Below, piece after piece: positions 1-64,000 of a DNA stretch of 64,000 nucleotides. A model generated the notes under the pieces. The model was not told where the DNA came from. It searched no databases and saw only the letters and a list, made by a program, of their open reading frames with translations. The stretch is from Ruminococcaceae bacterium UBA1767. GTDB lineage: Bacteria > Bacillota > Clostridia > Oscillospirales > Acutalibacteraceae. The stretch spans positions 2,240 through 66,239 of the forward strand of contig DCGX01000057.1 of assembly GCA_002315505.1 (NCBI GenBank). Reading direction: 5' to 3'. The position numbers were made by a program, and so were the translations under genes. Each line of letters starts with the position of its first letter. Within the stretch, counting starts at the first letter, position 1.

Positions 1-1
1 A

Positions 2-1249
2 TGCAAGCTGAATATTTGCGAGCATTCTACAGATAATATTATTTCACAAATAAAGCTGCTCGAAAGCAAGACTCTTTCGTCTGCGGTACTTAACACTTTA
101 CAGGGCGCTTCTCCCCTCACCTGCCGTGAGTTGTGCGGAGAACATGCGGAGCTTCATGTTGATGAGGTAAGTGAAAAAGGCTTTGAAGCATTGAGCAACA
201 ATCTTGATTTACTTCGTGAAATTGTTACAAACGGCAGCGGTATTCCGTTTATGCTCAAGGACAAGGACAAAAAGCCATTTGACTTTTCATTCATGGAAAT
301 AAAGCAATACGGCAGTAAATACACTCCCGAGGTAAAAACCAGTTTTTCCGAGTTGCTTGATGAATTTTATTTTGAATGTGACCGAATCGAAAGAACGAGG
401 CAAAAGGGACACGACCTTGTAAAACTGCTCGAATCCGCTGTTTCAAGGACTTCAAAAAAGCTCGATTTAAGACGGGCCGAATTAAAAAACTGTGCAGACA
501 GGGAAAAGCTCAGAATAAGTGCCGAGCTGATAAATGCAAACCTTTACAGACTTGAAAAGGGTGCACTTTTCTATGACCTTGAGAATTACTACGACAACAA
601 CAATATAATGAGAATCAAGGCCGACCCTTCAAAAAGTCCATCGGCTAATGCTCAAAAGTATTTTAAGGATTATCGAAAGGCAAAAACTGCCGAGCAATTA
701 CTCGTTGGATTTATTGCGGAGGGCGAACAGGAATTAGCCTATCTTGAAACTGTTGCGGACTCTCTCGACAGAGCAAGCACACAAGCCGAAATTGACGAAA
801 TACGAAACGAGCTTGCAATAAGCGGATTTGTCAGAAATCGCACCAAGGTCAATTCTAAAACAATTAAGACTCTGCCACCGATGGAATACCGGACAAGCGA
901 CGGTTTTCGTGTTCTCGTCGGTAGAAACAATATCCAGAATGACAGGCTTTCGCTGAAAACAGCGGCAAAAAATGATATGTGGTTACATACGCAGAAAATT
1001 CCCGGTTCTCACGTCATTATCGTCAGTGACAATCGTGAAATCAGCGATGATGCGATTGTTGAAGCCGCTGAAATCGCTGCATACCACAGCAAAGCCCGTT
1101 TCGCAAAGTTAGTTCCCGTTGATTACACACCGGTAAAAAATCTCAAGAAACCGCAGGGTGCTCCTCCGGGAAAGGTTATTTACCACGTGTATTATTCAGT
1201 AAATGTTACTCCTGAGAAAATAAAAGTCGACGAAAAAGAAGTGAAATGA
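2..1249 (+). CDS. rqcH: RqcH / NFACT-family ribosome quality-control protein (fibronectin-binding protein A-like); 5' end lies outside the window
   Basis: The frame is open from nt 2, with no stop before the TTG the ORF track uses at 131. C-terminal NFACT-R/DUF814-type signature: WLHTQKIPGSHVIIV...AAEIAAYHSKAR...YTPVKNLKKP. Confidence 0.7.
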   Translation, partial: CKLNICEHSTDNIISQIKLLESKTLSSAVLNTLQGASPLTCRELCGEHAELHVDEVSEKGFEALSNNLDLLREIVTNGSGIPFMLKDKDKKPFDFSFMEIKQYGSKYTPEVKTSFSELLDEFYFECDRIERTRQKGHDLVKLLESAVSRTSKKLDLRRAELKNCADREKLRISAELINANLYRLEKGALFYDLENYYDNNNIMRIKADPSKSPSANAQKYFKDYRKAKTAEQLLVGFIAEGEQELAYLETVADSLDRASTQAEIDEIRNELAISGFVRNRTKVNSKTIKTLPPMEYRTSDGFRVLVGRNNIQNDRLSLKTAAKNDMWLHTQKIPGSHVIIVSDNREISDDAIVEAAEIAAYHSKARFAKLVPVDYTPVKNLKKPQGAPPGKVIYHVYYSVNVTPEKIKVDEKEVK

Positions 1250-1260
1250 AATAAAAAATA

Positions 1261-1289
1261 TTGAAAAAATTCTTCACTAATGCTATAAT
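1261..1289 (+). promoter_or_regulatory. sigma-A type promoter for the acyl-CoA synthetase gene
   Basis: TTGAAA (1261-1266), 17-nt spacer, TGc-TATAAT (-10 at 1284-1289). Followed by the palindrome AAGAATATTCTT (1291-1302). Confidence 0.6.
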
Positions 1290-1319
1290 GAAGAATATTC
1301 TTGCTCAGGAGATGAGTTT

Positions 1320-3056
1320 ATGAAAAAGAATAAGTATCCATTATATGATGTTGAGTCTGTATCTTCAATTAAAGAAATGATGGAATTAGCCGTCAAAGAA
1401 GCAGGCGAAAAAATAGCTTATAAGTATAAAATAAATGACGAGGTTAAAGAGGCTACTTTTTCCGAATTTGTGAATACTGTAGCAACTCTCGGTGCTTTTC
1501 TGCACGCTAACGAGTTATCGGACAAGCATATTGCCTGCATCGGTAACAATTCATACAAATGGATTGTTACTTATCTCACAGCGTTAAGAGGCAGTGGCGT
1601 TTTTGTGCCGATTGACAAGGAGCTGCCCGAAAAAGATATTCTTCACGTTATCAGGGACAGCGAAAGCAGTGTTGTCTTCTACGATAAAAAGCATGAAGAA
1701 ACACTTATGAAAAACGCAGATGAGCTTGAAAATGTCAAGTATTTCATCGGCTTTGACAGGGACGAAAGTGACGGGAAGTTTCTCTCCTTTGACAGTGTTA
1801 TGGAGGTTTCCGATGACCTTGACAAAGAGCCTTTCCTTAATGAAACCACAAACCCCAACGAGTTGAAATTGCTCGTATATACCTCGGGTACAACAGGAAA
1901 TTCAAAGGGTGTTATGCTCTCTGAGCATAATCTTATTTCAAGTGTTTATTACGGCTTGATGGTTTCAACAATTTATGACACAGGTCTTTCACTCTTGCCG
2001 TATCATCACACCTATGAGGCTGTAAGTGACATCCTTGTTTCATTCCATCATCATTCTACTCTTTGCATTAACGAAAGTCTTACGGCAATTCTCAAAAATT
2101 TAGTGGTTTACAAGCCATCATATATTTATATTGTTCCTGCAATAGCAGAGAATATGTACAAGCGTATTCTTAAAGGAATCAAGAAGCAAGGACTCGAAGA
2201 GCAATTCAATGCCATGGTTGAAAAGAGCAACGAGCTTCGTGCTCAAGGCATCGACAAGCGCAAGGAATATTTCGGATTCATTCACGAAATGTTCGGCGGA
2301 AAGCTCCGCAAGATTGTTTGCGGCGGTGCTCCGATTCGTCCTGAGGTTGCTAAATTCTTTGACGATATCGGTCTTGACCTTATTAACGGCTATGGCATCA
2401 CGGAATGTTCTCCGCTTGTATCGGCAAACCACGATATGTACAATGATTTCCGTACAGCGGGCATCAAGCTCCCGTGTGTTGAATGGCGTATTGACGAACC
2501 GAATGAAGAAGGAATCGGTGAAATCTGCGTCAAGGGCGATATTGTAATGATAGGCTATTACAAACAGCCCGAGCTTACAGAGGAAGCAATTCGTGACGGA
2601 TGGTTCTATACAGGAGATTACGGCTACATCAATGAGCAGGACCAGCTTGTTATTTCGGGAAGAAAGAAAAACGTTATCGTTCTCAACAACGGTAAGAATA
2701 TCTATCCCGAAGAGATTGAAGGCTACATTCAGAACATTGATTATGTTAACGAGGTTATCGTAAGCGGCGAAATGGATGACGAGGGTAACGAAAGCTCTCT
2801 GACCGCCGAAGTTTTCCTCGGTGAAGAAAAGAAAACTCCTGCAGAAGTTCTTAAAAACATTAAGAAAGCCTGCGTAGAGCTTCCGATTTACAAACAGATT
2901 TCAAAGGTTGTTATCCGTGACAAGGAATTCCCGAAAACAAGCTCGAATAAAATTAAAAGATTTATCAGCGACAAAAAGAACAATGCGACCGAAAAACATA
3001 TTGCTCACAAAGAGAAGAAAGAGAAAGAAAAATCCGAAAAAACCGATGATGAATAA
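1320..3056 (+). CDS. AMP-dependent synthetase/ligase (long-chain fatty-acid--CoA ligase-like) with a Lys/Glu-rich C-terminal tail
   Basis: AMP-binding motif YTSGTTGNSKGVMLSEHN, GYGITE, YTGDYGY, final SSNKIKR lysine motif. GGAG RBS before the ATG. Confidence 0.8.
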   Translation: MKKNKYPLYDVESVSSIKEMMELAVKEAGEKIAYKYKINDEVKEATFSEFVNTVATLGAFLHANELSDKHIACIGNNSYKWIVTYLTALRGSGVFVPIDKELPEKDILHVIRDSESSVVFYDKKHEETLMKNADELENVKYFIGFDRDESDGKFLSFDSVMEVSDDLDKEPFLNETTNPNELKLLVYTSGTTGNSKGVMLSEHNLISSVYYGLMVSTIYDTGLSLLPYHHTYEAVSDILVSFHHHSTLCINESLTAILKNLVVYKPSYIYIVPAIAENMYKRILKGIKKQGLEEQFNAMVEKSNELRAQGIDKRKEYFGFIHEMFGGKLRKIVCGGAPIRPEVAKFFDDIGLDLINGYGITECSPLVSANHDMYNDFRTAGIKLPCVEWRIDEPNEEGIGEICVKGDIVMIGYYKQPELTEEAIRDGWFYTGDYGYINEQDQLVISGRKKNVIVLNNGKNIYPEEIEGYIQNIDYVNEVIVSGEMDDEGNESSLTAEVFLGEEKKTPAEVLKNIKKACVELPIYKQISKVVIRDKEFPKTSSNKIKRFISDKKNNATEKHIAHKEKKEKEKSEKTDDE

Positions 3057-3061
3057 AAAAC

Positions 3062-3090
3062 AGCAGATGTCTGAATTCCAGGCATCTGCT
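3062..3090. terminator. bidirectional rho-independent terminator between convergent genes
   Basis: AGCAGATG...CATCTGCT 8-bp stem, A-run upstream and T-rich tract downstream. Confidence 0.6.
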
Positions 3091-3116
3091 TAATTTTATT
3101 TACGTTTTGATTATTA

Positions 3117-4547
3117 TTAATCCTTGTTATTAAAAATCACCTTGACGGAAATTCCGAATTCCTCAAAAAATGCTCTGATTTCAAGAAAAAGCCTTGTGAA
3201 ATAATCAGCAACTGTATTATCAGCCCCCGGATGACCGCCCTCATTCGTTGTCTTATTGATTGTGAATGTGTGCAACGGCTCATCATCATCAATTTCATAC
3301 GAATTAATTGTAATCGAATCCTCTGTGAAATCAACAATATTATAAATCGGCCGGTCGGACACATATGCAAACGCATTCTGCTCACAAACAGGAATATCGT
3401 ATGTGCTCTCGTCACCTCTCGGATGATTAATTGAGCCTGAAACAAAGCAGATTGTTCCCTTTGCGTCTGTTACACTTGACTTGCCACTCAAATCATCAGC
3501 TGTTTCATTATTATAAACGGCATTTGACATTGAATAGTAGTGACTGTGACCGAGGAAAGCAATATCAATTCCGAAATCATCGAAAATATCGCTGAATGTC
3601 GGACGACGATTTTCGTTTGCATCCTCAAGTCTGCCTTCGGTAAGTCTGCCGTACATATCATGATGCATTACAGCTACTCGCCATTTAACATCCGGATTTG
3701 CCTTTACCGCTGACTTTGCGAAGTTATAATGTGACTGTGCGGCATAGTTATTAGAGTCAAATACCATGAAAAGTACGTCACCCTTAACGTACCAATAGTC
3801 ATTACCGATATAAGATGAAATGCCCTTTTCGTACTTGTTCGGGTTATTGTTGAAATACTTGTATGCACTGCCCTTTCTGTCGTGGTTGCCGACACAAAGT
3901 GCAAACGGAACATCATTAAGTACAGTTGATGATGCAAGACTCATATACTCCTTACGAAGTCCGTATGTAGCCTGGTCACCTGATGAAATAACAAGGTCAA
4001 GTCCGTTATTTGTTTTAGCCTGTGCTTTCTTTGCTATTTCGTTGAAGGTATAAGCATGATTCATTAATGAAGCTTCGTCACCATCTTCATTATCTGAGAG
4101 GTGGATGTCGGTCACATACATTGCAGTGAACGAAGCATCGGAAAGTGTACTGAAGCTCGCTGTTTCGCTTACTTCATAATCTGTGATACACTTGTAATAA
4201 TAGGTTGTACCCGCTTCAAGTCCTGTAACAGTAACCTTATTTGAACGGTCACCCTGCGGTGTTTTTACGTATGTACCTGCGAAGCTCTTTGCGTTTGAAA
4301 AATCCTTGCTTTCGCTGATAAGTACACTGCAAGCGCCCGACTTCAACGGTGAATACCACGTAAAATTGCGCTGTGTGTCATCCGAGCCAGGTGACATAAA
4401 TACCGCACTGCCATCCTCCATATAGGATGAATAATATTCTTCCCATGCCTTGTCAGCTGTAAGAGCAAATGAGTTTAATGCCAATGAGCTTAACATCATT
4501 ATTACAGCAAGCACAACTGATAATACACGTTTAAGCAACTTTTTCAT
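3117..4547 (-). CDS. secreted metallophosphoesterase with purple-acid-phosphatase-like N-terminal domain
   Basis: Signal peptide MKKLLKRVLSVVLAVIMMLSSLALNSFA. FN3/PAP-N-like region (VTVTGLEAGTTYYYK). Calcineurin-like motifs DIH, SGDQA, GNHD, GHSH. Confidence 0.7.
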   Translation of the reverse strand: MKKLLKRVLSVVLAVIMMLSSLALNSFALTADKAWEEYYSSYMEDGSAVFMSPGSDDTQRNFTWYSPLKSGACSVLISESKDFSNAKSFAGTYVKTPQGDRSNKVTVTGLEAGTTYYYKCITDYEVSETASFSTLSDASFTAMYVTDIHLSDNEDGDEASLMNHAYTFNEIAKKAQAKTNNGLDLVISSGDQATYGLRKEYMSLASSTVLNDVPFALCVGNHDRKGSAYKYFNNNPNKYEKGISSYIGNDYWYVKGDVLFMVFDSNNYAAQSHYNFAKSAVKANPDVKWRVAVMHHDMYGRLTEGRLEDANENRRPTFSDIFDDFGIDIAFLGHSHYYSMSNAVYNNETADDLSGKSSVTDAKGTICFVSGSINHPRGDESTYDIPVCEQNAFAYVSDRPIYNIVDFTEDSITINSYEIDDDEPLHTFTINKTTNEGGHPGADNTVADYFTRLFLEIRAFFEEFGISVKVIFNNKD

Positions 4548-4562
4548 TTCAGTTCTCTCCTA

Positions 4563-6083
4563 TTATTTATTAATCAAAGAAAAAACATATTTGATGAGCT
4601 TAATAAGGTCTTCCAATGCATTAACAATCTTGTCGAAGAATGATAATGTCTGAGGAGCTGTAGTATCTGCTAAAATTGTATCGGTTTCAATATCAAACTT
4701 AAGGAACTGAGGATACTGTGAGAATGTGCTGATTGTTCCCTGTCCTTCATAATCAATAAATGTCTTTATCATTTCGTCAAGAGCATCTGAATTATAAGAA
4801 TGAGTAATATCCCTGATAAACCATGTCTGTTCAGGGAAAAGACATGTTGAAGCGTCAATGCTCTTATCAGGTGAAATGTACTTCGAATTTGCTGTTGCAA
4901 GATAATCTTCTGACAACTGCTCTCCGTAATTTGCTGTTGTTGCTCCGAAAGAAGCATACTTTGCATCGACAACGCCGTCACTGAGCGATTTGCTTGACGG
5001 AGTAAGCGGCAATGAAGAATAGCCGTAACGAGTGATTACATAAAGATTCGCATCGTCATTGAGCTTATTGAGTGTTTCAACCTTCTTACATCTTACTGTG
5101 TTGTTATAGTTTTCTATTTTCTTTATAAGCTCGGTGTAATCGTCGTCATAGTATTCCTTAAGGTCTGTGAATACATATTCCATTGCATCGTCAATATACT
5201 CATCGGGAACCATTGCCCAGATTGTTGTCCATCTTGCGAACAAAGGAACTACGCTCTGTGCGCTTACCTTTGTGCCGATTTCTTCAAGTAGTGTGTTACC
5301 CATTGAGCAGATGATATCAAGAATTCCTGCGTCCTCCAATGTGTCAAATGCAAGATTGATAAGGTCACTGTATTCATTTGTGTCAAATGCGTACTCGAGA
5401 TACTCATTAATAGCCTCTGCATTAAGCACAAGCTGACCTCTCATAAGCTCGCTGTTATATGTTTCACCGAAAAGTGCAGGTGCGTTATATACAACTGTCT
5501 TAAGGCTCTTATCACCGTAAATAGTTGCATACGAAGTTGTTATAACACTGCCGAGGCTGTGGCATTCAATTGAAACCTGATCGCATTTTGATGCTTTCTT
5601 TACATACTCAATAAAATCATTAAGCTCACCTGCGATTTCAATCGGGTCTTTTCTCCAGTCATAGCGGAATGTAACCGAAGAATCCTCATTGATGTACTTT
5701 GCAGGCGGATATACAAAATATGTACCTGAATTATCAACAGGTTCGCCGTTTTCATCATTTTCTGCAGGTAAGAAAAGCTCATTAGCAATTACGATAAGCT
5801 GGTCTGCAAACTTGTCCCAGTCCTTCAAAGCCGCAAACTCTAAAAGTGCAGGAACAGACTGCTTGATTGCGTTTACAATGCTGTCGCTACTCGGTGGCCA
5901 GATTGCTTCTGATTCGGGGTTGTCCTTGTCTGCAAGAATTTCCGATGCCATAAATCCGGGAACATAAACCGTCGGACATTTTTTGCTTGTATCAACAGCA
6001 TTAGCAACAACTGTTACTGCCGAAAGAACAAACATTACAGTCGCCATAACTACTGCGATAATTTTTTTGAATACGTTTTTCAT
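4563..6083 (-). CDS. secreted alpha/beta-hydrolase lipase/acyltransferase, LCAT-family-like
   Basis: Signal peptide; VYVPGFMASE; YDWRKDP motif typical of the lecithin:cholesterol acyltransferase family; nucleophile elbow HSLGS. The second ATG (6083) has better GGAGG spacing than 6089. Confidence 0.6.
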   Translation of the reverse strand: MKNVFKKIIAVVMATVMFVLSAVTVVANAVDTSKKCPTVYVPGFMASEILADKDNPESEAIWPPSSDSIVNAIKQSVPALLEFAALKDWDKFADQLIVIANELFLPAENDENGEPVDNSGTYFVYPPAKYINEDSSVTFRYDWRKDPIEIAGELNDFIEYVKKASKCDQVSIECHSLGSVITTSYATIYGDKSLKTVVYNAPALFGETYNSELMRGQLVLNAEAINEYLEYAFDTNEYSDLINLAFDTLEDAGILDIICSMGNTLLEEIGTKVSAQSVVPLFARWTTIWAMVPDEYIDDAMEYVFTDLKEYYDDDYTELIKKIENYNNTVRCKKVETLNKLNDDANLYVITRYGYSSLPLTPSSKSLSDGVVDAKYASFGATTANYGEQLSEDYLATANSKYISPDKSIDASTCLFPEQTWFIRDITHSYNSDALDEMIKTFIDYEGQGTISTFSQYPQFLKFDIETDTILADTTAPQTLSFFDKIVNALEDLIKLIKYVFSLINK

Positions 6084-6132
6084 ATTCATCCTCCTTTAAA
6101 AATATATACAAAAGAGATTTCTCCCTCATATA

Positions 6133-7197
6133 TTACATATAAAATTCCTTGTACCACTTTGCGAAGGCACGAAGTCCGTCACGAAGTGATGTACTCGGCT
6201 TAAAGCCGTAATCACGCTCGAGTGCAGACGTATCTGCATATGTAACAGGCACATCACCCGGTTGCATAGGTACTAATTCCTTATGAGCTTCAAAATCATA
6301 ATCATCCGGCAAAACTCCTGCAGAAATAAGCTCCTGCTGAAGTATATCAACAAAATTGAGAAGATTTTCGGGATTGCTGTTGCCGATATTATAAACAGCA
6401 TAAGGCGGAACCGGAAGTCCGTCCTCACCTGTAAGCTTTTCGGGTGCACCCTGCATAACTCTCATTATGCCCTCGACAATGTCATCAACAAAGGTGAAAT
6501 CACGTTTACAATTTCCGTAGTTAAAAATCTGAATTTTATCACCGTTTCTTAATTTGTTTGTGAACCCGAAATATGCCATATCGGGTCTGCCTGCAGGTCC
6601 GTAAACCGTGAAGAAACGAAGTCCCGTTGACGGGATATCATAGAGCTTTGAATATGCATGTGCAAGGAGCTCGTTTGATTTCTTCGTTGCGGCATAAAGC
6701 GAAACAGGATTGTCTACCTTATCATCTGTCGAATACGGAACTTTTTTGTTTGAACCGTAAACCGATGAGCTTGAAGCATAAACCAAATGCTCAACACCCT
6801 TTTTGCCGTCGTCATATGAATGACGGCACGCCTCGAGAATATTGTAAAAGCCGATTAAATTCGACTCTATATACGCATCGGGATTTGTGATAGAATATCG
6901 CACACCTGCCTGTGCGGCAAGATTTACAACCACATCAAAGTTATATTTACCGAAAGCTTCATCTATAAGTGATTTATCGGCAATACTGCCCTTGATAAAT
7001 GTGAATTTATCGTACTTCAGCAATTCATCAAGTCGGTAATTCTTAAGACTCACATCATAATAGTCATTCATATTATCAATACCGATAACCTGTGCGGATT
7101 TCACTTCGTTAAGAATTCTTTTGCAGAGATTTGAACCGATAAATCCTGCCGCACCTGTTACAAGTATTTTTTTATTTTCAAGTGAAATTTTATTCAT
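6133..7197 (-). CDS. NAD-dependent epimerase, UDP-glucuronate 4-epimerase-like
   Basis: GAAGFIGSN Rossmann motif, YASSSSVYG, YAATK catalytic YxxxK, RFFTVYGPAGRPDMAYF hallmark block. Confidence 0.7.
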   Translation of the reverse strand: MNKISLENKKILVTGAAGFIGSNLCKRILNEVKSAQVIGIDNMNDYYDVSLKNYRLDELLKYDKFTFIKGSIADKSLIDEAFGKYNFDVVVNLAAQAGVRYSITNPDAYIESNLIGFYNILEACRHSYDDGKKGVEHLVYASSSSVYGSNKKVPYSTDDKVDNPVSLYAATKKSNELLAHAYSKLYDIPSTGLRFFTVYGPAGRPDMAYFGFTNKLRNGDKIQIFNYGNCKRDFTFVDDIVEGIMRVMQGAPEKLTGEDGLPVPPYAVYNIGNSNPENLLNFVDILQQELISAGVLPDDYDFEAHKELVPMQPGDVPVTYADTSALERDYGFKPSTSLRDGLRAFAKWYKEFYM

Positions 7198-7973
7198 ACT
7201 AAGCTCCTGTACAAATATTCTTTTGCTTCAATCAAGTCAGTTGGCTCATTGAAGCCTTTTCTGTATAATTCAATCAATGCGGTGTTATCGTATCCCGCTT
7301 TCTGAAGTTCAACAAATAATTTTTTAAAATCGTATTTTCCTTTTCCGGGAGCCATACAATCATAATTTTCGTTATAGTCACTCAGATGAACCTGTGCAAT
7401 GTTTTTGCCAAGGAGTCTGATAAAATCAAATTCGCTGTACCCTGCCCGTCTGCATTGCTTAATATCCAGCACCATTTTAAAATCTTCACCGATACAATCG
7501 GCAACTGCTTTCAGATACTCGGGATTTGCACTGAGATGTGAATTTACATTCTCCTGCGCAATGACCACTCCTTGCTCCTTTGCGGCATTATGAAGCTTTA
7601 AATAATGCTCAGCGTATTCCCCTGGAGTAAGTGAAAAGAAATCCTTGCAACCGTGAAGCACAACTATTTCCGCACCGATTTTATTAGCTGTGTCGAAATA
7701 ATGCTTATAAAATTCAACTCCGTCATCTGTTCGTCTGTCATAATTACTGAACAGCAAAACCGTTTCAAATGCCGACGAAAACGGATGGATTGAACGGATA
7801 TTCATTCCGTAATAATTCTTAATACTGCATAGCTCATCAAGAATATTTCCGCTCAATTCGCAATATGAATTAAAGAAAATCTCCGCAGTTTTTGCACCAA
7901 GCTCTCCAACCTGTCTTAACGAGTCCTCTACCTGCATAGGATAGAAGCAGGATGACGATATTCCTATTTCCAT
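7194..7973 (-). CDS. sugar phosphate isomerase/epimerase (xylose isomerase-like TIM barrel)
   Basis: About 260 aa with the AP-endonuclease-2/TIM-barrel pattern (VVLHG..., AQENV..., VHLSDY...). ATGA overlap with the downstream epimerase gene. Confidence 0.55.
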   Translation of the reverse strand: MEIGISSSCFYPMQVEDSLRQVGELGAKTAEIFFNSYCELSGNILDELCSIKNYYGMNIRSIHPFSSAFETVLLFSNYDRRTDDGVEFYKHYFDTANKIGAEIVVLHGCKDFFSLTPGEYAEHYLKLHNAAKEQGVVIAQENVNSHLSANPEYLKAVADCIGEDFKMVLDIKQCRRAGYSEFDFIRLLGKNIAQVHLSDYNENYDCMAPGKGKYDFKKLFVELQKAGYDNTALIELYRKGFNEPTDLIEAKEYLYRSLV

Positions 7974-7987
7974 CTTATCACTCCGTA

Positions 7988-8461
7988 TTATTCGTAGTAT
8001 GAAATGTCCGTTTTTTTATTATCTGACATAAATAAATCATAGCCGTCTTCTATATATTTACCGTCAGCATCTTCGGCAGCGAAACGAATGTTAAGGAACT
8101 CTTCCTGAAAAACAATTCTTTCTGCACTTGAGGGAGTGAATTTGCCTTTAATTGTAAAATCACTATCATTTAATCCGCTCACTGAAACTTTTGCAGGTTC
8201 ATTGACACAAATATAATCAGGCGAACCCTCCACACAGTATTTTAAGTAATACTCTTTTTTACCCAGGAAGTTATGAGGCCAGTTTCTTACAGTTCCGATA
8301 ATTTCATAGTCATACGAGCCGTCATCACACACGGTAATATTTACATTCTCAACATCATAAAGTACCTTATGTTGTCTGCCCCAATATGCATAAATTCCAC
8401 CATATACAATTCCGACAACCAATATAAGTATAATAAAAATTTTCAGAGCTTTTTTCTTCAT
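7988..8461 (-). CDS. hypothetical membrane-anchored protein
   Basis: AGGAG RBS before the ATG at 8461. N-terminal TM helix MKKKALKIFIILILVVGIVYGGIYAY. No recognisable motif. Confidence 0.5.
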   Translation of the reverse strand: MKKKALKIFIILILVVGIVYGGIYAYWGRQHKVLYDVENVNITVCDDGSYDYEIIGTVRNWPHNFLGKKEYYLKYCVEGSPDYICVNEPAKVSVSGLNDSDFTIKGKFTPSSAERIVFQEEFLNIRFAAEDADGKYIEDGYDLFMSDNKKTDISYYE

Positions 8462-8565
8462 ATTATTTACACTCCTGCGATACATTCAATAATACAATAT
8501 AATAGCATTATTTTCATTACAAGTAAAGTAAAATGTTATCAAATTGTTAATTTTTCCAAAAAGGG

Positions 8566-8593
8566 TTGATTTTTCCGAAAAAGTGTCTATAAT
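8566..8593 (+). promoter_or_regulatory. sigma-A promoter of groES-groEL
   Basis: TTGATT (8566-8571), 16-nt spacer, TATAAT (8588-8593). Confidence 0.65.
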
Positions 8594-8597
8594 ATAT

Positions 8598-8624
8598 TTA
8601 GCACTCAAGAGAAGAGAGTGCCAA
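8598..8624 (+). promoter_or_regulatory. CIRCE operator (HrcA binding site)
   Basis: TTAGCACTC-N9-GAGTGCCAA versus consensus TTAGCACTC-N9-GAGTGCTAA. Lies directly after the -10 and upstream of groES. Confidence 0.9.
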
Positions 8625-8651
8625 AAACATAAATTATTTATTTTTTCATAG

Positions 8652-10606
<1,955 letters not shown>

Positions 10607-10620
10607 TTAATAAATTCATC

Positions 10621-10652
10621 GCAGTACGGAGTAAAATCCGTACTGCTTTTTT
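10621..10652 (+). terminator. rho-independent terminator of groESL
   Basis: GCAGTACGGA-gtaaaa-TCCGTACTGC followed by TTTTTTG. Confidence 0.85.
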
Positions 10653-10664
10653 GTTTATCTCTAT

Positions 10665-10692
10665 TGATTTACAAGGTAAATGATGGTATACT
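10665..10692 (+). promoter_or_regulatory. sigma-A promoter upstream of murD
   Basis: TTGATT, 16-nt spacer, TGg-TATACT extended -10. Confidence 0.5.
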
Positions 10693-10731
10693 GTTATGCG
10701 GAATAATTTGATTACTCGGAGGCAATCGCAA

Positions 10732-12072
10732 ATGGATTTTACAGGTAAAAAAGTATTGGTAATCGGTCTTGCACGAAGCGGTATGGCGGCTATCAGGGTT
10801 TTAAATAAATTAGGCGCAACAATAACTCTTTCCGAAAGAAAAAAAGCAGAAGAGCTCAAGGAATTTGACTTTCTTACATCAATCGGTGTCGAAATCGTTG
10901 ACCAGAGTATGTCGGTTTTTGAAAGAGATTACGACCTCGTTGTCAAGAATCCCGGTGTGCCGTTCCGCAGTCCTATGATTGAAAAGCTCAACGAGAGAAA
11001 TATCCCCATCATCACAGAAATTGAGCTTGCATATATTGTATCAAAGCCACAGCATTTCATCGCTATCACGGGTACAAACGGCAAAACAACTACAACATCC
11101 CTTACCTTTGATATTCTCAACAAGGCATTTCCGGGCAAGGCTCATCTTTGCGGTAACATCGGCATTCCCTTTTGTGAAATCGTAATGGAAAACAATCTTA
11201 TGGAAGAAGCCGACCATTATATTGCTCTTGAAATTTCTAACTTCCAGCTTATTAATATCGATAAATTCCGTCCCGAGGTTGCAACAATTATCAATCTCAC
11301 TCCTGACCACGTTGATTTTCACGGCACACTTGATGCATACTATAAAGCAAAGACAGAAGTGTACAGAAATATGGTCGATGCAGATGTATTTATTAAAAAT
11401 ACTGACGATGCACTCGTTAACGAATACACAGAGAAATATCCCGTTAACTGTACTGTTAAGACAATGAGCCTTGACAACGATGCCGATTGCTGTATCAAAG
11501 ACGGATTTATGTGCTTCTGTGGTGAAAAGGTTCTTCCTGTTTCCTGCATTAAATTAGTCGGAAAACACAATTTGCAGAATGTTATTCTTGCCGTTTCAAT
11601 GGCAAAGGCTATCGGTGTTTCTAATGAAGACATATGCGAGGCGGTTTCTGCCTTCAAGGGTGTTGAGCATAGAATAGAATTCCTGCGTGAAATCAACGGT
11701 GTTCGTTATTACAACGATTCAAAGGGCACTAACACAGATGCCACAATCACGGCGCTTAAAGCCTTTGACAAGGGAGTAATTCTTCTTGTCGGCGGATTTG
11801 AAAAAGGTCTTTCAATGGACGAAATGAAAAAGCATCTCGGTTGTGTAAAAAAGGTTATCGGCTTCGGTGCCTGCGGTCCCCGTCTTGTAAAAGACCTTGT
11901 CGGCGATGACGGAATTGTTGTTACTGACTTGAACGAAGCTACCGCTGAAGCTGTTAAAATTGCAGAAAGCGGAGATACTGTCCTCCTCTCACCTACCACA
12001 AGCTCCTTTGACCAGTATTCCTGCTTTGAAGAGCGTGGCGACCACTTCAGAAAAATTGTAAATTTACTTTAA
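10732..12072 (+). CDS. murD: UDP-N-acetylmuramoyl-L-alanine--D-glutamate ligase
   Basis: MDFTGKKVLVIGLARSG; GTNGKTTT P-loop; Mur ligase C-terminal domain. The ATG at 10732 follows GGAGG at 10718-10722, so the track start at 10696 is probably too early. Confidence 0.9.
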   Translation: MDFTGKKVLVIGLARSGMAAIRVLNKLGATITLSERKKAEELKEFDFLTSIGVEIVDQSMSVFERDYDLVVKNPGVPFRSPMIEKLNERNIPIITEIELAYIVSKPQHFIAITGTNGKTTTTSLTFDILNKAFPGKAHLCGNIGIPFCEIVMENNLMEEADHYIALEISNFQLINIDKFRPEVATIINLTPDHVDFHGTLDAYYKAKTEVYRNMVDADVFIKNTDDALVNEYTEKYPVNCTVKTMSLDNDADCCIKDGFMCFCGEKVLPVSCIKLVGKHNLQNVILAVSMAKAIGVSNEDICEAVSAFKGVEHRIEFLREINGVRYYNDSKGTNTDATITALKAFDKGVILLVGGFEKGLSMDEMKKHLGCVKKVIGFGACGPRLVKDLVGDDGIVVTDLNEATAEAVKIAESGDTVLLSPTTSSFDQYSCFEERGDHFRKIVNLL

Positions 12073-12094
12073 GCATCGCCTTAGGAGGCACACT

Positions 12095-12904
12095 ATGAAC
12101 AATGAAAAATATATAGGTGTTTTTGATTCGGGTATCGGTGGACTAACCGTTGTGAAAAGTATTGTCGAATCAATGCCCGATGAAAATATTATATATTTCG
12201 GTGATACGGCTCACGTTCCGTACGGCACCCGTTCAAAAGAACAGATTATTGAATACGTTCTCAATGACGTTAAATTTCTGAGCGGTTTTGACATCAAAGC
12301 GATTGTTATCGCCTGCAACACAGCAGATGCCGCCGCAAGGGAAACGGTAATAGAAAAATATCCCGACATTCCTGTTTTCGGTGTTGTTGAGCCCGCATCA
12401 AAAAAGGTTGCTCTTGCCACAAAAAACAACAAAATCGGTATCATCGCTACAAATGCAACGGTTGACAGCGGCTCATACGAGAAAAATATTGCAAAGTTCA
12501 ACCCCGATGCCGAGGTTTTCAGTGTTGCCTGTCCTCTTCTCGTTCCTCTCGTTGAAAACGGAAGATTCAAAAAGGGAGATAACGTCATTGAAAAGGTACT
12601 TACGGAATATCTCTCCGAGCTTAAAGAAAAGCAGGTTGACACTCTCGTTTTAGGCTGTACTCATTATCCTTTGCTTCACGATATTATTGCCGACATTATG
12701 GGAGACGGTGTCGAAATAATAAGCTCATCCGTTGCGGCGGCTGACACTTTAAAAAAAGAGCTTGAAGCAAGAGATATGCTCAAAACCACTCCATCAAGTG
12801 AGAGAAAATATTTTGTCAGTGACAATGCCGCCCACTTTGAAAAGCAGGCTCTTATTTTTATGGGAGATGCACTCGGCGGAACAGTCGGTCAGGTTGATAT
12901 ATAA
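12095..12904 (+). CDS. murI: glutamate racemase
   Basis: FDSGIGGLTV, ACNTA and GCTHYP catalytic Cys motifs. Confidence 0.92.
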   Translation: MNNEKYIGVFDSGIGGLTVVKSIVESMPDENIIYFGDTAHVPYGTRSKEQIIEYVLNDVKFLSGFDIKAIVIACNTADAAARETVIEKYPDIPVFGVVEPASKKVALATKNNKIGIIATNATVDSGSYEKNIAKFNPDAEVFSVACPLLVPLVENGRFKKGDNVIEKVLTEYLSELKEKQVDTLVLGCTHYPLLHDIIADIMGDGVEIISSSVAAADTLKKELEARDMLKTTPSSERKYFVSDNAAHFEKQALIFMGDALGGTVGQVDI

Positions 12905-12910
12905 GGTTTT

Positions 12911-12945
12911 TGCGACCGTGCTGATGCATAGTCGCATTATTTTTT
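12911..12945 (+). terminator. possible weak terminator after murI
   Basis: TGCGAC...GTCGCA 6-bp stem followed by TTATTTTTT. The stem is short and the loop long. Confidence 0.35.
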
Positions 12946-12973
12946 CATAAAATAAACTAAGGACGGTGAAAAA

Positions 12974-15400
12974 ATGAAGCAATTCAATGTTACGGGAATG
13001 AGCTGTGCGGCTTGCAGTGCAAGAGTTGAAAAGGCAGTTTATTCGGTTAACGGTGTTACTATGTGCAATGTGAATCTGTTGACAAGCTCGATGAGTGTTG
13101 ACGGAAGTGCGAGTATTGAAAGCATTATTTCAGCTGTCGAAAAAGCAGGCTACGGTGCATCTGTAAAAGAGAATAATCAAATAAAGCAATCGTCTGAGGA
13201 CGCACAAACAGGCAAACTTTCAAAAAGATTAATTTCTTCGCTCATATTATTAATTGTCCTTATGTACTTTTCAATGGGACATACAATGCTTCATTTTCCG
13301 CTACCTTCGTTCTTTGAAAATACTGTGATACTCAGCACTGTACAGCTCCTGCTGACAGTAATAATAATGTTGATAAACCGCAGTTTTTTCATAAACGGCT
13401 TCAAAGGTCTTATTCACCGCTCACCGAATATGGACACACTTGTTGCGCTCGGCTCGTCAGCGGCATTTATTTACAGTACAGTTGAGCTTGTTAAAATATC
13501 TGCCTCATCTGAAATGCCCGATTTGTATTTTGAATCAGCGGCAATGATATTGACACTTATCACAGTAGGAAAAACACTTGAAGCACGTTCAAAGGGCAAA
13601 ACAACTGACGCATTAAAAGGACTCATCGACCTTGCTCCGAAAAATGCATCGGTAATCAGGGACGAAAAAGAAATATCCATACCCATCGGGCAGGTCAGAA
13701 TCGGCGACATTTTTACAGTACGCCCCGGAGAAAGCATACCTGTTGACGGAATTGTGATTGAAGGAAGCAGTGCGATAAACGAATCCGCTCTCACGGGTGA
13801 AAGTCTGCCGATTGATAAGGAGATAAATGATGAGGTTTCATCGGGAACTGTAAATCTTTCGGGATTTTTAAAATGCAGGGCTATCCACGTCGGCAATGAT
13901 ACCGCGCTTGCAAAAATAATAAAAGCCGTCAGTGATGCATCTGCAACAAAAGCGCCTGTCGCAAAAATTGCAGACAGGGTTTCGGGAATATTTGTTCCGA
14001 TTGTAATGGTCATTGCCATCATCACAACCATTGTCTGGACTGTAATCAGCAACGATTTCGGATTTGCTCTTGCACGTGGAATTTCCGTGCTTGTAATCAG
14101 CTGTCCGTGTGCGCTCGGACTTGCAACTCCTGTTGCGATTATGGTCGGAAACGGAATCGGAGCCAAAAACGGTATTCTCTTCAAAAACGCAGCAGCACTT
14201 GAAAACACGGGTAAAATTGATATAGTTGTACTCGATAAAACAGGTACAATCACAGAAGGTAAGCCAAAGGTTACCGACATCATTCCGATAAATACAGACA
14301 AAAACGAGCTTGTAAAAATATCTGCTTCACTTGAAGCGAAAAGTGAGCATCCGCTCGCCGGGGCAATAGTCGAATATGCAGGAAAAAACGAGCTTTACGA
14401 AACGAAAGACTTCTCGGTCTCTTCGGGCAACGGATTATCTGCAACTATCAATGGCGAAAAGGTTTTCGGCGGAAAGCTCGAATTCATCGAAAATTTTGCA
14501 AAAATAAACGATAACGTAATCACACAAGTCGATATGCTTGCACAAAGCGGAAAAACGCCGATGCTTTTCTGCAGGAACAATGAACTGCTCGGAATAATTG
14601 CCGTTGCAGATACAATAAAAAAAGACAGTAAGCAGGCAATTTCAACATTGAAAAATACGGGACTTCGTGTTGTTATGCTTACAGGTGACAATCGCAAAAC
14701 TGCCGAGGCAATCGGCAGGCAAATCGGAATTAATGAGATTATCTCCGACGTCCTTCCGACTCAGAAGGAAGAAATAATCCGAAAATTAAAAATCGAAGGC
14801 ATGGTCGCAATGGTCGGTGACGGAATCAATGATGCACCTGCCCTGACAAGTGCAGATATCGGAATTGCACTCGGCACAGGTACAGATATTGCCATAGATG
14901 CGGCAGATGTAGTTATTCTTAAAAGCGGACTGACCGATGTTACAAACTCAATCAGCTTAAGCTCACAAACTTTGAAAATAATTCATCAGAATCTTTTTTG
15001 GGCATTCTTTTATAACACAATCGGAATTCCACTTGCTGCAGGAGTATTCGTACCGCTCGGATTAACTCTCAATCCGATTTTCGGTGCGGCGGCAATGAGT
15101 TTATCGAGCTTTTGTGTTATATCAAATGCGCTGAGATTAGATCTGTTTAAACCAATGAAAATTTCACGAAAGGCGGAAATTAATATGTCAGAAAACAAGC
15201 AAACAAAAATTATCAATGTCGAGGGTATGATGTGTCCTCACTGCGAGGCAAGAGTAAAAACTGCCCTTGAAGCAATTGACGGAGTTGTGTCTGCACTCCC
15301 GAATCACGAAAAAAATTCGGTTGAATTAGTGCTTTCAAAAGACATATCCGATGCAGAATTAAAAAAAGTTATCGAAGAACAGGGATATAAGGTAATTTAG
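12974..15400 (+). CDS. copA: copper-translocating P1B-type ATPase with N-terminal and C-terminal HMA domains
   Basis: GMSCAACSARVEKA (N-terminal HMA), CPC motif (SCPCALGLATP), DKTGT, GDGINDAP, and a second HMA at the C-terminus (GMMCPHCEARVKTA). Confidence 0.92.
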   Translation: MKQFNVTGMSCAACSARVEKAVYSVNGVTMCNVNLLTSSMSVDGSASIESIISAVEKAGYGASVKENNQIKQSSEDAQTGKLSKRLISSLILLIVLMYFSMGHTMLHFPLPSFFENTVILSTVQLLLTVIIMLINRSFFINGFKGLIHRSPNMDTLVALGSSAAFIYSTVELVKISASSEMPDLYFESAAMILTLITVGKTLEARSKGKTTDALKGLIDLAPKNASVIRDEKEISIPIGQVRIGDIFTVRPGESIPVDGIVIEGSSAINESALTGESLPIDKEINDEVSSGTVNLSGFLKCRAIHVGNDTALAKIIKAVSDASATKAPVAKIADRVSGIFVPIVMVIAIITTIVWTVISNDFGFALARGISVLVISCPCALGLATPVAIMVGNGIGAKNGILFKNAAALENTGKIDIVVLDKTGTITEGKPKVTDIIPINTDKNELVKISASLEAKSEHPLAGAIVEYAGKNELYETKDFSVSSGNGLSATINGEKVFGGKLEFIENFAKINDNVITQVDMLAQSGKTPMLFCRNNELLGIIAVADTIKKDSKQAISTLKNTGLRVVMLTGDNRKTAEAIGRQIGINEIISDVLPTQKEEIIRKLKIEGMVAMVGDGINDAPALTSADIGIALGTGTDIAIDAADVVILKSGLTDVTNSISLSSQTLKIIHQNLFWAFFYNTIGIPLAAGVFVPLGLTLNPIFGAAAMSLSSFCVISNALRLDLFKPMKISRKAEINMSENKQTKIINVEGMMCPHCEARVKTALEAIDGVVSALPNHEKNSVELVLSKDISDAELKKVIEEQGYKVI

Positions 15401-15402
15401 TG

Positions 15403-15431
15403 TTGACTTATGTATATTTTTTTGATAAAAT
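15403..15431 (+). promoter_or_regulatory. sigma-A promoter for the M28 peptidase gene
   Basis: TTGACT, 17-nt spacer, TGa-TAAAAT. Confidence 0.5.
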
Positions 15432-15464
15432 ATACAATAAATTAATTCAAAAGGAGATATTTTT

Positions 15465-16682
15465 ATGGACCTTAGCTCAATTATTGCAAAAAAAGACTGG
15501 GCCGCTAAGTATATGGTTAAAGAAATTACCCATATCATCAAGAAATTTGAAAAGCGTGACCCCGGCTCAAAAGGAGAATTGCAGGCATGTGAATACATGG
15601 CAAAAGTTCTCAAGAAGGATTGCGGTTGTGACCGTGTAAGCGTTGAATCATTTGAGGAGAACCCCGGTTCCTTCTTCGGCTGGCTCTACTTTACACTTTC
15701 GTTTGTTCTTGCCGCTATTGTTTTCTTTTTCCTGAACCTTCCAATCGTATCAGTTCTTCTTATCGTTGCTGGTCTTGCAATAGCAATGCTTCAGTTCGGT
15801 CTTTATAAAAAAACTGTTGACAAGTGCTTCCCGCAGAAGACAGGTCACAATGTTACAGCTCTTAAAAAACCTACAGGCGAAGTTAAGCGTCGTATCATCT
15901 TCAACGGACATCCCGATGCCGCATGGGAGTGGCCTGTAAACTATGCACTCGGTGGTGTTGGCTTCGAAGGTCACGCAATCATCGGCTTTGCAGGTGCTTT
16001 CTATTATCTTATCCTTTCAATCATCAAGCTCGTAAATGCAAACGCTGATCTTAAGACCGCATCACTCGTAGGTCTTATCTTTGTTCCGTTCCTCATCGGT
16101 CTTTATTTCATGTGGAACAAGCACAGAATCGTTGACGGCGCTAATGACAACCTTTCCGGTTGCTACATGGGTATCGCAATTCTCAAGGCACTCAAGGATG
16201 AAGGCATTGAGCTTGAAAATACAGAGCTCGGCGTTGTTCTTACAGGTTCTGAGGAAGCAGGTCTTCGTGGTGCCAAGGCATGGTGCGAAGCTCACAAGGG
16301 TGAATTCGATGATGTTCCGACATTTATCTACTCATATGATACAATCTTTGACCCGAAGTATCTCATGGTTAACTACCGTGACCTTAATGCTACAGTTAAG
16401 GCTGACAAGGACGTTTCCGACCTCTTCATGGAGTCAGCTAACGAGCTCGGCATCAAGATTTCCAAGGGTATGGTTCCTCCTCTCGGTGGTGCTACAGACT
16501 CAGCTGCTTTTGCACAGGCAGGCTTCCGTGCAACAGGTATCACAGGTCTTAACCACAAGCTCGAAAACTACTACCACACTCGCCGTGATACATTCGACAA
16601 CATGAATCTTGAAGGACTTGCAGGTTGCTTCGCAGCTTCAGTTAAGGTTCTTGAAAAGTTCGACAACGGTGCAAAGCAGTAA
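15465..16682 (+). CDS. membrane-embedded M28-family metallopeptidase
   Basis: M28 ligand motifs GHPDA, GANDNLSG, GSEEAGLRGA, GATDS, YHTRRD. Internal hydrophobic TM segments. Confidence 0.7.
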   Translation: MDLSSIIAKKDWAAKYMVKEITHIIKKFEKRDPGSKGELQACEYMAKVLKKDCGCDRVSVESFEENPGSFFGWLYFTLSFVLAAIVFFFLNLPIVSVLLIVAGLAIAMLQFGLYKKTVDKCFPQKTGHNVTALKKPTGEVKRRIIFNGHPDAAWEWPVNYALGGVGFEGHAIIGFAGAFYYLILSIIKLVNANADLKTASLVGLIFVPFLIGLYFMWNKHRIVDGANDNLSGCYMGIAILKALKDEGIELENTELGVVLTGSEEAGLRGAKAWCEAHKGEFDDVPTFIYSYDTIFDPKYLMVNYRDLNATVKADKDVSDLFMESANELGIKISKGMVPPLGGATDSAAFAQAGFRATGITGLNHKLENYYHTRRDTFDNMNLEGLAGCFAASVKVLEKFDNGAKQ

Positions 16683-16703
16683 TACATAATTAAACAGATT
16701 AAA

Positions 16704-16729
16704 ATGCTCACTTCGGTGGGCATTTTTTT
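16704..16729 (+). terminator. rho-independent terminator
   Basis: ATGCTCAC-ttcg-GTGGGCAT (one G-U pair) followed by TTTTTTT. Confidence 0.8.
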
Positions 16730-16845
16730 AATGCACAATTCACAATGCAAAATGCACAATGAGATTCTTTCTGCTCCTCAGAATAGCATAGGTTTTATAT
16801 ATCGTGTAGGACAGGTGGCTATGCTCCTGCCCTACAACAAACAAA
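16730..16845 (+). repeat. hairpin-rich intergenic repeat element, copy A
   Basis: Module order: AATGCACAAT-like units x3, then CTCCTCAG..AGCATAG, then the imperfect hairpin GTAGGACAGG..CCTGCCCTAC, then ACAACAAAC. Related modules occur at 60151-60250 and 61836-61942. Confidence 0.55.
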
Positions 16846-16979
16846 AATCGTAAAAACATACTTGAACAAACTGGCTCAAAATAAATAATAATTATTTTTA
16901 AAAAAATATATAGTAATTTTTTTTAATATGTGATATAATATCTTAAATTTTGTTAAATTATTATCGGAGGAATTGACGG

Positions 16980-17363
16980 ATGAAAAAAATCGACCCCGTT
17001 GTGCTTAAGGAAACCGCCTTTATTGCCGCTTTTACGATTATTTTCAGCGGTATTATGCAGGCCGTTTTCATTGCTTTAGGCGCCTGGGGTTACAAGGTTG
17101 TTCTCGGTAATCTGCTCGGTGCATCCGGCGCCGTTCTGAACTTTTTCCTCATGGCACTCACAGTTCAGAAATCAGTCGGACTTGAAGGTGACGAGGCTAA
17201 AACGAAAGTCCGTTTTTCTCAGATGGGGCGCTTGTTTATGCTTGCAATGATTGCCATTGTCGGCGGAGTTGCTCCGTGCTTTGACATCGTTGCGGTGCTT
17301 ATCCCCTATCTTTTCCCGAGAATTGCAATTTTCTTTCGACCGTATTTTAACAAGAAAGGCTAA
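16980..17363 (+). CDS. ATP synthase protein I-like (AtpI/AtpZ) small membrane protein
   Basis: 127 aa with four hydrophobic helices, sitting immediately upstream of atpB. GGAGG RBS. Confidence 0.5.
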   Translation: MKKIDPVVLKETAFIAAFTIIFSGIMQAVFIALGAWGYKVVLGNLLGASGAVLNFFLMALTVQKSVGLEGDEAKTKVRFSQMGRLFMLAMIAIVGGVAPCFDIVAVLIPYLFPRIAIFFRPYFNKKG

Positions 17364-17378
17364 TGGAGGTGATATTTA

Positions 17379-18594
<1,216 letters not shown>

Positions 18595-18612
18595 TTGTCG
18601 GGAGTGTAGCAA

Positions 18613-19111
18613 ATGCAATCTTTAGATGTCATATCCATAAACATATGGCAGATTTTGATTTCTCTTTTGAATCTGTTGCTTATATTCCTTATCTTCAAAA
18701 AATTCCTGTACAAGCCTGTTAGAAAGTTTTTAGACCAGCGTCAGAAAGCTGTTGATGACCAGTACAAGCGAGCTGAGGAAGCTGAAAACAGCGCAAACAA
18801 GGCTAAGGATGAATATGAAGAAAGACTCCGAGGTGCAAAAGCCGAGGCTGACGATATTATCAAGTCAGCTACCGCTACTGCAGACCTTCGTGGAAATAAG
18901 ATTCTCACAGACGCAAAAGAAAAAGCCGACGGTATGCTCAGGCAGGCTGAGAGCGAAATCGAACTCGAAAAGAAGAAAGCCGAGGATGATATTCGTAAGG
19001 AAATCGCCGACGTTTCTTCCGTTCTCACAGAAAAGGTTCTTGAGCGTGAAATTAACAGAGATGATCATCGTGAGTTTATTGACTCCTTTATTAAAGGAAT
19101 AGGTGATAACA

Positions 19112-19128
<17 letters not shown>
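18613..19128 (+). CDS. atpF: F0F1 ATP synthase subunit b
   Basis: N-terminal TM helix followed by a long charged coiled coil. Operon position fits. Confidence 0.88.
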
Positions 19129-21131
<2,003 letters not shown>

Positions 21132-21137
21132 CAGTAA

Positions 21138-21941
21138 GTGGGTGCAAATACAAAAACACTCAGAAGCAGAATCAAAAGTGTTGATTCAACCTTACATCTT
21201 ACCAAGGCAATGGGACTTGTTGCCTCCTCGAAAATAAGAGGTGCAACTGCAGCGATGATGAAAAGCCGTGACTATTCCGGTGCGGTTGACTGTATTGTAA
21301 ATCAGCTCACACAAAGTCCCGAATGTGCTAAAAGTCCGTATATGCAAACAAAAGAGAACGGCAAAATCTGTCTTGTTGTTATCGCAGGTGACAGAGGTCT
21401 TGCCGGCGGCTATAATGCAAACATTTTCCGTGAAACAGCTCAGTACAATGATGCTGTGATTGTTCCAATCGGCAAGCGTGCGCATGACCGTTTCGGCGGA
21501 GAGCTTTATTCTTCGGAGAAATTCTCTGTTGAGGATTGTCACGAGCTTTCCAAAAAGCTCTGCAAGCAATTCTGTGACGGTGAGTTTGACAGACTCGGTA
21601 TTGTTTGCACGGAGTATGTTTCAATGCTCACGCAAAATGCATACACACAATGGATTCTCCCTCTTGAAAGAAAAGAGACGGAAAGCGGCACAGGTGTAAT
21701 ATTCGAGCCGAGTGAAAGATATATTCTTGACAGAGCCGTGCCCGAATATGTTACAGGTAAAATATTTGCAGCGGTGCGTGAAAGCTACGCAAGTGAAGTA
21801 GTTGCCCGTCGAATGGCTATGGATTCGGCAGGTAAGAACGCACAGCAGATGATAGATGATCTCCAGCTTCAGTATAACAGAGCCCGTCAGGGTGCTATTA
21901 CTCAGGAGATTACCGAAATCATTGCCGGCAGCGGCAGCTAA
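21138..21941 (+). CDS. atpG: F0F1 ATP synthase subunit gamma
   Basis: C-terminal LQLQYNRARQGAITQEITEII signature. GTG start after AGGTGA. Confidence 0.93.
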   Translation: MGANTKTLRSRIKSVDSTLHLTKAMGLVASSKIRGATAAMMKSRDYSGAVDCIVNQLTQSPECAKSPYMQTKENGKICLVVIAGDRGLAGGYNANIFRETAQYNDAVIVPIGKRAHDRFGGELYSSEKFSVEDCHELSKKLCKQFCDGEFDRLGIVCTEYVSMLTQNAYTQWILPLERKETESGTGVIFEPSERYILDRAVPEYVTGKIFAAVRESYASEVVARRMAMDSAGKNAQQMIDDLQLQYNRARQGAITQEITEIIAGSGS

Positions 21942-21944
21942 TGA

Positions 21945-23345
<1,401 letters not shown>

Positions 23346-23348
23346 ACT

Positions 23349-23609
23349 ATGAACACTTTCAAGCTCATTGTTTCCTCACCCGACGGAAACAAATTCGAGG
23401 GTGATGCGGAAATGCTGACAGTTCGCGGTATCGAGGGTGATTTGGCTGTTTTAGCAGGTCACATTCCGTTTGTAACCACCTTAAAGCCTTGTGATTGTAA
23501 GATTTTTCTTCCCGACGGAACTGAAAAAATCGGCTCTGTTGACGGAGGTTTGCTCACAGTTTCAAGTGAACGGGTTACCCTTTTGTCGGGCAGCTTTAAC
23601 TGGAAATAA
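23349..23609 (+). CDS. atpC: F0F1 ATP synthase subunit epsilon, N-terminal beta-sandwich domain only (86 aa)
   Basis: LIVSSPDGNKFEGDAEMLTVRGIEGDLAVLAGHIPFVTTL matches the epsilon N-domain. The ORF ends where the C-terminal helical hairpin would begin, and a terminator follows. Confidence 0.85.
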   Translation: MNTFKLIVSSPDGNKFEGDAEMLTVRGIEGDLAVLAGHIPFVTTLKPCDCKIFLPDGTEKIGSVDGGLLTVSSERVTLLSGSFNWK

Positions 23610-23615
23610 ATATTT

Positions 23616-23649
23616 ACACCGATCAGCTTATGCTTTTCGGTGTTTTTTT
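23616..23649 (+). terminator. rho-independent terminator of the atp operon
   Basis: ACACCGA...TCGGTGT stem followed by TTTTTTT. Confidence 0.8.
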
Positions 23650-23650
23650 A

Positions 23651-23679
23651 TTGACTAAAAAGTTACAATATGTTACAAT
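23651..23679 (+). promoter_or_regulatory. strong sigma-A promoter (extended -10)
   Basis: TTGACT (23651-23656), 17-nt spacer, TGt-TACAAT (23674-23679). Confidence 0.7.
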
Positions 23680-23701
23680 GTTGCATATTATTCGGAGGAT
23701 A

Positions 23702-25297
23702 ATGAGTATGGATAAAAAAGTAAGAAGTAATAAAATAGTTGCTGTGATTCTGTCACTGACAATTCTTTTGACAATGTTCGGTGTCGGAGCAATCCACGCA
23801 GCCGCAGCAGCATACCCCTCTGTAACTCTCGACGTACCGAGAATAAGCCAGCGACCGAATACAGGTGACTGTGCTATCGCCTCAATAGCTACTGTCGAAG
23901 CATTTATGTATGGTTACCCGTCGGGTGACTACACTTCGAAAATTTACAATGCAGTTTACGAAGCAAACGATTATTCAATCGGAGCTAACTGGTATCAGCT
24001 CGGCTATTATTCAGCCGGTAATTTTAATATGAAAACAGCCTACGAACAGCTTGCTTCAGGTTACCCTGTTATCGCTTACAGGTCAAGCTCTCATTATTCG
24101 GTTGTATATGCTTATGTCGGTGACCCGAACAACCTTGAGCTCAGCGGATTTATGATTGAGGACGTTGATGACTCATACAACGACACAAATGCAAAGAAGA
24201 CCCTTACCAAATGGGTCGGAAGCTACCAACTCGGTCAGATGGTTATAAGAAAAGACGGACTTCCTGTTCCTCAGTCAAAAATCACAATTACCTGTAATCA
24301 TCCTCCGAGATATCTCATTAAGGGACAGACTTTCAGCATTTGCGGTAACATTGTTTCAAAGTACACTATCAAGTCGGTTTCTGTTTCGATTCTCGATTCT
24401 GCAGGCAAGGTTGCAAATTCTTCAACATACTCTGGTTCTTCATCTTCAAATGTATTTTATATTTCGAATGCAGATTCCTCAATGAATTTCAGCAAGCTGG
24501 CTGTCGGCGATTATACATATAAAATCGTTGCGAAGGATTCTTCGGGCGACAGTGTAACATATTCATTCAAATTCTCAGTCGTTTCGGGTGGCTCATCCAT
24601 TCCGTCAACACCTACCACCTACGCTTCGCAGAGAGCAACATCTGAAACAACGAAGGTTGTTTCATACACAGCCAAGGTTACTGCAGACCCGAGTCTTAAT
24701 CTTCGTTCGGGCGCAGACGAAACATATCAGGTTCTCGACTCAATTCCAAAGGGCACAACAATTACAATCAGTGCAGTTACCAAGGAATGGGGTAAAACAA
24801 GCTACAACGGTCATACAGGCTGGGTTAAGCTCTCATACACGCAGGAGGTTGTAACCCAGAGAACAACGACTACTACCACAACAAAGCTGAGTACTACTCA
24901 GCCGACAACAAGACCAAGCACATCTACAAGCTCCTATGTCAGAACAAATACAGGTGCTGTGATGCGTTCAAGTGCAACAATGTTCTCATCTAATCTTTTG
25001 ACAATTCCGACAAACACCATTCTCAGAGTATTATCAATTAACGGAAACTGGTACAAGGTTTCCTACAACGGAAAAACAGGCTGGATTCTTTATTCCACCT
25101 GCGTTCTCAAAGTCGGTGACGTTGACTCCGACAGCAAGATATCCTCAACTGATGCGCTCGTTGTACTAAAAGCTTCAGTTGGCTCAACAAAATTAAGTGA
25201 TGCTCAGAAAACTGTTGCCGATCTCGACGGAAACAGTAAAGTTAATTCCGCAGATGCACTGATAATTCTTAAAATAGTTGTAGGAAATTACAACTGA
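23702..25297 (+). CDS. secreted multidomain protein: C39-like cysteine peptidase domain, Ig-like region, two SH3b-like domains, Thr-rich linker and C-terminal type-I dockerin
   Basis: Signal peptide (ILLTMFGVGAIHAAAA). GDCAIASIATVEAF catalytic-Cys context with a downstream SSSHYSVVYAY. Two WGKTSYNGHTGWV / WYKVSYNGKTGWI SH3b-like blocks. Dockerin duplicate GDVDSDSKISSTDALVVLK / ADLDGNSKVNSADALIILK. Start is the ATG at 23702 or 23708. Confidence 0.7.
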   Translation: MSMDKKVRSNKIVAVILSLTILLTMFGVGAIHAAAAAYPSVTLDVPRISQRPNTGDCAIASIATVEAFMYGYPSGDYTSKIYNAVYEANDYSIGANWYQLGYYSAGNFNMKTAYEQLASGYPVIAYRSSSHYSVVYAYVGDPNNLELSGFMIEDVDDSYNDTNAKKTLTKWVGSYQLGQMVIRKDGLPVPQSKITITCNHPPRYLIKGQTFSICGNIVSKYTIKSVSVSILDSAGKVANSSTYSGSSSSNVFYISNADSSMNFSKLAVGDYTYKIVAKDSSGDSVTYSFKFSVVSGGSSIPSTPTTYASQRATSETTKVVSYTAKVTADPSLNLRSGADETYQVLDSIPKGTTITISAVTKEWGKTSYNGHTGWVKLSYTQEVVTQRTTTTTTTKLSTTQPTTRPSTSTSSYVRTNTGAVMRSSATMFSSNLLTIPTNTILRVLSINGNWYKVSYNGKTGWILYSTCVLKVGDVDSDSKISSTDALVVLKASVGSTKLSDAQKTVADLDGNSKVNSADALIILKIVVGNYN

Positions 25298-25381
25298 ATT
25301 ACAAAAAACACTTGAAAAATTCACAAAAATAGTTTATTATATTACCAATGATATTTTGATTTTAAATCGGAGGAATTTTAT

Positions 25382-25939
25382 ATGGTATCAGCAGGCGATT
25401 TCAGAAACGGTGTAACATTTGAGGAAGACGGCAACGTACTTCAGGTTGTTGAATTCCAGCACGTTAAGCCGGGTAAGGGTGCAGCATTCGTTAGAACAAA
25501 GACAAAGAATGTTCTTACAGGTTCAGTAGTTGAAAAGAGCTACAACCCGACTGCAAAGTTCCCTACAGCATTTATTGAGAGAAAAGACATGGAATACTCA
25601 TACAGTGACGGTGATCTCTATTACTTCATGGATCCGGAGTCATATGAGCTTGTTCCAATTAACGGCGCAGATCTTTCTGACAACTTCAAGTTCGTTAAGG
25701 ACGGAATGGTTTGTAAAATCCTTTCTTACAAGGGTAAGGTTTTCGGCGTAGAGCCACCGACATTTGTTGAGCTTGAAATCACACAGACAGACCCTGGCTT
25801 TGCAGGCAACACAGCTACTAATGCTACTAAGCCGGCAACAGTTGAAACAGGCGCTGAAATCAAGGTTCCACTCTTCATCAACGAAGGTGAGAAGGTTCAG
25901 ATTGATACTCGTACAGGCGAGTACCTCGGCAGAGCATAA
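25382..25939 (+). CDS. efp: elongation factor P
   Basis: [19 protein letters not shown] loop and full EF-P length. Confidence 0.97.
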
Positions 25940-25958
25940 TTGAAAGGATGATTTTATC

Positions 25959-26387
25959 ATGATGACAGTTACAGAAAAGGCTGCATATCTTAAAGGTCTT
26001 GCAGAAATGGCTCATTTCGACAAGGAAACAGATGAAGTTAAGCTCATCAAGGCTATGATTGATGTAATCGACGAGATGGCACTTTCTATCGCTGATCTTG
26101 AAGACGAGCTTGCTATGGTTACAGAACAGCTTGACGAGGTTGACGAGGATCTCGGCGATCTTGAAGAGTACATCTACGACGATGACGATGATTGTGACTG
26201 CGATTGCGACTGTGGTTGTGATTGCTGTGATGACGAGTATTTCGAGGCTGAGTGCCCGAAGTGCGGTGAGGTTATCTGCCTTGACGAAAGCATTCTCGAC
26301 GAGGAATCAATTGAGTGCCCTAACTGTGGCGAAATCCTCGAATTCGATTTCGATTGCGAATGCGATTGTGAAGATTGCGAAGACTAA
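25959..26387 (+). CDS. acidic Cys/Asp-rich zinc-ribbon protein of unknown function
   Basis: Helical, Cys-free N-terminal half. The C-terminal 64 residues hold 16 Cys: DDDDDCDCDCDCGCDCCDD, CPKCG...CPNCG ribbon, DCECDCEDCED. Confidence 0.6.
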   Translation: MMTVTEKAAYLKGLAEMAHFDKETDEVKLIKAMIDVIDEMALSIADLEDELAMVTEQLDEVDEDLGDLEEYIYDDDDDCDCDCDCGCDCCDDEYFEAECPKCGEVICLDESILDEESIECPNCGEILEFDFDCECDCEDCED

Positions 26388-26401
26388 TCATTAAACACTG
26401 A

Positions 26402-26434
26402 AAGGGTAACCATCCGGTTGCCCTTTTTCTTTTA
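26402..26434 (+). terminator. rho-independent terminator
   Basis: AAGGGTAACC-atcc-GGTTGCCCTT followed by TTTCTTTT. Confidence 0.8.
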
Positions 26435-26446
26435 CGGAGAATTATT

Positions 26447-26992
26447 ATGAATCTTGATGAAAAAACCGTTCGGAAAAACTACATATATAACGGAAGAATT
26501 ATTAACGTCCGTCGTGACGATGCGCTTCTCCCCGACGGGAATCCGTGCATAAGAGAGGTTGTTGAGCATCCAGGTGGAGTGTGTATCGGAGCAATTACCG
26601 ACAACGATGAATTATTATTTGTCCGTCAGTTCAGATATCCTTATATGGAGGTCATCTATGAGCTTCCTGCAGGCAAGCTTGAAAAAGGTGAAGACCCGTT
26701 TGAAAGCGGAAAACGTGAGCTTGAAGAGGAAGCAGGCTGTGTTGCAGATGAGTACAGAGATATGGGTAAGTTCTACCCTACCCCGGGCTATTGCGGAGAG
26801 ATAATTCATCTTTATGCCGCAAAGAAGCTCACATTCACTCAGCAGAATCTTGATATTGATGAATTTCTCAGCGTTGAGAAAATACCACTCGACAAAGCTG
26901 TCGAAATGGTACTCAACAATGAAATTCGTGACGGAAAAACTCAGGCTCTTGTATTAAAAATAAAAATGCTTCGTGATAAGGGGCAGTGGTGA
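26447..26992 (+). CDS. NUDIX hydrolase (ADP-ribose pyrophosphatase-like)
   Basis: Nudix box GKLEKGEDPFESGKRELEEEAG. Confidence 0.8.
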   Translation: MNLDEKTVRKNYIYNGRIINVRRDDALLPDGNPCIREVVEHPGGVCIGAITDNDELLFVRQFRYPYMEVIYELPAGKLEKGEDPFESGKRELEEEAGCVADEYRDMGKFYPTPGYCGEIIHLYAAKKLTFTQQNLDIDEFLSVEKIPLDKAVEMVLNNEIRDGKTQALVLKIKMLRDKGQW

Positions 26993-27567
26993 TGAAAAAT
27001 ATTATTTTGGCCTCAGGCTCTCCACGTCGCAAAGAGCTTATGACTCTTGCAGGACTTGATTTTGAAATCAAGGTTGCAGACGTCGACGAAACCTTGCCCG
27101 AGGGCATTGCACCGTTTGATGCAGTGAAAATGCTCTCACTAAAAAAGGCTAAGGCTGTTGCAGATGAATACACAGACAAAATCGTTATCGGTGCAGACAC
27201 GGTTGTTGCGTTTGACGGTAAAATTTTAGGTAAACCGACAGACAAAAACGATGCTTTTGAAATGCTTCGTATGCTTTCGGGTCAGACACACAAGGTTTAT
27301 ACCGGTGTTGCGATTATCTGCAATGACACGATATGCAACTTTTACGAAGAAACCGACGTTGAATTCTATCCCCTCACCGATGATGAAATTATCAGCTATA
27401 TAAATACAGGTGAGCCGATGGATAAGGCAGGTGCCTATGGTATTCAGGGCAAGGGTTGTGTTCTTGTTAAAAGAATTAACGGTGACTATTCAAATGTTGT
27501 CGGCTTGCCGATTGCAAGATTATCAAGGGAGTTGAAAAATTATGGAGGAAATTTTATTAGCGATTAG
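26989..27567 (+). CDS. maf: Maf-family nucleoside triphosphate pyrophosphatase / septum formation inhibitor
   Basis: ILASGSPRRKELM, GADTVV, GAYGIQG motifs. Confidence 0.9.
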   Translation: MMKNIILASGSPRRKELMTLAGLDFEIKVADVDETLPEGIAPFDAVKMLSLKKAKAVADEYTDKIVIGADTVVAFDGKILGKPTDKNDAFEMLRMLSGQTHKVYTGVAIICNDTICNFYEETDVEFYPLTDDEIISYINTGEPMDKAGAYGIQGKGCVLVKRINGDYSNVVGLPIARLSRELKNYGGNFISD

Positions 27568-27820
27568 CTCAAATTCACGTGAAATTTACAATTATGCAGA
27601 AAAGCTCAATGAAACAAACAGCCAATATGAAATAATTGCATGGGTCATTGTTTTAGTTGCAGTTATCGCTGCCTGCGTTTTTTTCAGCCTTGGATGGCCT
27701 AAGTTAAGCGAAAAGCTCAAGCAGAAAAAGGAAGAAAAGAAATCAACCGAAAACGCTGAGAATCAGAAGGCTGAGCTTGACAGACTTCATAAAATTAAAG
27801 AGCAGAATAAAAGAAAATAA
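27542..27820 (+). CDS. hypothetical small single-pass membrane protein with a Lys/Glu-rich tail
   Basis: AGGGAG RBS, one TM helix (IIAWVIVLVAVIAACVFFSLGW), overlaps the end of maf. Confidence 0.4.
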   Translation: MEEILLAISSNSREIYNYAEKLNETNSQYEIIAWVIVLVAVIAACVFFSLGWPKLSEKLKQKKEEKKSTENAENQKAELDRLHKIKEQNKRK

Positions 27821-27834
27821 TTAACAGAACATAA

Positions 27835-27874
27835 AAAGAAGAATTCCAGATAAACTCATCCGGAATTCTTCTTT
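27835..27874. terminator. bidirectional terminator between convergent genes
   Basis: Perfect 13-bp stem AAAGAAGAATTCC...GGAATTCTTCTTT, flanked by an A-run and a T-run. Confidence 0.8.
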
Positions 27875-27895
27875 AATTTTATTTATCGCTTTGAA

Positions 27896-28462
27896 TTAAA
27901 ATCCTGCAATATGTCTTACTGTCTGAATAAACACATTAAGAACTCCTGCAAGAACGCCTCTGAGCTTCGAAATAATTGTCTCGAAAACTGACGGCTCTGT
28001 TGGCTCGTCCGGTGTGTCAGGTTCATCAGGTGTGTCCGGGTTTGTTTGCTTACCAGTACACTCAAAGGTCAATTTAAGTGTTGCAACCTTATTAGCCTCA
28101 TCAATTTCAATTCTGTCAGGTGCCTGGTCATTGATTGTAGCTACAAAATTGCTGAACTCGTAGCCTTCGTTAGCAGTTACAACAACTGTTACTGTGTATG
28201 TTTCACCCTTAACAAATGTGAAATTCTCATCAGTAATATAACCGCTGACATCGTTCCATTTTACTTCTGTAACAGTACAACTCGTAACATTAATGTCTGA
28301 CTCAAAGCTGATTTTTTCGTCCTCTACAGGCTCATAAACTGCAATTGCTGCTGAGCGGACATATGTAACAGGTACGTCCTCTGCAAATGCTGCCATCGGA
28401 ATAATCGTAAGAAGCATAATTACACTGATAAGTGCAGCAAGAATCTTTTTTGTTGCTTTCAT
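27896..28462 (-). CDS. hypothetical secreted protein with a Pro/Asp/Thr linker
   Basis: Signal peptide MKATKKILAALISVIMLLTIIPMAAFA. Two beta-rich segments. PDTPDEPDTPDEPTEP linker and a hydrophobic C-terminal end. Confidence 0.55.
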   Translation of the reverse strand: MKATKKILAALISVIMLLTIIPMAAFAEDVPVTYVRSAAIAVYEPVEDEKISFESDINVTSCTVTEVKWNDVSGYITDENFTFVKGETYTVTVVVTANEGYEFSNFVATINDQAPDRIEIDEANKVATLKLTFECTGKQTNPDTPDEPDTPDEPTEPSVFETIISKLRGVLAGVLNVFIQTVRHIAGF

Positions 28463-28559
28463 AATATCTATCTCCTTTATTAAGTTTAGTTTTATTATAC
28501 CATATTATTTTATTTTGTCTATCTATTTTGAAAAATACTTTATTTTATATAAAAAAGAG

Positions 28560-28588
28560 TTGTTTATTTCAATGTACTATGATATAAT
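28560..28588 (+). promoter_or_regulatory. sigma-A promoter of the nusB leader
   Basis: TTGTTT (28560-28565), 17-nt spacer, TGa-TATAAT (28583-28588). Confidence 0.6.
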
Positions 28589-28655
28589 ATTCATAAATAT
28601 ATGCATATATACATTTTCAGGGAACCTTATAGAGTTAATATCGTTTAAAAAATCC

Positions 28656-28688
28656 AATTCCCTTGTATATTTGCAAGGGAATTTTTTT
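28656..28688 (+). terminator. intrinsic terminator-like hairpin in the nusB leader (possible attenuator or 3' end of a small RNA)
   Basis: AATTCCCTTG-tatatttg-CAAGGGAATT followed by TTTTTTT. It ends 16 nt before the nusB ATG. Confidence 0.6.
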
Positions 28689-28703
28689 GAAAGGACCATT
28701 ATT

Positions 28704-29120
28704 ATGAGTTCAAAACCAATCAGCAGAAGACAGTCAAGAGAACAGGCATTTATCCTTTTGTTTGAAAAGTCATTCAACGAGGATATGTCGCTTAACGAAA
28801 TCATTGATATTGCCGTTGAAACCGAAGTAATTGAAAAGAACGAGTTTACCGATGAAATCGTTACAAAGGCTGAAGCGAACATCAATAAAATTGATGACGA
28901 AATCAAGAACAACCTCAAGGGTTGGACTATGTCAAGAATTTCAAAGGTAAGCCTTGCTCTTTTACGTATGGCAATCTGCGAAATTAAATATTGCGAAAAT
29001 GTTCCGACAGGTGTTTCAATCAATGAGGCCGTTGAAATTTGCAAAATTTACGGTTCCGACGAGGACAAAGCATTCGTAAACGGTGTTCTCGGCTCCGTTT
29101 CAAGAAAGCTCGAGGCATAA
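28704..29120 (+). CDS. nusB: transcription antitermination factor NusB
   Basis: SRRQSREQAFILLFE start typical of NusB, and NEAVEICKIYGSDEDKAFVNGVLG. The track ORF start at 28515 runs back through the promoter and terminator. Confidence 0.9.
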   Translation: MSSKPISRRQSREQAFILLFEKSFNEDMSLNEIIDIAVETEVIEKNEFTDEIVTKAEANINKIDDEIKNNLKGWTMSRISKVSLALLRMAICEIKYCENVPTGVSINEAVEICKIYGSDEDKAFVNGVLGSVSRKLEA

Positions 29121-29123
29121 ATT

Positions 29124-30047
29124 ATGCCGTACTATCTCGGTATTGATACAAGCAATTACACAACCTCGTGTGCAATTTACGATTCACAAAATGATACTGT
29201 TTTGCAGAAGAAAAAGCTGTTGCCTGTAAAGAGTGGTGAATTGGGACTTCGTCAGAGTGATGCGGTTTTTCATCACACTGTTCAGCTTCCCGTGCTTATT
29301 GAAGAGCTTTTCTCGGATTTTGACGGTAAAATCAGCGCAATAGGTGTGTCGGATGCTCCTACTCGTGAAAAGGGTTCATATATGCCGTGCTTTTTAGCAG
29401 GTGTAAATGCGGCAAGAGTAAGCGCAAGCGTAATGGGTGTTCCACTTATGAGATTTTCTCATCAGCAGGGACATATTATGGCAGCATTGCATTCAGCAGG
29501 CAAAAAAGAGCTTATTAGCGAAACCTTTCTCGCTTTTCATGTTTCGGGCGGAACAACACAGGCATTACTTGTCAGACCACAGCTTGACGCAAAACTGATT
29601 GCAACCTCTCTTGACCTTAAGGCAGGACAGGCTGTCGACAGGGTCGGTGTTATGCTCGGCTATCCATTCCCTGCAGGAAAATATGTAGATGAATCAGCTC
29701 AGAAGAGTGACAAAAAATACAAAATAAATATTAAGCTCAAGGACGGAAACTGCTGTCTTTCGGGTGTTGAAAACAAGTGCAAAAAGATGCTCAGTGACGG
29801 CGAATGTGAAGAGGATATCTGCCGATACTGTATTGATTATATTCTTACCGCACTTTATAAAATGGCATTGGATGCTAAAGAAAAATACGGCGATTTGCCT
29901 ATGATTTTTTCGGGCGGTGTAATGTCAAATTCAATAATAAAAGCGGAGCTTACGCAGTCGCTCGGTGCATTCTTTGCTGAACCGATTTACTCCGCAGACA
30001 ATGCCGCAGGTACGGCAATATTAACATCAATTAAAGGTGACTTTTAA
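29124..30047 (+). CDS. TsaD/Kae1 (Gcp)-family ASKHA-fold protein, short paralogue
   Basis: GIDTSNYTTS, HQQGH (HxxxH metal motif), FHVSGGTTQ, SGGVMSNS blocks, all parallel to TsaD. Confidence 0.55.
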   Translation: MPYYLGIDTSNYTTSCAIYDSQNDTVLQKKKLLPVKSGELGLRQSDAVFHHTVQLPVLIEELFSDFDGKISAIGVSDAPTREKGSYMPCFLAGVNAARVSASVMGVPLMRFSHQQGHIMAALHSAGKKELISETFLAFHVSGGTTQALLVRPQLDAKLIATSLDLKAGQAVDRVGVMLGYPFPAGKYVDESAQKSDKKYKINIKLKDGNCCLSGVENKCKKMLSDGECEEDICRYCIDYILTALYKMALDAKEKYGDLPMIFSGGVMSNSIIKAELTQSLGAFFAEPIYSADNAAGTAILTSIKGDF

Positions 30048-31237
30048 TGAAAACATCTGTTTTGACGGTCACACAACTAAATACATACATCAAATCAATC
30101 ATTGACGGCGATATGCTTTTGCACAATGTTTTTGTTGTCGGTGAAATATCTAATTTTACCAATCACTACCGCACAGGTCATTATTATCTGACTATAAAGG
30201 ACGAAAATTGTGCAATCAAGGCAGTTATGTTTCGCTCGGCAAATCAGCGGCTTCGCTTTATGCCCGAAAACGGTATGAGCGTTATTGTCAGAGGAAGAAT
30301 TTCTGTTTTCGAGCGCGACGGACAGTATCAGCTTTACATTGACGATATGCAACCCGACGGTGCAGGTGCACTGAATTTAGCCTTTGAACAGCTCAAAGCA
30401 AAGCTCGGCGCAGAAGGTCTTTTTGATGAACAGTTCAAGAAGCCTGTCCCCTCACGCAATTACAGAATCGGTGTTGTCACCTCGGCAACAGGAGCTGTAA
30501 TACAGGACATACGAAATGTTGTTGAAAGACGTTTCCCGCTTGCGAGAATCATACTTGCTCCCGTACAGGTGCAAGGTGCTTCAGCCGCAGGACAGATTGC
30601 GCAGGCAATCCGTGATTTTAACAGCGGAGATTACGCAGATGTTCTGATTGTCGGTCGTGGTGGCGGCTCACTTGAAGATTTGTGGGCATTCAATGAGGAA
30701 ATCGTTGCCCGTGCTGTTTTTGAAAGCCGAATCCCCGTTATTTCTGCGGTCGGACATGAAACTGATTTTACAATCTGCGACTTTGTTGCGGATTTACGTG
30801 CTCCGACTCCATCAGCGGCGGCAGAGCTTGCTGTCCCCGACATCCGTGATGACTATGCGTTCATTCAGACTGTATGCAATCAGTGTGAGTCTATTCTTCT
30901 TGAGCGGATTGCCGACGATGAGCAAAAATTAGAAATAATCAGAGAACGACTTAAATACAGAAGTCCGTCAAATTTGATTGATGAGCGAATTGTGCTCGTT
31001 GATTCACTTCTGACAAAGGCTCTGACAAATATACAAAATAAAATCTACGACGAGCAGGCAAAGCTCTCAGCCGTTTCGGCAAAGCTCGATGCGCTGAGTC
31101 CGTTGAAGGTTATGGCTCGTGGATATTCACTTATAAAAAAGGACGGAGAAGTTATTACCAGGTCTGCAGATTTAGTCAGCGGTGACAGACTCGAAATTTC
31201 GTTCTCCGACGGCGAAAAAATGTGTGAGGTGCTTTAA
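30047..31237 (+). CDS. xseA: exodeoxyribonuclease VII large subunit
   Basis: OB-fold N-terminus (VSQLN-type: LTVTQLNTYIKSIID) and GRGGGSLEDLWAFNEE motif. Confidence 0.93.
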   Translation: MKTSVLTVTQLNTYIKSIIDGDMLLHNVFVVGEISNFTNHYRTGHYYLTIKDENCAIKAVMFRSANQRLRFMPENGMSVIVRGRISVFERDGQYQLYIDDMQPDGAGALNLAFEQLKAKLGAEGLFDEQFKKPVPSRNYRIGVVTSATGAVIQDIRNVVERRFPLARIILAPVQVQGASAAGQIAQAIRDFNSGDYADVLIVGRGGGSLEDLWAFNEEIVARAVFESRIPVISAVGHETDFTICDFVADLRAPTPSAAAELAVPDIRDDYAFIQTVCNQCESILLERIADDEQKLEIIRERLKYRSPSNLIDERIVLVDSLLTKALTNIQNKIYDEQAKLSAVSAKLDALSPLKVMARGYSLIKKDGEVITRSADLVSGDRLEISFSDGEKMCEVL

Positions 31238-31435
31238 ATGGCAGCTAAAATGACATATGAAGAAGCAATGGCAAGGCTTGAAGAAATCGTTGCCAAGCTC
31301 GATGATGGAAGTCTTCCGCTCGATGAATCATTAAAATTATTTGAAGAAAGTACAAAGCTGGCAGTTTTCTGCAACAAAAGTCTTGAAAAGGCCAAGCTGA
31401 AAATTACTGAGCTTTCACAGGAGCAGGCAGAATGA
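31238..31435 (+). CDS. xseB: exodeoxyribonuclease VII small subunit
   Basis: 65 aa; FEEAMARLEEIVAKLDDGSLPLDESLKLFEE. Confidence 0.92.
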   Translation: MAAKMTYEEAMARLEEIVAKLDDGSLPLDESLKLFEESTKLAVFCNKSLEKAKLKITELSQEQAE

Positions 31436-32277
31436 AATATACAGATTTAATTAACGAAGCTCTCCGTGGATATATGCCAAAAAGCGATGATATTGTCAGC
31501 CGTGCTATGAAATACAGCATTGAGAACGGCGGAAAGCGAATTCGTCCTGCACTTGTGCTCTCTTTTTGTGAGATGTGCGGCGGTGACATTGAAAAGGCAA
31601 TTCCACTTGCGTGTGCGCTTGAAATGATACACACCTATTCTCTTATTCACGACGATTTACCATGCATGGACAACGATGATTTCCGAAGAGGAAAGCCGTC
31701 ATGTCACATTGCATTCGGCTACGAATACGCACTTCTTGCAGGTGATGCCTTGCTTACTCTTGCATTTGAAACCGCATTAAAAGCTGACCTGCCGCCCGAC
31801 AGAATTATTGACGCAACAAAAGAGCTTGCCATAGCCTCCGGCTGGAAGGGTATGGTCGGCGGACAGGTAATCGACCTTCAGAATGAGGGTAAAAGGGTTA
31901 CGGTTGAAGAAATCGAAAATATGGACAAGCTCAAAACAGGCGAGCTGATTCGAGTTGCCTGTGTTATGGGTTGCATTGCCGCTGGTCGCAGAGATTTAAT
32001 TAAAAGCGCTGAGGAATATGCACGTTGCATCGGAATTTCCTTCCAGATTGTTGACGATATTCTTGACGTTACCAGCGACACCGCTACTCTCGGTAAGCCT
32101 GTAGGAAGCGACAATGAAAATGAGAAATGCACTTACGTTTCATTGTTGGGAATCGAAAAATCAAAACAAATTGTTTCTGAACTTACCCAAAAAGCAAAGG
32201 ACGAATTACAGAATTTTGACGGTGATACTTCATTTCTTGAAGAATTTGCCGATTTGATGGAACAGAGGAAAAATTAA
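31432..32277 (+). CDS. ispA: polyprenyl (farnesyl/geranylgeranyl) diphosphate synthase
   Basis: LIHDDLPCMDNDDFRRG (FARM) and FQIVDDILD (SARM). Confidence 0.9.
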   Translation: MKYTDLINEALRGYMPKSDDIVSRAMKYSIENGGKRIRPALVLSFCEMCGGDIEKAIPLACALEMIHTYSLIHDDLPCMDNDDFRRGKPSCHIAFGYEYALLAGDALLTLAFETALKADLPPDRIIDATKELAIASGWKGMVGGQVIDLQNEGKRVTVEEIENMDKLKTGELIRVACVMGCIAAGRRDLIKSAEEYARCIGISFQIVDDILDVTSDTATLGKPVGSDNENEKCTYVSLLGIEKSKQIVSELTQKAKDELQNFDGDTSFLEEFADLMEQRKN

Positions 32278-32296
32278 AATCTACGAAGTGAGTTTA

Positions 32297-34165
32297 ATGG
32301 ATATAAAATACCTCAACAAAATACATTCCCCCGAAGATTTGAAAATGCTTAATCGTGATGAACTGGCACCGCTTGCAAAGGAAATCCGTGAATATATGAT
32401 TGAAACGGTTTCCCACACAGGCGGACACCTTGCATCTAATTTAGGTGACGTAGAGCTTACTATTGCCATTCATCTTATGTTTAATTCTCCCGAGGATAAA
32501 ATCGTCTGGGATGTCGGTCATCAGGCTTACACTCACAAGCTCCTTACAGGCCGATATGAGGATTTCCCCACTCTTCGTCAGGAGGGCGGAATCTCCGGCT
32601 TTTGTCATCCGAATGAAAGTGAACACGATACATTTTACAGCGGTCACAGTGGAACCTCTATTTCTTCTGCATACGGAATTGCACAGGCAAACAAAATACG
32701 TAAGAAAAATAATTATACGGTTGCCGTTATCGGTGACGGCTCCTTCACGGGCGGTCTTGTGTATGAGGCTCTCAATAATGCAGGACGAACCGACACGCAT
32801 CTTATTGTTATCCTCAACGATAATGAAATGTCAATCTCAAAAAATGTCGGCTCAATTTCAAAATATCTTACTAAAATCCGTTCAAAAAAAAGATATGTCC
32901 GACTCAAGGCAAAGATTGAACGCGGACTTGAAAAAATTCCGTTTTGCGGTCACAGTCTAGCAGTTGGATTTTTCAAATTAAAGACCGAAATTAAAAACGT
33001 AATTTACGAAAGCACCATTTTTGAGAAAATGGGATTTCGATATATGGGACCTGTTGACGGCTACGATATTGAAACAATGTGCGAGGCTCTTGAAACTGCA
33101 AAATCAGTTAAAAAGCCTGTACTTCTGCACGTAAACACAGTTAAGGGCAAGGGCTATGATTATGCTGAAAAAGACCCGAGTCACTTCCACGGTGTTTCAG
33201 AATTTGTTGTCGGCACGGGTGAAAGTCATTCAAGCGGTGATACCTTCTGCAATGAATTCGGTAAGCTGATGTGCAAAATGGCTGAAATGGACAAAAGAAT
33301 TGCACTTATCACTGCAGCAATGTCACTCGGCACAGGACTTACGGAATTCAGCAAATCGTTTTCCGACAGATTTTTTGATGTAGGTATTGCCGAGGAACAC
33401 GCAGTCACCTTTGCTTCGGGACTGTCAAAGGGCGGAATGCTCCCTGTCTTTGCTGTTTATTCAACATTTTTACAGCGCTGCTATGATGAAATTATTCATG
33501 ACGGAGCTTTGCAGGACCAAAAAATGGTGCTTGCCATTGACCGTGCAGGCTTTGTCGGTGATGACGGAGAAACTCACAACGGACTATATGACGTTGCGTT
33601 TTTGCAGAGCATCCCGAATGTTACGGTTTATTCTCCTGCCACCTTCGATGAAATGAAACACGATTTCGGAAACGCATTCTATCGTGACAGCGATGTGGTT
33701 GCCGTACGTTATCCGAGAGGCGGAGAAAAGGATATTCCCGAGGATTTTGAGCCTTCTTACGATTCGTTCGATATCTACGGTAGCAGTAATGCAAAGGTTG
33801 CGATAGTGACCTACGGAAGGATATTCGGTCAGGCTGCAAAGGCTGTAAAAGAGCTTGAAGAACAAGGTCTTTCTGTTAAGGTACTCAAGCTCAACAGAAT
33901 AAAACCCATTGATGAAAAAGCTATTCAATCCGTTCTGGATTGTGAATATATCTTCTTCTTTGAAGAAGGCGTACGCAGTGGCGGTGCAGGTGAAAAATTT
34001 GCCGCTACCCTTCTTGAAACAGGCTACAAGGGCAGCTACCACCTTACTGCGGTTGAGGATTGCTTTGTCAAGCAGGCCTCTGTTATGTCGCAAATCAGAC
34101 AAAATCATCTTGATTGCGACAGTATGGTTGAAATTATTAAAACTCGCATCAGCTCGGAGGTGTAG
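32297..34165 (+). CDS. dxs: 1-deoxy-D-xylulose-5-phosphate synthase
   Basis: GGHLASNLG, GDGSFTGG ThDP motif, full length. Start is the ATG at 32297 or the GTG at 32288. Confidence 0.95.
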   Translation: MDIKYLNKIHSPEDLKMLNRDELAPLAKEIREYMIETVSHTGGHLASNLGDVELTIAIHLMFNSPEDKIVWDVGHQAYTHKLLTGRYEDFPTLRQEGGISGFCHPNESEHDTFYSGHSGTSISSAYGIAQANKIRKKNNYTVAVIGDGSFTGGLVYEALNNAGRTDTHLIVILNDNEMSISKNVGSISKYLTKIRSKKRYVRLKAKIERGLEKIPFCGHSLAVGFFKLKTEIKNVIYESTIFEKMGFRYMGPVDGYDIETMCEALETAKSVKKPVLLHVNTVKGKGYDYAEKDPSHFHGVSEFVVGTGESHSSGDTFCNEFGKLMCKMAEMDKRIALITAAMSLGTGLTEFSKSFSDRFFDVGIAEEHAVTFASGLSKGGMLPVFAVYSTFLQRCYDEIIHDGALQDQKMVLAIDRAGFVGDDGETHNGLYDVAFLQSIPNVTVYSPATFDEMKHDFGNAFYRDSDVVAVRYPRGGEKDIPEDFEPSYDSFDIYGSSNAKVAIVTYGRIFGQAAKAVKELEEQGLSVKVLKLNRIKPIDEKAIQSVLDCEYIFFFEEGVRSGGAGEKFAATLLETGYKGSYHLTAVEDCFVKQASVMSQIRQNHLDCDSMVEIIKTRISSEV

Positions 34166-34168
34166 GCA

Positions 34169-34984
34169 TTGTCCGAAAAAATAAGACTTGATATAGCGCT
34201 CACTCAGCAGGGACTTGTTGAATCAAGAGAAAAGGCAAAGGCTCTCATAATGGCAGGACAGGTTTACGTCAATGACCAAAAGGAGTTAAAGGCAGGAACT
34301 ACAATCAAGCCCGACGATAAAATTGAAGTACGTGGAAGTCAGAATCCTTTCGTCAGCCGTGGCGGTTTAAAGCTCGAAAAAGCGGCGAAGAATTTCAGCA
34401 TCGACCTTACCGATTGCGTTTGTATGGACATCGGTGCATCAACGGGCGGTTTCAGCGATTGTATGCTCACACACGGAGCAAAAAAGGTTTATGCAATCGA
34501 CGTAGGCTATGGTCAGCTTGCATGGAAATTGCGCACAGACGAGCGTGTTGTTAATATGGAACGTACCAATTTCAGATACGTTACTCACGAGCAGATTCCC
34601 GAAGACGTTGACTTTGCGAGCGTTGATGTGTCATTTATTTCACTTAAAATTATTTTACCGGTTCTTCGTGAGCTTCTTAAAGCTGACGGACAGGCAGTTT
34701 GCCTTATTAAGCCTCAGTTTGAGGCAGGCAGAGAAAAAATCGGCAAAAAGGGTGTTGTTCGTGACCCGTCTGTACACGTTGAGGTTGTCGAAAGCATCGT
34801 TAATTTTTCAATTGAAACAGGCTTTATAATAAAAAATCTTGATTTTTCTCCTATTAAAGGGCCTGAAGGAAACATAGAATATCTTATGCACATAGAAAAA
34901 TCGGAAGCACCCGAAAATATCAGCGGTGTTCTTCCCGAGGAATTGGTTGAGCGGTCACACAATACTCTCGACAAAAAGGAGTGA
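34169..34984 (+). CDS. tlyA: TlyA-family 16S/23S rRNA (cytidine-2'-O)-methyltransferase
   Basis: S4 domain ([19 protein letters not shown]) and an FtsJ-type DIGASTGGF motif. TTG start 8 nt after GGAGG. Confidence 0.88.
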
Positions 34985-34988
34985 CGAT

Positions 34989-35831
34989 ATGAAAATTGCA
35001 CTTCTCCCCAACCTTACAAGAGCATCTGCACTTGAGGTTACCGTTTCGGTTTGCAGAGAACTCGATAAATTAAATACAGAATACTACATCAGCAATGACA
35101 TAAAAGACAGCCTGTCCGACACAAATGCAATTTTTGACGAAACCGATAAAATCGTCAGCTTATGTGACGCAATCATCGCTGTCGGCGGTGACGGTACAAT
35201 TATTCATGCCGCAAAGTTCGGCAAACCCATTCTCGGAATTAACGCAGGTCGAATCGCCTTTATGGCAGGACTTGAACCGAGTGAGCTTAATATGCTCAGC
35301 AATCTCGTCAGCGGAAATTATGAGCTTGACCGAAGAATGATACTTAAGGCAGAGCTTTGTGAAGAAAGCGGCAGTGTTATAAGCACACATTATTGTATCA
35401 ATGATGCAGTTATTGCACGTGGCTCACAGATTGTTATGGCTGATTTTAAAATCGAGCATAATGGTGTCCCACTCGGTACATACACCGCTGACGGAATCAT
35501 CATCTCCACTCCCACAGGTTCAACGGCATATAATCTTTCGGCAGGTGGTCCCGTAATCGACCCACAGATTGAAAGTATGCTCCTTACTCCGATTTGCACG
35601 CACTCACTTTTCTCACGTTCACTCATTTTTAAGCCCGATTCTGAATTTAAAATTTACAGTAATTCTCAAACGGAAATCGGTATTTCATGTGACGGAGAGA
35701 GCACTATTACAATCGACAAAAACTGCTTTGTTCGCATTTCAAAAGCAGATGTTAAAGGCGAATTCATAAGAATAAAGAACGAAAATTTCCTGGAAATATT
35801 AAACAGCAAGCTCGCAGGCCGACGCTTGTAA
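34989..35831 (+). CDS. nadK: NAD kinase
   Basis: GGDGT motif ([13 protein letters not shown]) and [15 protein letters not shown]. Confidence 0.9.
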
Positions 35832-35844
35832 AGGAGAATTAATT

Positions 35845-36294
35845 ATGAAGAAAAAAAGACTCAGCATGATGCTCAAGCTAATCGAGATGTACGAAATCGG
35901 CACCCAGGAGGAAATGCTTGAAAAATTAAAGGAAAACGGCTTTGAGTCTACTCAGGCAACAGTTTCAAGAGATATCAAGGAGCTTCGTCTTATCAAGCAG
36001 ATGAATGACAACGGTGTTTATCGTTATGTTCAGGGCAAGAGCGAGGCAGACGAATATCTTTCCAAGTTCAATGCTATTTTCTCTCATTCGGTTATTTCCT
36101 CGGATTTTGCAGGCAACACTACTGTTATCAAATGCTATCCGGGTATGGCTCAGGCCGCCTGTGCGAGCTTTGACAATATGGAGTGGGAAGGTCTTGTCGG
36201 CACAATTGCAGGTGACGATACTATCTTTGCTCTTTGCAGAACAGATGAGCTTGCAAAGGAATTGAAGGAATCAATCGACAAGCTCGTAAAATAA
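35845..36294 (+). CDS. argR: arginine repressor
   Basis: Winged-helix N-terminus (TQATVSRDIKEL) and GTIAGDDTIF C-terminal arginine-binding motif. Confidence 0.9.
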   Translation: MKKKRLSMMLKLIEMYEIGTQEEMLEKLKENGFESTQATVSRDIKELRLIKQMNDNGVYRYVQGKSEADEYLSKFNAIFSHSVISSDFAGNTTVIKCYPGMAQAACASFDNMEWEGLVGTIAGDDTIFALCRTDELAKELKESIDKLVK

Positions 36295-36309
36295 TTCGGA
36301 TGTGATTTT

Positions 36310-37968
36310 ATGCTTACAAGTTTAAAAATCGAAAATGTAGCTATTATCGAAAGCGCCGCTATTGAATTCGGCTGCGGACTTAATGTCATGACAGGTGAAA
36401 CCGGCGCGGGTAAGTCAATCGTTATTGACTCGATTAATGCAATTTTGGGCGAACGCACATCTCGTGACCTTATCAGAACAGGTACTGATTGTGCTAAGGT
36501 ATATGCGGTGTTTGAGGATATCAATGACTCCGTAAAGACAGAGCTTTCCGAAAACGGAATTGATTGCGACGATGATGTCCTTATAATGAACAGAATCATT
36601 AACCGTGACGGTAAAAACACCTGCAGAATTAATGGCGTGCCTGTTACTGTTTCCATGCTTAAGTCAATTGGTAAGGAATTGATTAACATACACGGTCAGC
36701 ATGATAATCAGACACTTCTCTCCCCAGAGAGTCACATCACATTTGTTGACAGCTTTGCAGAAGACTCGGAATTAATCGAGCGTTATCAGAGTGCATATTC
36801 AGAGCTTTGCAAGGTCAGAAACGAATTAAAAAATCTTACAACAGACGAAAGCTCAAAGGCTCAGAAAATCGATTTGCTGACCTATCAGATTGACGAGCTT
36901 GAAAAGTCCGACATTAAGGTCGGCGAACGTGATGAGCTTATCGCACGAAAGAATCTTATCAACAACTCTCAAAAGGTAATCGGCTATCTCAACGAAGCCT
37001 ACAACGCATTGAGAAATGACGGTGCGGCTCTCGATTGTATAAACTGTGCCGAAAGCGAAATAAGTCAGGCTGCTGCTTTTCTTGACACAATGAGCGAAGC
37101 ATCGCAAAAAATAACAGACTTAAAATATGAGCTTGAAGATGTTGCGGAAGTTGTGCGTGACGCTCTCGGCGGGCTTGATTATGACGAAAGCGAGCTTGAT
37201 GAAATTGAAGAAAGGCTTGATTTGCTCTATCGTCTTTCAAGAAAATACGGTGAAACAGAAGAAGAAATGCTTGAATACCTCGACAATGCAAGATCCGAGC
37301 TTGACAAAATCAGCTTTTTCGATGAACGTGTAAAAGAGCTTGAACATCTTGAAAATGAGCTTTTAAAGAAAGCGGAGAATCTTGCCGCAAGGCTTACATT
37401 AACTCGTATTGAGGCCGGTGAGAGCCTCAGCAGAGCTATTCGTGGCGAGCTTGAATTCCTCGATATGCCGAATGTCGAGTTTATTGTAAATCGTGAGGAA
37501 ACCGAGCTTACGAAAAGCGGACAGGACAACATTGAGTTTCTCATCTCCCCTAACGCAGGCGAAGAGCCGAAGCCACTCGCAAAAATTGCATCGGGCGGTG
37601 AATTGTCAAGAATTATGCTTGCAATCCGCAATGTTCTTGCAGGGCTTGACAGCGTTGGCACAATGATTTTTGATGAAATTGATACAGGTGTCAGCGGTCG
37701 TGCCGCACAGAAAATCGCTTTGAAGCTCCGCAGTGTTTCAAAGGGTAGACAAGTTATCTGCGTTACTCACCTTGCACAGATTGCCTCACAAGGCGACGTT
37801 CATCTGCACATCAGCAAGGCTGTCAAAGACGGCAAAACATATACGAAAATCAAATCACTGCTCGACGAAGAAAGAGTCAGCGAAATTGCACGAATTATGG
37901 GCGGTATGGAAATCACTCAGCTCCAGCTTGAGAGTGCAAAAGAAATGCTTTCTGCGGCAGGGAATTAA
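36310..37968 (+). CDS. recN: DNA repair protein RecN
   Basis: GETGAGKS Walker A, long coiled coil, SGGELSR signature, FDEIDTG Walker B. Confidence 0.95.
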   Translation: MLTSLKIENVAIIESAAIEFGCGLNVMTGETGAGKSIVIDSINAILGERTSRDLIRTGTDCAKVYAVFEDINDSVKTELSENGIDCDDDVLIMNRIINRDGKNTCRINGVPVTVSMLKSIGKELINIHGQHDNQTLLSPESHITFVDSFAEDSELIERYQSAYSELCKVRNELKNLTTDESSKAQKIDLLTYQIDELEKSDIKVGERDELIARKNLINNSQKVIGYLNEAYNALRNDGAALDCINCAESEISQAAAFLDTMSEASQKITDLKYELEDVAEVVRDALGGLDYDESELDEIEERLDLLYRLSRKYGETEEEMLEYLDNARSELDKISFFDERVKELEHLENELLKKAENLAARLTLTRIEAGESLSRAIRGELEFLDMPNVEFIVNREETELTKSGQDNIEFLISPNAGEEPKPLAKIASGGELSRIMLAIRNVLAGLDSVGTMIFDEIDTGVSGRAAQKIALKLRSVSKGRQVICVTHLAQIASQGDVHLHISKAVKDGKTYTKIKSLLDEERVSEIARIMGGMEITQLQLESAKEMLSAAGN

Positions 37969-37980
37969 GACAACAATAAA

Positions 37981-38033
37981 AGGATTTTAAGAAATTATCA
38001 ATCAAAGATAACTCTTAAAATCCTCTTTTGTTT
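37981..38033. terminator. bidirectional terminator between recN and trxB
   Basis: 12-bp stem AGGATTTTAAGA...TCTTAAAATCCT followed by CTTTTGTTT. Confidence 0.7.
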
Positions 38034-38041
38034 GCCGTATT

Positions 38042-38941
38042 TTATCTGTCAATATAATCGCAAGCGGCAAGAGCTGCAATTGCGCCGTCTGCGGCGGCAG
38101 TAGCAACCTGTCTGATTTTCTTGCTTCTGCAATCACCTGCAACGAAAATACCTTCTGTTACAGTTGTACAGGTTTCATCGCTGTCTGCGTAGCCGTAATC
38201 ATTTAATTTCAGAACATCTGCAAAAGGTTCATTCTGCGGAACAAGTCCGATAGCAAGGAAAATTCCGTCAAGCTCAATCGTTTTCTCTTCGCCGTCGGTA
38301 TTGACAACTTTTACTCCTTCAATTCCGTTATTACCGAGATACTCCTTAACAACAGTTGAAAGAATAATTTCAACATTTTCCTTTGCTTCAAGCTGTTCTG
38401 CGAGCTTCTTTTCACCCGTAAGGCAGTCAAGATTCTGAATTACATAAACCTTGCTTGCGAGGTCGGAGAGCAAAAGTGCCTCCTGCAAAGCGGAATTACC
38501 GCCGCCGACAACTCCGACAACCTTATCCTTATAGAAAGCACCGTCACATACGGCACAGAACGAAATGCCTTCGCCGAGATATTTTTCTTCGTTGTCAAGA
38601 CCGAGCATACGATGCTTTGCGCCTGTTGCAATAATAACAGCCTTTGCCTCGAATTCACCATCATCTGTAACTACGGTTTTAACTTCGCCGTTCTTTATTT
38701 CAAGAACCTCCATACTCTCAACGTCTGCACCCTGCTCGAGTACCTGTTCAACGAGCTTTTCTGCAAATTCATTGCCTGTAAGCGAAATAAAACCGGGGAT
38801 ATTCTCAACCTTTGGCGAATATGTTATCTGTCCGCCGAATGTTGCTTTTTCTATAACAAGCACGGATTTGTTTGCTCTGCGGGCATATAATGCGGCTGTA
38901 AGTCCTGCAGGGCCTCCGCCGATAATAATTATATCATACAT
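38042..38941 (-). CDS. trxB: thioredoxin-disulfide reductase
   Basis: GGGPAG FAD motif, CAVCDG redox centre, GGGNSA NADPH motif; 299 aa. Confidence 0.92.
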   Translation of the reverse strand: MYDIIIIGGGPAGLTAALYARRANKSVLVIEKATFGGQITYSPKVENIPGFISLTGNEFAEKLVEQVLEQGADVESMEVLEIKNGEVKTVVTDDGEFEAKAVIIATGAKHRMLGLDNEEKYLGEGISFCAVCDGAFYKDKVVGVVGGGNSALQEALLLSDLASKVYVIQNLDCLTGEKKLAEQLEAKENVEIILSTVVKEYLGNNGIEGVKVVNTDGEEKTIELDGIFLAIGLVPQNEPFADVLKLNDYGYADSDETCTTVTEGIFVAGDCRSKKIRQVATAAADGAIAALAACDYIDR

Positions 38942-38996
38942 AGCTATTCCTCATTAAGGCAATACCGCACATTAGATTTGTGCGGTATTGTACTGA

Positions 38997-41363
38997 TTAT
39001 TTATTTAAATATTTTTTAATATCCGAAACTCCTGCGAATTTCTCATACTCGCCGTTCTTAACAACTACGAGCGTCGGAGCCTGTCTGATTCCGAACTGCT
39101 CTGCAACCTCAGGATTTTCGTTTGCAAGAATCTTTGTGTATGCAACTCCTGCCTTATCAAGTGTTGCACAGGCAATCTTACAGTTAGGACAGGTAGCTGT
39201 TGTGAAGATATAAAGTCCGTCATCAACATTCGGTGTGTCGTTCTTTGACTCAGTGATTATAGCTTCCTGTGCTACACCGTTTCTTGTAAGATGTGAATTT
39301 GCGATGTCATAAACCTTACGGTCTGCATACTCCTGGCTCTTACCATCGTTCCAGTTCTGTACAGGACGATAGTAGCCTGTTATACGGCTGTAAACCTCTG
39401 CAGGCTTACCGCAATGCGGACAAGTGAACTGCTCACCTACAAGATATCCGTGGTCACGACAAACTGAGTATGTTGGTGACATTGTGTAATACGGGAGCTT
39501 GTAATTTTCGGCAATCTTTCTTACGAGGGTTGCCGCAGCCTTCCAGTCAGGCAGCTTCTCACCGAGGAATGCATGGAATACAGTACCTGATGTGTAAAGT
39601 GTCTGAAGCTCGTCCTGAATGTCAAGAGCAGAGAAAATATCCTCTGTGTAGCCAACAGGAAGATGTGAGCTGTTTGTATAATAAGCTGTGCCGTTTTCAT
39701 TAGCACTGATAATATCAGGATAATATTTCTTGTCGTGCTTTGCAAGACGATATGATGTTGACTCGGCAGGTGTAGCCTCAAGGTTGTAAAGGTCGCCGTA
39801 CTCTACCTGGTAATCAGAAAGTCTTTCACGCATATGGTTAAGAACATTCTTTGAGAATTCCTGTGTCTTCTCATTCGTCATATCAGCCTTAATCCAGTTA
39901 GCATTAAGACCCGCCTCGTTCATACCAACAAGACCGATTGTTGAGAAATGGTTGTTGAATGTACCGAGGTATCTCTTTGTGTACGGATAAAGTCCGCTTT
40001 CAAGGAGCTTTGTGATAACTGTACGCTTAACCTTAAGTGAACGGGCTGAAATATCCATCATCTTATCAAGACGCTTATAGAAGTCAGCCTCATCGGTTGC
40101 AAGGTAAGCAATTCTCGGAATATTGATTGTAACAACACCTACAGAACCTGTTGACTCACCGCTTCCGAAGAAACCGCCCGACTTCTTACGAAGCTCACGA
40201 AGGTCAAGACGAAGACGACAGCACATTGAACGAACATCGCTCGGCTCCATATCACTGTTGATGTAGTTTGAGAAATACGGTGTACCATACTTTGCAGTCA
40301 TCTCAAAGAGCAAACGATTGTTCTCTGTGTCTGACCAGTCAAAGTCACGTGTAATCGAATATGTCGGAATAGGATACTGGAAGCCACGGCCGTTGGCATC
40401 GCCCTCAATCATGATTTCGATAAATGCCTTGTTGACCATATCCATTTCTTTCTTACAATCTTTATACTTGAAGTCAACTTCCTTACCACCGACAATACAG
40501 TTAAGTTCTGCAAGGTCATTAGGAACTGTCCAGTCAAGTGTAATATTTGTAAACGGTGACTGTGTACCCCAACGAGAAGGAGTGTTTACACCGTAAATGA
40601 AGGACTGAATACACTGCTTAACCTCTTTATAAGAAAGGTCATCAGCTTTAACGAACGGAGCAAGATAAGTATCAAATGAAGAGAAAGCCTGTGCGCCTGC
40701 CCACTCGTTCTGCATAATTCCGAGGAAATTAACCATCTGATTGCAAAGTGTTGACAAGTGAGTAGCAGGTGAAGAAGTAATCTTACCCGGGACACCGCCG
40801 AGACCCTCCTGAATGAGCTGCTTAAGTGACCAACCTGCGCAGTAGCCTGTAAGCATTGAAAGGTCATGAATATGAATGTCGCCCTTTCTGTGAGCTTCTG
40901 CAATCTCGTCATCATAGATTTCCGAGAGCCAGTAGTTAGCTGTGATAGCACCCGAGTTTGAGAGAATAAGTCCACCTACGGAATAAGTAACTGTGGAATT
41001 CTCCTTAACACGCCAGTCAGCAACATTAAGATAATTATTTACAATTTCAGTATAATCAAGGAATGTTGTGTTGATATTACGAATCTTTTCTCTCTGCTTA
41101 CGATAAAGGATGTATGCCTTTGCAACATCATCGTAGCCGGCCTTGATAAGAACAGACTCAACACTGTCCTGAATATTTTCAACGGTAACCTTACCGTCCT
41201 TGATTTTGCCTTCAAAATCAGCAGAAACCTTCAATGCGAGGAAATCTACTGTGTCCATATTGTACTGCTTGTTACAAGCATCGAATGCTTTTGTTATAGC
41301 ATCCCTGATTTTATGAATATTAAATTCTACAACCTTGCCGTCTCGTTTAATAACTTCGTACAT
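38997..41363 (-). CDS. nrdD: anaerobic (class III) ribonucleoside-triphosphate reductase with an N-terminal ATP-cone and a fused C-terminal CPNC thioredoxin-fold domain
   Basis: ATP-cone VIKRDGKVVEFNIHKI. C-terminal Zn site (CPHCG) and glycyl-radical motif SRITGYY at 39369-39386. A further 123 aa contain TCPNCK (39180-39191) in a Grx/NrdH-like fold. The ATG at 41363 follows AGGAGAAGG. Confidence 0.9.
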   Translation of the reverse strand: MYEVIKRDGKVVEFNIHKIRDAITKAFDACNKQYNMDTVDFLALKVSADFEGKIKDGKVTVENIQDSVESVLIKAGYDDVAKAYILYRKQREKIRNINTTFLDYTEIVNNYLNVADWRVKENSTVTYSVGGLILSNSGAITANYWLSEIYDDEIAEAHRKGDIHIHDLSMLTGYCAGWSLKQLIQEGLGGVPGKITSSPATHLSTLCNQMVNFLGIMQNEWAGAQAFSSFDTYLAPFVKADDLSYKEVKQCIQSFIYGVNTPSRWGTQSPFTNITLDWTVPNDLAELNCIVGGKEVDFKYKDCKKEMDMVNKAFIEIMIEGDANGRGFQYPIPTYSITRDFDWSDTENNRLLFEMTAKYGTPYFSNYINSDMEPSDVRSMCCRLRLDLRELRKKSGGFFGSGESTGSVGVVTINIPRIAYLATDEADFYKRLDKMMDISARSLKVKRTVITKLLESGLYPYTKRYLGTFNNHFSTIGLVGMNEAGLNANWIKADMTNEKTQEFSKNVLNHMRERLSDYQVEYGDLYNLEATPAESTSYRLAKHDKKYYPDIISANENGTAYYTNSSHLPVGYTEDIFSALDIQDELQTLYTSGTVFHAFLGEKLPDWKAAATLVRKIAENYKLPYYTMSPTYSVCRDHGYLVGEQFTCPHCGKPAEVYSRITGYYRPVQNWNDGKSQEYADRKVYDIANSHLTRNGVAQEAIITESKNDTPNVDDGLYIFTTATCPNCKIACATLDKAGVAYTKILANENPEVAEQFGIRQAPTLVVVKNGEYEKFAGVSDIKKYLNK

Positions 41364-41401
41364 TAAAATCCTTCTCCTCTTCAAAAATTAGCAACACATA
41401 G

Positions 41402-41430
41402 ATTATAGCAATCATTAATTCAAAAGTCAA
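41402..41430 (-). promoter_or_regulatory. sigma-A promoter of nrdD
   Basis: Minus strand: TTGACT (41430-41425), 17-nt spacer, TATAAT (41407-41402). Confidence 0.6.
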
Positions 41431-41443
41431 CTATATATTGTGT
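41428..41443 (-). promoter_or_regulatory. NrdR box overlapping the -35 of nrdD
   Basis: Plus strand CAACTATATATTGTGT matches 14 of 16 positions of the NrdR consensus acaCwAtATaTwGtgt. Confidence 0.65.
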
Positions 41444-41463
41444 TATTTTTAATAAAATTTATT

Positions 41464-42156
41464 TTATATCCCCCTAAGTATTGTGTTAGGCACATATTTC
41501 AGCGCAGCCTCACGCATTTTCTCCATTTCTTCCTTATCAACACCGCAGATGTCAGTTCCGATAAGATTTCCGGAGTCGGTAAAATTCTGCAAGAAGTATC
41601 GTTTTGCACCGCTTATCCACTCTGCGGCAGACTCAATACTCTCAACAGTGTGGAAATTCTTAACAACTGTTGTGCGGAATTCGTAGTCAACATTATCAGC
41701 AAGAAGAAAATCAACCGTCTTTTCAACATCAGTTAAATCATAGGTTTCAAGCCCTATTGTCTTTGCGTACAATTCCTTTGAATTTTTAATATCAACCGCA
41801 ACATAGTCCACAAGTCCGTCACCGACAAGCCTTCTTAGCATATCGGGATTGCTTCCGTTTGTGTCGAGCTTAACTTCAAAGCCGAGCGCTTTTATTTTTT
41901 CAATAAATTGTGGGATATCATTGTTAATCAGCGGCTCACCACCGGTAATTGCGACTCCGTCAAGCAGACCTGTCCTCTTCTTTAAAAAGTCGATAATATA
42001 CTCTTCCGTATACGTTTCAGCCTCGTCAAGCTCTGTAACAAGCAATGCATTATGACAAAACGGGCAACGGAAATTGCATCCGCCCGTAAACACCGTACAG
42101 GCAACTCTGCCCGGGAAATCAAGTAATGTCATCTTTTGAAAGCCATGTAACAACAT
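41464..42156 (-). CDS. nrdG: anaerobic ribonucleoside-triphosphate reductase activating protein (radical SAM)
   Basis: CNFRCPFCHN radical-SAM cluster motif. The ATG at 42156 follows AGAGGTGA. The longer track ORF would run over the promoter. Confidence 0.9.
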   Translation of the reverse strand: MLLHGFQKMTLLDFPGRVACTVFTGGCNFRCPFCHNALLVTELDEAETYTEEYIIDFLKKRTGLLDGVAITGGEPLINNDIPQFIEKIKALGFEVKLDTNGSNPDMLRRLVGDGLVDYVAVDIKNSKELYAKTIGLETYDLTDVEKTVDFLLADNVDYEFRTTVVKNFHTVESIESAAEWISGAKRYFLQNFTDSGNLIGTDICGVDKEEMEKMREAALKYVPNTILRGI

Positions 42157-42184
42157 AATATCACCTCTTTGCGCATCGAAAAGT

Positions 42185-42213
42185 ATTGTATCACAATATA
42201 ATGTGTATTTCAA
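42185..42213 (-). promoter_or_regulatory. sigma-A promoter of nrdG
   Basis: Minus strand: TTGAAA (42213-42208), 17-nt spacer, TACAAT (42190-42185). Confidence 0.6.
42191..42206 (-). promoter_or_regulatory. NrdR box filling the -35/-10 spacer of the nrdG promoter
   Basis: Plus strand TCACAATATAATGTGT matches 14 of 16 positions of acaCwAtATaTwGtgt. Confidence 0.65.
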
Positions 42214-42271
42214 GCGAACAAACCGATAATTTATTCCAAATATTGTATTTTAATTTTGTGTAAAATGATAA

Positions 42272-42301
42272 CAAAAAAGAAGGCCGACAAGCGACCTTCT
42301 T
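42272..42301 (-). terminator. rho-independent terminator of the upstream phosphoesterase gene
   Basis: Minus strand: AAGAAGGTCG-cttg-TCGGCCTTCTT followed by TTTTTTG. Confidence 0.75.
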
Positions 42302-42317
42302 AATATTGTGTGTTATT

Positions 42318-43808
42318 TTATCTTGTTACAAAAGCATTTCTGATTGCCTGTGGAAGAAGAACTGCGATGTAGCTCTTAAGCATATTAACAAATGCATTAA
42401 CAAAATTTGTGATAAATGAGCCTGCATTCTCAACTGTACCTGTCTTAAGGTCACTTTCCTCTGCCTTTGCAGTACCGATATCCTTCTTGATTGCGTACTG
42501 GTCAATCTGTGTGATTTCCTTTGTATCATCATCAACAAGGTAGCTCTTAACGATGAGCTTATCGTTGTCAATTTCAGTTGTGAGGAAGCATCCGCCCATA
42601 TCTCTTGTTGACATTCTGAATGCACAGCACTCTGTAATCGGGTCAATACCATCATGAACTGTGTATCTCTTTGTGCCTGCTGTTGACGGAAGAATATGAA
42701 CTGTTCCCTCAGGATTTACTGCGAATGTAACCTCTTCGCCCTTGTAATTCTCTGTTACATATGTAACATTGCTTACAACTGCGTCACCCTTAACCTGCTG
42801 TGAACGATAGTAGCAATGGTCATGACCTGCATATACCATATCTATGTCAAGCTCATCGAAGAGAGGAAGCAATACATCACGCATGATGATTGTGTCAGGC
42901 TTGTTGATGTTCTTACCCTCAGCATAAGCTGCACGATGCATGAATACAAACTTCCAGTCTGCATCTGACTGCTTCATATCGTTGATGAGCCAGTTTCTCT
43001 GTGACTGTGTCATCGGATACATATCGTTAGTATTGAGAACTGCAAAATGAGCGTTGCCGTAATCGAATGAATAGTAAACACCGTTAACCCAGTTTGTGCT
43101 TGAATCTGTGTTTGCGTTGCTGAGATTGAACATTGAATCAAATACACCGATATTAAGCTTGTTTGTTATATTGCCGTCATGGTTACCGGCAACAGGTGCA
43201 AATGTTGTGTTCATATTTGAGAATGCGAAGTTGGCGAAATAATTATCCCACTCTTCGTTTGTATTATCATTTACGAAGTCACCGAGGTTAACTGTAAACT
43301 CTGAATCCGGAAGAACCTGAATTGCTCCCTTCAATACGCAGGCAGCCTGTGCGAAATTCTCATATGAGCTTGCCTGAACGTCAGCGATAGTGATAAAAGA
43401 GAACTGATTGTCGCCGTCATCTGTTTTGAATGTACCAACTTCGCTCCAAAGATTATTTGCAGCGTCACCGACACGATACTTGTATTCTGTACCTGCTGAA
43501 AGGTCACTAACTGTAACCTTATGGCAGAACTTATTGCGGAACATTTCTTCTGTTCCCGAATAAGTTGTTGCTGTATCAAAAGAGCCTGTAAATTCAGCAG
43601 CCTTTACAATCTGAACATCTGAATCAGACCAGTTATCTGTGTACCAGCAGAAGCCTCTTGATGTTTTGGAATCTCCGTTAAATGTGCATGATACTCTTGT
43701 CACCTTGTCTGTTGCTTCACCTTCAGCACTTGCAGAGAATGCGGCACCGCCGATAATCACACAAAAGCAAAGTAAAACGCAGAGTAATTTTTTAGAAATA
43801 TTTTTCAT
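42318..43808 (-). CDS. secreted metallophosphoesterase with PAP-like N-terminal domain (paralogue of 3117-4547)
   Basis: Signal peptide; VTVSDLSAGTEYKYR FN3-like block; GDFVND, GNHD, GHDH calcineurin-like motifs. Confidence 0.7.
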   Translation of the reverse strand: MKNISKKLLCVLLCFCVIIGGAAFSASAEGEATDKVTRVSCTFNGDSKTSRGFCWYTDNWSDSDVQIVKAAEFTGSFDTATTYSGTEEMFRNKFCHKVTVSDLSAGTEYKYRVGDAANNLWSEVGTFKTDDGDNQFSFITIADVQASSYENFAQAACVLKGAIQVLPDSEFTVNLGDFVNDNTNEEWDNYFANFAFSNMNTTFAPVAGNHDGNITNKLNIGVFDSMFNLSNANTDSSTNWVNGVYYSFDYGNAHFAVLNTNDMYPMTQSQRNWLINDMKQSDADWKFVFMHRAAYAEGKNINKPDTIIMRDVLLPLFDELDIDMVYAGHDHCYYRSQQVKGDAVVSNVTYVTENYKGEEVTFAVNPEGTVHILPSTAGTKRYTVHDGIDPITECCAFRMSTRDMGGCFLTTEIDNDKLIVKSYLVDDDTKEITQIDQYAIKKDIGTAKAEESDLKTGTVENAGSFITNFVNAFVNMLKSYIAVLLPQAIRNAFVTR

Positions 43809-43973
43809 AACATTCTACCTCCTAAATAGTTAGTTAATTATAACACATTTTTTAAATTTGGTAAATACAAAAATTTGCATTCATTTTTGGCTATAATATA
43901 CAATAATAATAGTCCTCGACATACTTCAAAAATCGTGATATAATATGTACATAATGTATTAGGAGCGATAATA

Positions 43974-44639
43974 ATGGATATGAAAATTTCTCCGTCAATG
44001 ATGTGCGCTGACATCGCAAATTTAAAATCAACGCTGACGGAATTTGAAGAATGCAAAATCGAATATCTTCACATTGATATAATGGACGGCCACTTTGTGC
44101 CGAACTTCACACTTGGTACAGATTATTGCAAAGCACTTAAAAAGCTGACAAGCATTCCACTCGACATTCATCTTATGATAAATGACCCTGAGCTTAAATT
44201 GGAATGGTTCGACTTCGGTGAGGGCGATATTGTTTCTGTCCACGCAGAAAGCACAAAGCATTTGCAAAAAGCTCTTGCGTTCGTAAAATCAAAGGGTGCA
44301 AAGGCTTTTGTTGCAATCAATCCCGCAACTCCGCTTTGCTTGCTTGATGAAATAATCAATGATATTGACGGTGTTCTTGTTATGGCGGTAAATCCCGGCT
44401 TTGCAGGACAGAAAATGGTGCCGAATGCACTCGAGAAAATCCGCAGAGTACGTGATTATCTTGACAATAACGGATATAATGATAAAGAAATTGAGGTTGA
44501 CGGAAATGTCAGCTACGAAAATGCCATAAAAATGAAGCAAGCGGGTGCTAATATTTTTGTTGCAGGAACATCGAGTGTGTTCAATCCGAATTACTCGCTT
44601 ACTGATGGTATTGAAAAAATGAGAAATCAGCTGAGGTGA
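43974..44639 (+). CDS. rpe: ribulose-phosphate 3-epimerase family protein
   Basis: HIDIMDGHFVPN, DIHLM, VNPGFAGQK, VDG motifs. Confidence 0.85.
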   Translation: MDMKISPSMMCADIANLKSTLTEFEECKIEYLHIDIMDGHFVPNFTLGTDYCKALKKLTSIPLDIHLMINDPELKLEWFDFGEGDIVSVHAESTKHLQKALAFVKSKGAKAFVAINPATPLCLLDEIINDIDGVLVMAVNPGFAGQKMVPNALEKIRRVRDYLDNNGYNDKEIEVDGNVSYENAIKMKQAGANIFVAGTSSVFNPNYSLTDGIEKMRNQLR

Positions 44640-44643
44640 CAAT

Positions 44644-45534
44644 ATGAAAGCTCTTGTATTCGGCTCACTTAATATTGATAAGGTATATTCACTCCCCCAC
44701 CTGCCCGAAAAGGGTGAAACGCTTTACTGCAAAGGCTATGAGCTACACGTCGGTGGAAAAGGACTTAATCAATCCGTTTCGCTTAAAAAATCCGGCAGTG
44801 ACTCATACATGGCAGGTCTTGTCGGCACAGACGGAAAAATGCTGACGAATTTTCTTGAAAACGCAGGTGTAAACACAGACAATGTCGGCACAACAGACGG
44901 CTTTACAGGTCACGCTGTGATTGAGGTTGATACGGACGGACAGAATCAGATGATTCTTTTTCCCGGTGCAAACGGAGAAATCACTCCGGAATATTGTGAC
45001 AAGGTTCTCGAAAACTTCGACGAGGGTGATTTGATTCTGATGCAGTATGAAATTTCAAGTGTTGAATATCTCATACGTCTTGCAAAGAAAAAGAAGATGC
45101 TTATCGCATTTAATCCGTCACCATATGTCGATGAAATCAAGTCACTTCCGCTTGAATTAATTGATTATCTCATCCTCAATGAGTTTGAGGGACAAAGCCT
45201 TGCGGATGAAAACGATTGTGACAGAGCTGTTGACAAACTCCGAAAGCTAAACGAAAACGGTGCAGTTGTTATGACTCTCGGTGGCGACGGTGTAATCTAT
45301 GCAGACAAAAACGAAAAAGTAAGAGTACCTGCGTTCAAGGTAAATGCCGTTGACACAACAGGCGCAGGCGATACATTCACGGGATATTTTCTTACAGAAA
45401 TTCTCAGCGGAGAAAAACCGAAAGTCGCTTTAAGGAAAGCAAGTGCCGCTTCGGCAATAGTTGTTCAAAAAACAGGTGCGGCAGAAACCATACCCGAGAA
45501 AAAAGAAGTAGAAACATTTCTCAATAATATATAA
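44644..45534 (+). CDS. rbsK: ribokinase (PfkB family)
   Basis: GGKGLNQSV, DTTGAGDTFTGYF, LGGDG motifs. Confidence 0.8.
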   Translation: MKALVFGSLNIDKVYSLPHLPEKGETLYCKGYELHVGGKGLNQSVSLKKSGSDSYMAGLVGTDGKMLTNFLENAGVNTDNVGTTDGFTGHAVIEVDTDGQNQMILFPGANGEITPEYCDKVLENFDEGDLILMQYEISSVEYLIRLAKKKKMLIAFNPSPYVDEIKSLPLELIDYLILNEFEGQSLADENDCDRAVDKLRKLNENGAVVMTLGGDGVIYADKNEKVRVPAFKVNAVDTTGAGDTFTGYFLTEILSGEKPKVALRKASAASAIVVQKTGAAETIPEKKEVETFLNNI

Positions 45535-45538
45535 AAAT

Positions 45539-45572
45539 AATCTCAGACTTTCCAATCGGATTGTCTGAGATT
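45539..45572. terminator. bidirectional terminator between rbsK and ligA
   Basis: Perfect 10-bp stem AATCTCAGAC...GTCTGAGATT with T-runs on both strands. Confidence 0.8.
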
Positions 45573-45575
45573 TTC

Positions 45576-48706
<3,131 letters not shown>

Positions 48707-48734
48707 AATATACTCCTTTGTTTTACTTCCGAAT

Positions 48735-50507
48735 TTATTTCTTTATAAACAGATTCTTAAAATCTTCATCGCTCATATTTGACGGGTCAACATCTGACAG
48801 TTTAGTTTTTTCTTCTTTAATGACTTTTATGCAATCCTCGCATTCCTCAACCGTGTTGCTGAGCATCGAAGTCATTGTCATAAACTGTGCAAGTCTTCCC
48901 ATTTCCACAGGTGTAAACTCTGCGCTGAAATGTGCAAGCTCAATACCCTGTCCGTTTTCTAATTTATAACTTATACTTTCAAAAATTCTGCGGTTAAATT
49001 CCGTAACAAAATCATCCGGGCTGATTTTATCCTTGATTTTCTTATAAAAATCGGGATTATGAAGAATCAGCGCAAGCAAAATATCCTCAGCTCTTGCTGC
49101 TCTTTGATGCTTTGCCCTTTCGGGATTGATATCGTCCTTCGGAGATACTGTTTCACGCATAATTTCCTTAAACTGTTCTTTCTTTTCGGCGGCGGCTCTT
49201 CGTGAATAAGATTTCCGTATCTGAGTTATTATTGCATCCTTGCTGACTCCCATTTCACTCGACAGCTTTGTTGCATACATATCCTGCTCTATAGGATTTG
49301 CCTTTGAAAGAATATCTGCAACAGCCGTAAGAAATTTTGTCTTTCCGTCAAGCGAGTCAAGGTCATATTTGTCCCTTTCACGCAAGATTCCGTATTCAAT
49401 GTCATTTGCCGCACCGTCAAGCAAACTCTGGAATTTTTCCTTGCCGTAGGTCTTGATAATTTCATCGGGGTCCTTGCCTCCTGTCAGCTTGAGGACTCTG
49501 ATTTTAACACCCGTCTGAGAGAAAATTGAAATCGCTCTCTTTGTAGCCTTCTGTCCTGCCTCGTCTGAGTCATATGACAAAATAACCTCATCGGTGTACC
49601 TTGCAACGAGTCTTGCCTGCTCCTGCGTCAGAGCTGTACCAAGACAAGCTATTGAATTTGTAAAGCCTGCCTGGTGAAGTGCGATAACATCCATATAGCC
49701 TTCTGCAACAATCAGCTTTGACGGGTTGCCGTTTTTAGCAAAATTCAATGCAAAAACGCCGTTACTCTTTTTATAAACAAGCGTGTCTGACGTGTTGATA
49801 TACTTAGGCTTCGAATCGTCAAGCACACGACCGCCGAAGGCAATAATGTTTCCTCTCAGGTCGATAATCGGCACCATTGCACGATTACGGAAATTATCAT
49901 AATAGCGAACTTTTCCGTCCTTTTCGCTCTTTCGAACAAGATTTGCATCAAAAAGCTCCTGATTTGTAAAGCCCTTTGAACGCATATATTTCAGCAACGC
50001 ATCCCACGAATCGGGCGCATAGCCCAGACCGAAATGCTTTATTGTTGACATACTTAACCGGCGCTTGCCGTAAAAATAATCAAGACCGATTTTGCCCTGC
50101 GGTGACATCATTGTCGAATAGAAAAACTTTGCCGCTTCTCTGTTTGCCGCAAGAATTCGCTGTCTGTGCTTGGCGAGAGTATCGTCATAGCCGTCATCAG
50201 GCATCCTCATTCCCGCTCTATCAGCAAGGTTTTTGACAGCCTCCACGTAGTCGAGATTCTCGATTCTGCGCATAAATGTAATTGCATCACCGCCTGCACC
50301 GCAACCGAAGCAGTAGAAAGACTGACTGTCGGGATAAACCGTAAACGATGGCGTTTTTTCACCGTGGAACGGGCACAAACCCTTTGAAAGCCGACCCCTT
50401 CTTGATAAATTAACATACTGCGAAATTAAATTTTCAATATCCGTTCTTGCCCGAAGCTCGGTCAAAAACTCTTCACTTATTGCCAAAGTATCACCTACAC
50501 TTTCCAC
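48735..50507 (-). CDS. dnaG: DNA primase
   Basis: [11 protein letters not shown] zinc finger and a Toprim domain ([11 protein letters not shown]...DSDEAG). The exact start is uncertain: GTG at 50507 overlaps the end of dgt. Confidence 0.93.
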
Positions 50508-51496
50508 GAACGTGGTACAAACAATGCTTCAAAAGTCTGCACCGCATACCTGTCGGTCATACCTGCTATATAATCACAAGCCGCACGCTCAACTCCCTCA
50601 TTTTCACGAATGTGCCTGTATTCATCGGGCATTTCGTCGGGATTTGTCAGAAAATATTCGTACAGCCATTTTATCATCTCAACAGCACGTACCTCTTCTC
50701 CCTTGCATTCGGGATTTGTGTAAACCCTGTCAAACATAAACTTGTGTAGCTCCGCAAATGCGTCAGCACAATCGTCACCGACTATAATATCGTCGACGCT
50801 GTTATCAATAACCGATGTGACGAGCTTGTTAATTCTTTCGGATTTTGAAAATCCGAGCTGTTCTTTGATGTAAATCGGAATATCTCCCTCTGTGAGTATT
50901 CCTGCGTGAATTGCATCATCAATATCATGATTAATATATGCGATTCTGTCAGCAATTCGTACTATTCTTCCCTCGAGAGTAAATGCATCCTCGCCCGATG
51001 TGTGTCTTTCGATTCCGTTGCGGACCTCCTCCGTAAGATTTAGTCCCTTACCGTTTTTTTCAATGACATCAATTACTCGAAGACTCTGCTTATAATGCTT
51101 GAAGCCGTCATAAAAAACGGAGTCAAGCGCTCTTTCACCGGCGTGACCGAACGGAGTATGTCCAAGATCGTGGCCGAGTGCAATAGCCTCAGTCAGGGAT
51201 TCATTAAGTCTGAGCGCAACGGCGATTGTTCTCGCAATCTGCGAAACCTCAAGCGTGTGAGTAAGTCTTGTACGATAATAATCTCCTTCGGGAGAAAGAA
51301 AAACCTGAGTTTTGTGCTTTAAGCGACGGAAGGAATTGCAATGGATAACTCGGTCACGATCTCGCTGAAAGCAGGTTCTGACATCATCCTCTGTTTCTTC
51401 ACGAAGACGACCTCTGCTATTGTCTGCAAAGCAGGCCTTATCGCACAGCAAAATATGCTCATTTTCGCATAATCTTTCACGAACTGTCTTAGCCAA
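50495..51496 (-). CDS. dgt: dGTP triphosphohydrolase-like HD-domain protein
   Basis: HTLEVSQIAR...GHDLGHTPFGH HD motifs. Confidence 0.85.
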   Translation of the reverse strand: MAKTVRERLCENEHILLCDKACFADNSRGRLREETEDDVRTCFQRDRDRVIHCNSFRRLKHKTQVFLSPEGDYYRTRLTHTLEVSQIARTIAVALRLNESLTEAIALGHDLGHTPFGHAGERALDSVFYDGFKHYKQSLRVIDVIEKNGKGLNLTEEVRNGIERHTSGEDAFTLEGRIVRIADRIAYINHDIDDAIHAGILTEGDIPIYIKEQLGFSKSERINKLVTSVIDNSVDDIIVGDDCADAFAELHKFMFDRVYTNPECKGEEVRAVEMIKWLYEYFLTNPDEMPDEYRHIRENEGVERAACDYIAGMTDRYAVQTFEALFVPRSWKV

Positions 51497-51562
51497 AGTT
51501 ATCCCTCCTTACCATCTCTGATTAATATATACTTCTTAAATATTAAAATTCCTTTAAAAAAA

Positions 51563-52180
51563 TTAAAAATTTTCAAAAATTTCTCCGATTTCGACACTTT
51601 TGAACTTTCCGAGGCTCATATCGACAAGCTTTGCGTCAAAGCTCTGCACATCGTCAATCGGCATTTTAAATGTAACAGTTACATTATCTGCAAATTCTGT
51701 ATCATCAATCACTCCGCCTGTTTCGGGAATGAGTGAATTCAATCTTCCGTAAAAATTATAGTCACAGGTTACCTGAAGAATTTTACACATCTTCATTGTA
51801 ATTATCTTTCCTGCCTCAACGGCAATTTTTGCCGTATGGGAGTATGCACGGACAAGTCCGCCCGTACCTAAAAGTGTGCCTCCGAAATATCTTGTTGCAA
51901 CTACAACGCAATCCGTGAGATTTTCTTTTAAAAGAACATCAAGAACAGGAATACCTGCTGTACCCTGCGGTTCTCCGTCATCCGAATACCTTCTCGTCTG
52001 TCCTTCACGAAGAACATAGGCATACACATTGTGAGTTGCATCCCAGTGCTTTGATTTAATTTCGTTGATAAACTCAACTGCCTCTTCCTGCGTTGTGACA
52101 GGCTTGATGTAGCCGATAAATCGGGATTTTTTCTCAACAAATTCATCCTTCGACTGCTCTTTTATTGTCTTGTACTCCAT
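51563..52180 (-). CDS. yigZ: YigZ/IMPACT-family protein
   Basis: KKSRFIGYI...HNVYAY...DDGEPQGTAG UPF0029 signature. The ATG at 52180 follows AGGTGA. Confidence 0.8.
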   Translation of the reverse strand: MEYKTIKEQSKDEFVEKKSRFIGYIKPVTTQEEAVEFINEIKSKHWDATHNVYAYVLREGQTRRYSDDGEPQGTAGIPVLDVLLKENLTDCVVVATRYFGGTLLGTGGLVRAYSHTAKIAVEAGKIITMKMCKILQVTCDYNFYGRLNSLIPETGGVIDDTEFADNVTVTFKMPIDDVQSFDAKLVDMSLGKFKSVEIGEIFENF

Positions 52181-52220
52181 AATCTCACCTGCGCTTTTTA
52201 AAAATAAAAAATCCATAAAA

Positions 52221-52250
52221 CAAAAATACGGCGGTGCAAATTACACCGCC
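52221..52250 (-). terminator. rho-independent terminator of rpmE
   Basis: Minus strand: GGCGGTG-taatttg-CACCGCC followed by gTATTTTTGTTTT. Confidence 0.8.
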
Positions 52251-52264
52251 TTATCTTTATGCAA

Positions 52265-52468
52265 TTATTTCGACAGATTGAAACGCTTATTGAAGCGGTC
52301 AACACGTCCGCCTGTATCAACAAGCTTCTGTTTACCTGTAAAGAACGGATGACATTTTGAGCAAATATCAACACGCAAGTTCTCCTTTGTTGAACGAGTT
52401 ACAATCTCATTACCACAAGCACAGCGAATAACTGTTTCTTCGTACTTAGGATGAATTCCTTCCTTCAT
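52265..52468 (-). CDS. rpmE: 50S ribosomal protein L31 (Cys-containing, type A)
   Basis: MKEGIHPKY...CACGNE...[13 protein letters not shown]. Confidence 0.96.
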
Positions 52469-52557
52469 GTGTTGTCACCTCTTTCGATATATTCACGCAA
52501 AAAGTATTTTAACACAGCTTTTGCTAAATTGCAACTGTTTTTTTAACTTTTTTTAAA

Positions 52558-53355
52558 TTAGAGGATATAAATCGTTACGCCACGTCTGCCGAAATCATAG
52601 CAGGTTGATGACGAAGAGAAATAAAGGTCGCAAAGCGTTGCACTGCTTCCTGTCCAGTAAATGAATCCACCTGTATCCTCTGCTGAAGCATAGCCGTATA
52701 CATACTTACCGTCATTTGATACAATCCACATCTTTGTATGATACGGAATCTGATTCGGATTAACAGCAATGTAGCCCGGTCTTACATTCTTGCCTGTTGC
52801 TGTAACTCCGCCGCCGGAATAAGCAGAAGCTGTACCTGTTAACTTTTTGGAATATGATACAGGAACCAAATCCTTTGTGAGCTTTAATCCACTCGGAACC
52901 TCAAGTGTTGAATACGCTCTGACATTGCTTGCAAGAATTGTGCTGACAGCTGTTGTTGTCGGTCTTGTTGTTGTAATCTTTGTAGTGGTGGTTGTAGTTG
53001 TTTTCTTTGTTGTTGTAGTTGTTGTTGTTTTCTTAGTCGTAGTGGTAGTTGTTGTTGTTTTCTTTGTAGTCGGAGTAGTTGCGGCAGCAGCGCTCTTCTC
53101 CTTGTACGAAACTGTGAGCTTAAGAATTTCAATAGCATCAACCGAATTAATTTTAAGGTCTCTGTTAACATCGGCCTTAATTATTGAATTTACTTTCTTT
53201 GTTGCACCAACAACATACTGTAATACATGCAAAGCATCCTGTGAGTTTACCGCTCCGTCATCATTTGCATCGCCCTTGAGGTCACTCGCATAACCTGCCG
53301 ATACACTTGATACAATAATTAACATAGCCACGATGGCTGCAATTACTCTTTTCAT
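52558..53355 (-). CDS. secreted protein: N-terminal type-I dockerin, Thr/Lys-rich linker, C-terminal 3D (MltA/RlpA-like double-psi beta-barrel) domain
   Basis: Signal peptide. Dockerin pair GDANDDGAVNSQDALHVLQYV / ADVNRDLKINSVDAIEILK. (T7-8 KK)n linker. C-terminal TGTASAYSGGGVTATGKNVRPGYIAVNPNQIPYHTKMWIV...AEDTGG typical of 3D domains. Confidence 0.65.
   Translation of the reverse strand: MKRVIAAIVAMLIIVSSVSAGYASDLKGDANDDGAVNSQDALHVLQYVVGATKKVNSIIKADVNRDLKINSVDAIEILKLTVSYKEKSAAAATTPTTKKTTTTTTTTKKTTTTTTTKKTTTTTTTKITTTRPTTTAVSTILASNVRAYSTLEVPSGLKLTKDLVPVSYSKKLTGTASAYSGGGVTATGKNVRPGYIAVNPNQIPYHTKMWIVSNDGKYVYGYASAEDTGGFIYWTGSSATLCDLYFSSSSTCYDFGRRGVTIYIL
52978..53090. repeat. imperfect tandem repeat of 27-30 bp, about 3.5 copies, encoding the Thr/Lys linker
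   Basis: Units of the type TTTGTTGTTGTAGTTGTTGTTGTTTTC on the plus strand; in-frame coding repeat. Confidence 0.7.
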
Positions 53356-53388
53356 AAAAAATTCTCCTTGATTTAGAAATCGAGGAGA

Positions 53389-53417
53389 ATTATAGCATAT
53401 ATATTACATTTTGTCAA
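53389..53417 (-). promoter_or_regulatory. sigma-A promoter of the dockerin-3D gene
   Basis: Minus strand: TTGACA (53417-53412), 17-nt spacer, TATAAT (53394-53389). Confidence 0.65.
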
Positions 53418-53440
53418 TAAATAGTTACAAAAAGTTACAA

Positions 53441-53836
53441 CTACTGTTTTATTTCTATGAATCTCGGTAAGTCCCGTGACGTAATCTGATAAATTCCTGC
53501 ATACTCACCAACGAACACTACGGATATCTCATTTTCACCCGGAGCAAGTGTAAATTTATTGTTATCGGTACTCTTTTCGTACGCAACAAGCGTCGGATTT
53601 GTGAGAAGTCCGATTTCAACATCTTCCTTATCGTAAGCGGTTATTTCAACTGTTTTTTCGGATGATGAAATATTTACAACATTGAGTACGCACTCTATAT
53701 AAACCTTATCCTCACCCGTGTAAAAATCAACAAAATAGCTTTTATCGCTGTTGTCAAGAATCACTGCATTTTCACCGCAGGATGAAAGTGCGAACATCAT
53801 AACCAAAGAAAGAAATACAGGTAATAATCTTTTCAT
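53441..53836 (-). CDS. hypothetical small lipoprotein
   Basis: Lipobox LSSC after a signal peptide (MKRLLPVFLSLVMMFALSSCG). The ATG lies 1 nt after the stop of the upstream M20 gene. No clear SD. Confidence 0.5.
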   Translation of the reverse strand: MKRLLPVFLSLVMMFALSSCGENAVILDNSDKSYFVDFYTGEDKVYIECVLNVVNISSSEKTVEITAYDKEDVEIGLLTNPTLVAYEKSTDNNKFTLAPGENEISVVFVGEYAGIYQITSRDLPRFIEIKQ

Positions 53837-53837
53837 A

Positions 53838-55323
53838 TTACTTATCAGAAACAACCTTAATGTACTCTCTGAAGAAAATTACACTTTCGCCGAGGGCCTT
53901 AATTGGCACTCTTTCGTTTGTTGCGTGAGTATTAAGGAAGAGTGCAAGCGAAACATCAAACGGAGCGAAACGAAGAATGTTATCGCAAACCTCACCATAG
54001 AAATATGAGTCTGTACCGCCCATAACAAGATACGGTGCAACAACAACGTGGTCGGGATGAAGTCCGTTTTCAACCTTACGGATTGCCTGGAAAGCACGTG
54101 AGCTTGTCGGAGAGAATTCAGATGCCTCTTTCGGGTTCATTCTTTCAATGTCAATGTCCTTATATCTTACAACCTTGCGGATATGCTTTTCAACATCATC
54201 AATTGTGTCACCCGGAAGTGTACGGAAGTTACAGGTGATATTCGGTCTTTGCGGAAGAACGTTTGCAGCAGGACTACCCTCACACATTGACACACTTGTA
54301 ACTGTACGAAGAACGCTTGCTGCAGCTGAAATTCTTGTCAATACAAACTTAAGCAATGGTCTCAGAATAGGAAGATTGCACATTACAACTCTTCCGGGAT
54401 ATTTTGCCTGTCTGCCTATTGTATCAAAAAGCTCTGTCATAAACGGAAGCCAATGTGATTTAAACTGATGTGATTCAAGGTCCTGAACAGTATTTGCGAG
54501 CTTAGCCATACCCGAGTGAACAGGAGCGGCAGATGTGTGACCGCCTTTATCGTGCAATGTGATTTTCATATCAACATAGCCTTTTTCAGCAACACCGACA
54601 GCGGCGAGCTTTGTATCAATAATGCCCTTAACGTCAAGAGTAATCAAGGCACTGCCTTCATCAAGAACACTGTCAAGATGAATTCCTCTTTCCTTAAGCA
54701 AATCAGCTATCTTCTTGGCACCACAATACTCTTCGGAGCAAGATTCTTCGTTATGACCGAAGCAGAGATAAACATCTCTTTCAGGCTGGAAGCCCTGAGC
54801 CATAAGTGATTCAACAGCCTCCATAACGCATACAAGATGGTTCTTCATATCAAGTGCGCCACGACCCCATACGAATTCATCATCAATAAATCCGCTGAAT
54901 GCATCGTGTTCCCAATCGCCTTCTGTGCCCTCTGCAACAGGAACAACGTCCTGATGAGCGAGCATTCCCATTGGTTCAAGATCCGGATTCTTTCCCTTCC
55001 AGATGTAAAGAAGGCTACCCTTGTCAACAATTTCTTTTGTAGTGTTTTTTGCAATAAGAGGATATTTTTCGTCAAGATAATTTCGGAGCTTTTCAAACTC
55101 TCCCCAGTCTACACCCTCGTCCTTTGCACGGGAAATAGTCTTGAATTTAATGACATCAGAAAGATGTTCCGCAACCTTCATTTCATCAACGTCATACTTT
55201 TCAATCTTATGCTCTTCAATTTTCTCCGGCTTATAAAATGCAGCTCTGATTAATGTGATAACAATAAACACTGCAAGTATAGCCAGAACGCCGAGTAGAA
55301 TTTTCAAACCCACAAAATCAAAT
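53838..55323 (-). CDS. membrane-anchored M20/M25/M40-family metallopeptidase (carboxypeptidase-like)
   Basis: HQDVVP, GRGALDMK, GHNEE, LDEGS, GGTDS ligand motifs and an N-terminal TM anchor. A GTG start near 55323 is preferred because the track start at 55391 lies inside the neighbouring terminator. Confidence 0.75.
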
Positions 55324-55390
55324 CCTTTACATATAATAGTCACAATTTTATCATAAACTAATAATAATGTCAATCTAAAAAAGCAAAACA

Positions 55391-55413
55391 AAAGAGCGGA
55401 TAACCGCTCTTTT
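55391..55413 (-). terminator. rho-independent terminator
   Basis: AAAGAGCGG-ataa-CCGCTCTTT, followed by a T-rich tract on the minus strand. Confidence 0.75.
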
Positions 55414-55423
55414 AAAAACCTAA

Positions 55424-56254
55424 TTATTCTTCAGTAACCTTATACTGCTCCATATCAGCCTTGATAGCCTCAAGTGCTTCCATGTCGTATCTCTTAACAC
55501 CGAATTTCTCAACGAATGTGTTGTAAGGAACTCTGTCAACATATGTTTCCTTATACTTAACATTGACACCCTTAACCTTAGCAACAATATTAATAGCAAG
55601 AACGAGAGCAAATGCCACAATTGTGAGGTAGGCACCGATTCCAACTGAACCGCTAACGAGGTCAGGAAGAACCACTTCAATGTTATCAATGAACTTGCCG
55701 TAAGCTACGATCGAAGTAACTGTACCGACAATACCGAGAGATGAAAGAATTACGTTTCTTGAGAAGCCGTGAGGTGAGCAGGAAAGGAAGCTGAGAATCA
55801 ATCCGAGCAATGCACAAACAGCAGCAAGTGCAATACCAACAATTGCAACCGCAAAGAATGTGAAACCGGTTCCCATAATTTTCGAACCGATCATTGCGAA
55901 AAGTCCGTCAAAGTCCATAGCCGAAACCTTGTTATAAACCTCAAGTACATTAATGGTAGTATCCTTATTGTAATAAGGAGCTACAATATGCATAGTTGCA
56001 AGCGGAAGGAAAAGCATTCCGACTGTAGCAAGAAGGAAAACAAGTCTTACAATAGTAAGAGCTGAACCAACCATAGAAGCCTTTGCTCTGTCAATCCTCT
56101 GCTGAGTCTTAGCATGTTCAAGCTCAGCATTGATAGCATCAACTTCAAGACGCTCCTCAATTTTGTAGTAAAGAAGATTAACTCCGCAACCGGGACAAGT
56201 AGGTTTTAAATCAAAAAGTTTGAGCTTTCTGCCGCATTTCGGACAATTAGCCAT
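55424..56254 (-). CDS. hypothetical membrane protein with an N-terminal zinc ribbon
   Basis: MANCPKCGRKLKLFDLKPTCPGCG ribbon, a coiled segment, then about four TM helices. The ATG at 56254 follows GGAGGG. Confidence 0.55.
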   Translation of the reverse strand: MANCPKCGRKLKLFDLKPTCPGCGVNLLYYKIEERLEVDAINAELEHAKTQQRIDRAKASMVGSALTIVRLVFLLATVGMLFLPLATMHIVAPYYNKDTTINVLEVYNKVSAMDFDGLFAMIGSKIMGTGFTFFAVAIVGIALAAVCALLGLILSFLSCSPHGFSRNVILSSLGIVGTVTSIVAYGKFIDNIEVVLPDLVSGSVGIGAYLTIVAFALVLAINIVAKVKGVNVKYKETYVDRVPYNTFVEKFGVKRYDMEALEAIKADMEQYKVTEE

Positions 56255-56384
56255 CAGGATCCCTCCAAAAATTTTTACATCGAGTGGCACAAATCCACAT
56301 TGCATTTATTTTATCACACATTTTTACATAAATCAAGATAAAATTAATCAAAATTCATCAAATATGTAAATTGATTTTTCAAAA

Positions 56385-57113
56385 TCAGATAAATCCACCG
56401 TCAACACCGAGAATCTGACCTGTAATAAAACCGGAGCCCTTATCGGCAAAAAGCATTACAGCCCCTGCAACATCTTCAGGAGTACCGATTCTTCCGACAG
56501 GAGTTTCATTTTTCAATTCGTCCATCGTTTCCGAATCAAAGCCGCTGTTCATCGGTGTATCAATTACTCCGGGAGCAATGGCATTCACCGTAATGCCCGA
56601 AGGAGCAACCTCCTTTGCAAGAGCCTTTGTCATACCGACAATTGCGGATTTCGATGCCGAATAATGCACCTCGCACGAAGCTCCGCTGATTCCCCACATC
56701 GAAGTAATGTTTATAATTCTGCCGTATTTATGGTGAATCATCTGCGGTAACGCCCTCTGCGAACAATAAAATGCACTTCTTACATTGCAGTTGAACATCC
56801 GGTCATAATCGTCATCTGTAATATCCGTAAAGAGCTTTTGCTGAGCAATACCCGCATTATTCACGAGCACATCGACAAAGCCGAAATTCTTTTCAGCCTC
56901 GCTGAACAATCTCTCAACATCTTCTCTTACAGAAACATCAGCCTGTACTGCAATAGCACAGGCTCCGTTTTTCTTTAATTTATCAAGAAGCTCAATTGCT
57001 TCTTTTTCGCTCGATTTATAGTTTATTACAACATTATTATTTTCAGCCGCAAAAGCAGATACAACAGCCGCACCTATTCCCCTTGCCGAGCCTGTTACAA
57101 TTACGGTGCTCAT
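56385..57113 (-). CDS. short-chain dehydrogenase/reductase, 3-oxoacyl-ACP reductase-like
   Basis: TGSARGIG, NNAG, YSASK motifs; 242 aa. Confidence 0.75.
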   Translation of the reverse strand: MSTVIVTGSARGIGAAVVSAFAAENNNVVINYKSSEKEAIELLDKLKKNGACAIAVQADVSVREDVERLFSEAEKNFGFVDVLVNNAGIAQQKLFTDITDDDYDRMFNCNVRSAFYCSQRALPQMIHHKYGRIINITSMWGISGASCEVHYSASKSAIVGMTKALAKEVAPSGITVNAIAPGVIDTPMNSGFDSETMDELKNETPVGRIGTPEDVAGAVMLFADKGSGFITGQILGVDGGFI

Positions 57114-58036
57114 TGACCGAGTGCGCCTGCAAGTGCTTCTTCATCAATCTTTGTGAAGCCCTTGAGTGAGAACAGCTTTGAATCAGCCTCATCTGTAAAT
57201 GACGAAACCTCAAATACGGTTGCTGTGCCTTCTGAATCAACGCTCTCCCAGCGAACCCAGTTTTCGTCTTTATCAAAGTAATACTTAATTGTTGCGCCCT
57301 CTGAAGAATATTCCTCACAGGTATAATCCTCAACCTTCGTTGTCTTAACATATGTCTGCTCAGAATTCAAATCAGCGAAATTTCCGAGAGTATCATCAGT
57401 ATCACCTGATTCGGCATACATCTTCAATGCAGGGAAAATGAGATACATCTTTCCGTCAAGTGAAAGAAGACGCATGTTCCATCCGCTGTAGGTTACATCC
57501 ATACAAAGATTATCATTGTCAAAAGCAATTGTTGCGGGAATTTTAGTGTCACCCGAAATAATATCTGTCTTAAGAGTGAATTTTTTGCTCTTGATAACCT
57601 TCTCAATAACTGTTTCACGAAGAGTCTTCTTTGAAGTCTGCTTAACTGTTGTTCCTTCGGGAAGAGTGTTTTCCGGTGCAGCAGTTACAACCATATCGCT
57701 GTTTGCGAGGTCCTCAAGTCCTGCAAGACCTGTTGTGGTTGTTTCACCCTTTGAGTTTTTCTTTGAAGCGGAATCCGAGCCGTTCTTTTTCTCGGATTTG
57801 CTTTTTTCTTTTTCAATCTTTTCTTTTTCTTTATCAGAAAGCACGGAAGTTACTGTTTCACCGCTTGCATCAGTAACCGACTCGCCGTTTTTATCTGTAA
57901 CCTCAACATAAGCTGAGCCTTCAGCATTAGTCATCGTAACGTCTGCATCGGCAACGTCCTTCTTACCGCAGGCAGCAAAGCTCATTACAGCGAGCAGCGT
58001 TGCCAATATAATACAAAAACCCTTTTTCATAATCAT
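57110..58036 (-). CDS. hypothetical lipoprotein
   Basis: Lipobox FAAC after the signal peptide, a Ser/Lys/Glu-rich linker and a beta-rich C-terminal domain. ATGA overlap with the SDR gene. Confidence 0.55.
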   Translation of the reverse strand: MIMKKGFCIILATLLAVMSFAACGKKDVADADVTMTNAEGSAYVEVTDKNGESVTDASGETVTSVLSDKEKEKIEKEKSKSEKKNGSDSASKKNSKGETTTTGLAGLEDLANSDMVVTAAPENTLPEGTTVKQTSKKTLRETVIEKVIKSKKFTLKTDIISGDTKIPATIAFDNDNLCMDVTYSGWNMRLLSLDGKMYLIFPALKMYAESGDTDDTLGNFADLNSEQTYVKTTKVEDYTCEEYSSEGATIKYYFDKDENWVRWESVDSEGTATVFEVSSFTDEADSKLFSLKGFTKIDEEALAGALGQ

Positions 58037-58141
58037 TACCTCCAGTTGGTTTTGTTACAATATAAGAGTACAATATTTTCGCAATAAAATCAAGTGAATA
58101 ATTTGTTAATTTATTATGTATTTTTTAATTTTCAAAAATAC

Positions 58142-58170
58142 TTGAAATTTTGTGTAGAATATATTATAAT
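58142..58170 (+). promoter_or_regulatory. sigma-A promoter of tRNA-Thr
   Basis: TTGAAA (58142-58147), 17-nt spacer, TATAAT (58165-58170). The tRNA begins 13 nt later. Confidence 0.7.
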
Positions 58171-58182
58171 AATCTCCACAAT

Positions 58183-58258
58183 GCTAATATGGCTCAGTTG
58201 GTAGAGCAGATCATTCGTAATGATCAGGTCGTCGGTTCGAGTCCGACTATTAGCTCCA
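58183..58258 (+). tRNA. tRNA-Thr (anticodon CGU), CCA encoded
   Basis: Cloverleaf folded by hand. Acceptor GCTAATA/TATTAGC, D stem GCTC/GAGC, anticodon stem GATCA/TGATC with loop TTCGTAA (CGT at 58216-58218). Variable loop AGGTC, T arm GTCGG-TTCGAGT-CCGAC, discriminator T, then CCA. Confidence 0.9.
58219..58258 (+). repeat. left 40-bp direct repeat (attL-like) = 3' part of tRNA-Thr
   Basis: AATGATCAGGTCGTCGGTTCGAGTCCGACTATTAGCTCCA is identical to 59095-59134. Confidence 0.95.
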
Positions 58259-58330
58259 CGATATAAAGCACGAAGAATAGCCATATTTCCCTAATACCAA
58301 CGGATTTACGGCTATTCTTTGTATTTTATA

Positions 58331-58370
58331 GTTTTAGCTTGTTTTAGTTAGGTTTAGTTGGTTGTGCTAG
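58331..58370 (+). repeat. four helically phased 10-bp tandem units
   Basis: GTTTTAGCTT GTTTTAGTTA GGTTTAGTTG GTTGTGCTAG. Confidence 0.7.
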
Positions 58371-58387
58371 TCAAAAGGATATTAATA

Positions 58388-58513
58388 ATGAGCAATGAAA
58401 TTAATATAACAATAAGGGATACGAAAGAGGAAACAAGGATTATTCTATTATTCCGAAAACTACCCGAGAAAGTCAAGCAAAAAATCTTGAATATGATTAT
58501 TAAAAAAGAATAA
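58388..58513 (+). CDS. hypothetical 41-aa protein (island ORF1)
   Basis: AAAGGA 8 nt before the ATG. MSNEINITIRDTKEETRIILLFRKLPEKVKQKILNMIIKKE. A strong terminator follows. Coding status unproven. Confidence 0.35.
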   Translation: MSNEINITIRDTKEETRIILLFRKLPEKVKQKILNMIIKKE

Positions 58514-58520
58514 AACATTT

Positions 58521-58553
58521 TCCGCAGAGTTTTAAAACTTTGCGGATTTTTTT
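58521..58553 (+). terminator. rho-independent terminator inside the island
   Basis: TCCGCAGAGTT-ttaa-AACTTTGCGGA (one G-U pair) followed by TTTTTTT. Confidence 0.85.
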
Positions 58554-58583
58554 GACAATTTTCAAATTATTTTAAAAAAAGTG

Positions 58584-58612
58584 TTGGCTTTTCACGCATT
58601 GCGTGATATAAT
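58584..58612 (+). promoter_or_regulatory. strong sigma-A promoter (extended -10) inside the island
   Basis: TTGGCT (58584-58589), 17-nt spacer, TGa-TATAAT (58607-58612). Confidence 0.7.
58593..58605 (+). promoter_or_regulatory. perfect palindrome (candidate operator) in the promoter spacer
   Basis: CACGCA-t-TGCGTG lies between the -35 and the -10. Confidence 0.55.
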
Positions 58613-58643
58613 ATAGACACAGTTAAGGAAAGGAGGATGCCGA

Positions 58644-58766
58644 ATGTCAAACAAAAAAAGCAGTGATAAGAACCTTCTTCAAATCGCTCTTATCACCGCT
58701 ATAGTCAGCTTGATAAACAGTTTGATAACTTTAATTGAAAAGATTATCGAAACCTTTAACAAGTAA
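58644..58766 (+). CDS. hypothetical 40-aa hydrophobic peptide (island ORF2)
   Basis: AGGAGG 7 nt before the ATG. MSNKKSSDKNLLQIALITAIVSLINSLITLIEKIIETFNK: basic N-terminus, one predicted helix of about 21 residues. Confidence 0.5.
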   Translation: MSNKKSSDKNLLQIALITAIVSLINSLITLIEKIIETFNK

Positions 58767-58815
58767 CTTAACAAGGGGAGTTGGAAAGCTCCTTTTCCCC
58801 TCTGTTTACATTCTA

Positions 58816-58941
58816 ATGTTTTGTTTGATATTTGTCAAGTTAATTATGATTTTAGATATTATTCAGATTACCTTGTCAGTTATTTCAATCATTTTATCTT
58901 GCGTAATTATTTTCAAAATAATAAGAAAGGACAAAAAATGA
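58816..58941 (+). CDS. hypothetical 41-aa very hydrophobic peptide with a basic C-terminus (island ORF3)
   Basis: MFCLIFVKLIMILDIIQITLSVISIILSCVIIFKIIRKDKK. Its TGA stop overlaps the ATG of the HTH gene (ATGA). No recognisable SD, so coding status is uncertain. Confidence 0.35.
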   Translation: MFCLIFVKLIMILDIIQITLSVISIILSCVIIFKIIRKDKK

Positions 58942-59099
58942 ATATTAAGGAACTCAGACAGATAACCGGATTAACTCAGCAAGCATTTTCAGATAAATAC
59001 GGTATTCCAAAGCGAACTATTGAAGATTGGGAAGCCGAAAGAAGAACACCACCGACCTATGTTATCGAGCTGTTGAAATTCCGAATTGAACATGAATGA
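58938..59099 (+). CDS. small XRE-type helix-turn-helix DNA-binding protein (53 aa)
   Basis: ELRQITGLTQQAFSDKYGIPKRTIEDWEAERRTPP is a typical HTH_XRE core. AAAGGA RBS. The stop codon (59097-59099) lies inside the right-hand 40-bp repeat. Confidence 0.7.
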   Translation: MNIKELRQITGLTQQAFSDKYGIPKRTIEDWEAERRTPPTYVIELLKFRIEHE

Positions 59100-59134
59100 T
59101 CAGGTCGTCGGTTCGAGTCCGACTATTAGCTCCA
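59095..59134 (+). repeat. right 40-bp direct repeat (attR-like), orphan 3' half of tRNA-Thr
   Basis: Identical to 58219-58258. No matching 5' tRNA half lies upstream. Confidence 0.95.
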
Positions 59135-59135
59135 G

Positions 59136-59166
59136 AGCACCGCAGGAATGTGGTGCTTTTATTTTT
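59136..59166 (+). terminator. rho-independent terminator, probably the ancestral tRNA-Thr terminator
   Basis: AGCACC...GGTGCT stem followed by TTTTATTTTT, directly after the orphan CCA end. Confidence 0.65.
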
Positions 59167-59170
59167 ACAC

Positions 59171-59207
59171 AAAAGCAGCTTCCGACTCATCATCGAAAGC
59201 TGCTTTT
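59171..59207 (-). terminator. rho-independent terminator of the YhhN-family gene
   Basis: 11-bp stem AAAAGCAGCTT...AAGCTGCTTTT overlapping the stop codon. T-run on the minus strand. Confidence 0.7.
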
Positions 59208-59956
59208 TACTTAATAAGGAAATACGCAGACAGAACAATTGAATACTGTCCGAAATAATATAAAATATGATTAAACACTATATCCTTTTTAGTGTTTTTA
59301 TTTTTACCGAAATATGTTCCGTTCAGTACGGCATCCGAACCGAGTATTGACAGTAAGCCCAGGTAAATCAATATGTTTTCCACGTCAAATCCGTTTGTGG
59401 TAATATTCAGAATAGATACATTTACCGCCAAAAAAATAATTCCCGAATACAAAGCCGCAATCGGCTTATATTTTCCGAATTCAACCCTCAGAATCTTTTC
59501 GATATTTATTGTTATGAATGCAATAATAACCGAAACACCAATTAAAATCAAAATAACTGTCTTTTTCTCAAACAGATTTCCCGAATAAATCAGAGATATG
59601 GTATAAAACAAATGCCCTAATATGAACGAAGCGAAGCCACGTTTCAGAAAAAAATCACTTTCTTTACTGTACACGCATTTTAAATCAAGAAGGACATCTC
59701 CGACAAATCCAAAAAACATTCCGACAGTAAGCAAAAAAACAGCAATACCGTTATTTAAACAAGCAGGATTATCTGCAGTAAATTTTGAAAGAGAATACAA
59801 AACAATAGTTGATGATGCCATAACAAACGGCAAGCTGGCAACCGCCTTCATTCCGACATCCTTAACTGTCGGCTTTGGTGTGCGATGAATAATAAATCTG
59901 ACCACTGAAAAAATACCAAAAGTAAAAAACAACGCAAAAATTCCCTTGAACAACAT
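59207..59956 (-). CDS. YhhN-family (lysoplasmalogenase-like) polytopic membrane protein
   Basis: About 8 TM helices with the two family-type motifs FVGDVLLDL and LGSDAVLNG. AAGGAG RBS. Confidence 0.55.
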   Translation of the reverse strand: MLFKGIFALFFTFGIFSVVRFIIHRTPKPTVKDVGMKAVASLPFVMASSTIVLYSLSKFTADNPACLNNGIAVFLLTVGMFFGFVGDVLLDLKCVYSKESDFFLKRGFASFILGHLFYTISLIYSGNLFEKKTVILILIGVSVIIAFITINIEKILRVEFGKYKPIAALYSGIIFLAVNVSILNITTNGFDVENILIYLGLLSILGSDAVLNGTYFGKNKNTKKDIVFNHILYYFGQYSIVLSAYFLIK

Positions 59957-59988
59957 TTGACTGTCTCCTTTTGATTTTGCTTTAGTAC

Positions 59989-60017
59989 ATTATATACTAA
60001 AACATATATAAAATCAA
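59989..60017 (-). promoter_or_regulatory. sigma-A promoter of the YhhN-family gene
   Basis: Minus strand: TTGATT (60017-60012), 17-nt spacer, TATAAT (59994-59989). Confidence 0.6.
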
Positions 60018-60150
60018 CTGATTTTTATTTATTGTTTATAAAAAATTCTACTTTGAATTAACGAAACATAGTAAAAATTATTAATATATCAATATTTATT
60101 CAATTATACAGACAAAACAAAGAGTCATCCTTCACGCATTTTTTAATATT

Positions 60151-60250
60151 TCGGTAGGATGTATCACTGTGTGCACCCGATAAATTTTCAGCAAAGTTAA
60201 GCCAAAGTTTGTACAGACCTCAGGCGACAGGTTGTCGCCACTACAAAACA
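60151..60250 (+). repeat. hairpin-rich intergenic repeat element, copy B
   Basis: GGTAGGATGTATCACTGTGTGCACCCGA, then CCTCAG, then the perfect hairpin GGCGACA-ggt-TGTCGCC, then CTACAAAAC. Outer TTTGTA/TACAAA pairing. Confidence 0.5.
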
Positions 60251-60306
60251 TACAATAACATATTCGCATCAATAATTTATAAGTTCGTATTTAAAGGAAA
60301 GTATAC

Positions 60307-61686
60307 TTATTTTGTGAAAGTGATATAAAGCATTGAGCCTGCTTCAATTTTTTCAGGAAGCGGAATTTCAACCCATTCACCATTTTCATTTACCGTCCAG
60401 CATTTGTCAGCTGTGTACTCCCCTGCGTCAAATTTGAGCTTTCTGTCCCTTTTTTCCGAAACATTGGAAATAAGAATCGCCGCACTTCCGTCATCGCCCT
60501 TTGCGGCAACAGCATACATATCATCACGGAGCTTATTCTTTATTTCAACCTGGTTGCCCATTTCATAAAGCTGACCGAAGGCATAGAAGCCGTAATAAGC
60601 AGATGTCGGCTTGCCGCCCTTATAGAACATTCCTGCGTGAAGAGCGCCTGTTGCAATCGCGCAATAATAATACGCCTTATCAAGACCTTCATTCTGGAAC
60701 ATAAGAAGCATTGAGGTCTGATTTGCGCCGTAACGGCGGTCTATCTGGTCATTTTCCGTAGGATTGTAGTTCCATTCATCGCAGATAACTTCCGCATCGC
60801 CGTAGCCTGCTTCCTGAAGATTATCGTTTACATATTCAATCCAGCGTGTATTTACCTCGGTTGTCGAATAGCTGTGCCATGAGAAGAAATCCATAGGCGG
60901 TTTATTTTCTTCAATGTAGTCAAGAAATCCCTGGAAGAACTCAACAAAGTATTTATTGTATGCGGGAGCGCCCGACTTTACGTTATTTGTCTTTGTTAAT
61001 GCATAAAATCCGCATGAGCCGTAACCTCCGATTTTGAGGTCGGGGAACTTTTCTTTGAGATACGTTGCGGAAACATCGTAAAGGCGGTAGAATTCCTCGG
61101 GAGAGCCGTGCCAGAAAACATTTTCTGTCTTATATTCGGTTTCGGAAATTTCTTCGTATTTGCCACCATCGGGTTCATTCCATATTTCCCAGTATTCGAT
61201 ATTATAGTTATATCCGTTTGCCCAGCCTTCGTTATAGTGACGGATTATGTGCTCGCAAATCTGCGCCCATTTGGTGTAATCCGTCGGCGGCAGAAGAAGC
61301 TCGTGGTCTTTCTGTGCATTGCTGTAGCTTATTCCAAGACGGAAGAAAGGTGTCATACCCGTATCAACAATAGCCGCAAGCACTTTGTCGCACTCCGTAA
61401 AATTATATGATTTTTCATCATTTACATCCGCCGAAAAATCAGGAAAAATGTTGTGAATATCAGTACAGTTAATATCATGCGTTCTGCATGATGTCATATT
61501 TGCATCGGTGAAACATTTATTTATTTCACTGTCAAGCTCATATTCGGGCATTCTGCCTACATTATGAACGGGTCTGATTTCGTCGATAACATTGTCAAAA
61601 TCAATTCTGATAACATTCGGTGTAAAAACCATCTGCGAAAACGAAATAATAAATGCAAGAATTGATGCAATTGCTCTGTTAAACAT
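60307..61686 (-). CDS. glycoside hydrolase, clan GH-A TIM barrel (GH39-like) with a C-terminal beta-sandwich
   Basis: N-terminal signal or anchor. YWEIWNEPD acid/base block, FFSWHSY, and a candidate nucleophile in VICDEWNY. Confidence 0.55.
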   Translation of the reverse strand: MFNRAIASILAFIISFSQMVFTPNVIRIDFDNVIDEIRPVHNVGRMPEYELDSEINKCFTDANMTSCRTHDINCTDIHNIFPDFSADVNDEKSYNFTECDKVLAAIVDTGMTPFFRLGISYSNAQKDHELLLPPTDYTKWAQICEHIIRHYNEGWANGYNYNIEYWEIWNEPDGGKYEEISETEYKTENVFWHGSPEEFYRLYDVSATYLKEKFPDLKIGGYGSCGFYALTKTNNVKSGAPAYNKYFVEFFQGFLDYIEENKPPMDFFSWHSYSTTEVNTRWIEYVNDNLQEAGYGDAEVICDEWNYNPTENDQIDRRYGANQTSMLLMFQNEGLDKAYYYCAIATGALHAGMFYKGGKPTSAYYGFYAFGQLYEMGNQVEIKNKLRDDMYAVAAKGDDGSAAILISNVSEKRDRKLKFDAGEYTADKCWTVNENGEWVEIPLPEKIEAGSMLYITFTK

Positions 61687-61835
61687 AATACCGCCTCCGA
61701 TTATACTTTTAGTAATTATCTCATAAATCTGTTAATTTATCAACATAATTATTTGTTATTCACGGGAACTTACAGGCAAACAAATCGATTGATGAGATTT
61801 TTTCGCTCTACTCCTTGAAATGACGTAGCTTAGTT

Positions 61836-61942
61836 TATTTTGTAGTTTTCGTAGAGGACGATGCCCACATCATCCGTGAATTACTCCCTCAGTCTGCTAT
61901 GCTCTCTCACGAGGGAGCCTTAATTGTAAATTGTGCATTGAA
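61836..61942 (-). repeat. hairpin-rich intergenic repeat element, copy C (inverted relative to A and B)
   Basis: Minus-strand order: AATGCACAATTTACAATT, then the CTCCCTC..AGCATAG..GAGGGAG hairpin, then the GGATGATG..CATCGTCC hairpin, then CCTCTACGAAAACTACAAAA. Same module order as copy A. Confidence 0.55.
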
Positions 61943-61970
61943 CAAGTCGGAATTGTTATCTACACAATTA

Positions 61971-62016
61971 TAAAAAGATAAAGCTGTGACAAAAGCATCA
62001 TTACTCTTGTCACAGC
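61971..62016 (-). terminator. rho-independent terminator of rpoC
   Basis: 10-bp stem GCTGTGACAA...TTGTCACAGC followed on the minus strand by TTTATCTTTTT. Confidence 0.8.
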
Positions 62017-62029
62017 ATATTTAATTATT

Positions 62030-64000
62030 TTATTCAGCCTTTGCTGCTTCTGCCTGAGCGAGAGCATCACCGAAAGCTGTTGAAGGTCTTTCCTCTGTTG
62101 AACGAAGCTCAACCTCAGAATAGCACTTCATACCTGTACCTGACGGAAGGAGCTTACCGATAATTACGTTCTCCTTAAGTCCGAGGAGCGGGTCTGACTT
62201 GCCCTTGATAGCGGCATCTGTAAGAACTCTTGTTGTTTCCTGGAATGATGCAGCTGAAAGGAATGACTCTGTTGCAAGAGAAGCCTTTGTGATACCCATA
62301 AGTGTCGGGCTTACTGTTGCAAGATTCGGCTCTGTGCCTTCCTGTGCAGCCTTTGCCTTAAGAGCATCGTTTGCTGAGTAGAACTCGTGCTTCTCGATGA
62401 TTGAACCCGGAAGGAAATCAGTATCGCCTGCGTCCTCAACCTTAACCTTACGCATCATCTGACGAACAATAACCTCGATGTGCTTATCGTTGATATCAAC
62501 ACCCTGTGTACGATATGTCTTCTGAACTTCACGGATAAGATAATCGTGAACAGCTTCAACACCACGAATTGCAAGAATGTCGTGCGGATTAGGAGCACCA
62601 TCTGTAAGTGCCTGGCCCTTCTTAACGAAGTCGCCTTCCTTAACAAGCTCACGGAAGCCGTAAGGAATAAGATATGTCTTAGCCTCACCATCTTCGTTAT
62701 TAGTAATAACAACGTGACGGCTCTTCTTGATTTCTTCAAATGAAACTACACCGCTGATTTCTGAAAGGATTGCGAGTGCCTTCGGCTTTCTTGCCTCGAA
62801 AAGTTCTTCGATACGCGGAAGACCCTGTGTGATATCGCCGGCATCCTTAGCACCACCGGTATGGAATGTTCTCATTGTAAGCTGTGTACCCGGCTCACCG
62901 ATTGACTGAGCAGCGATAATACCAACAGCCTCACCTACTGTAACAGGCTGACCTGTTGCAAGGTTTGAACCATAGCACTTGATACATACGCCGTGCTCTG
63001 ACTTACAGGTAAGAAGTGAACGAATTACAACTGAAGCAGATGAATCTGCATCCGCCTTGCCTGCGTCAATAAGTGCCTGATGCTTTTCCTTTGCATTATT
63101 TGCAACTCTTTCTGCATCCTCGCCTGTCATCATCTTATCGCAGGTCATAATAACCTCGCCTGTTTCCTCATCAACGTAATCGTTGAGAAGATAACGACCG
63201 GTAAGACGCTCTGCAAGACTAACAATCTTTCTGCCGTCATGGAAGATATCATATACTTCGATACCCTCATCGCATCCGCAATCTTCATCGTGAATGATAC
63301 ATTCCTGTGAAACGTCAACAAGACGTCTTGTAAGGTAACCAGAGTCAGCAGTACGAAGAGCTGTATCTGCAAGTCCTTTACGAGCACCACGGGAAGAAAT
63401 GAAGTATTCAAGAATATTCAAGCCTTCACGGTAGTTAGCCTTGATAGGTACTTCGATTGTCTTACCTGCTGTATTTGCGATAAGTCCACGCATACCGGCA
63501 AGCTGACGAAGCTGTGAATCATTACCACGGGCACCGGAATCAAGCATCATGTTGATTGGGTTATATTTATCAAAGTTTGCCTTGAGCTCTTTAGCAACTT
63601 CCTGTGTGCACTGCTCCCAAACTTCGATGATTTTGTCTGAACGAACTGTATTTGTGATAAGACCACGCTCATAGTTACGTGTAATCTTATCAACCTTTGC
63701 CTCTGCTTCTGCAAGAAGCTGTTTCTTTGCAGGCGGAATTGTTGCATCGAATGCAGCAACAGTGATACCGCTTCGTGTTGAGTGCTTGTAGCCCTGTGCC
63801 TTGATATCATCAAGCATCTTAGCGGCTACTGATGTACCGTGAACACGGATACATTTATCAATAATCTTACCGAGGTTGCCCTTCTTAACGAGGAATTCAA
63901 CCTCAAGGCGGAACATACTGTCGATATCTTCAGGATTACGCTCAACAAAGCCAAGATCCTGAGGAATAGGATTGTTGAAGATAACCTTACCGAGTGTTGT
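62030..64000 (-). CDS. rpoC: DNA-directed RNA polymerase subunit beta', C-terminal part (5' end outside the window)
   Basis: The frame stays open to nt 64000 (TTLGKVIFNNPIPQDLGF... upstream of the track's internal Met). Conserved blocks LRTFHTGG and GGLPRVAELFEAR-like (QGLPRIEELFEARKPK). Confidence 0.95.
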   Translation of the reverse strand, partial: TTLGKVIFNNPIPQDLGFVERNPEDIDSMFRLEVEFLVKKGNLGKIIDKCIRVHGTSVAAKMLDDIKAQGYKHSTRSGITVAAFDATIPPAKKQLLAEAEAKVDKITRNYERGLITNTVRSDKIIEVWEQCTQEVAKELKANFDKYNPINMMLDSGARGNDSQLRQLAGMRGLIANTAGKTIEVPIKANYREGLNILEYFISSRGARKGLADTALRTADSGYLTRRLVDVSQECIIHDEDCGCDEGIEVYDIFHDGRKIVSLAERLTGRYLLNDYVDEETGEVIMTCDKMMTGEDAERVANNAKEKHQALIDAGKADADSSASVVIRSLLTCKSEHGVCIKCYGSNLATGQPVTVGEAVGIIAAQSIGEPGTQLTMRTFHTGGAKDAGDITQGLPRIEELFEARKPKALAILSEISGVVSFEEIKKSRHVVITNNEDGEAKTYLIPYGFRELVKEGDFVKKGQALTDGAPNPHDILAIRGVEAVHDYLIREVQKTYRTQGVDINDKHIEVIVRQMMRKVKVEDAGDTDFLPGSIIEKHEFYSANDALKAKAAQEGTEPNLATVSPTLMGITKASLATESFLSAASFQETTRVLTDAAIKGKSDPLLGLKENVIIGKLLPSGTGMKCYSEVELRSTEERPSTAFGDALAQAEAAKAE

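Follow-up and report, generated by a model that had tools for sequence, protein, structure and literature searches.

How an anaerobic ribonucleotide reductase (RNR) obtains its electrons when the catalytic subunit itself ends in a redoxin-like extension is the question raised by the locus described here. The window, a 64,000-nucleotide stretch of contig DCGX01000057.1 from Ruminococcaceae bacterium UBA1767, encodes a class III RNR (NrdD) that runs on past its glycyl-radical motif into a segment containing CPNC, and a first-pass annotation had proposed a self-contained path from NADPH through the adjacent thioredoxin reductase (TrxB) and the fused redoxin to NrdD. The fused NrdD is the sole RNR detected in this genome, a metagenome-assembled genome (MAG), and hence the sole route to DNA precursors detected in it. 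Electron delivery to class III RNRs that do not use formate has been documented for very few enzymes. The analysis leads us to favour, with reasonable confidence, the reading that the fused enzyme would be an NrdD2-like, thiol-dependent class III RNR carrying its own reductant, which is re-reduced by TrxB.

The nrdD::redoxin gene and its neighbourhood

The open frame (38997..41384, minus strand) comprises 795 codons from a TTG at 41384, and the database form begins at the ATG at 41363 and gives a protein of 788 aa identical to database protein P0001; residue numbers here follow the 795-aa form unless marked as 788-aa numbering (Table 1). The product passes the NrdD family models NF006126 (cut-off 548) and TIGR02487 (520 bits, cut-off 326). 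It has the RxxGY motif (RITGYY) after a Cys-rich zinc site (CRDH...CPHC, 642-658), and the first-pass placement of the glycyl-radical motif was correct to the nucleotide. The zinc-ribbon cysteines C635, C648 and C651 (788-aa numbering) show no variation in alignment A3. The cognate radical-SAM activase gene, nrdG, adjoins nrdD upstream; of 39 related fused loci, 36 likewise have an nrdG upstream in the same orientation as nrdD. The nrdG product exceeds the NrdG2 cut-off of 131 and also matches Pfam Radical_SAM. The T-rich tail of the hairpin between nrdD and trxB is confined to the plus strand, and the coding strand (minus) is accordingly given no intrinsic terminator.

Table 1. Features of the nrdG-nrdD-trxB locus (positions of the window; residues in 795-aa numbering for NrdD)
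Feature	Residues	Position	Strand	Evidence
nrdG, radical-SAM activase of NrdD		41464..42213	-	TIGR02495 NrdG2, 214 bits
Promoter-like site upstream of nrdD		41402..41430	-	TTGACT-17-TATAAT with TG extension, 11/12; consensus match only
nrdD::redoxin fusion gene		38997..41363	-	788 aa from ATG; NF006126, 1144 bits
ATP-cone	10-99	41088..41357	-	PF03477, 87 bits
Class III RNR catalytic core	128-692	39309..41003	-	PF13597, 637 bits, 1-562 of 562
Beta-A cysteine (in YC)	C182	40839..40841	-	Aligns with T. maritima Y124-C125
Finger-loop MCCR, double-cysteine motif	387-390	40215..40226	-	Aligns with T. maritima SCCR 328-331
Active-site Glu	E536	39777..39779	-	Aligns with T. maritima E495 (defined in PMC9669993)
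Zinc-ribbon cysteines	C642, C655, C658	39411..39461	-	CRDHG...CPHC, direct reading
Glycyl-radical motif RITGYY	667-672	39369..39386	-	Invariant in alignments A1 and A3
Variable linker	695-722	39219..39302	-	Columns without consensus in A1 or A3
Thioredoxin-fold redoxin domain	723-795	39000..39218	-	Pfam cut-offs passed; AlphaFold2 pLDDT 94.5
CPNC redox motif, C732 and C735	732-735	39180..39191	-	C, P, C invariant
QAPT, thioredoxin-fold cis-proline position P770	768-771	39072..39083	-	Precedes strand b3 in the model
Hairpin, nrdD-trxB intergenic		38959..38991	.	Stem-loop, 13-bp stem
trxB, low-Mr thioredoxin-reductase homologue		38042..38941	-	299 aa; TIGR01292, 323 bits
TrxB redox-active CAVC	129-132 (TrxB)	38546..38557	-	CAVC in 31/32 neighbouring TrxBs, CAAC in one
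TrxB VYVIQNLDCLTGE, replacing the NADPH 2'-phosphate motif VxxxHRRDxxR		38411..38449	-	

The C-terminal redoxin domain

The assignment of the extension to a thioredoxin fold, first made by eye, was upheld by profile searches, structure prediction and structure comparison. In an HMM search against thioredoxin-fold families, the extension passes the Pfam cut-offs marginally, for Glutaredoxin on residues 726-774 (26.0 bits, cut-off 22.9) and for Thioredoxin on residues 726-788 (24.5 bits, cut-off 23.5). The AlphaFold2 model of the domain has the order b1-a1-b2-a2-b3-b4-a3 of a minimal thioredoxin fold, with the predicted CPNC (domain positions 17-20) at the N-terminus of helix 1 (18-30) and the predicted P55 ahead of strand 3 (56-61), and a Foldseek search with this model ranks thioredoxins first (TMq 0.70-0.77, probability 1.00). 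The C, P and C of the redox motif are unvarying across 111 relatives of the domain (38-66% identity), the motif reading CPNC in 37 and CPKC in two of the 39 fused relatives. Alignment A2 likewise shows no variation at P55 and T56 (domain numbering), and the cis geometry of P770 is predicted from its position. The C-terminal extension is thus, as modelled, a genuine and conserved thioredoxin-fold domain.

None of the curated NCBIfam redoxin cut-offs (TrxA, NrdH, YruB, Grx3, MJ0307) is reached by the domain, the best score being that with TIGR01068 (29.3 against 96.8); the scores with NrdH and YruB are 23.7 against 85.75 and 25.2 against 88.55. Its substrate loop reads QAPTL. The corresponding loop is IPTL in thioredoxin and TVP in glutaredoxin, and QAPTL is closer to that of thioredoxin. 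A glutathione-dependent Grx was considered as the identity of the domain and is judged unlikely. The 80%-complete genome has no match to PF04262 (GshA), a weak test, as just one of the 14 genomes in a control search has a match to this family.

The extension had been read as a 51-aa linker followed by the domain; a tail after the core is indeed present, but the linker is shorter, since the first ~22 residues (PVQNWNDGKSQEYADRKVYDI) align with the usual C-terminus of T. maritima NrdD and are conserved, which leaves a variable linker of ~28 aa. The whole tail after the radical Gly ranges from 114 to 136 aa among relatives. The AlphaFold2 model of full-length NrdD, built from a 36-sequence alignment, has a mean pLDDT of 62, with most of the catalytic core below 50, and is confident for the ATP-cone and the redoxin domain only; this is attributed to the shallow alignment (74-84% identity), the low confidence of the linker is not specific, and model quality is too low for a statement on redoxin docking.

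The active site is of the thiol-dependent type

In PMC4493059 and PMC9669993, Trx-dependent NrdD2 enzymes, a subtype of Wei et al., are defined by a third Cys and a Glu, and the Neisseria bacilliformis enzyme (NbNrdD) is described as reduced via Trx/TrxR. The Glu, at the position of T. maritima E495, is the residue proposed to be necessary for formate-independent reduction (PMC9669993). A comparison of the residues that separate formate-type from thiol-type enzymes found both the double-Cys finger loop and the Glu in the fused NrdD, the latter within NLEATP as against NIEQVP around T. maritima E495, so that its active site (beta-A Cys, MCCR, Glu) is, judged by these residues, of the thiol-dependent type. 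YC, MCCR and NLEA(T/S)P are present in all 40 fused NrdDs (this one and 39 others). By contrast, the 27 unfused NrdDs, which come from 25 genomes in this order, all carry the formate-type MGCR, with Leu, Ile or Tyr replacing the Glu. The fused redoxin therefore pairs strictly with the thiol-type active site.

The proposal of a thiol-dependent enzyme holds as regards the third Cys and the Glu, but the finger-loop Met is kept, and enzymes keeping this Met are equipped for either formate or thioredoxin (PMC9669993). With the Met of MCCR in place, the fused NrdD may, on sequence grounds, use formate. The genome also encodes three PFL-like glycyl-radical enzymes (best 679 bits), suggesting that formate may be at hand. 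The retained Met and the PFL-like genes both favour a role of the redoxin in maintenance or activation, in which turnover would be driven by formate via a Met/Cys thiosulfuranyl route, and the redoxin would only keep NrdD thiols reduced for radical installation by NrdG, namely the zinc-ribbon Cys beside the glycyl-radical loop, or the active-site Cys after oxidative stress. The tether, ~50 residues from the zinc ribbon and glycyl loop, would suit such a role. So would the work of Padovani, Mulliez and Fontecave from 2001, in which activation of E. coli NrdD reportedly required the thioredoxin system to reduce C-terminal cysteines. We nevertheless consider this role rather unlikely, because it leaves unexplained why the fusion is restricted to enzymes with the double Cys and the Glu and is absent from the MGCR enzymes of sister genomes, whose zinc ribbon is the same, and because the fused enzyme has the very Glu proposed to be needed without formate.

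TrxB and its electron donor

As annotated from the outset, the next gene on the same strand is trxB, which starts 55 nt past the nrdD stop. This adjacency is conserved: in 29 of 39 fused loci, from ~20 families, the next gene downstream is a trxB in the same orientation, while nine of the 39 have no trxB within ~5 kb. TrxB falls slightly below the TIGR01292 cut-off of 343 and matches PF07992 with 164 bits, and its best PDB relatives are thioredoxin reductases throughout. Of the hallmarks of an NTR, the FAD-domain fold and the redox-active CxxC are present. The GxGxxA and HRRxxxR motifs, defined for NADPH binding by low-Mr TrxB (PMC5627308, PMC10880999), are represented by GGGNSA and by QNLDCLT in place of HRRDxxR, respectively. 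VYVIQNLDCLTGE stands where VxxxHRRDxxR is expected, downstream of the retained pyrophosphate motif GGGNSALQE. The HRRxxxR motif is absent from this TrxB and from 26 of 31 others adjacent to the redoxin, the 32 redoxin-adjacent TrxBs dividing into 27 with Q(N/D)(L/M)...T and five with HRR...R. The step from NADPH to TrxB is thus not borne out, and the loss of HRRxxxR suggests that the donor is probably other than NADPH. A partner TrxB lacking the NADPH motif would tie dNTP synthesis in these anaerobes to a donor of this other kind.

The description of the path as self-contained does not stand either. The 80%-complete genome gave no full-length TrxB match apart from the one beside nrdD, and it encodes a canonical WCGPC TrxA at another site; the TrxB beside nrdD is probably also the housekeeping reductase, and the nrdD-trxB adjacency could reflect housekeeping rather than a dedicated system. 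In another genome (G397, locus L025), the gene for a free-standing CPNC redoxin of 105 aa shares 4 nt with the start of trxB, and NrdD is not encoded in the vicinity. This overlap (translational coupling) marks the redoxin as a TrxB partner, and since the NrdD of G397 is of the MGCR type, the redoxin family is not bound to NrdD2 alone.

Distribution of the fusion

The spread of the fusion was surveyed in protein clusters and in sampled genomes. At least 1399 protein clusters (90% identity) carry it. Of the 401 genomes sampled from the order, 197 have it (87 of 177 genera), as do 69 of the 401 sampled from the class, where domain identity falls to 32%; nearly all of the matches listed lie in frames of 780-870 aa. 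As the sampled genomes share ancestry, these counts are not independent. With a share of roughly one half in the order and one sixth in the class, as sampled, the fusion is a major architecture of gut and rumen microbiomes rather than a curiosity. In databases, the fused proteins are labelled simply ‘ribonucleoside triphosphate reductase’. Split NrdD1 loci came up alongside this survey, and an Rfam scan of these loci gave zero matches. The first-pass annotation knew of no biochemical work on a redoxin-NrdD fusion, and none was found in the literature searched; however, its existence was already on record, one grx::nrdD fusion being listed for Lachnospiraceae bacterium TWA4 (PMC6187632).

Free-standing CPNC redoxins of 75-84 aa also exist (e.g. 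P0129, P0149), though most short matches in the representative-library search are C-terminal pieces of fused NrdDs on short contigs and give no basis for counting them. These proteins, the free redoxin-trxB pair of G397 and the finding of a single TrxB in the genome, the one beside nrdD, could be accommodated by an incidental fusion, in which the redoxin of a general redoxin-trxB pair downstream of nrdD was merged with NrdD and the domain would act as a thioredoxin for the whole cell, without a function specific to NrdD. We hold this to be quite improbable: the tether has been kept across the class while the domain drifted to 32-40% identity, a pattern that points to selection acting on the tether; general duties can be met by the canonical TrxA; and the strict link with the NrdD2-type active site is left unexplained. 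The remaining alternative, a frameshift or misassembly joining nrdD to a separate redoxin gene, has nothing in its favour beyond the origin of the sequence from an 80%-complete MAG in 84 contigs and is rejected as having a negligible chance of being right, since hundreds of independent assemblies, made with different pipelines and from different hosts, have the same uninterrupted frame.

Proposed electron path

The first-pass path from NADPH via TrxB and the redoxin to NrdD is retained here in its redoxin domain, its thiol-type site and its neighbouring trxB, but without NADPH and without the claim of self-containment. In the favoured reading of a thiol-dependent NrdD with a tethered reductant, NrdG would install the glycyl radical, and in each turnover C182 and one finger-loop Cys (C388 or C389) would give electrons and form a disulfide, with E536 as the putative proton donor. 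The CPNC domain, on its variable linker, would re-reduce this disulfide by dithiol-disulfide exchange, and the oxidized domain would in turn be re-reduced by the flavoenzyme encoded by trxB. Because TrxB lacks the 2'-phosphate-binding arginines and retains the pyrophosphate motif, NADH or another donor would be a likelier electron source than NADPH. The architecture, the fold and the catalytic motifs are findings of the analysis, as are the conservation of the fusion, its strict pairing with the thiol-type site and the synteny with trxB; the direction of flow from TrxB through the redoxin to NrdD, the cysteines taking part and the identity of the donor are inferred. Precedents are provided by NbNrdD, with its use of Trx/TrxR, and by a Grx domain fused to NrdB, which acts as RNR reductant (PMC6187632).

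A bolder extension, which we put forward only tentatively and regard as doubtful, is that a large share of the Clostridia of gut and rumen make their dNTPs through an NADPH-independent tethered relay, in which an atypical TrxB supplied by NADH or a low-potential donor reduces the NrdD-bound redoxin, and the redoxin directly reduces the double-Cys finger loop. If true, this would explain how the active-site disulfide is reduced in a class III RNR without C-terminal shuttle cysteines, with redoxin access possibly through the flipped-out finger-loop conformation of the T. maritima crystal structures. The covalent enzyme-reductant pair provides a clean system for studying by what route a redoxin gains access to the active-site disulfide buried in NrdD. 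It permits mixed-disulfide trapping, and makes it possible to ask directly which reductant MCCR-plus-Glu enzymes draw on, be it thiols, formate or both.

Comparison with known systems

The redoxin domain resembles the short thioredoxins (MJ0307, TIGR00411; YruB, TIGR02196; NrdH, TIGR02194) in its size (~75-85 aa), four strands and three helices, CPxC-type motif and cis-Pro, but scores only 20-29 bits against their cut-offs of 86-97, and thus lies outside these curated families. TrxB shares the loss of the HRRxxxR 2'-phosphate motif with the non-NADPH low-Mr reductases DvTRi, FFTR, NADH-preferring TmTR and DvTR3 (PMC5627308). It differs from TRi in keeping the GGGxxA pyrophosphate motif, which is degenerated in TRi. 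PDB 7jyp, in which VQNL is likewise found, scores 254 bits against TrxB and is a much closer relative than the FFTR structures 6gna and 6gnd, at 135-140 bits. No paper on 7jyp or its cofactor use was found in the literature searched.

Among class III RNRs, NrdD3 of Methanosarcina barkeri also has a small glutaredoxin-like redoxin nearby and a non-NADPH reductase, as summarized in Table 1 of PMC9176816. There, however, the NrdH-like redoxin is separate, and in place of a flavin TrxB homologue the system has a ferredoxin:disulfide reductase, an Fe-S enzyme; NrdD3 lacks the Glu, according to PMC4493059, whereas the fused NrdD has it. In catalytic residues there is a likeness to NrdD2 (N. bacilliformis NrdD; T. 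maritima NrdD, 4coi and 4u3e), with which the fused enzyme shares the beta-A Cys, the double-Cys finger loop and the Glu at the E495 position, along with the glycyl-radical domain, zinc ribbon and NrdG activase. Here the redoxin is built into the NrdD chain, as opposed to a free TrxA in NrdD2 systems. The fused enzyme further differs in having MCCR instead of SCCR in the finger loop and an N-terminal ATP-cone; it belongs to the NF006126 family and is distant in sequence from T. maritima NrdD (151 bits).

The Grx::ATP-cone::NrdB of Facklamia ignava likewise joins a small CxxC thioredoxin-fold domain to an RNR subunit, and its fused Grx was shown to serve as RNR reductant (PMC6187632). In F. ignava the glutathione-dependent domain is attached to the N-terminus of an aerobic enzyme's radical-generating subunit. 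By contrast, the domain described here forms the C-terminal part of the catalytic subunit in an anaerobic enzyme, and has a Trx-like cis-Pro loop (APTL) and a paired TrxB gene.

Architecture of the fused gene

The genes nrdG, nrdD and trxB share the minus strand of the window, and the NrdD frame continues past its glycyl-radical motif into a CPNC redoxin domain. RITGYY, CPNC and QAPT lie where the first-pass annotation had placed them, but the 51-aa linker it proposed was too long. The segment PVQNWNDGKSQEYADRKVYDI after the radical motif is conserved in relatives and aligns to the residues with which T. maritima NrdD naturally ends, so that the linker proper comprises ~28 residues (695-722), with no consensus and variable length (total tails of 114-136 aa among relatives).

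Features of the nrdD::redoxin locus (residue numbers refer to the 795-aa form of NrdD throughout)
Feature	Position	Strand	Details
nrdG	41464..42213	minus	upstream of nrdD
nrdD::redoxin ORF	38997..41384	minus	795 open codons, counted from TTG
NrdD form of P0001, the identical database protein	ATG start at 41363	minus	788 aa
ATP-cone	residues 10-99		Pfam
Class III RNR core	residues 128-692		Pfam, 637 bits, entire model covered
Glycyl-radical motif RITGYY	residues 667-672, nt 39369-39386	minus
Glutaredoxin	residues 726-774		Pfam, 26.0 bits (cut-off 22.9)
Thioredoxin	residues 726-788		Pfam, 24.5 bits (cut-off 23.5)
CPNC	residues 732-735, nt 39180-39191	minus
QAPT	residues 768-771	minus
Hairpin, 13-bp stem	38959-38991		between nrdD and trxB
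trxB	38042..38941	minus	start 55 nt past nrdD stop

The NrdD core falls in NCBIfam family NF006126 (1144 bits), while the tail stays below threshold for the NCBIfam TrxA, NrdH, YruB, Grx3 and MJ0307 families (20-29 bits vs cut-offs of 86-97). An alignment of 111 relatives of the redoxin domain, 38-66% identical to the window's copy, has just five columns without variation: both cysteines and the proline of CPxC, and P-T of the cis-proline loop. The AlphaFold2 model from this alignment (pLDDT 94.5) has the order β1-α1-β2-α2-β3-β4-α3, with CPNC opening helix 1 and the proline immediately preceding strand 3. In a Foldseek search of the PDB, thioredoxins were the top matches (TMq 0.70-0.77, probability 1.00), and a glutaredoxin and chain E of a B. 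subtilis RNR complex were also matched; together with the Pfam matches, this upholds the thioredoxin fold recognized at first pass. The motif is CPNC in 37/39 fused relatives and CPKC in 2/39, and the additional Cys739 of the window's copy is not conserved. By its motifs and predicted fold, the domain is predicted to be catalytically intact.

The CPNC redoxin also occurs in free-standing proteins of 75-84 aa (P0129, P0149, P0229, P0234). Two to eight copies per protein are found in P0128, where DACDGTRILGTAKAEPRP repeats separate two copies, and in P0156, P0165 and P0251 (1067-1402 aa). In P0122 (255 aa, representative library), TrxB residues 1-178 continue directly into the redoxin domain; this arrangement would stem from a chimeric assembly or from rearrangement at an nrdD::redoxin-trxB junction. 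A 116-aa frame at another place in the window's genome (G000:C44:786-887) gives a second, weak Glutaredoxin-family match (23.4 bits).

Distribution of the fusion

The nrdD::redoxin fusion is real and conserved. A search of proteins of 437-1392 aa yielded 1399 clusters (90% identity) matching residues 696-795. Pfam assigns an NrdD domain to all 120 clusters listed, their length is almost always 785-795 aa, and their sources are Clostridia, Oscillospiraceae, Ruminococcaceae and Eubacteriales MAGs. With the 80-aa redoxin domain as query, whole-genome surveys found matches in 197/401 genomes of the window's order (87/177 genera, ~20/30 families; E <= 1e-5) and in 69/401 genomes of its class (45/216 genera; E <= 1e-8), with domain identity down to 32% in the latter sample. 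Almost all listed genome matches belong to open frames that either measure 780-870 aa or are truncated where the contig stops. Species-representative genomes contain at least 418 loci with the domain, whose titles name Oscillospiraceae, Acutalibacteraceae, Candidatus Fimenecus, Ruminococcus and Eubacteriales, and human, ruminant, horse and other guts as sources. This recurrence across order, class and species-representative genomes indicates that the fused frame, originally reported from the window, is real and old. Misassembly or frameshift is ruled out by the same frame in many clusters, genomes and loci.

Active-site type

Alignment to T. maritima NrdD places Y181-C182 of the window's NrdD at Y124-C125, MCCR (387-390) at SCCR (328-331), and E536 at E495. 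As described in PMC4493059, the NrdD2 subtype of Wei et al. combines a third cysteine with this glutamate, which has been proposed to be essential to formate-independent reduction (PMC9669993). The active-site comparison suggested at first pass thus finds thiol-type residues (C182, MCCR, E536), and on this alignment the core is assigned to the thiol type.

Fused loci (39, over ~20 families) were compared with genomes of the same order lacking the redoxin domain. YC, MCCR and NLEA(T/S)P are present in 39/39 fused NrdDs and in the window's own, versus MGCR, with one cysteine, in 27/27 readable unfused NrdDs (25 genomes); in these the Glu column, where readable, is Leu, Ile or Tyr, and the tail extends just 20-39 aa past the radical glycine. 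No exception to the pairing was found among 40 fused and 27 unfused NrdDs, counts that overstate independence because the genomes are related. Judged from these sequences, NrdD in this order is either of formate type and lacks the redoxin, or of thiol type and carries it as an attached domain.

Outside the 27 unfused NrdDs, a paralogue (L084, G234:C54; PF13597, 465 bits) has the finger loop YQGNNIR, with no radical cysteine or any other finger-loop cysteine, and its ORF stops before a glycyl-radical motif is reached; the copy may have degenerated or taken on another role. Split formate-type (MGCR) NrdD genes occur in several relatives, at L079 1141-4065 (G273:C25), G157:C21, G299:C62, G108:C3, G173:C10, G089:C74 and in G234. 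In L079, a 765-aa ORF ends ~25 aa beyond its CPRC zinc motif, and the glycyl-radical motif RRITGYLVG is encoded ~455 nt downstream by an ORF of its own, 56 aa long. Such a split, for which no Rfam family match was found, might reflect an intron, a gene that is truly in two pieces or a glycyl-radical part kept as a spare.

The adjoining TrxB and its electron donor

The order nrdG-nrdD::redoxin-trxB on a single strand was observed by tblastn (40 loci). The trxB neighbour noted at first pass, 55 nt downstream in the window, is directly downstream in 29/39 fused loci and 1.3 kb off in one more; in 9/39, none was found within ~5 kb. In the window, the hairpin takes up most of the intergenic gap, and its T-tail, on the plus strand only, makes it terminator-like for that strand alone, where no gene ends. 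The gap has no good promoter, a strong promoter-like site precedes nrdD, and co-transcription of nrdD and trxB appears plausible.

G397, a genome from the same family as the window, encodes the redoxin (105 aa) by a gene of its own after prmA, its stop overlapping the trxB start by 4 nt. No NrdD lies within 6 kb, so redoxin and TrxB make up an independent unit, which fits TrxB as the putative reductase of the redoxin. Because the NrdD of this genome is of MGCR type, the redoxin family extends beyond NrdD2.

The motifs GxGxxA and VxxxHRRDxxR mark NADPH-dependent low-Mr TrxRs, the arginines of the second binding the 2'-phosphate (PMC5627308, PMC10880999). The window's TrxB retains CAVC and GGGNSALQE, and has VYVIQNLDCLTGE at the second-motif position. 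Among TrxBs adjoining the redoxin, this motif reads Q(N/D)(L/M)...T in 27/32 and HRR...R in 5/32. The nearest solved relative, 7jyp (254 bits), likewise has VQNL, whereas structures of ferredoxin-dependent FFTR are far more distant (135-140 bits). The first-pass path began with NADPH, a step not supported in view of the missing VxxxHRRDxxR; the donor is probably not NADPH, and the pyrophosphate motif, kept without phosphate-binding arginines, suggests NADH.

In the window's assembly (2.2 Mb, 84 contigs, 80% complete), the fused NrdD is the single NrdD found, and the search for class I and II RNR catalytic domains came up empty, which makes this enzyme the sole detected dNTP source. The adjacent TrxB is the only full-length match, and so is probably the housekeeping reductase too, at odds with the 'self-contained' path first envisaged. 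One canonical WCGPC thioredoxin (105 aa) lies on another contig; GshA was not found, a weak test.

Proposed mechanism and comparison with known systems

The best explanation, which we consider likely, is that the tethered CPNC domain, reduced by TrxB, re-reduces the NrdD active-site disulfide formed at turnover. NrdG would generate the glycyl radical on NrdD; C182 and one finger-loop cysteine would supply reducing equivalents and E536 would donate a proton; the disulfide of the two cysteines would be re-reduced by the CPNC domain, and this in turn by TrxB. Formate could instead be the turnover reductant, with the redoxin domain serving maintenance or activation of NrdD thiols. The Met kept in MCCR permits this, and formate may be at hand given three PFL-like glycyl-radical enzymes in the assembly, but the exclusive link of the fusion to the Cys-Cys-plus-Glu active site is left unexplained, and we regard this reading as unlikely. 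Incidental fusion of a general redoxin is hard to reconcile with a tether kept through the entire class, and is very improbable. As a pointer to re-reduction by the tethered domain, the fusion is suggestive.

Class III RNRs that depend on thioredoxin are already established, as is a class I NrdB carrying a functional fused Grx. The survey in PMC6187632 found just one grx::nrdD fusion, probably because the redoxin domain scarcely reaches the Pfam threshold; many of the 120 listed fused proteins have no precomputed redoxin domain. Our literature search found no paper characterizing a redoxin-NrdD fusion, matching the first-pass impression. New to these known systems are the quantitative distribution of the fusion, its exception-free active-site pairing, the free redoxin-trxB unit and the missing NADPH motif.

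What the first reader, a model, noticed from the sequence alone, without database searches (positions are those of the whole stretch)
58219..59134. 876-bp integrase-less insertion in tRNA-Thr(CGU) bounded by perfect 40-bp att-like direct repeats
What the sequence shows. Nt 58219-58258 run from anticodon-loop position 37 to the encoded CCA of an intact, promoter-driven tRNA-Thr. These 40 nt recur without a mismatch at 59095-59134, where no 5' tRNA half precedes them. A hairpin and T-run (59136-59166) follow the second copy and look like the original tRNA terminator. What is established. Duplication of a tRNA 3' end is the classic footprint of tyrosine-recombinase integration by a phage, ICE or genomic island. 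What is unusual. The 836 bp between the repeats encode no recombinase at all. They hold only a phased 10-bp repeat block, one terminator, one strong operator-bearing promoter and four ORFs of 53 aa or fewer. Interpretation (inference). This is either the deletion remnant of a larger element, or a cis/trans-mobilisable mini-element that keeps functional att sites and depends on an integrase encoded elsewhere. The second case would resemble the CIMEs described next to ICEs in Streptococcus thermophilus. The repeats are 100% identical, and the HTH ORF ends exactly inside the right repeat. Both points argue that the structure is young or under selection rather than decaying.
Basis: partly seen in the sequence, partly recalled or inferred. 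Interest (0 to 1): 0.72.

Follow-up and report, generated by a model that had tools for sequence, protein, structure and literature searches.

The report
Integrase-less prophage remnant in tRNA-Thr
An 876-bp insertion in a threonine tRNA gene is most likely what remains of an integrated phage: both attachment sites survive, along with one small self-regulated accessory gene cassette of a kind found in many gut and rumen prophages, which makes it an ordinary kind of relic with an interesting cargo.

Summary
An intact tRNA-Thr(CGU) lies at 58183-58258. Its last 40 nt recur perfectly at 59095-59134, followed by a terminator. The 836 bp between hold no recombinase.

The cargo is phage-derived, not ICE-derived. 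Its promoter carries the palindrome TCACGCATTGCGTGA, and its terminal 53-aa XRE HTH gene is homologous to a cassette found in more than 40 phage, prophage or MAG loci of Ruminococcus, Lachnospiraceae and other Clostridia.

In a full-length tRNA-Asn siphovirus prophage, a tyrosine integrase sits next to the intact tRNA and the cassette sits next to the displaced tRNA fragment. The window keeps equivalents of both ends but has lost integrase through lysis.

I favour a decayed prophage (about 0.6) over a trans-mobilisable mini-element (about 0.2). The right arm lacks the left arm's repeat motifs. No empty site turned up, no element sharing the 40-nt core, and no recombinase among the window ORFs tested. 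All four same-species metagenome samples carry the insertion.

The retained cassette is promoter/operator, 40-aa membrane peptide, GC hairpin, 31-aa membrane peptide, HTH. A position-conserved antisense promoter makes it resemble type I toxin-antitoxin loci of prophages.

Verdict: new member of a known kind, moderate-low interest.

The parts
58142..58170 (+). Promoter of tRNA-Thr (TTGAAA-17-TATAAT)
   Evidence: 11/12 consensus match. It ends 13 nt before the tRNA.
58183..58258 (+). Intact tRNA-Thr(CGU) with encoded CCA. Its 3' 40 nt form the attL core.
   Evidence: ARAGORN. Rfam tRNA 71.1 bits.
58219..58258 (.). Left copy of the 40-nt direct repeat (attL core), from tRNA position 37 to CCA
   Evidence: the repeat finder D1, 100% identity
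58262..58330 (+). Element-supplied hairpin terminator for the tRNA. In a circular form it would terminate the HTH operon.
   Evidence: 29-nt arms. dG -26.6 kcal/mol, z -5.4, followed by a U-rich tract. The attL side of the full-length tRNA-Asn prophage has a hairpin in the same position.
58331..58363 (.). Phased 10-bp repeats (GTTTTAG / TTTAGTT), putative arm-type integrase sites of the P' arm
   Evidence: TRF period 10, 3.2 copies, score 37. Motif positions. Analogous repeats lie between the terminator and int in L118. The function is inferred.
58388..58513 (+). orf41, an orphan 41-aa ORF; coding status uncertain
   Evidence: Called as a gene in the same-species contigs. No homologue other than itself in 5.8 billion proteins or 1.84 billion representatives. 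No Pfam, NCBIfam or PADLOC hit.
58521..58546 (.). Palindromic intrinsic terminator that insulates the cassette
   Evidence: 11-bp stem plus a run of 7 T. dG -15.6, z -6.2.
58584..58612 (+). Cassette promoter (TTGGCT-17-TATAAT with an extended -10 TG). The 15-bp palindromic operator TCACGCATTGCGTGA (58592-58606) lies in the spacer.
   Evidence: Homologous promoter/operators occur in L001-L006, L016-L024, L028 and L034-L058.
58644..58766 (+). pepA (p40), a 40-aa peptide with a polar, basic N-terminus, one transmembrane segment and a strong GGAGG ribosome-binding site
   Evidence: Positional counterparts of 39-48 aa occur in L006, L022, L023, L024 and L037. It is 46% identical over 37 aa to the C-terminus of a Hol44 holin in L016; this is weak.
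58770..58806 (.). GC-rich hairpin between pepA and pepB, with no T-run
   Evidence: dG -16.4, z -2.8. A GC hairpin occupies the same position in four other cassette lineages although the sequences differ.
58810..58838 (-). Antisense sigma-70 promoter TTGACA-17-TAGAAT, pointing at the hairpin and pepA
   Evidence: 11/12. The best minus-strand promoter lies at relative position 216-226 in all six two-peptide cassettes: L006 12/12, L024 11/12, L023 10/12, L022 extended -10, L037 9/12.
58846..58941 (+). pepB (p31), a 31-aa transmembrane peptide with a basic tail. Its stop overlaps the HTH start (ATGA).
   Evidence: Counterparts of 26-53 aa occur in L006, L022-L024, L028 and L037. It has no clear ribosome-binding site.
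58938..59099 (+). 53-aa XRE-type HTH regulator, the last gene of the cassette. Its stop codon lies inside the attR core.
   Evidence: Pfam HTH_3 3.7e-7. The best NCBIfam match is the MqsA-family antitoxin HTH at 25.9 bits, below the 61.8 cut-off. About 45 homologues at 40-83% identity sit downstream of the same operator.
59095..59134 (.). Right copy of the 40-nt direct repeat (attR core), the displaced tRNA 3' fragment
   Evidence: ARAGORN finds no tRNA here.
59134..59159 (+). Original tRNA terminator, which now ends the HTH operon
   Evidence: dG -16.7, z -5.4, then a T-run

Best explanation
The 876-bp unit is the decayed remainder of a temperate phage that integrated, through a tyrosine integrase, into the 3' part of tRNA-Thr(CGU).

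Integration duplicated the tRNA segment from position 37 to CCA. The element supplied the new tRNA 3' end and a new terminator (58262-58330). The original tRNA terminator was left behind the displaced fragment.

One or more later deletions removed everything from the integrase to the lysis genes. Three things remain:
- the P' arm, made of the terminator and the 10-bp repeats;
- an orphan ORF with its terminator;
- one complete accessory ('moron'-type) cassette that abuts attR.

The cassette is a self-contained transcription unit. A sigma-70 promoter carries a 15-bp palindrome in its spacer. That palindrome is most likely the binding site of the XRE HTH dimer encoded by the last gene, which would give negative autoregulation (inferred). 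The promoter drives two small membrane peptides, pepA (40 aa) and pepB (31 aa), and then the HTH.

A conserved antisense promoter between the two peptide genes probably makes an RNA complementary to the pepA 3' region and hairpin, as in type I toxin-antitoxin loci (inferred).

The relic is probably no longer excisable. A toxin-antitoxin-like or host-beneficial cassette would explain why this piece survived while the rest of the prophage was lost.

Shown: the anatomy, the homology to prophage cassettes, the absence of a recombinase, and the architecture of the full-length relative. Inferred: the deletion history, HTH-operator binding, the antisense RNA and the peptide function.
For: **1. Integration footprint.** An intact tRNA, a perfect 40-nt 3' repeat, an element-supplied terminator after attL and the host terminator after attR.

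**2. Phage origin of the cargo.**
- The promoter/operator and the HTH are homologous to cassettes in IMG/VR contigs. L001 encodes terminase, minor capsid protein 2 and scaffold. L006 encodes tape measure, Dit, holin and amidase. L016 encodes a tail endopeptidase, a Hol44 holin and a GH25 lysin.
- A search with the promoter pattern alone returned 19 viral loci. Sixteen of them have an HTH homologue 0.07-2 kb downstream on the same strand. The other three are short loci, two of them with too little DNA held downstream of the promoter.

**3. Full-length model (contig IMGVR_UViG_3300045988_077217, L054 + L118).** The order is: intact tRNA-Asn, phage-supplied terminator hairpin, short repeats, 443-aa tyrosine integrase (PF00589, 4.9e-16), ImmA, then (lysis genes seen in the same prophage in L006), the cassette, the arm, the tRNA-Asn 3' fragment and the host terminator.
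- The window's left end has the same order, terminator then repeats, but no int follows.
- The cassette lies 118-157 nt from the att core in 11 of 60 tRNA-Asn attR ends with enough sequence, and in 0 of 39 attL ends. It is therefore an optional, att-adjacent accessory module.

**4. Signs of decay at attR.**
- The HTH is the shortest of the homologues; its closest C-terminal relatives (L003, L016) run 3 residues further.
- It has no hairpin terminator of its own directly after the stop, which most homologues have.
- The left-arm repeat motifs have no copy in the 200 nt left of attR. In the tRNA-Asn phage, by contrast, the arm hexamer TGTTGT recurs on both arms.

**5. No recombinase.** Within the repeats only HTH_3 is found. 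None appears among the 27 further window ORFs scanned with Pfam; all that match a family match non-recombinase, mostly housekeeping, families.

**6. Composition.** Cargo G+C is about 0.30, against 0.40-0.45 in the flanking genes.

**7. A real cassette subfamily.** Window, L006, L022/L023, L024 and L037/L039 share the order promoter/operator, strong RBS, TM peptide, GC hairpin, antisense promoter, TM peptide, HTH, although the peptides and hairpins differ in sequence.
Against: - No full-length relative integrated in tRNA-Thr was found, so the deletion history is inferred by analogy with a prophage at a different tRNA. That prophage's cassette is inverted relative to the att core.
- The cargo contains no recognisable gene fragments (no int or lysis pseudogenes). 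Both att cores are perfect, and the cassette looks fully intact. This is unusually 'clean' for random decay and is equally compatible with a selected mini-element.
- If the circle is closed in silico, the HTH stop, the core and the strong terminator 58262-58330 form a coherent operon end. The HTH-core junction could therefore be a native attP rather than a deletion scar.
- The arm-motif argument rests on short, weak repeats (TRF score 37).
- Only near-identical strains (99.7% identity or more) were available. Neither fixation nor polymorphism of the insertion could really be tested.
Confidence: 0.6

Rival explanations
1. The unit is a functional non-autonomous mini-element, CIME-like or satellite-like. 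Both att sites remain competent, and an integrase (with an excisionase) from a related phage, resident elsewhere in the genome or incoming, can excise and re-integrate it. A phage could also integrate next to it and carry it along by tandem accretion. The toxin-antitoxin-like cassette stabilises it.
For: - The two 40-nt cores are perfect.
- The left arm keeps a terminator and phased repeats laid out as at the attL of a full-length prophage.
- There are no pseudogene debris, and the cassette is intact.
- The closed circle gives a coherent operon end: HTH stop, core, terminator.
- CIMEs with exactly this definition are documented (PMC5704250).
Against: - No counterpart of the arm motif lies left of attR. 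The HTH coding sequence abuts the core directly, so there is no room for a non-coding P arm.
- The core has no exact match in any collection searched.
- No recombinase was found among the ORFs scanned with Pfam in the 64-kb window.
- The insertion is present in all four same-species samples, and no empty site was seen.
- The cargo's relatives are phage modules, not ICE or IME modules.
Confidence: 0.2
2. The promoter/operator-payload-HTH cassette is itself the unit of exchange. Phages would acquire such att-adjacent accessory modules by integrating beside an att-flanked cassette like this one and then excising with the outer sites. On this reading the window shows the free, chromosomal state of a cassette 'donor site' and not a decayed prophage.
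For: - The cassette lies next to att sites in several unrelated prophages and in different orientations: L006 and L040 at tRNA-Asn, L024 at tRNA-Lys, L047 at a tmRNA-like fragment.
- It is optional among otherwise similar tRNA-Asn prophages (11 of 60).
- Its payload varies widely.
- In L001 and L002 it also sits inside the structural module, behaving like a moron.
Against: - No prophage examined has a second, internal att copy on the far side of the cassette. No 12-mer of the core recurs in L006 or L047.
- The window cargo has no degenerate internal att copy.
- Ordinary illegitimate or homologous recombination between phages explains moron mosaicism without this mechanism.
Confidence: 0.08
3. 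The duplication did not come from an integrase. On this reading a phage-derived fragment was inserted by illegitimate or microhomology-mediated recombination next to the tRNA, or a local rearrangement copied the tRNA 3' half.
For: - The repeat starts only 2 nt before the end of the anticodon loop. A 7-nt anticodon-loop overlap region is therefore not shared by attL and attR.
- The HTH gene is fused to the fragment with no spacer.
Against: - A repeat running exactly to the CCA end, an intact regenerated tRNA, a new terminator supplied directly after it and the old terminator after the fragment form the canonical tyrosine-integrase signature (Islander principle, PMC4383910; sublocations in bioRxiv 10.1101/2020.11.02.365908).
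- The crossover may lie in the T-loop, which is inside the repeat.
- The same layout is seen at the tRNA-Asn prophage ends.
Confidence: 0.05

Closest known systems
Prophage remnants and genomic islets at tRNA genes (displaced tRNA 3' fragment marks the end; Islander-type islands)
   Same: - Intact tRNA plus a direct repeat of its 3' part that runs to CCA.
- Foreign, lower-GC cargo.
- An element-supplied terminator.
- Cargo homologous to prophage modules.
   Different: - It is extremely small (836 bp) and has no integrase or integrase pseudogene.
- Islander-type detection relies on an integrase gene inside the island, so a relic like this would probably escape it (my reading of PMC4383910, abstract only).
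CIMEs (cis-mobilizable elements) of Streptococcus thermophilus and other streptococci
   Same: It is bounded by attL and attR and has lost its integration genes. [quoted passage not shown]
   Different: - CIMEs derive from ICEs or IMEs and are mobilised by accretion with an incoming ICE. Here the relatives are siphovirus prophages.
- No partner element and no accretion was found.
- attR appears to lack a P arm.
Accessory ('moron' / lysogenic-conversion) cassettes between the lysis module and attR of temperate Firmicutes siphoviruses
   Same: - An autonomous promoter and terminator.
- An att-adjacent position next to holin and endolysin genes in L006, L016 and L024.
- Optional presence and variable payload.
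   Different: - Here the cassette survives without the phage.
- The family is defined by a conserved operator-bearing promoter and a terminal XRE HTH. I could not find this family described.
Prophage-borne type I toxin-antitoxin loci, e.g. yonT-yoyJ/SR6 and bsrG/SR4 on SPbeta of Bacillus subtilis, and type I TA loci of Clostridioides difficile prophages
   Same: - Small hydrophobic peptides sit on a polycistronic mRNA.
- A convergent antisense promoter lies between the two peptide genes. SR6 overlaps the yonT 3' end and the yoyJ 5' end (PMC5848175).
- The loci sit in prophages or prophage remnants (PMC6563280).
   Different: - There is no sequence or Rfam similarity to known toxins or antitoxin RNAs.
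- Toxicity and the antisense RNA are untested.
- The operon additionally ends in an XRE HTH with its own operator, which classical type I loci lack.
XRE/MqsA-type HTH antitoxins and regulators of type II TA systems (MqsA, HipB, NadS)
   Same: It is a small HTH_3 protein with the ...PKRTIEDWE...RRxP motif. Its best NCBIfam matches are the MqsA-family and Y4mF/HipB-type antitoxins. Distant tblastn hits include proteins annotated NadS and 'Xre family antitoxin'. Autoregulation through a palindromic operator is typical of these proteins.
   Different: - All matches are far below the family cut-offs (25.9 against 61.8 bits).
- There is no zinc-ribbon domain.
- The partner genes are tiny membrane peptides, not MqsR-, HipA- or RelE-type toxins.

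Membership tests
tRNA-integrated element made by a tyrosine integrase (island / prophage) | Intact target tRNA at one end and a direct repeat of its 3' segment at the other | tested here: met
   tRNA-Thr 58183-58258. 40/40-nt repeat at 59095-59134.
tRNA-integrated element made by a tyrosine integrase (island / prophage) | Integrase gene inside the element, usually next to one att site | tested here: not met
   The only Pfam hit within 58259-59094 is HTH_3. No recombinase among the 27 further window ORFs scanned.
tRNA-integrated element made by a tyrosine integrase (island / prophage) | Presence/absence polymorphism (an empty site in relatives) | tested here: inconclusive
   Only strains at 99.7% identity or more were found, and all are occupied. 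The contigs of the YhhN homologues are not syntenic.
Prophage remnant | Cargo homologous to sequences of bona fide phages | tested here: met
   Homologues of the promoter/operator and the HTH lie in contigs that encode terminase, capsid, tail, holin, endolysin and integrase genes.
Prophage remnant | Loss of the modules needed for a phage life cycle | tested here: met
   836 bp with ORFs of 53 aa or fewer
Prophage remnant | A full-length relative at the same att site | tested here: not met
   The 40-nt core has 0 exact hits in viral contigs, genome contigs and metagenome contigs. The 25-nt sub-core has 0 in viral contigs. The metagenome collection does not contain even this species' own contigs, so the power of that scan is low.
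CIME (cis-mobilizable element) | Retains attL and attR and lacks integration and transfer genes | tested here: met
   Definition from PMC5704250. The competence of attR is doubtful.
CIME (cis-mobilizable element) | Derived from an ICE or IME | tested here: not met
   The loci whose flanks I annotated are siphovirus prophages or phage contigs. No conjugation or relaxase genes were seen in them. L004's payload includes a 300-aa protein I read by eye as ArdC-like, a type also known from conjugative elements (not tested).
CIME (cis-mobilizable element) | Excision or transfer in cis after accretion with a related autonomous element | not testable with these tools
   This needs read-level or experimental data. 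No tandem array is present in the window.
Type I toxin-antitoxin system | Small hydrophobic toxic peptide | tested here: inconclusive
   pepA and pepB each have one predicted TM segment (Kyte-Doolittle maximum 2.3 for pepA), and pepA has a strong RBS. Toxicity was not tested. No family hit.
Type I toxin-antitoxin system | Antisense RNA overlapping the toxin mRNA | tested here: inconclusive
   An 11/12 antisense promoter lies at 58838-58810. Its position is conserved (216-226 nt after the promoter/operator) in all six two-peptide cassettes. No transcript data. No Rfam antitoxin family hit.
MqsA / XRE type II antitoxin families | Score above the curated family threshold | tested here: not met
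   TIGR03830 25.9 bits against 61.8. NadS 19 against 60. HipB 14.9 against 79.
Phage satellites (PICI and similar) | Own integrase, replication and helper-hijacking genes | tested here: not met
   None are present.

The most novel reading that the evidence does not exclude
The retained cargo represents an undescribed, widespread prophage module: an operator-bearing promoter, one or two tiny membrane peptides, a conserved antisense promoter and a terminal XRE HTH. It would work as a hybrid toxin-antitoxin or abortive-infection switch, with RNA antisense control layered on HTH autorepression.

The att-flanked 876-bp unit would then be a minimal, selfish, addictive 'cassette island'. It would either be kept in place by its own toxicity or be shuttled between phages by integrase-mediated accretion at att sites.
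Probability: 0.15. Interest if true: 0.65.

Novelty: new member of a known kind. Interest (0 to 1): 0.35.

Why it matters
As an integration relic, this is an ordinary kind of object. Decayed elements bounded by tRNA-derived att repeats are well known. It is, however, an unusually small and clean example, and island finders that rely on an integrase gene would probably miss it.

The useful by-product is the cargo. A conserved promoter/operator-HTH cassette with swappable payloads sits next to att sites, or inside structural modules, of many prophages of gut and rumen Clostridia. One subfamily has two tiny membrane peptides and a position-conserved antisense promoter.

If that subfamily is a toxin-antitoxin or exclusion module, it would explain why this one fragment outlived its phage. 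It would also give a compact, testable system of about 0.5 kb for phage-host conflict in poorly studied anaerobes.

Tried and rejected
**Searches that found nothing**
- BLASTN (distant mode) of the 836-bp cargo against GenBank phages and PLSDB plasmids: no match.
- Exact 40-nt core in viral, genome and metagenome collections, and a 25-nt sub-core in viral contigs: 0 hits each. The metagenome collection evidently lacks this species' own JGI contigs, so that negative is weak.
- Homologue searches for p41 and p40 in 5.8 billion proteins, and an exhaustive HMMER search for p41 against 1.84 billion representatives: only self hits.
- Rfam over 57800-59500: only the tRNA, plus a sub-threshold hit to SpF41 sRNA over the tRNA fragment and terminator. 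I judged it to reflect tRNA-fragment-plus-terminator shape and not a real family member.

**Empty-site hunt**
- YhhN homologues (64%, 54% and 31% identity) lie on non-syntenic contigs with no tRNA.
- Exact look-ups of YhhN, SDR, GH39 and the lipoprotein returned only near-identical strains or nothing.
- Two Logan contigs break inside the repeat, as expected when the duplication is present.

**att-related tests**
- Internal degenerate att copy in the cargo: the best local alignment to the tRNA scores at the shuffle mean.
- A second att copy on the far side of the cassette in L006 and L047: none.
- T-loop-like motifs about 640 bp downstream of the HTH in L035, L042, L043, L046, L049 and L052 proved to be coding sequence, not tRNA fragments.

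**Ideas set aside**
- A microhomology (TGATCAG) deletion between an L003-type HTH terminator and the tRNA anticodon stem. The predicted junction does not match the observed one.
- p40 as a holin fragment: 46% identity over 37 aa to a Hol44 C-terminus, but E is only 0.01 against the fetched loci searched at that point (about 40). I kept it as a weak lead.
- Organism identity was not established. The nearby dockerin gene and the Ruminococcus and Lachnospiraceae relatives of the cassette suggest a rumen or gut member of the Clostridia. No accessions were returned.


Full report
**1. The observation**

ARAGORN finds a single tRNA in the 64-kb window, tRNA-Thr(CGT) at 58183-58258 on the plus strand. 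Rfam scores it at 71 bits. A near-consensus promoter, TTGAAA-17-TATAAT, ends 13 nt upstream.

The last 40 nt of the gene (58219-58258, position 37 to the encoded CCA) recur without mismatch at 59095-59134. No 5' tRNA half precedes the second copy. A strong terminator follows it at 59134-59159.

The 836 bp between the repeats contain:
- a long hairpin with a U-tract directly after the tRNA (58262-58330, dG -26.6, z -5.4);
- a weak phased 10-bp repeat (58333-58363);
- a 41-aa ORF and a terminator (58521-58546);
- a promoter with a 15-bp palindrome in its spacer (58584-58612);
- ORFs of 40, 31 and 53 aa.

Only the 53-aa ORF has a family hit (HTH_3, 3.7e-7). Its stop codon (59097-59099) lies inside the right repeat.

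I add two features: a GC hairpin at 58770-58806 and an 11/12 antisense promoter at 58838-58810 on the minus strand.

**2. Context**

The window is core chromosome.
- Upstream of the tRNA lie a lipoprotein and an SDR. Downstream lie a YhhN-family membrane protein, a GH39 glycosidase and rpoC.
- Twenty further ORFs of 220-480 aa spread over the window all match housekeeping families: ATP synthase, Mur ligase, sigma-70, exonuclease VII and others. None is a recombinase.
- Cargo G+C is about 0.30, against 0.40-0.45 for the neighbouring genes.

**3. Where the cargo comes from**

BLASTN of the cargo against GenBank phages and PLSDB plasmids found nothing. The HTH protein, however, has relatives at 47-83% identity in seven IMG/VR contigs and in 18 genomes or MAGs of Ruminococcus, Lachnospiraceae and other Clostridia.

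In these loci the same promoter lies 0.07-2 kb upstream of the HTH on the same strand. It has a -35 box, the palindrome TCACGCAnTGCGTGA and a -10 box.

The reciprocal test supports the link. A scan of viral contigs with the promoter pattern alone returned 19 loci. Sixteen have an HTH homologue downstream. The other three are short loci, two of them with too little DNA held downstream of the promoter.

Promoter/operator plus terminal HTH is therefore a conserved cassette with a variable payload. Payloads range from one 66-93-aa protein to about 2 kb holding several ORFs, one of which (300 aa, L004) looks ArdC-like to me by eye.

The host contigs whose flanks I annotated are genuine phages:
- L001 has terminase, minor capsid protein 2 and scaffold.
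- L006 has tape measure, Dit, a Gp37-like tail protein, holin and amidase.
- L016 has a tail endopeptidase, a Hol44 holin and a GH25 lysin.

**4. A full-length model**

In L006 and its relatives (L054-L056, L058) the cassette lies about 150 nt from a 3' fragment of tRNA-Asn. A host terminator follows that fragment. The host flanks differ between contigs while the interior is conserved, which marks the prophage boundary.

The other end of one such contig (L118) shows, in order: the intact tRNA-Asn, a phage-supplied terminator hairpin, short TGTTGT/ACAACA repeats and a 443-aa tyrosine integrase (PF00589, 4.9e-16), followed by an ImmA-type peptidase.

The window's left end has the same order, tRNA then terminator hairpin then short repeats, but an orphan 41-aa ORF stands where the integrase would be. 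Its right end is the cassette abutting the displaced tRNA fragment.

Among 60 tRNA-Asn attR ends with enough interior sequence, 11 carry a promoter/operator 118-157 nt from the core. None of 39 attL ends does. The cassette is thus an optional, att-adjacent accessory module, that is, a moron-type unit. In L001 and L002 it sits inside the structural module instead.

**5. Relic or active mini-element?**

*For a relic:*
- The HTH (53 aa) is the shortest of about 45 homologues, which are mostly 55-60 aa. Its closest C-terminal relatives (L003, L016) run 3 residues further (...KLKHEGLI).
- It runs straight into the tRNA fragment, whereas most homologues have a hairpin terminator of their own directly after the stop.
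- The repeated motifs of the left arm (GTTTTAG, TTTAGTT) have no copy in the 200 nt left of attR. In the tRNA-Asn phage, the arm hexamer recurs on both arms.
- No recombinase is present among the window ORFs scanned.
- The 40-nt core has no exact match in IMG/VR, in 185,579 species-representative genomes or in the metagenome collection. A 25-nt sub-core has none in IMG/VR.
- The two JGI contigs of the same species (99.7-99.96% identical) have the identical arrangement. Two Logan contigs break inside the repeat, as a de Bruijn graph does at a duplicated 40-mer.

*Against a simple relic:*
- There are no pseudogene debris, both cores are perfect, and the cassette is intact.
- If the circle is closed in silico, the HTH stop, the core and the strong hairpin 58262-58330 make a coherent operon end. 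The junction could therefore be a native attP.

*Limits of the data:*
- The 14 differences between the window and L008 all lie outside 56000-59600. With about 2 expected in 876 bp, that says little.
- Relic and cis- or trans-mobilisable element are not mutually exclusive. A CIME is defined as a decayed element that has kept attL and attR (PMC5704250).

I put about 0.6 on an essentially inert prophage remnant and about 0.2 on a still-mobilisable mini-element.

**6. The att site itself**

The repeat runs from the last two bases of the anticodon loop to CCA.

Integrases are reported to target the anticodon loop, the T-loop or the asymmetric 3' end. For some groups the attB extends from the anticodon loop to CCA (bioRxiv 10.1101/2020.11.02.365908).

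Here the 7-nt loop is not shared by attL and attR. Either the crossover lies in the T-loop, which is inside the repeat, or the left edge of attR has been eroded. The data cannot decide between these.

**7. What the retained cassette probably does**

Six cassettes from five independent lineages share one layout: the window, L006, L022/L023, L024 and L037/L039. L028 has a shorter variant of the layout. The layout is:
- the promoter/operator;
- a strong GGAGG ribosome-binding site;
- pepA, 39-48 aa, with a Lys-rich end and one TM segment;
- a GC-rich hairpin without a T-run;
- pepB, 26-53 aa, a TM segment with a basic tail;
- the HTH, often with overlapping stop and start codons (ATGA in the window).

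The peptides and hairpins are not conserved in sequence.

In all six cassettes, the best minus-strand sigma-70 promoter lies at the same relative position, 216-226 nt after the sense promoter. It sits between the hairpin and pepB and points at pepA:
- L006: TTGACA-17-TATAAT, 12/12.
- Window and L024: TTGACA-17-TAGAAT, 11/12.
- L023: 10/12.
- L022: an extended -10.
- L037: 9/12.

Cassettes with other payloads (L003, L016) lack it.

This layout matches prophage type I toxin-antitoxin loci such as yonT-yoyJ/SR6 on SPbeta. There an antisense RNA starts between two small toxin genes of one operon (PMC5848175).

The best matches of the HTH are MqsA-, Y4mF/HipB- and NadS-type antitoxin HTH domains. 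All are far below the family thresholds, so I do not file it in those families.

p40 shows 46% identity over 37 aa to the C-terminus of a Hol44 holin. This is a weak lead.

My working model has two layers, both inferred. The HTH dimer represses its own operon at the palindrome. The antisense RNA additionally holds pepA in check. The function of the peptides, whether toxin, exclusion or holin-like, is unknown.

**8. Verdict**

It is an integrase-less, att-bounded insertion, but it is derived from a phage and not from an ICE. Nothing indicates current mobility.
- It is a new member of a known kind: tRNA-linked decayed integrative elements.
- The more interesting by-product is the cassette family and its antisense-promoter subfamily, which I could not find described.

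Noticed in passing
window 58584-59099; loci L001-L006, L016-L024, L028, L034-L058: A conserved cassette occurs in more than 40 phage, prophage or MAG loci of Ruminococcus, Lachnospiraceae and other Clostridia. It consists of a sigma-70 promoter with the palindrome TCACGCAnTGCGTGA in its spacer, a variable payload of 0.07-2 kb, and a terminal 55-60-aa XRE HTH, in most loci followed directly by a hairpin terminator. Some loci have two operator copies (L003, L016, L017, L057).
   Followed up: yes
window 58810-58838 (minus strand); L006, L022, L023, L024, L037: A position-conserved antisense promoter lies between the two small-peptide genes of the two-peptide subfamily, next to a structurally conserved GC hairpin. 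This suggests a type I toxin-antitoxin-like antisense RNA. No transcript evidence is available.
   Followed up: partly
window 58644-58766 vs L016 13540-13833 (-): The 40-aa peptide resembles the last 37 residues of a Hol44-family holin (PF16079) of a Ruminococcus prophage: 46% identity, pairwise E 8e-6, and E 0.01 against the fetched loci searched at that point. This could be chance between transmembrane segments.
   Followed up: partly
L114 1-6891 (IMGVR_UViG_3300008725_000141): A 6.9-kb element is flanked by the same 42-nt tRNA-Asn direct repeat used by the siphovirus prophages. It encodes a tyrosine integrase, a rolling-circle Rep and a Zot-like protein, so it looks like an integrated inovirus sharing that att site.
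   Followed up: partly
L047 14330-14424: A 3' fragment resembling the end of a tmRNA or tRNA (…GGGGGTTCAATTCCCCCCGCCTCCACCA) lies about 250 nt upstream of another promoter/operator cassette at a contig end. This is another att-adjacent cassette at a different target gene.
   Followed up: no
window 59064-59164: A sub-threshold Rfam hit to Streptococcus sRNA SpF41 (30.4 bits, gathering score 52) covers the displaced tRNA fragment and its terminator. Whether that Rfam family itself has anything to do with att remnants was not examined.
   Followed up: no
window 58388-58513: orf41 has a plausible ribosome-binding site and its own terminator. It has no homologue other than itself in 5.8 billion proteins or 1.84 billion cluster representatives. 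It may not be a real gene, or it may be lineage-specific.
   Followed up: yes
window 1-57000 and 59200-64000: The surrounding 64 kb is core chromosome: NFACT, Mur ligase, F-type ATP synthase subunits, TsaD, exonuclease VII, DnaG (by identity to contig L012), sigma-70 and rpoC. A gene carrying a dockerin domain (52558-53355) suggests a cellulosome-producing member of the Clostridia. The organism was not identified.
   Followed up: partly
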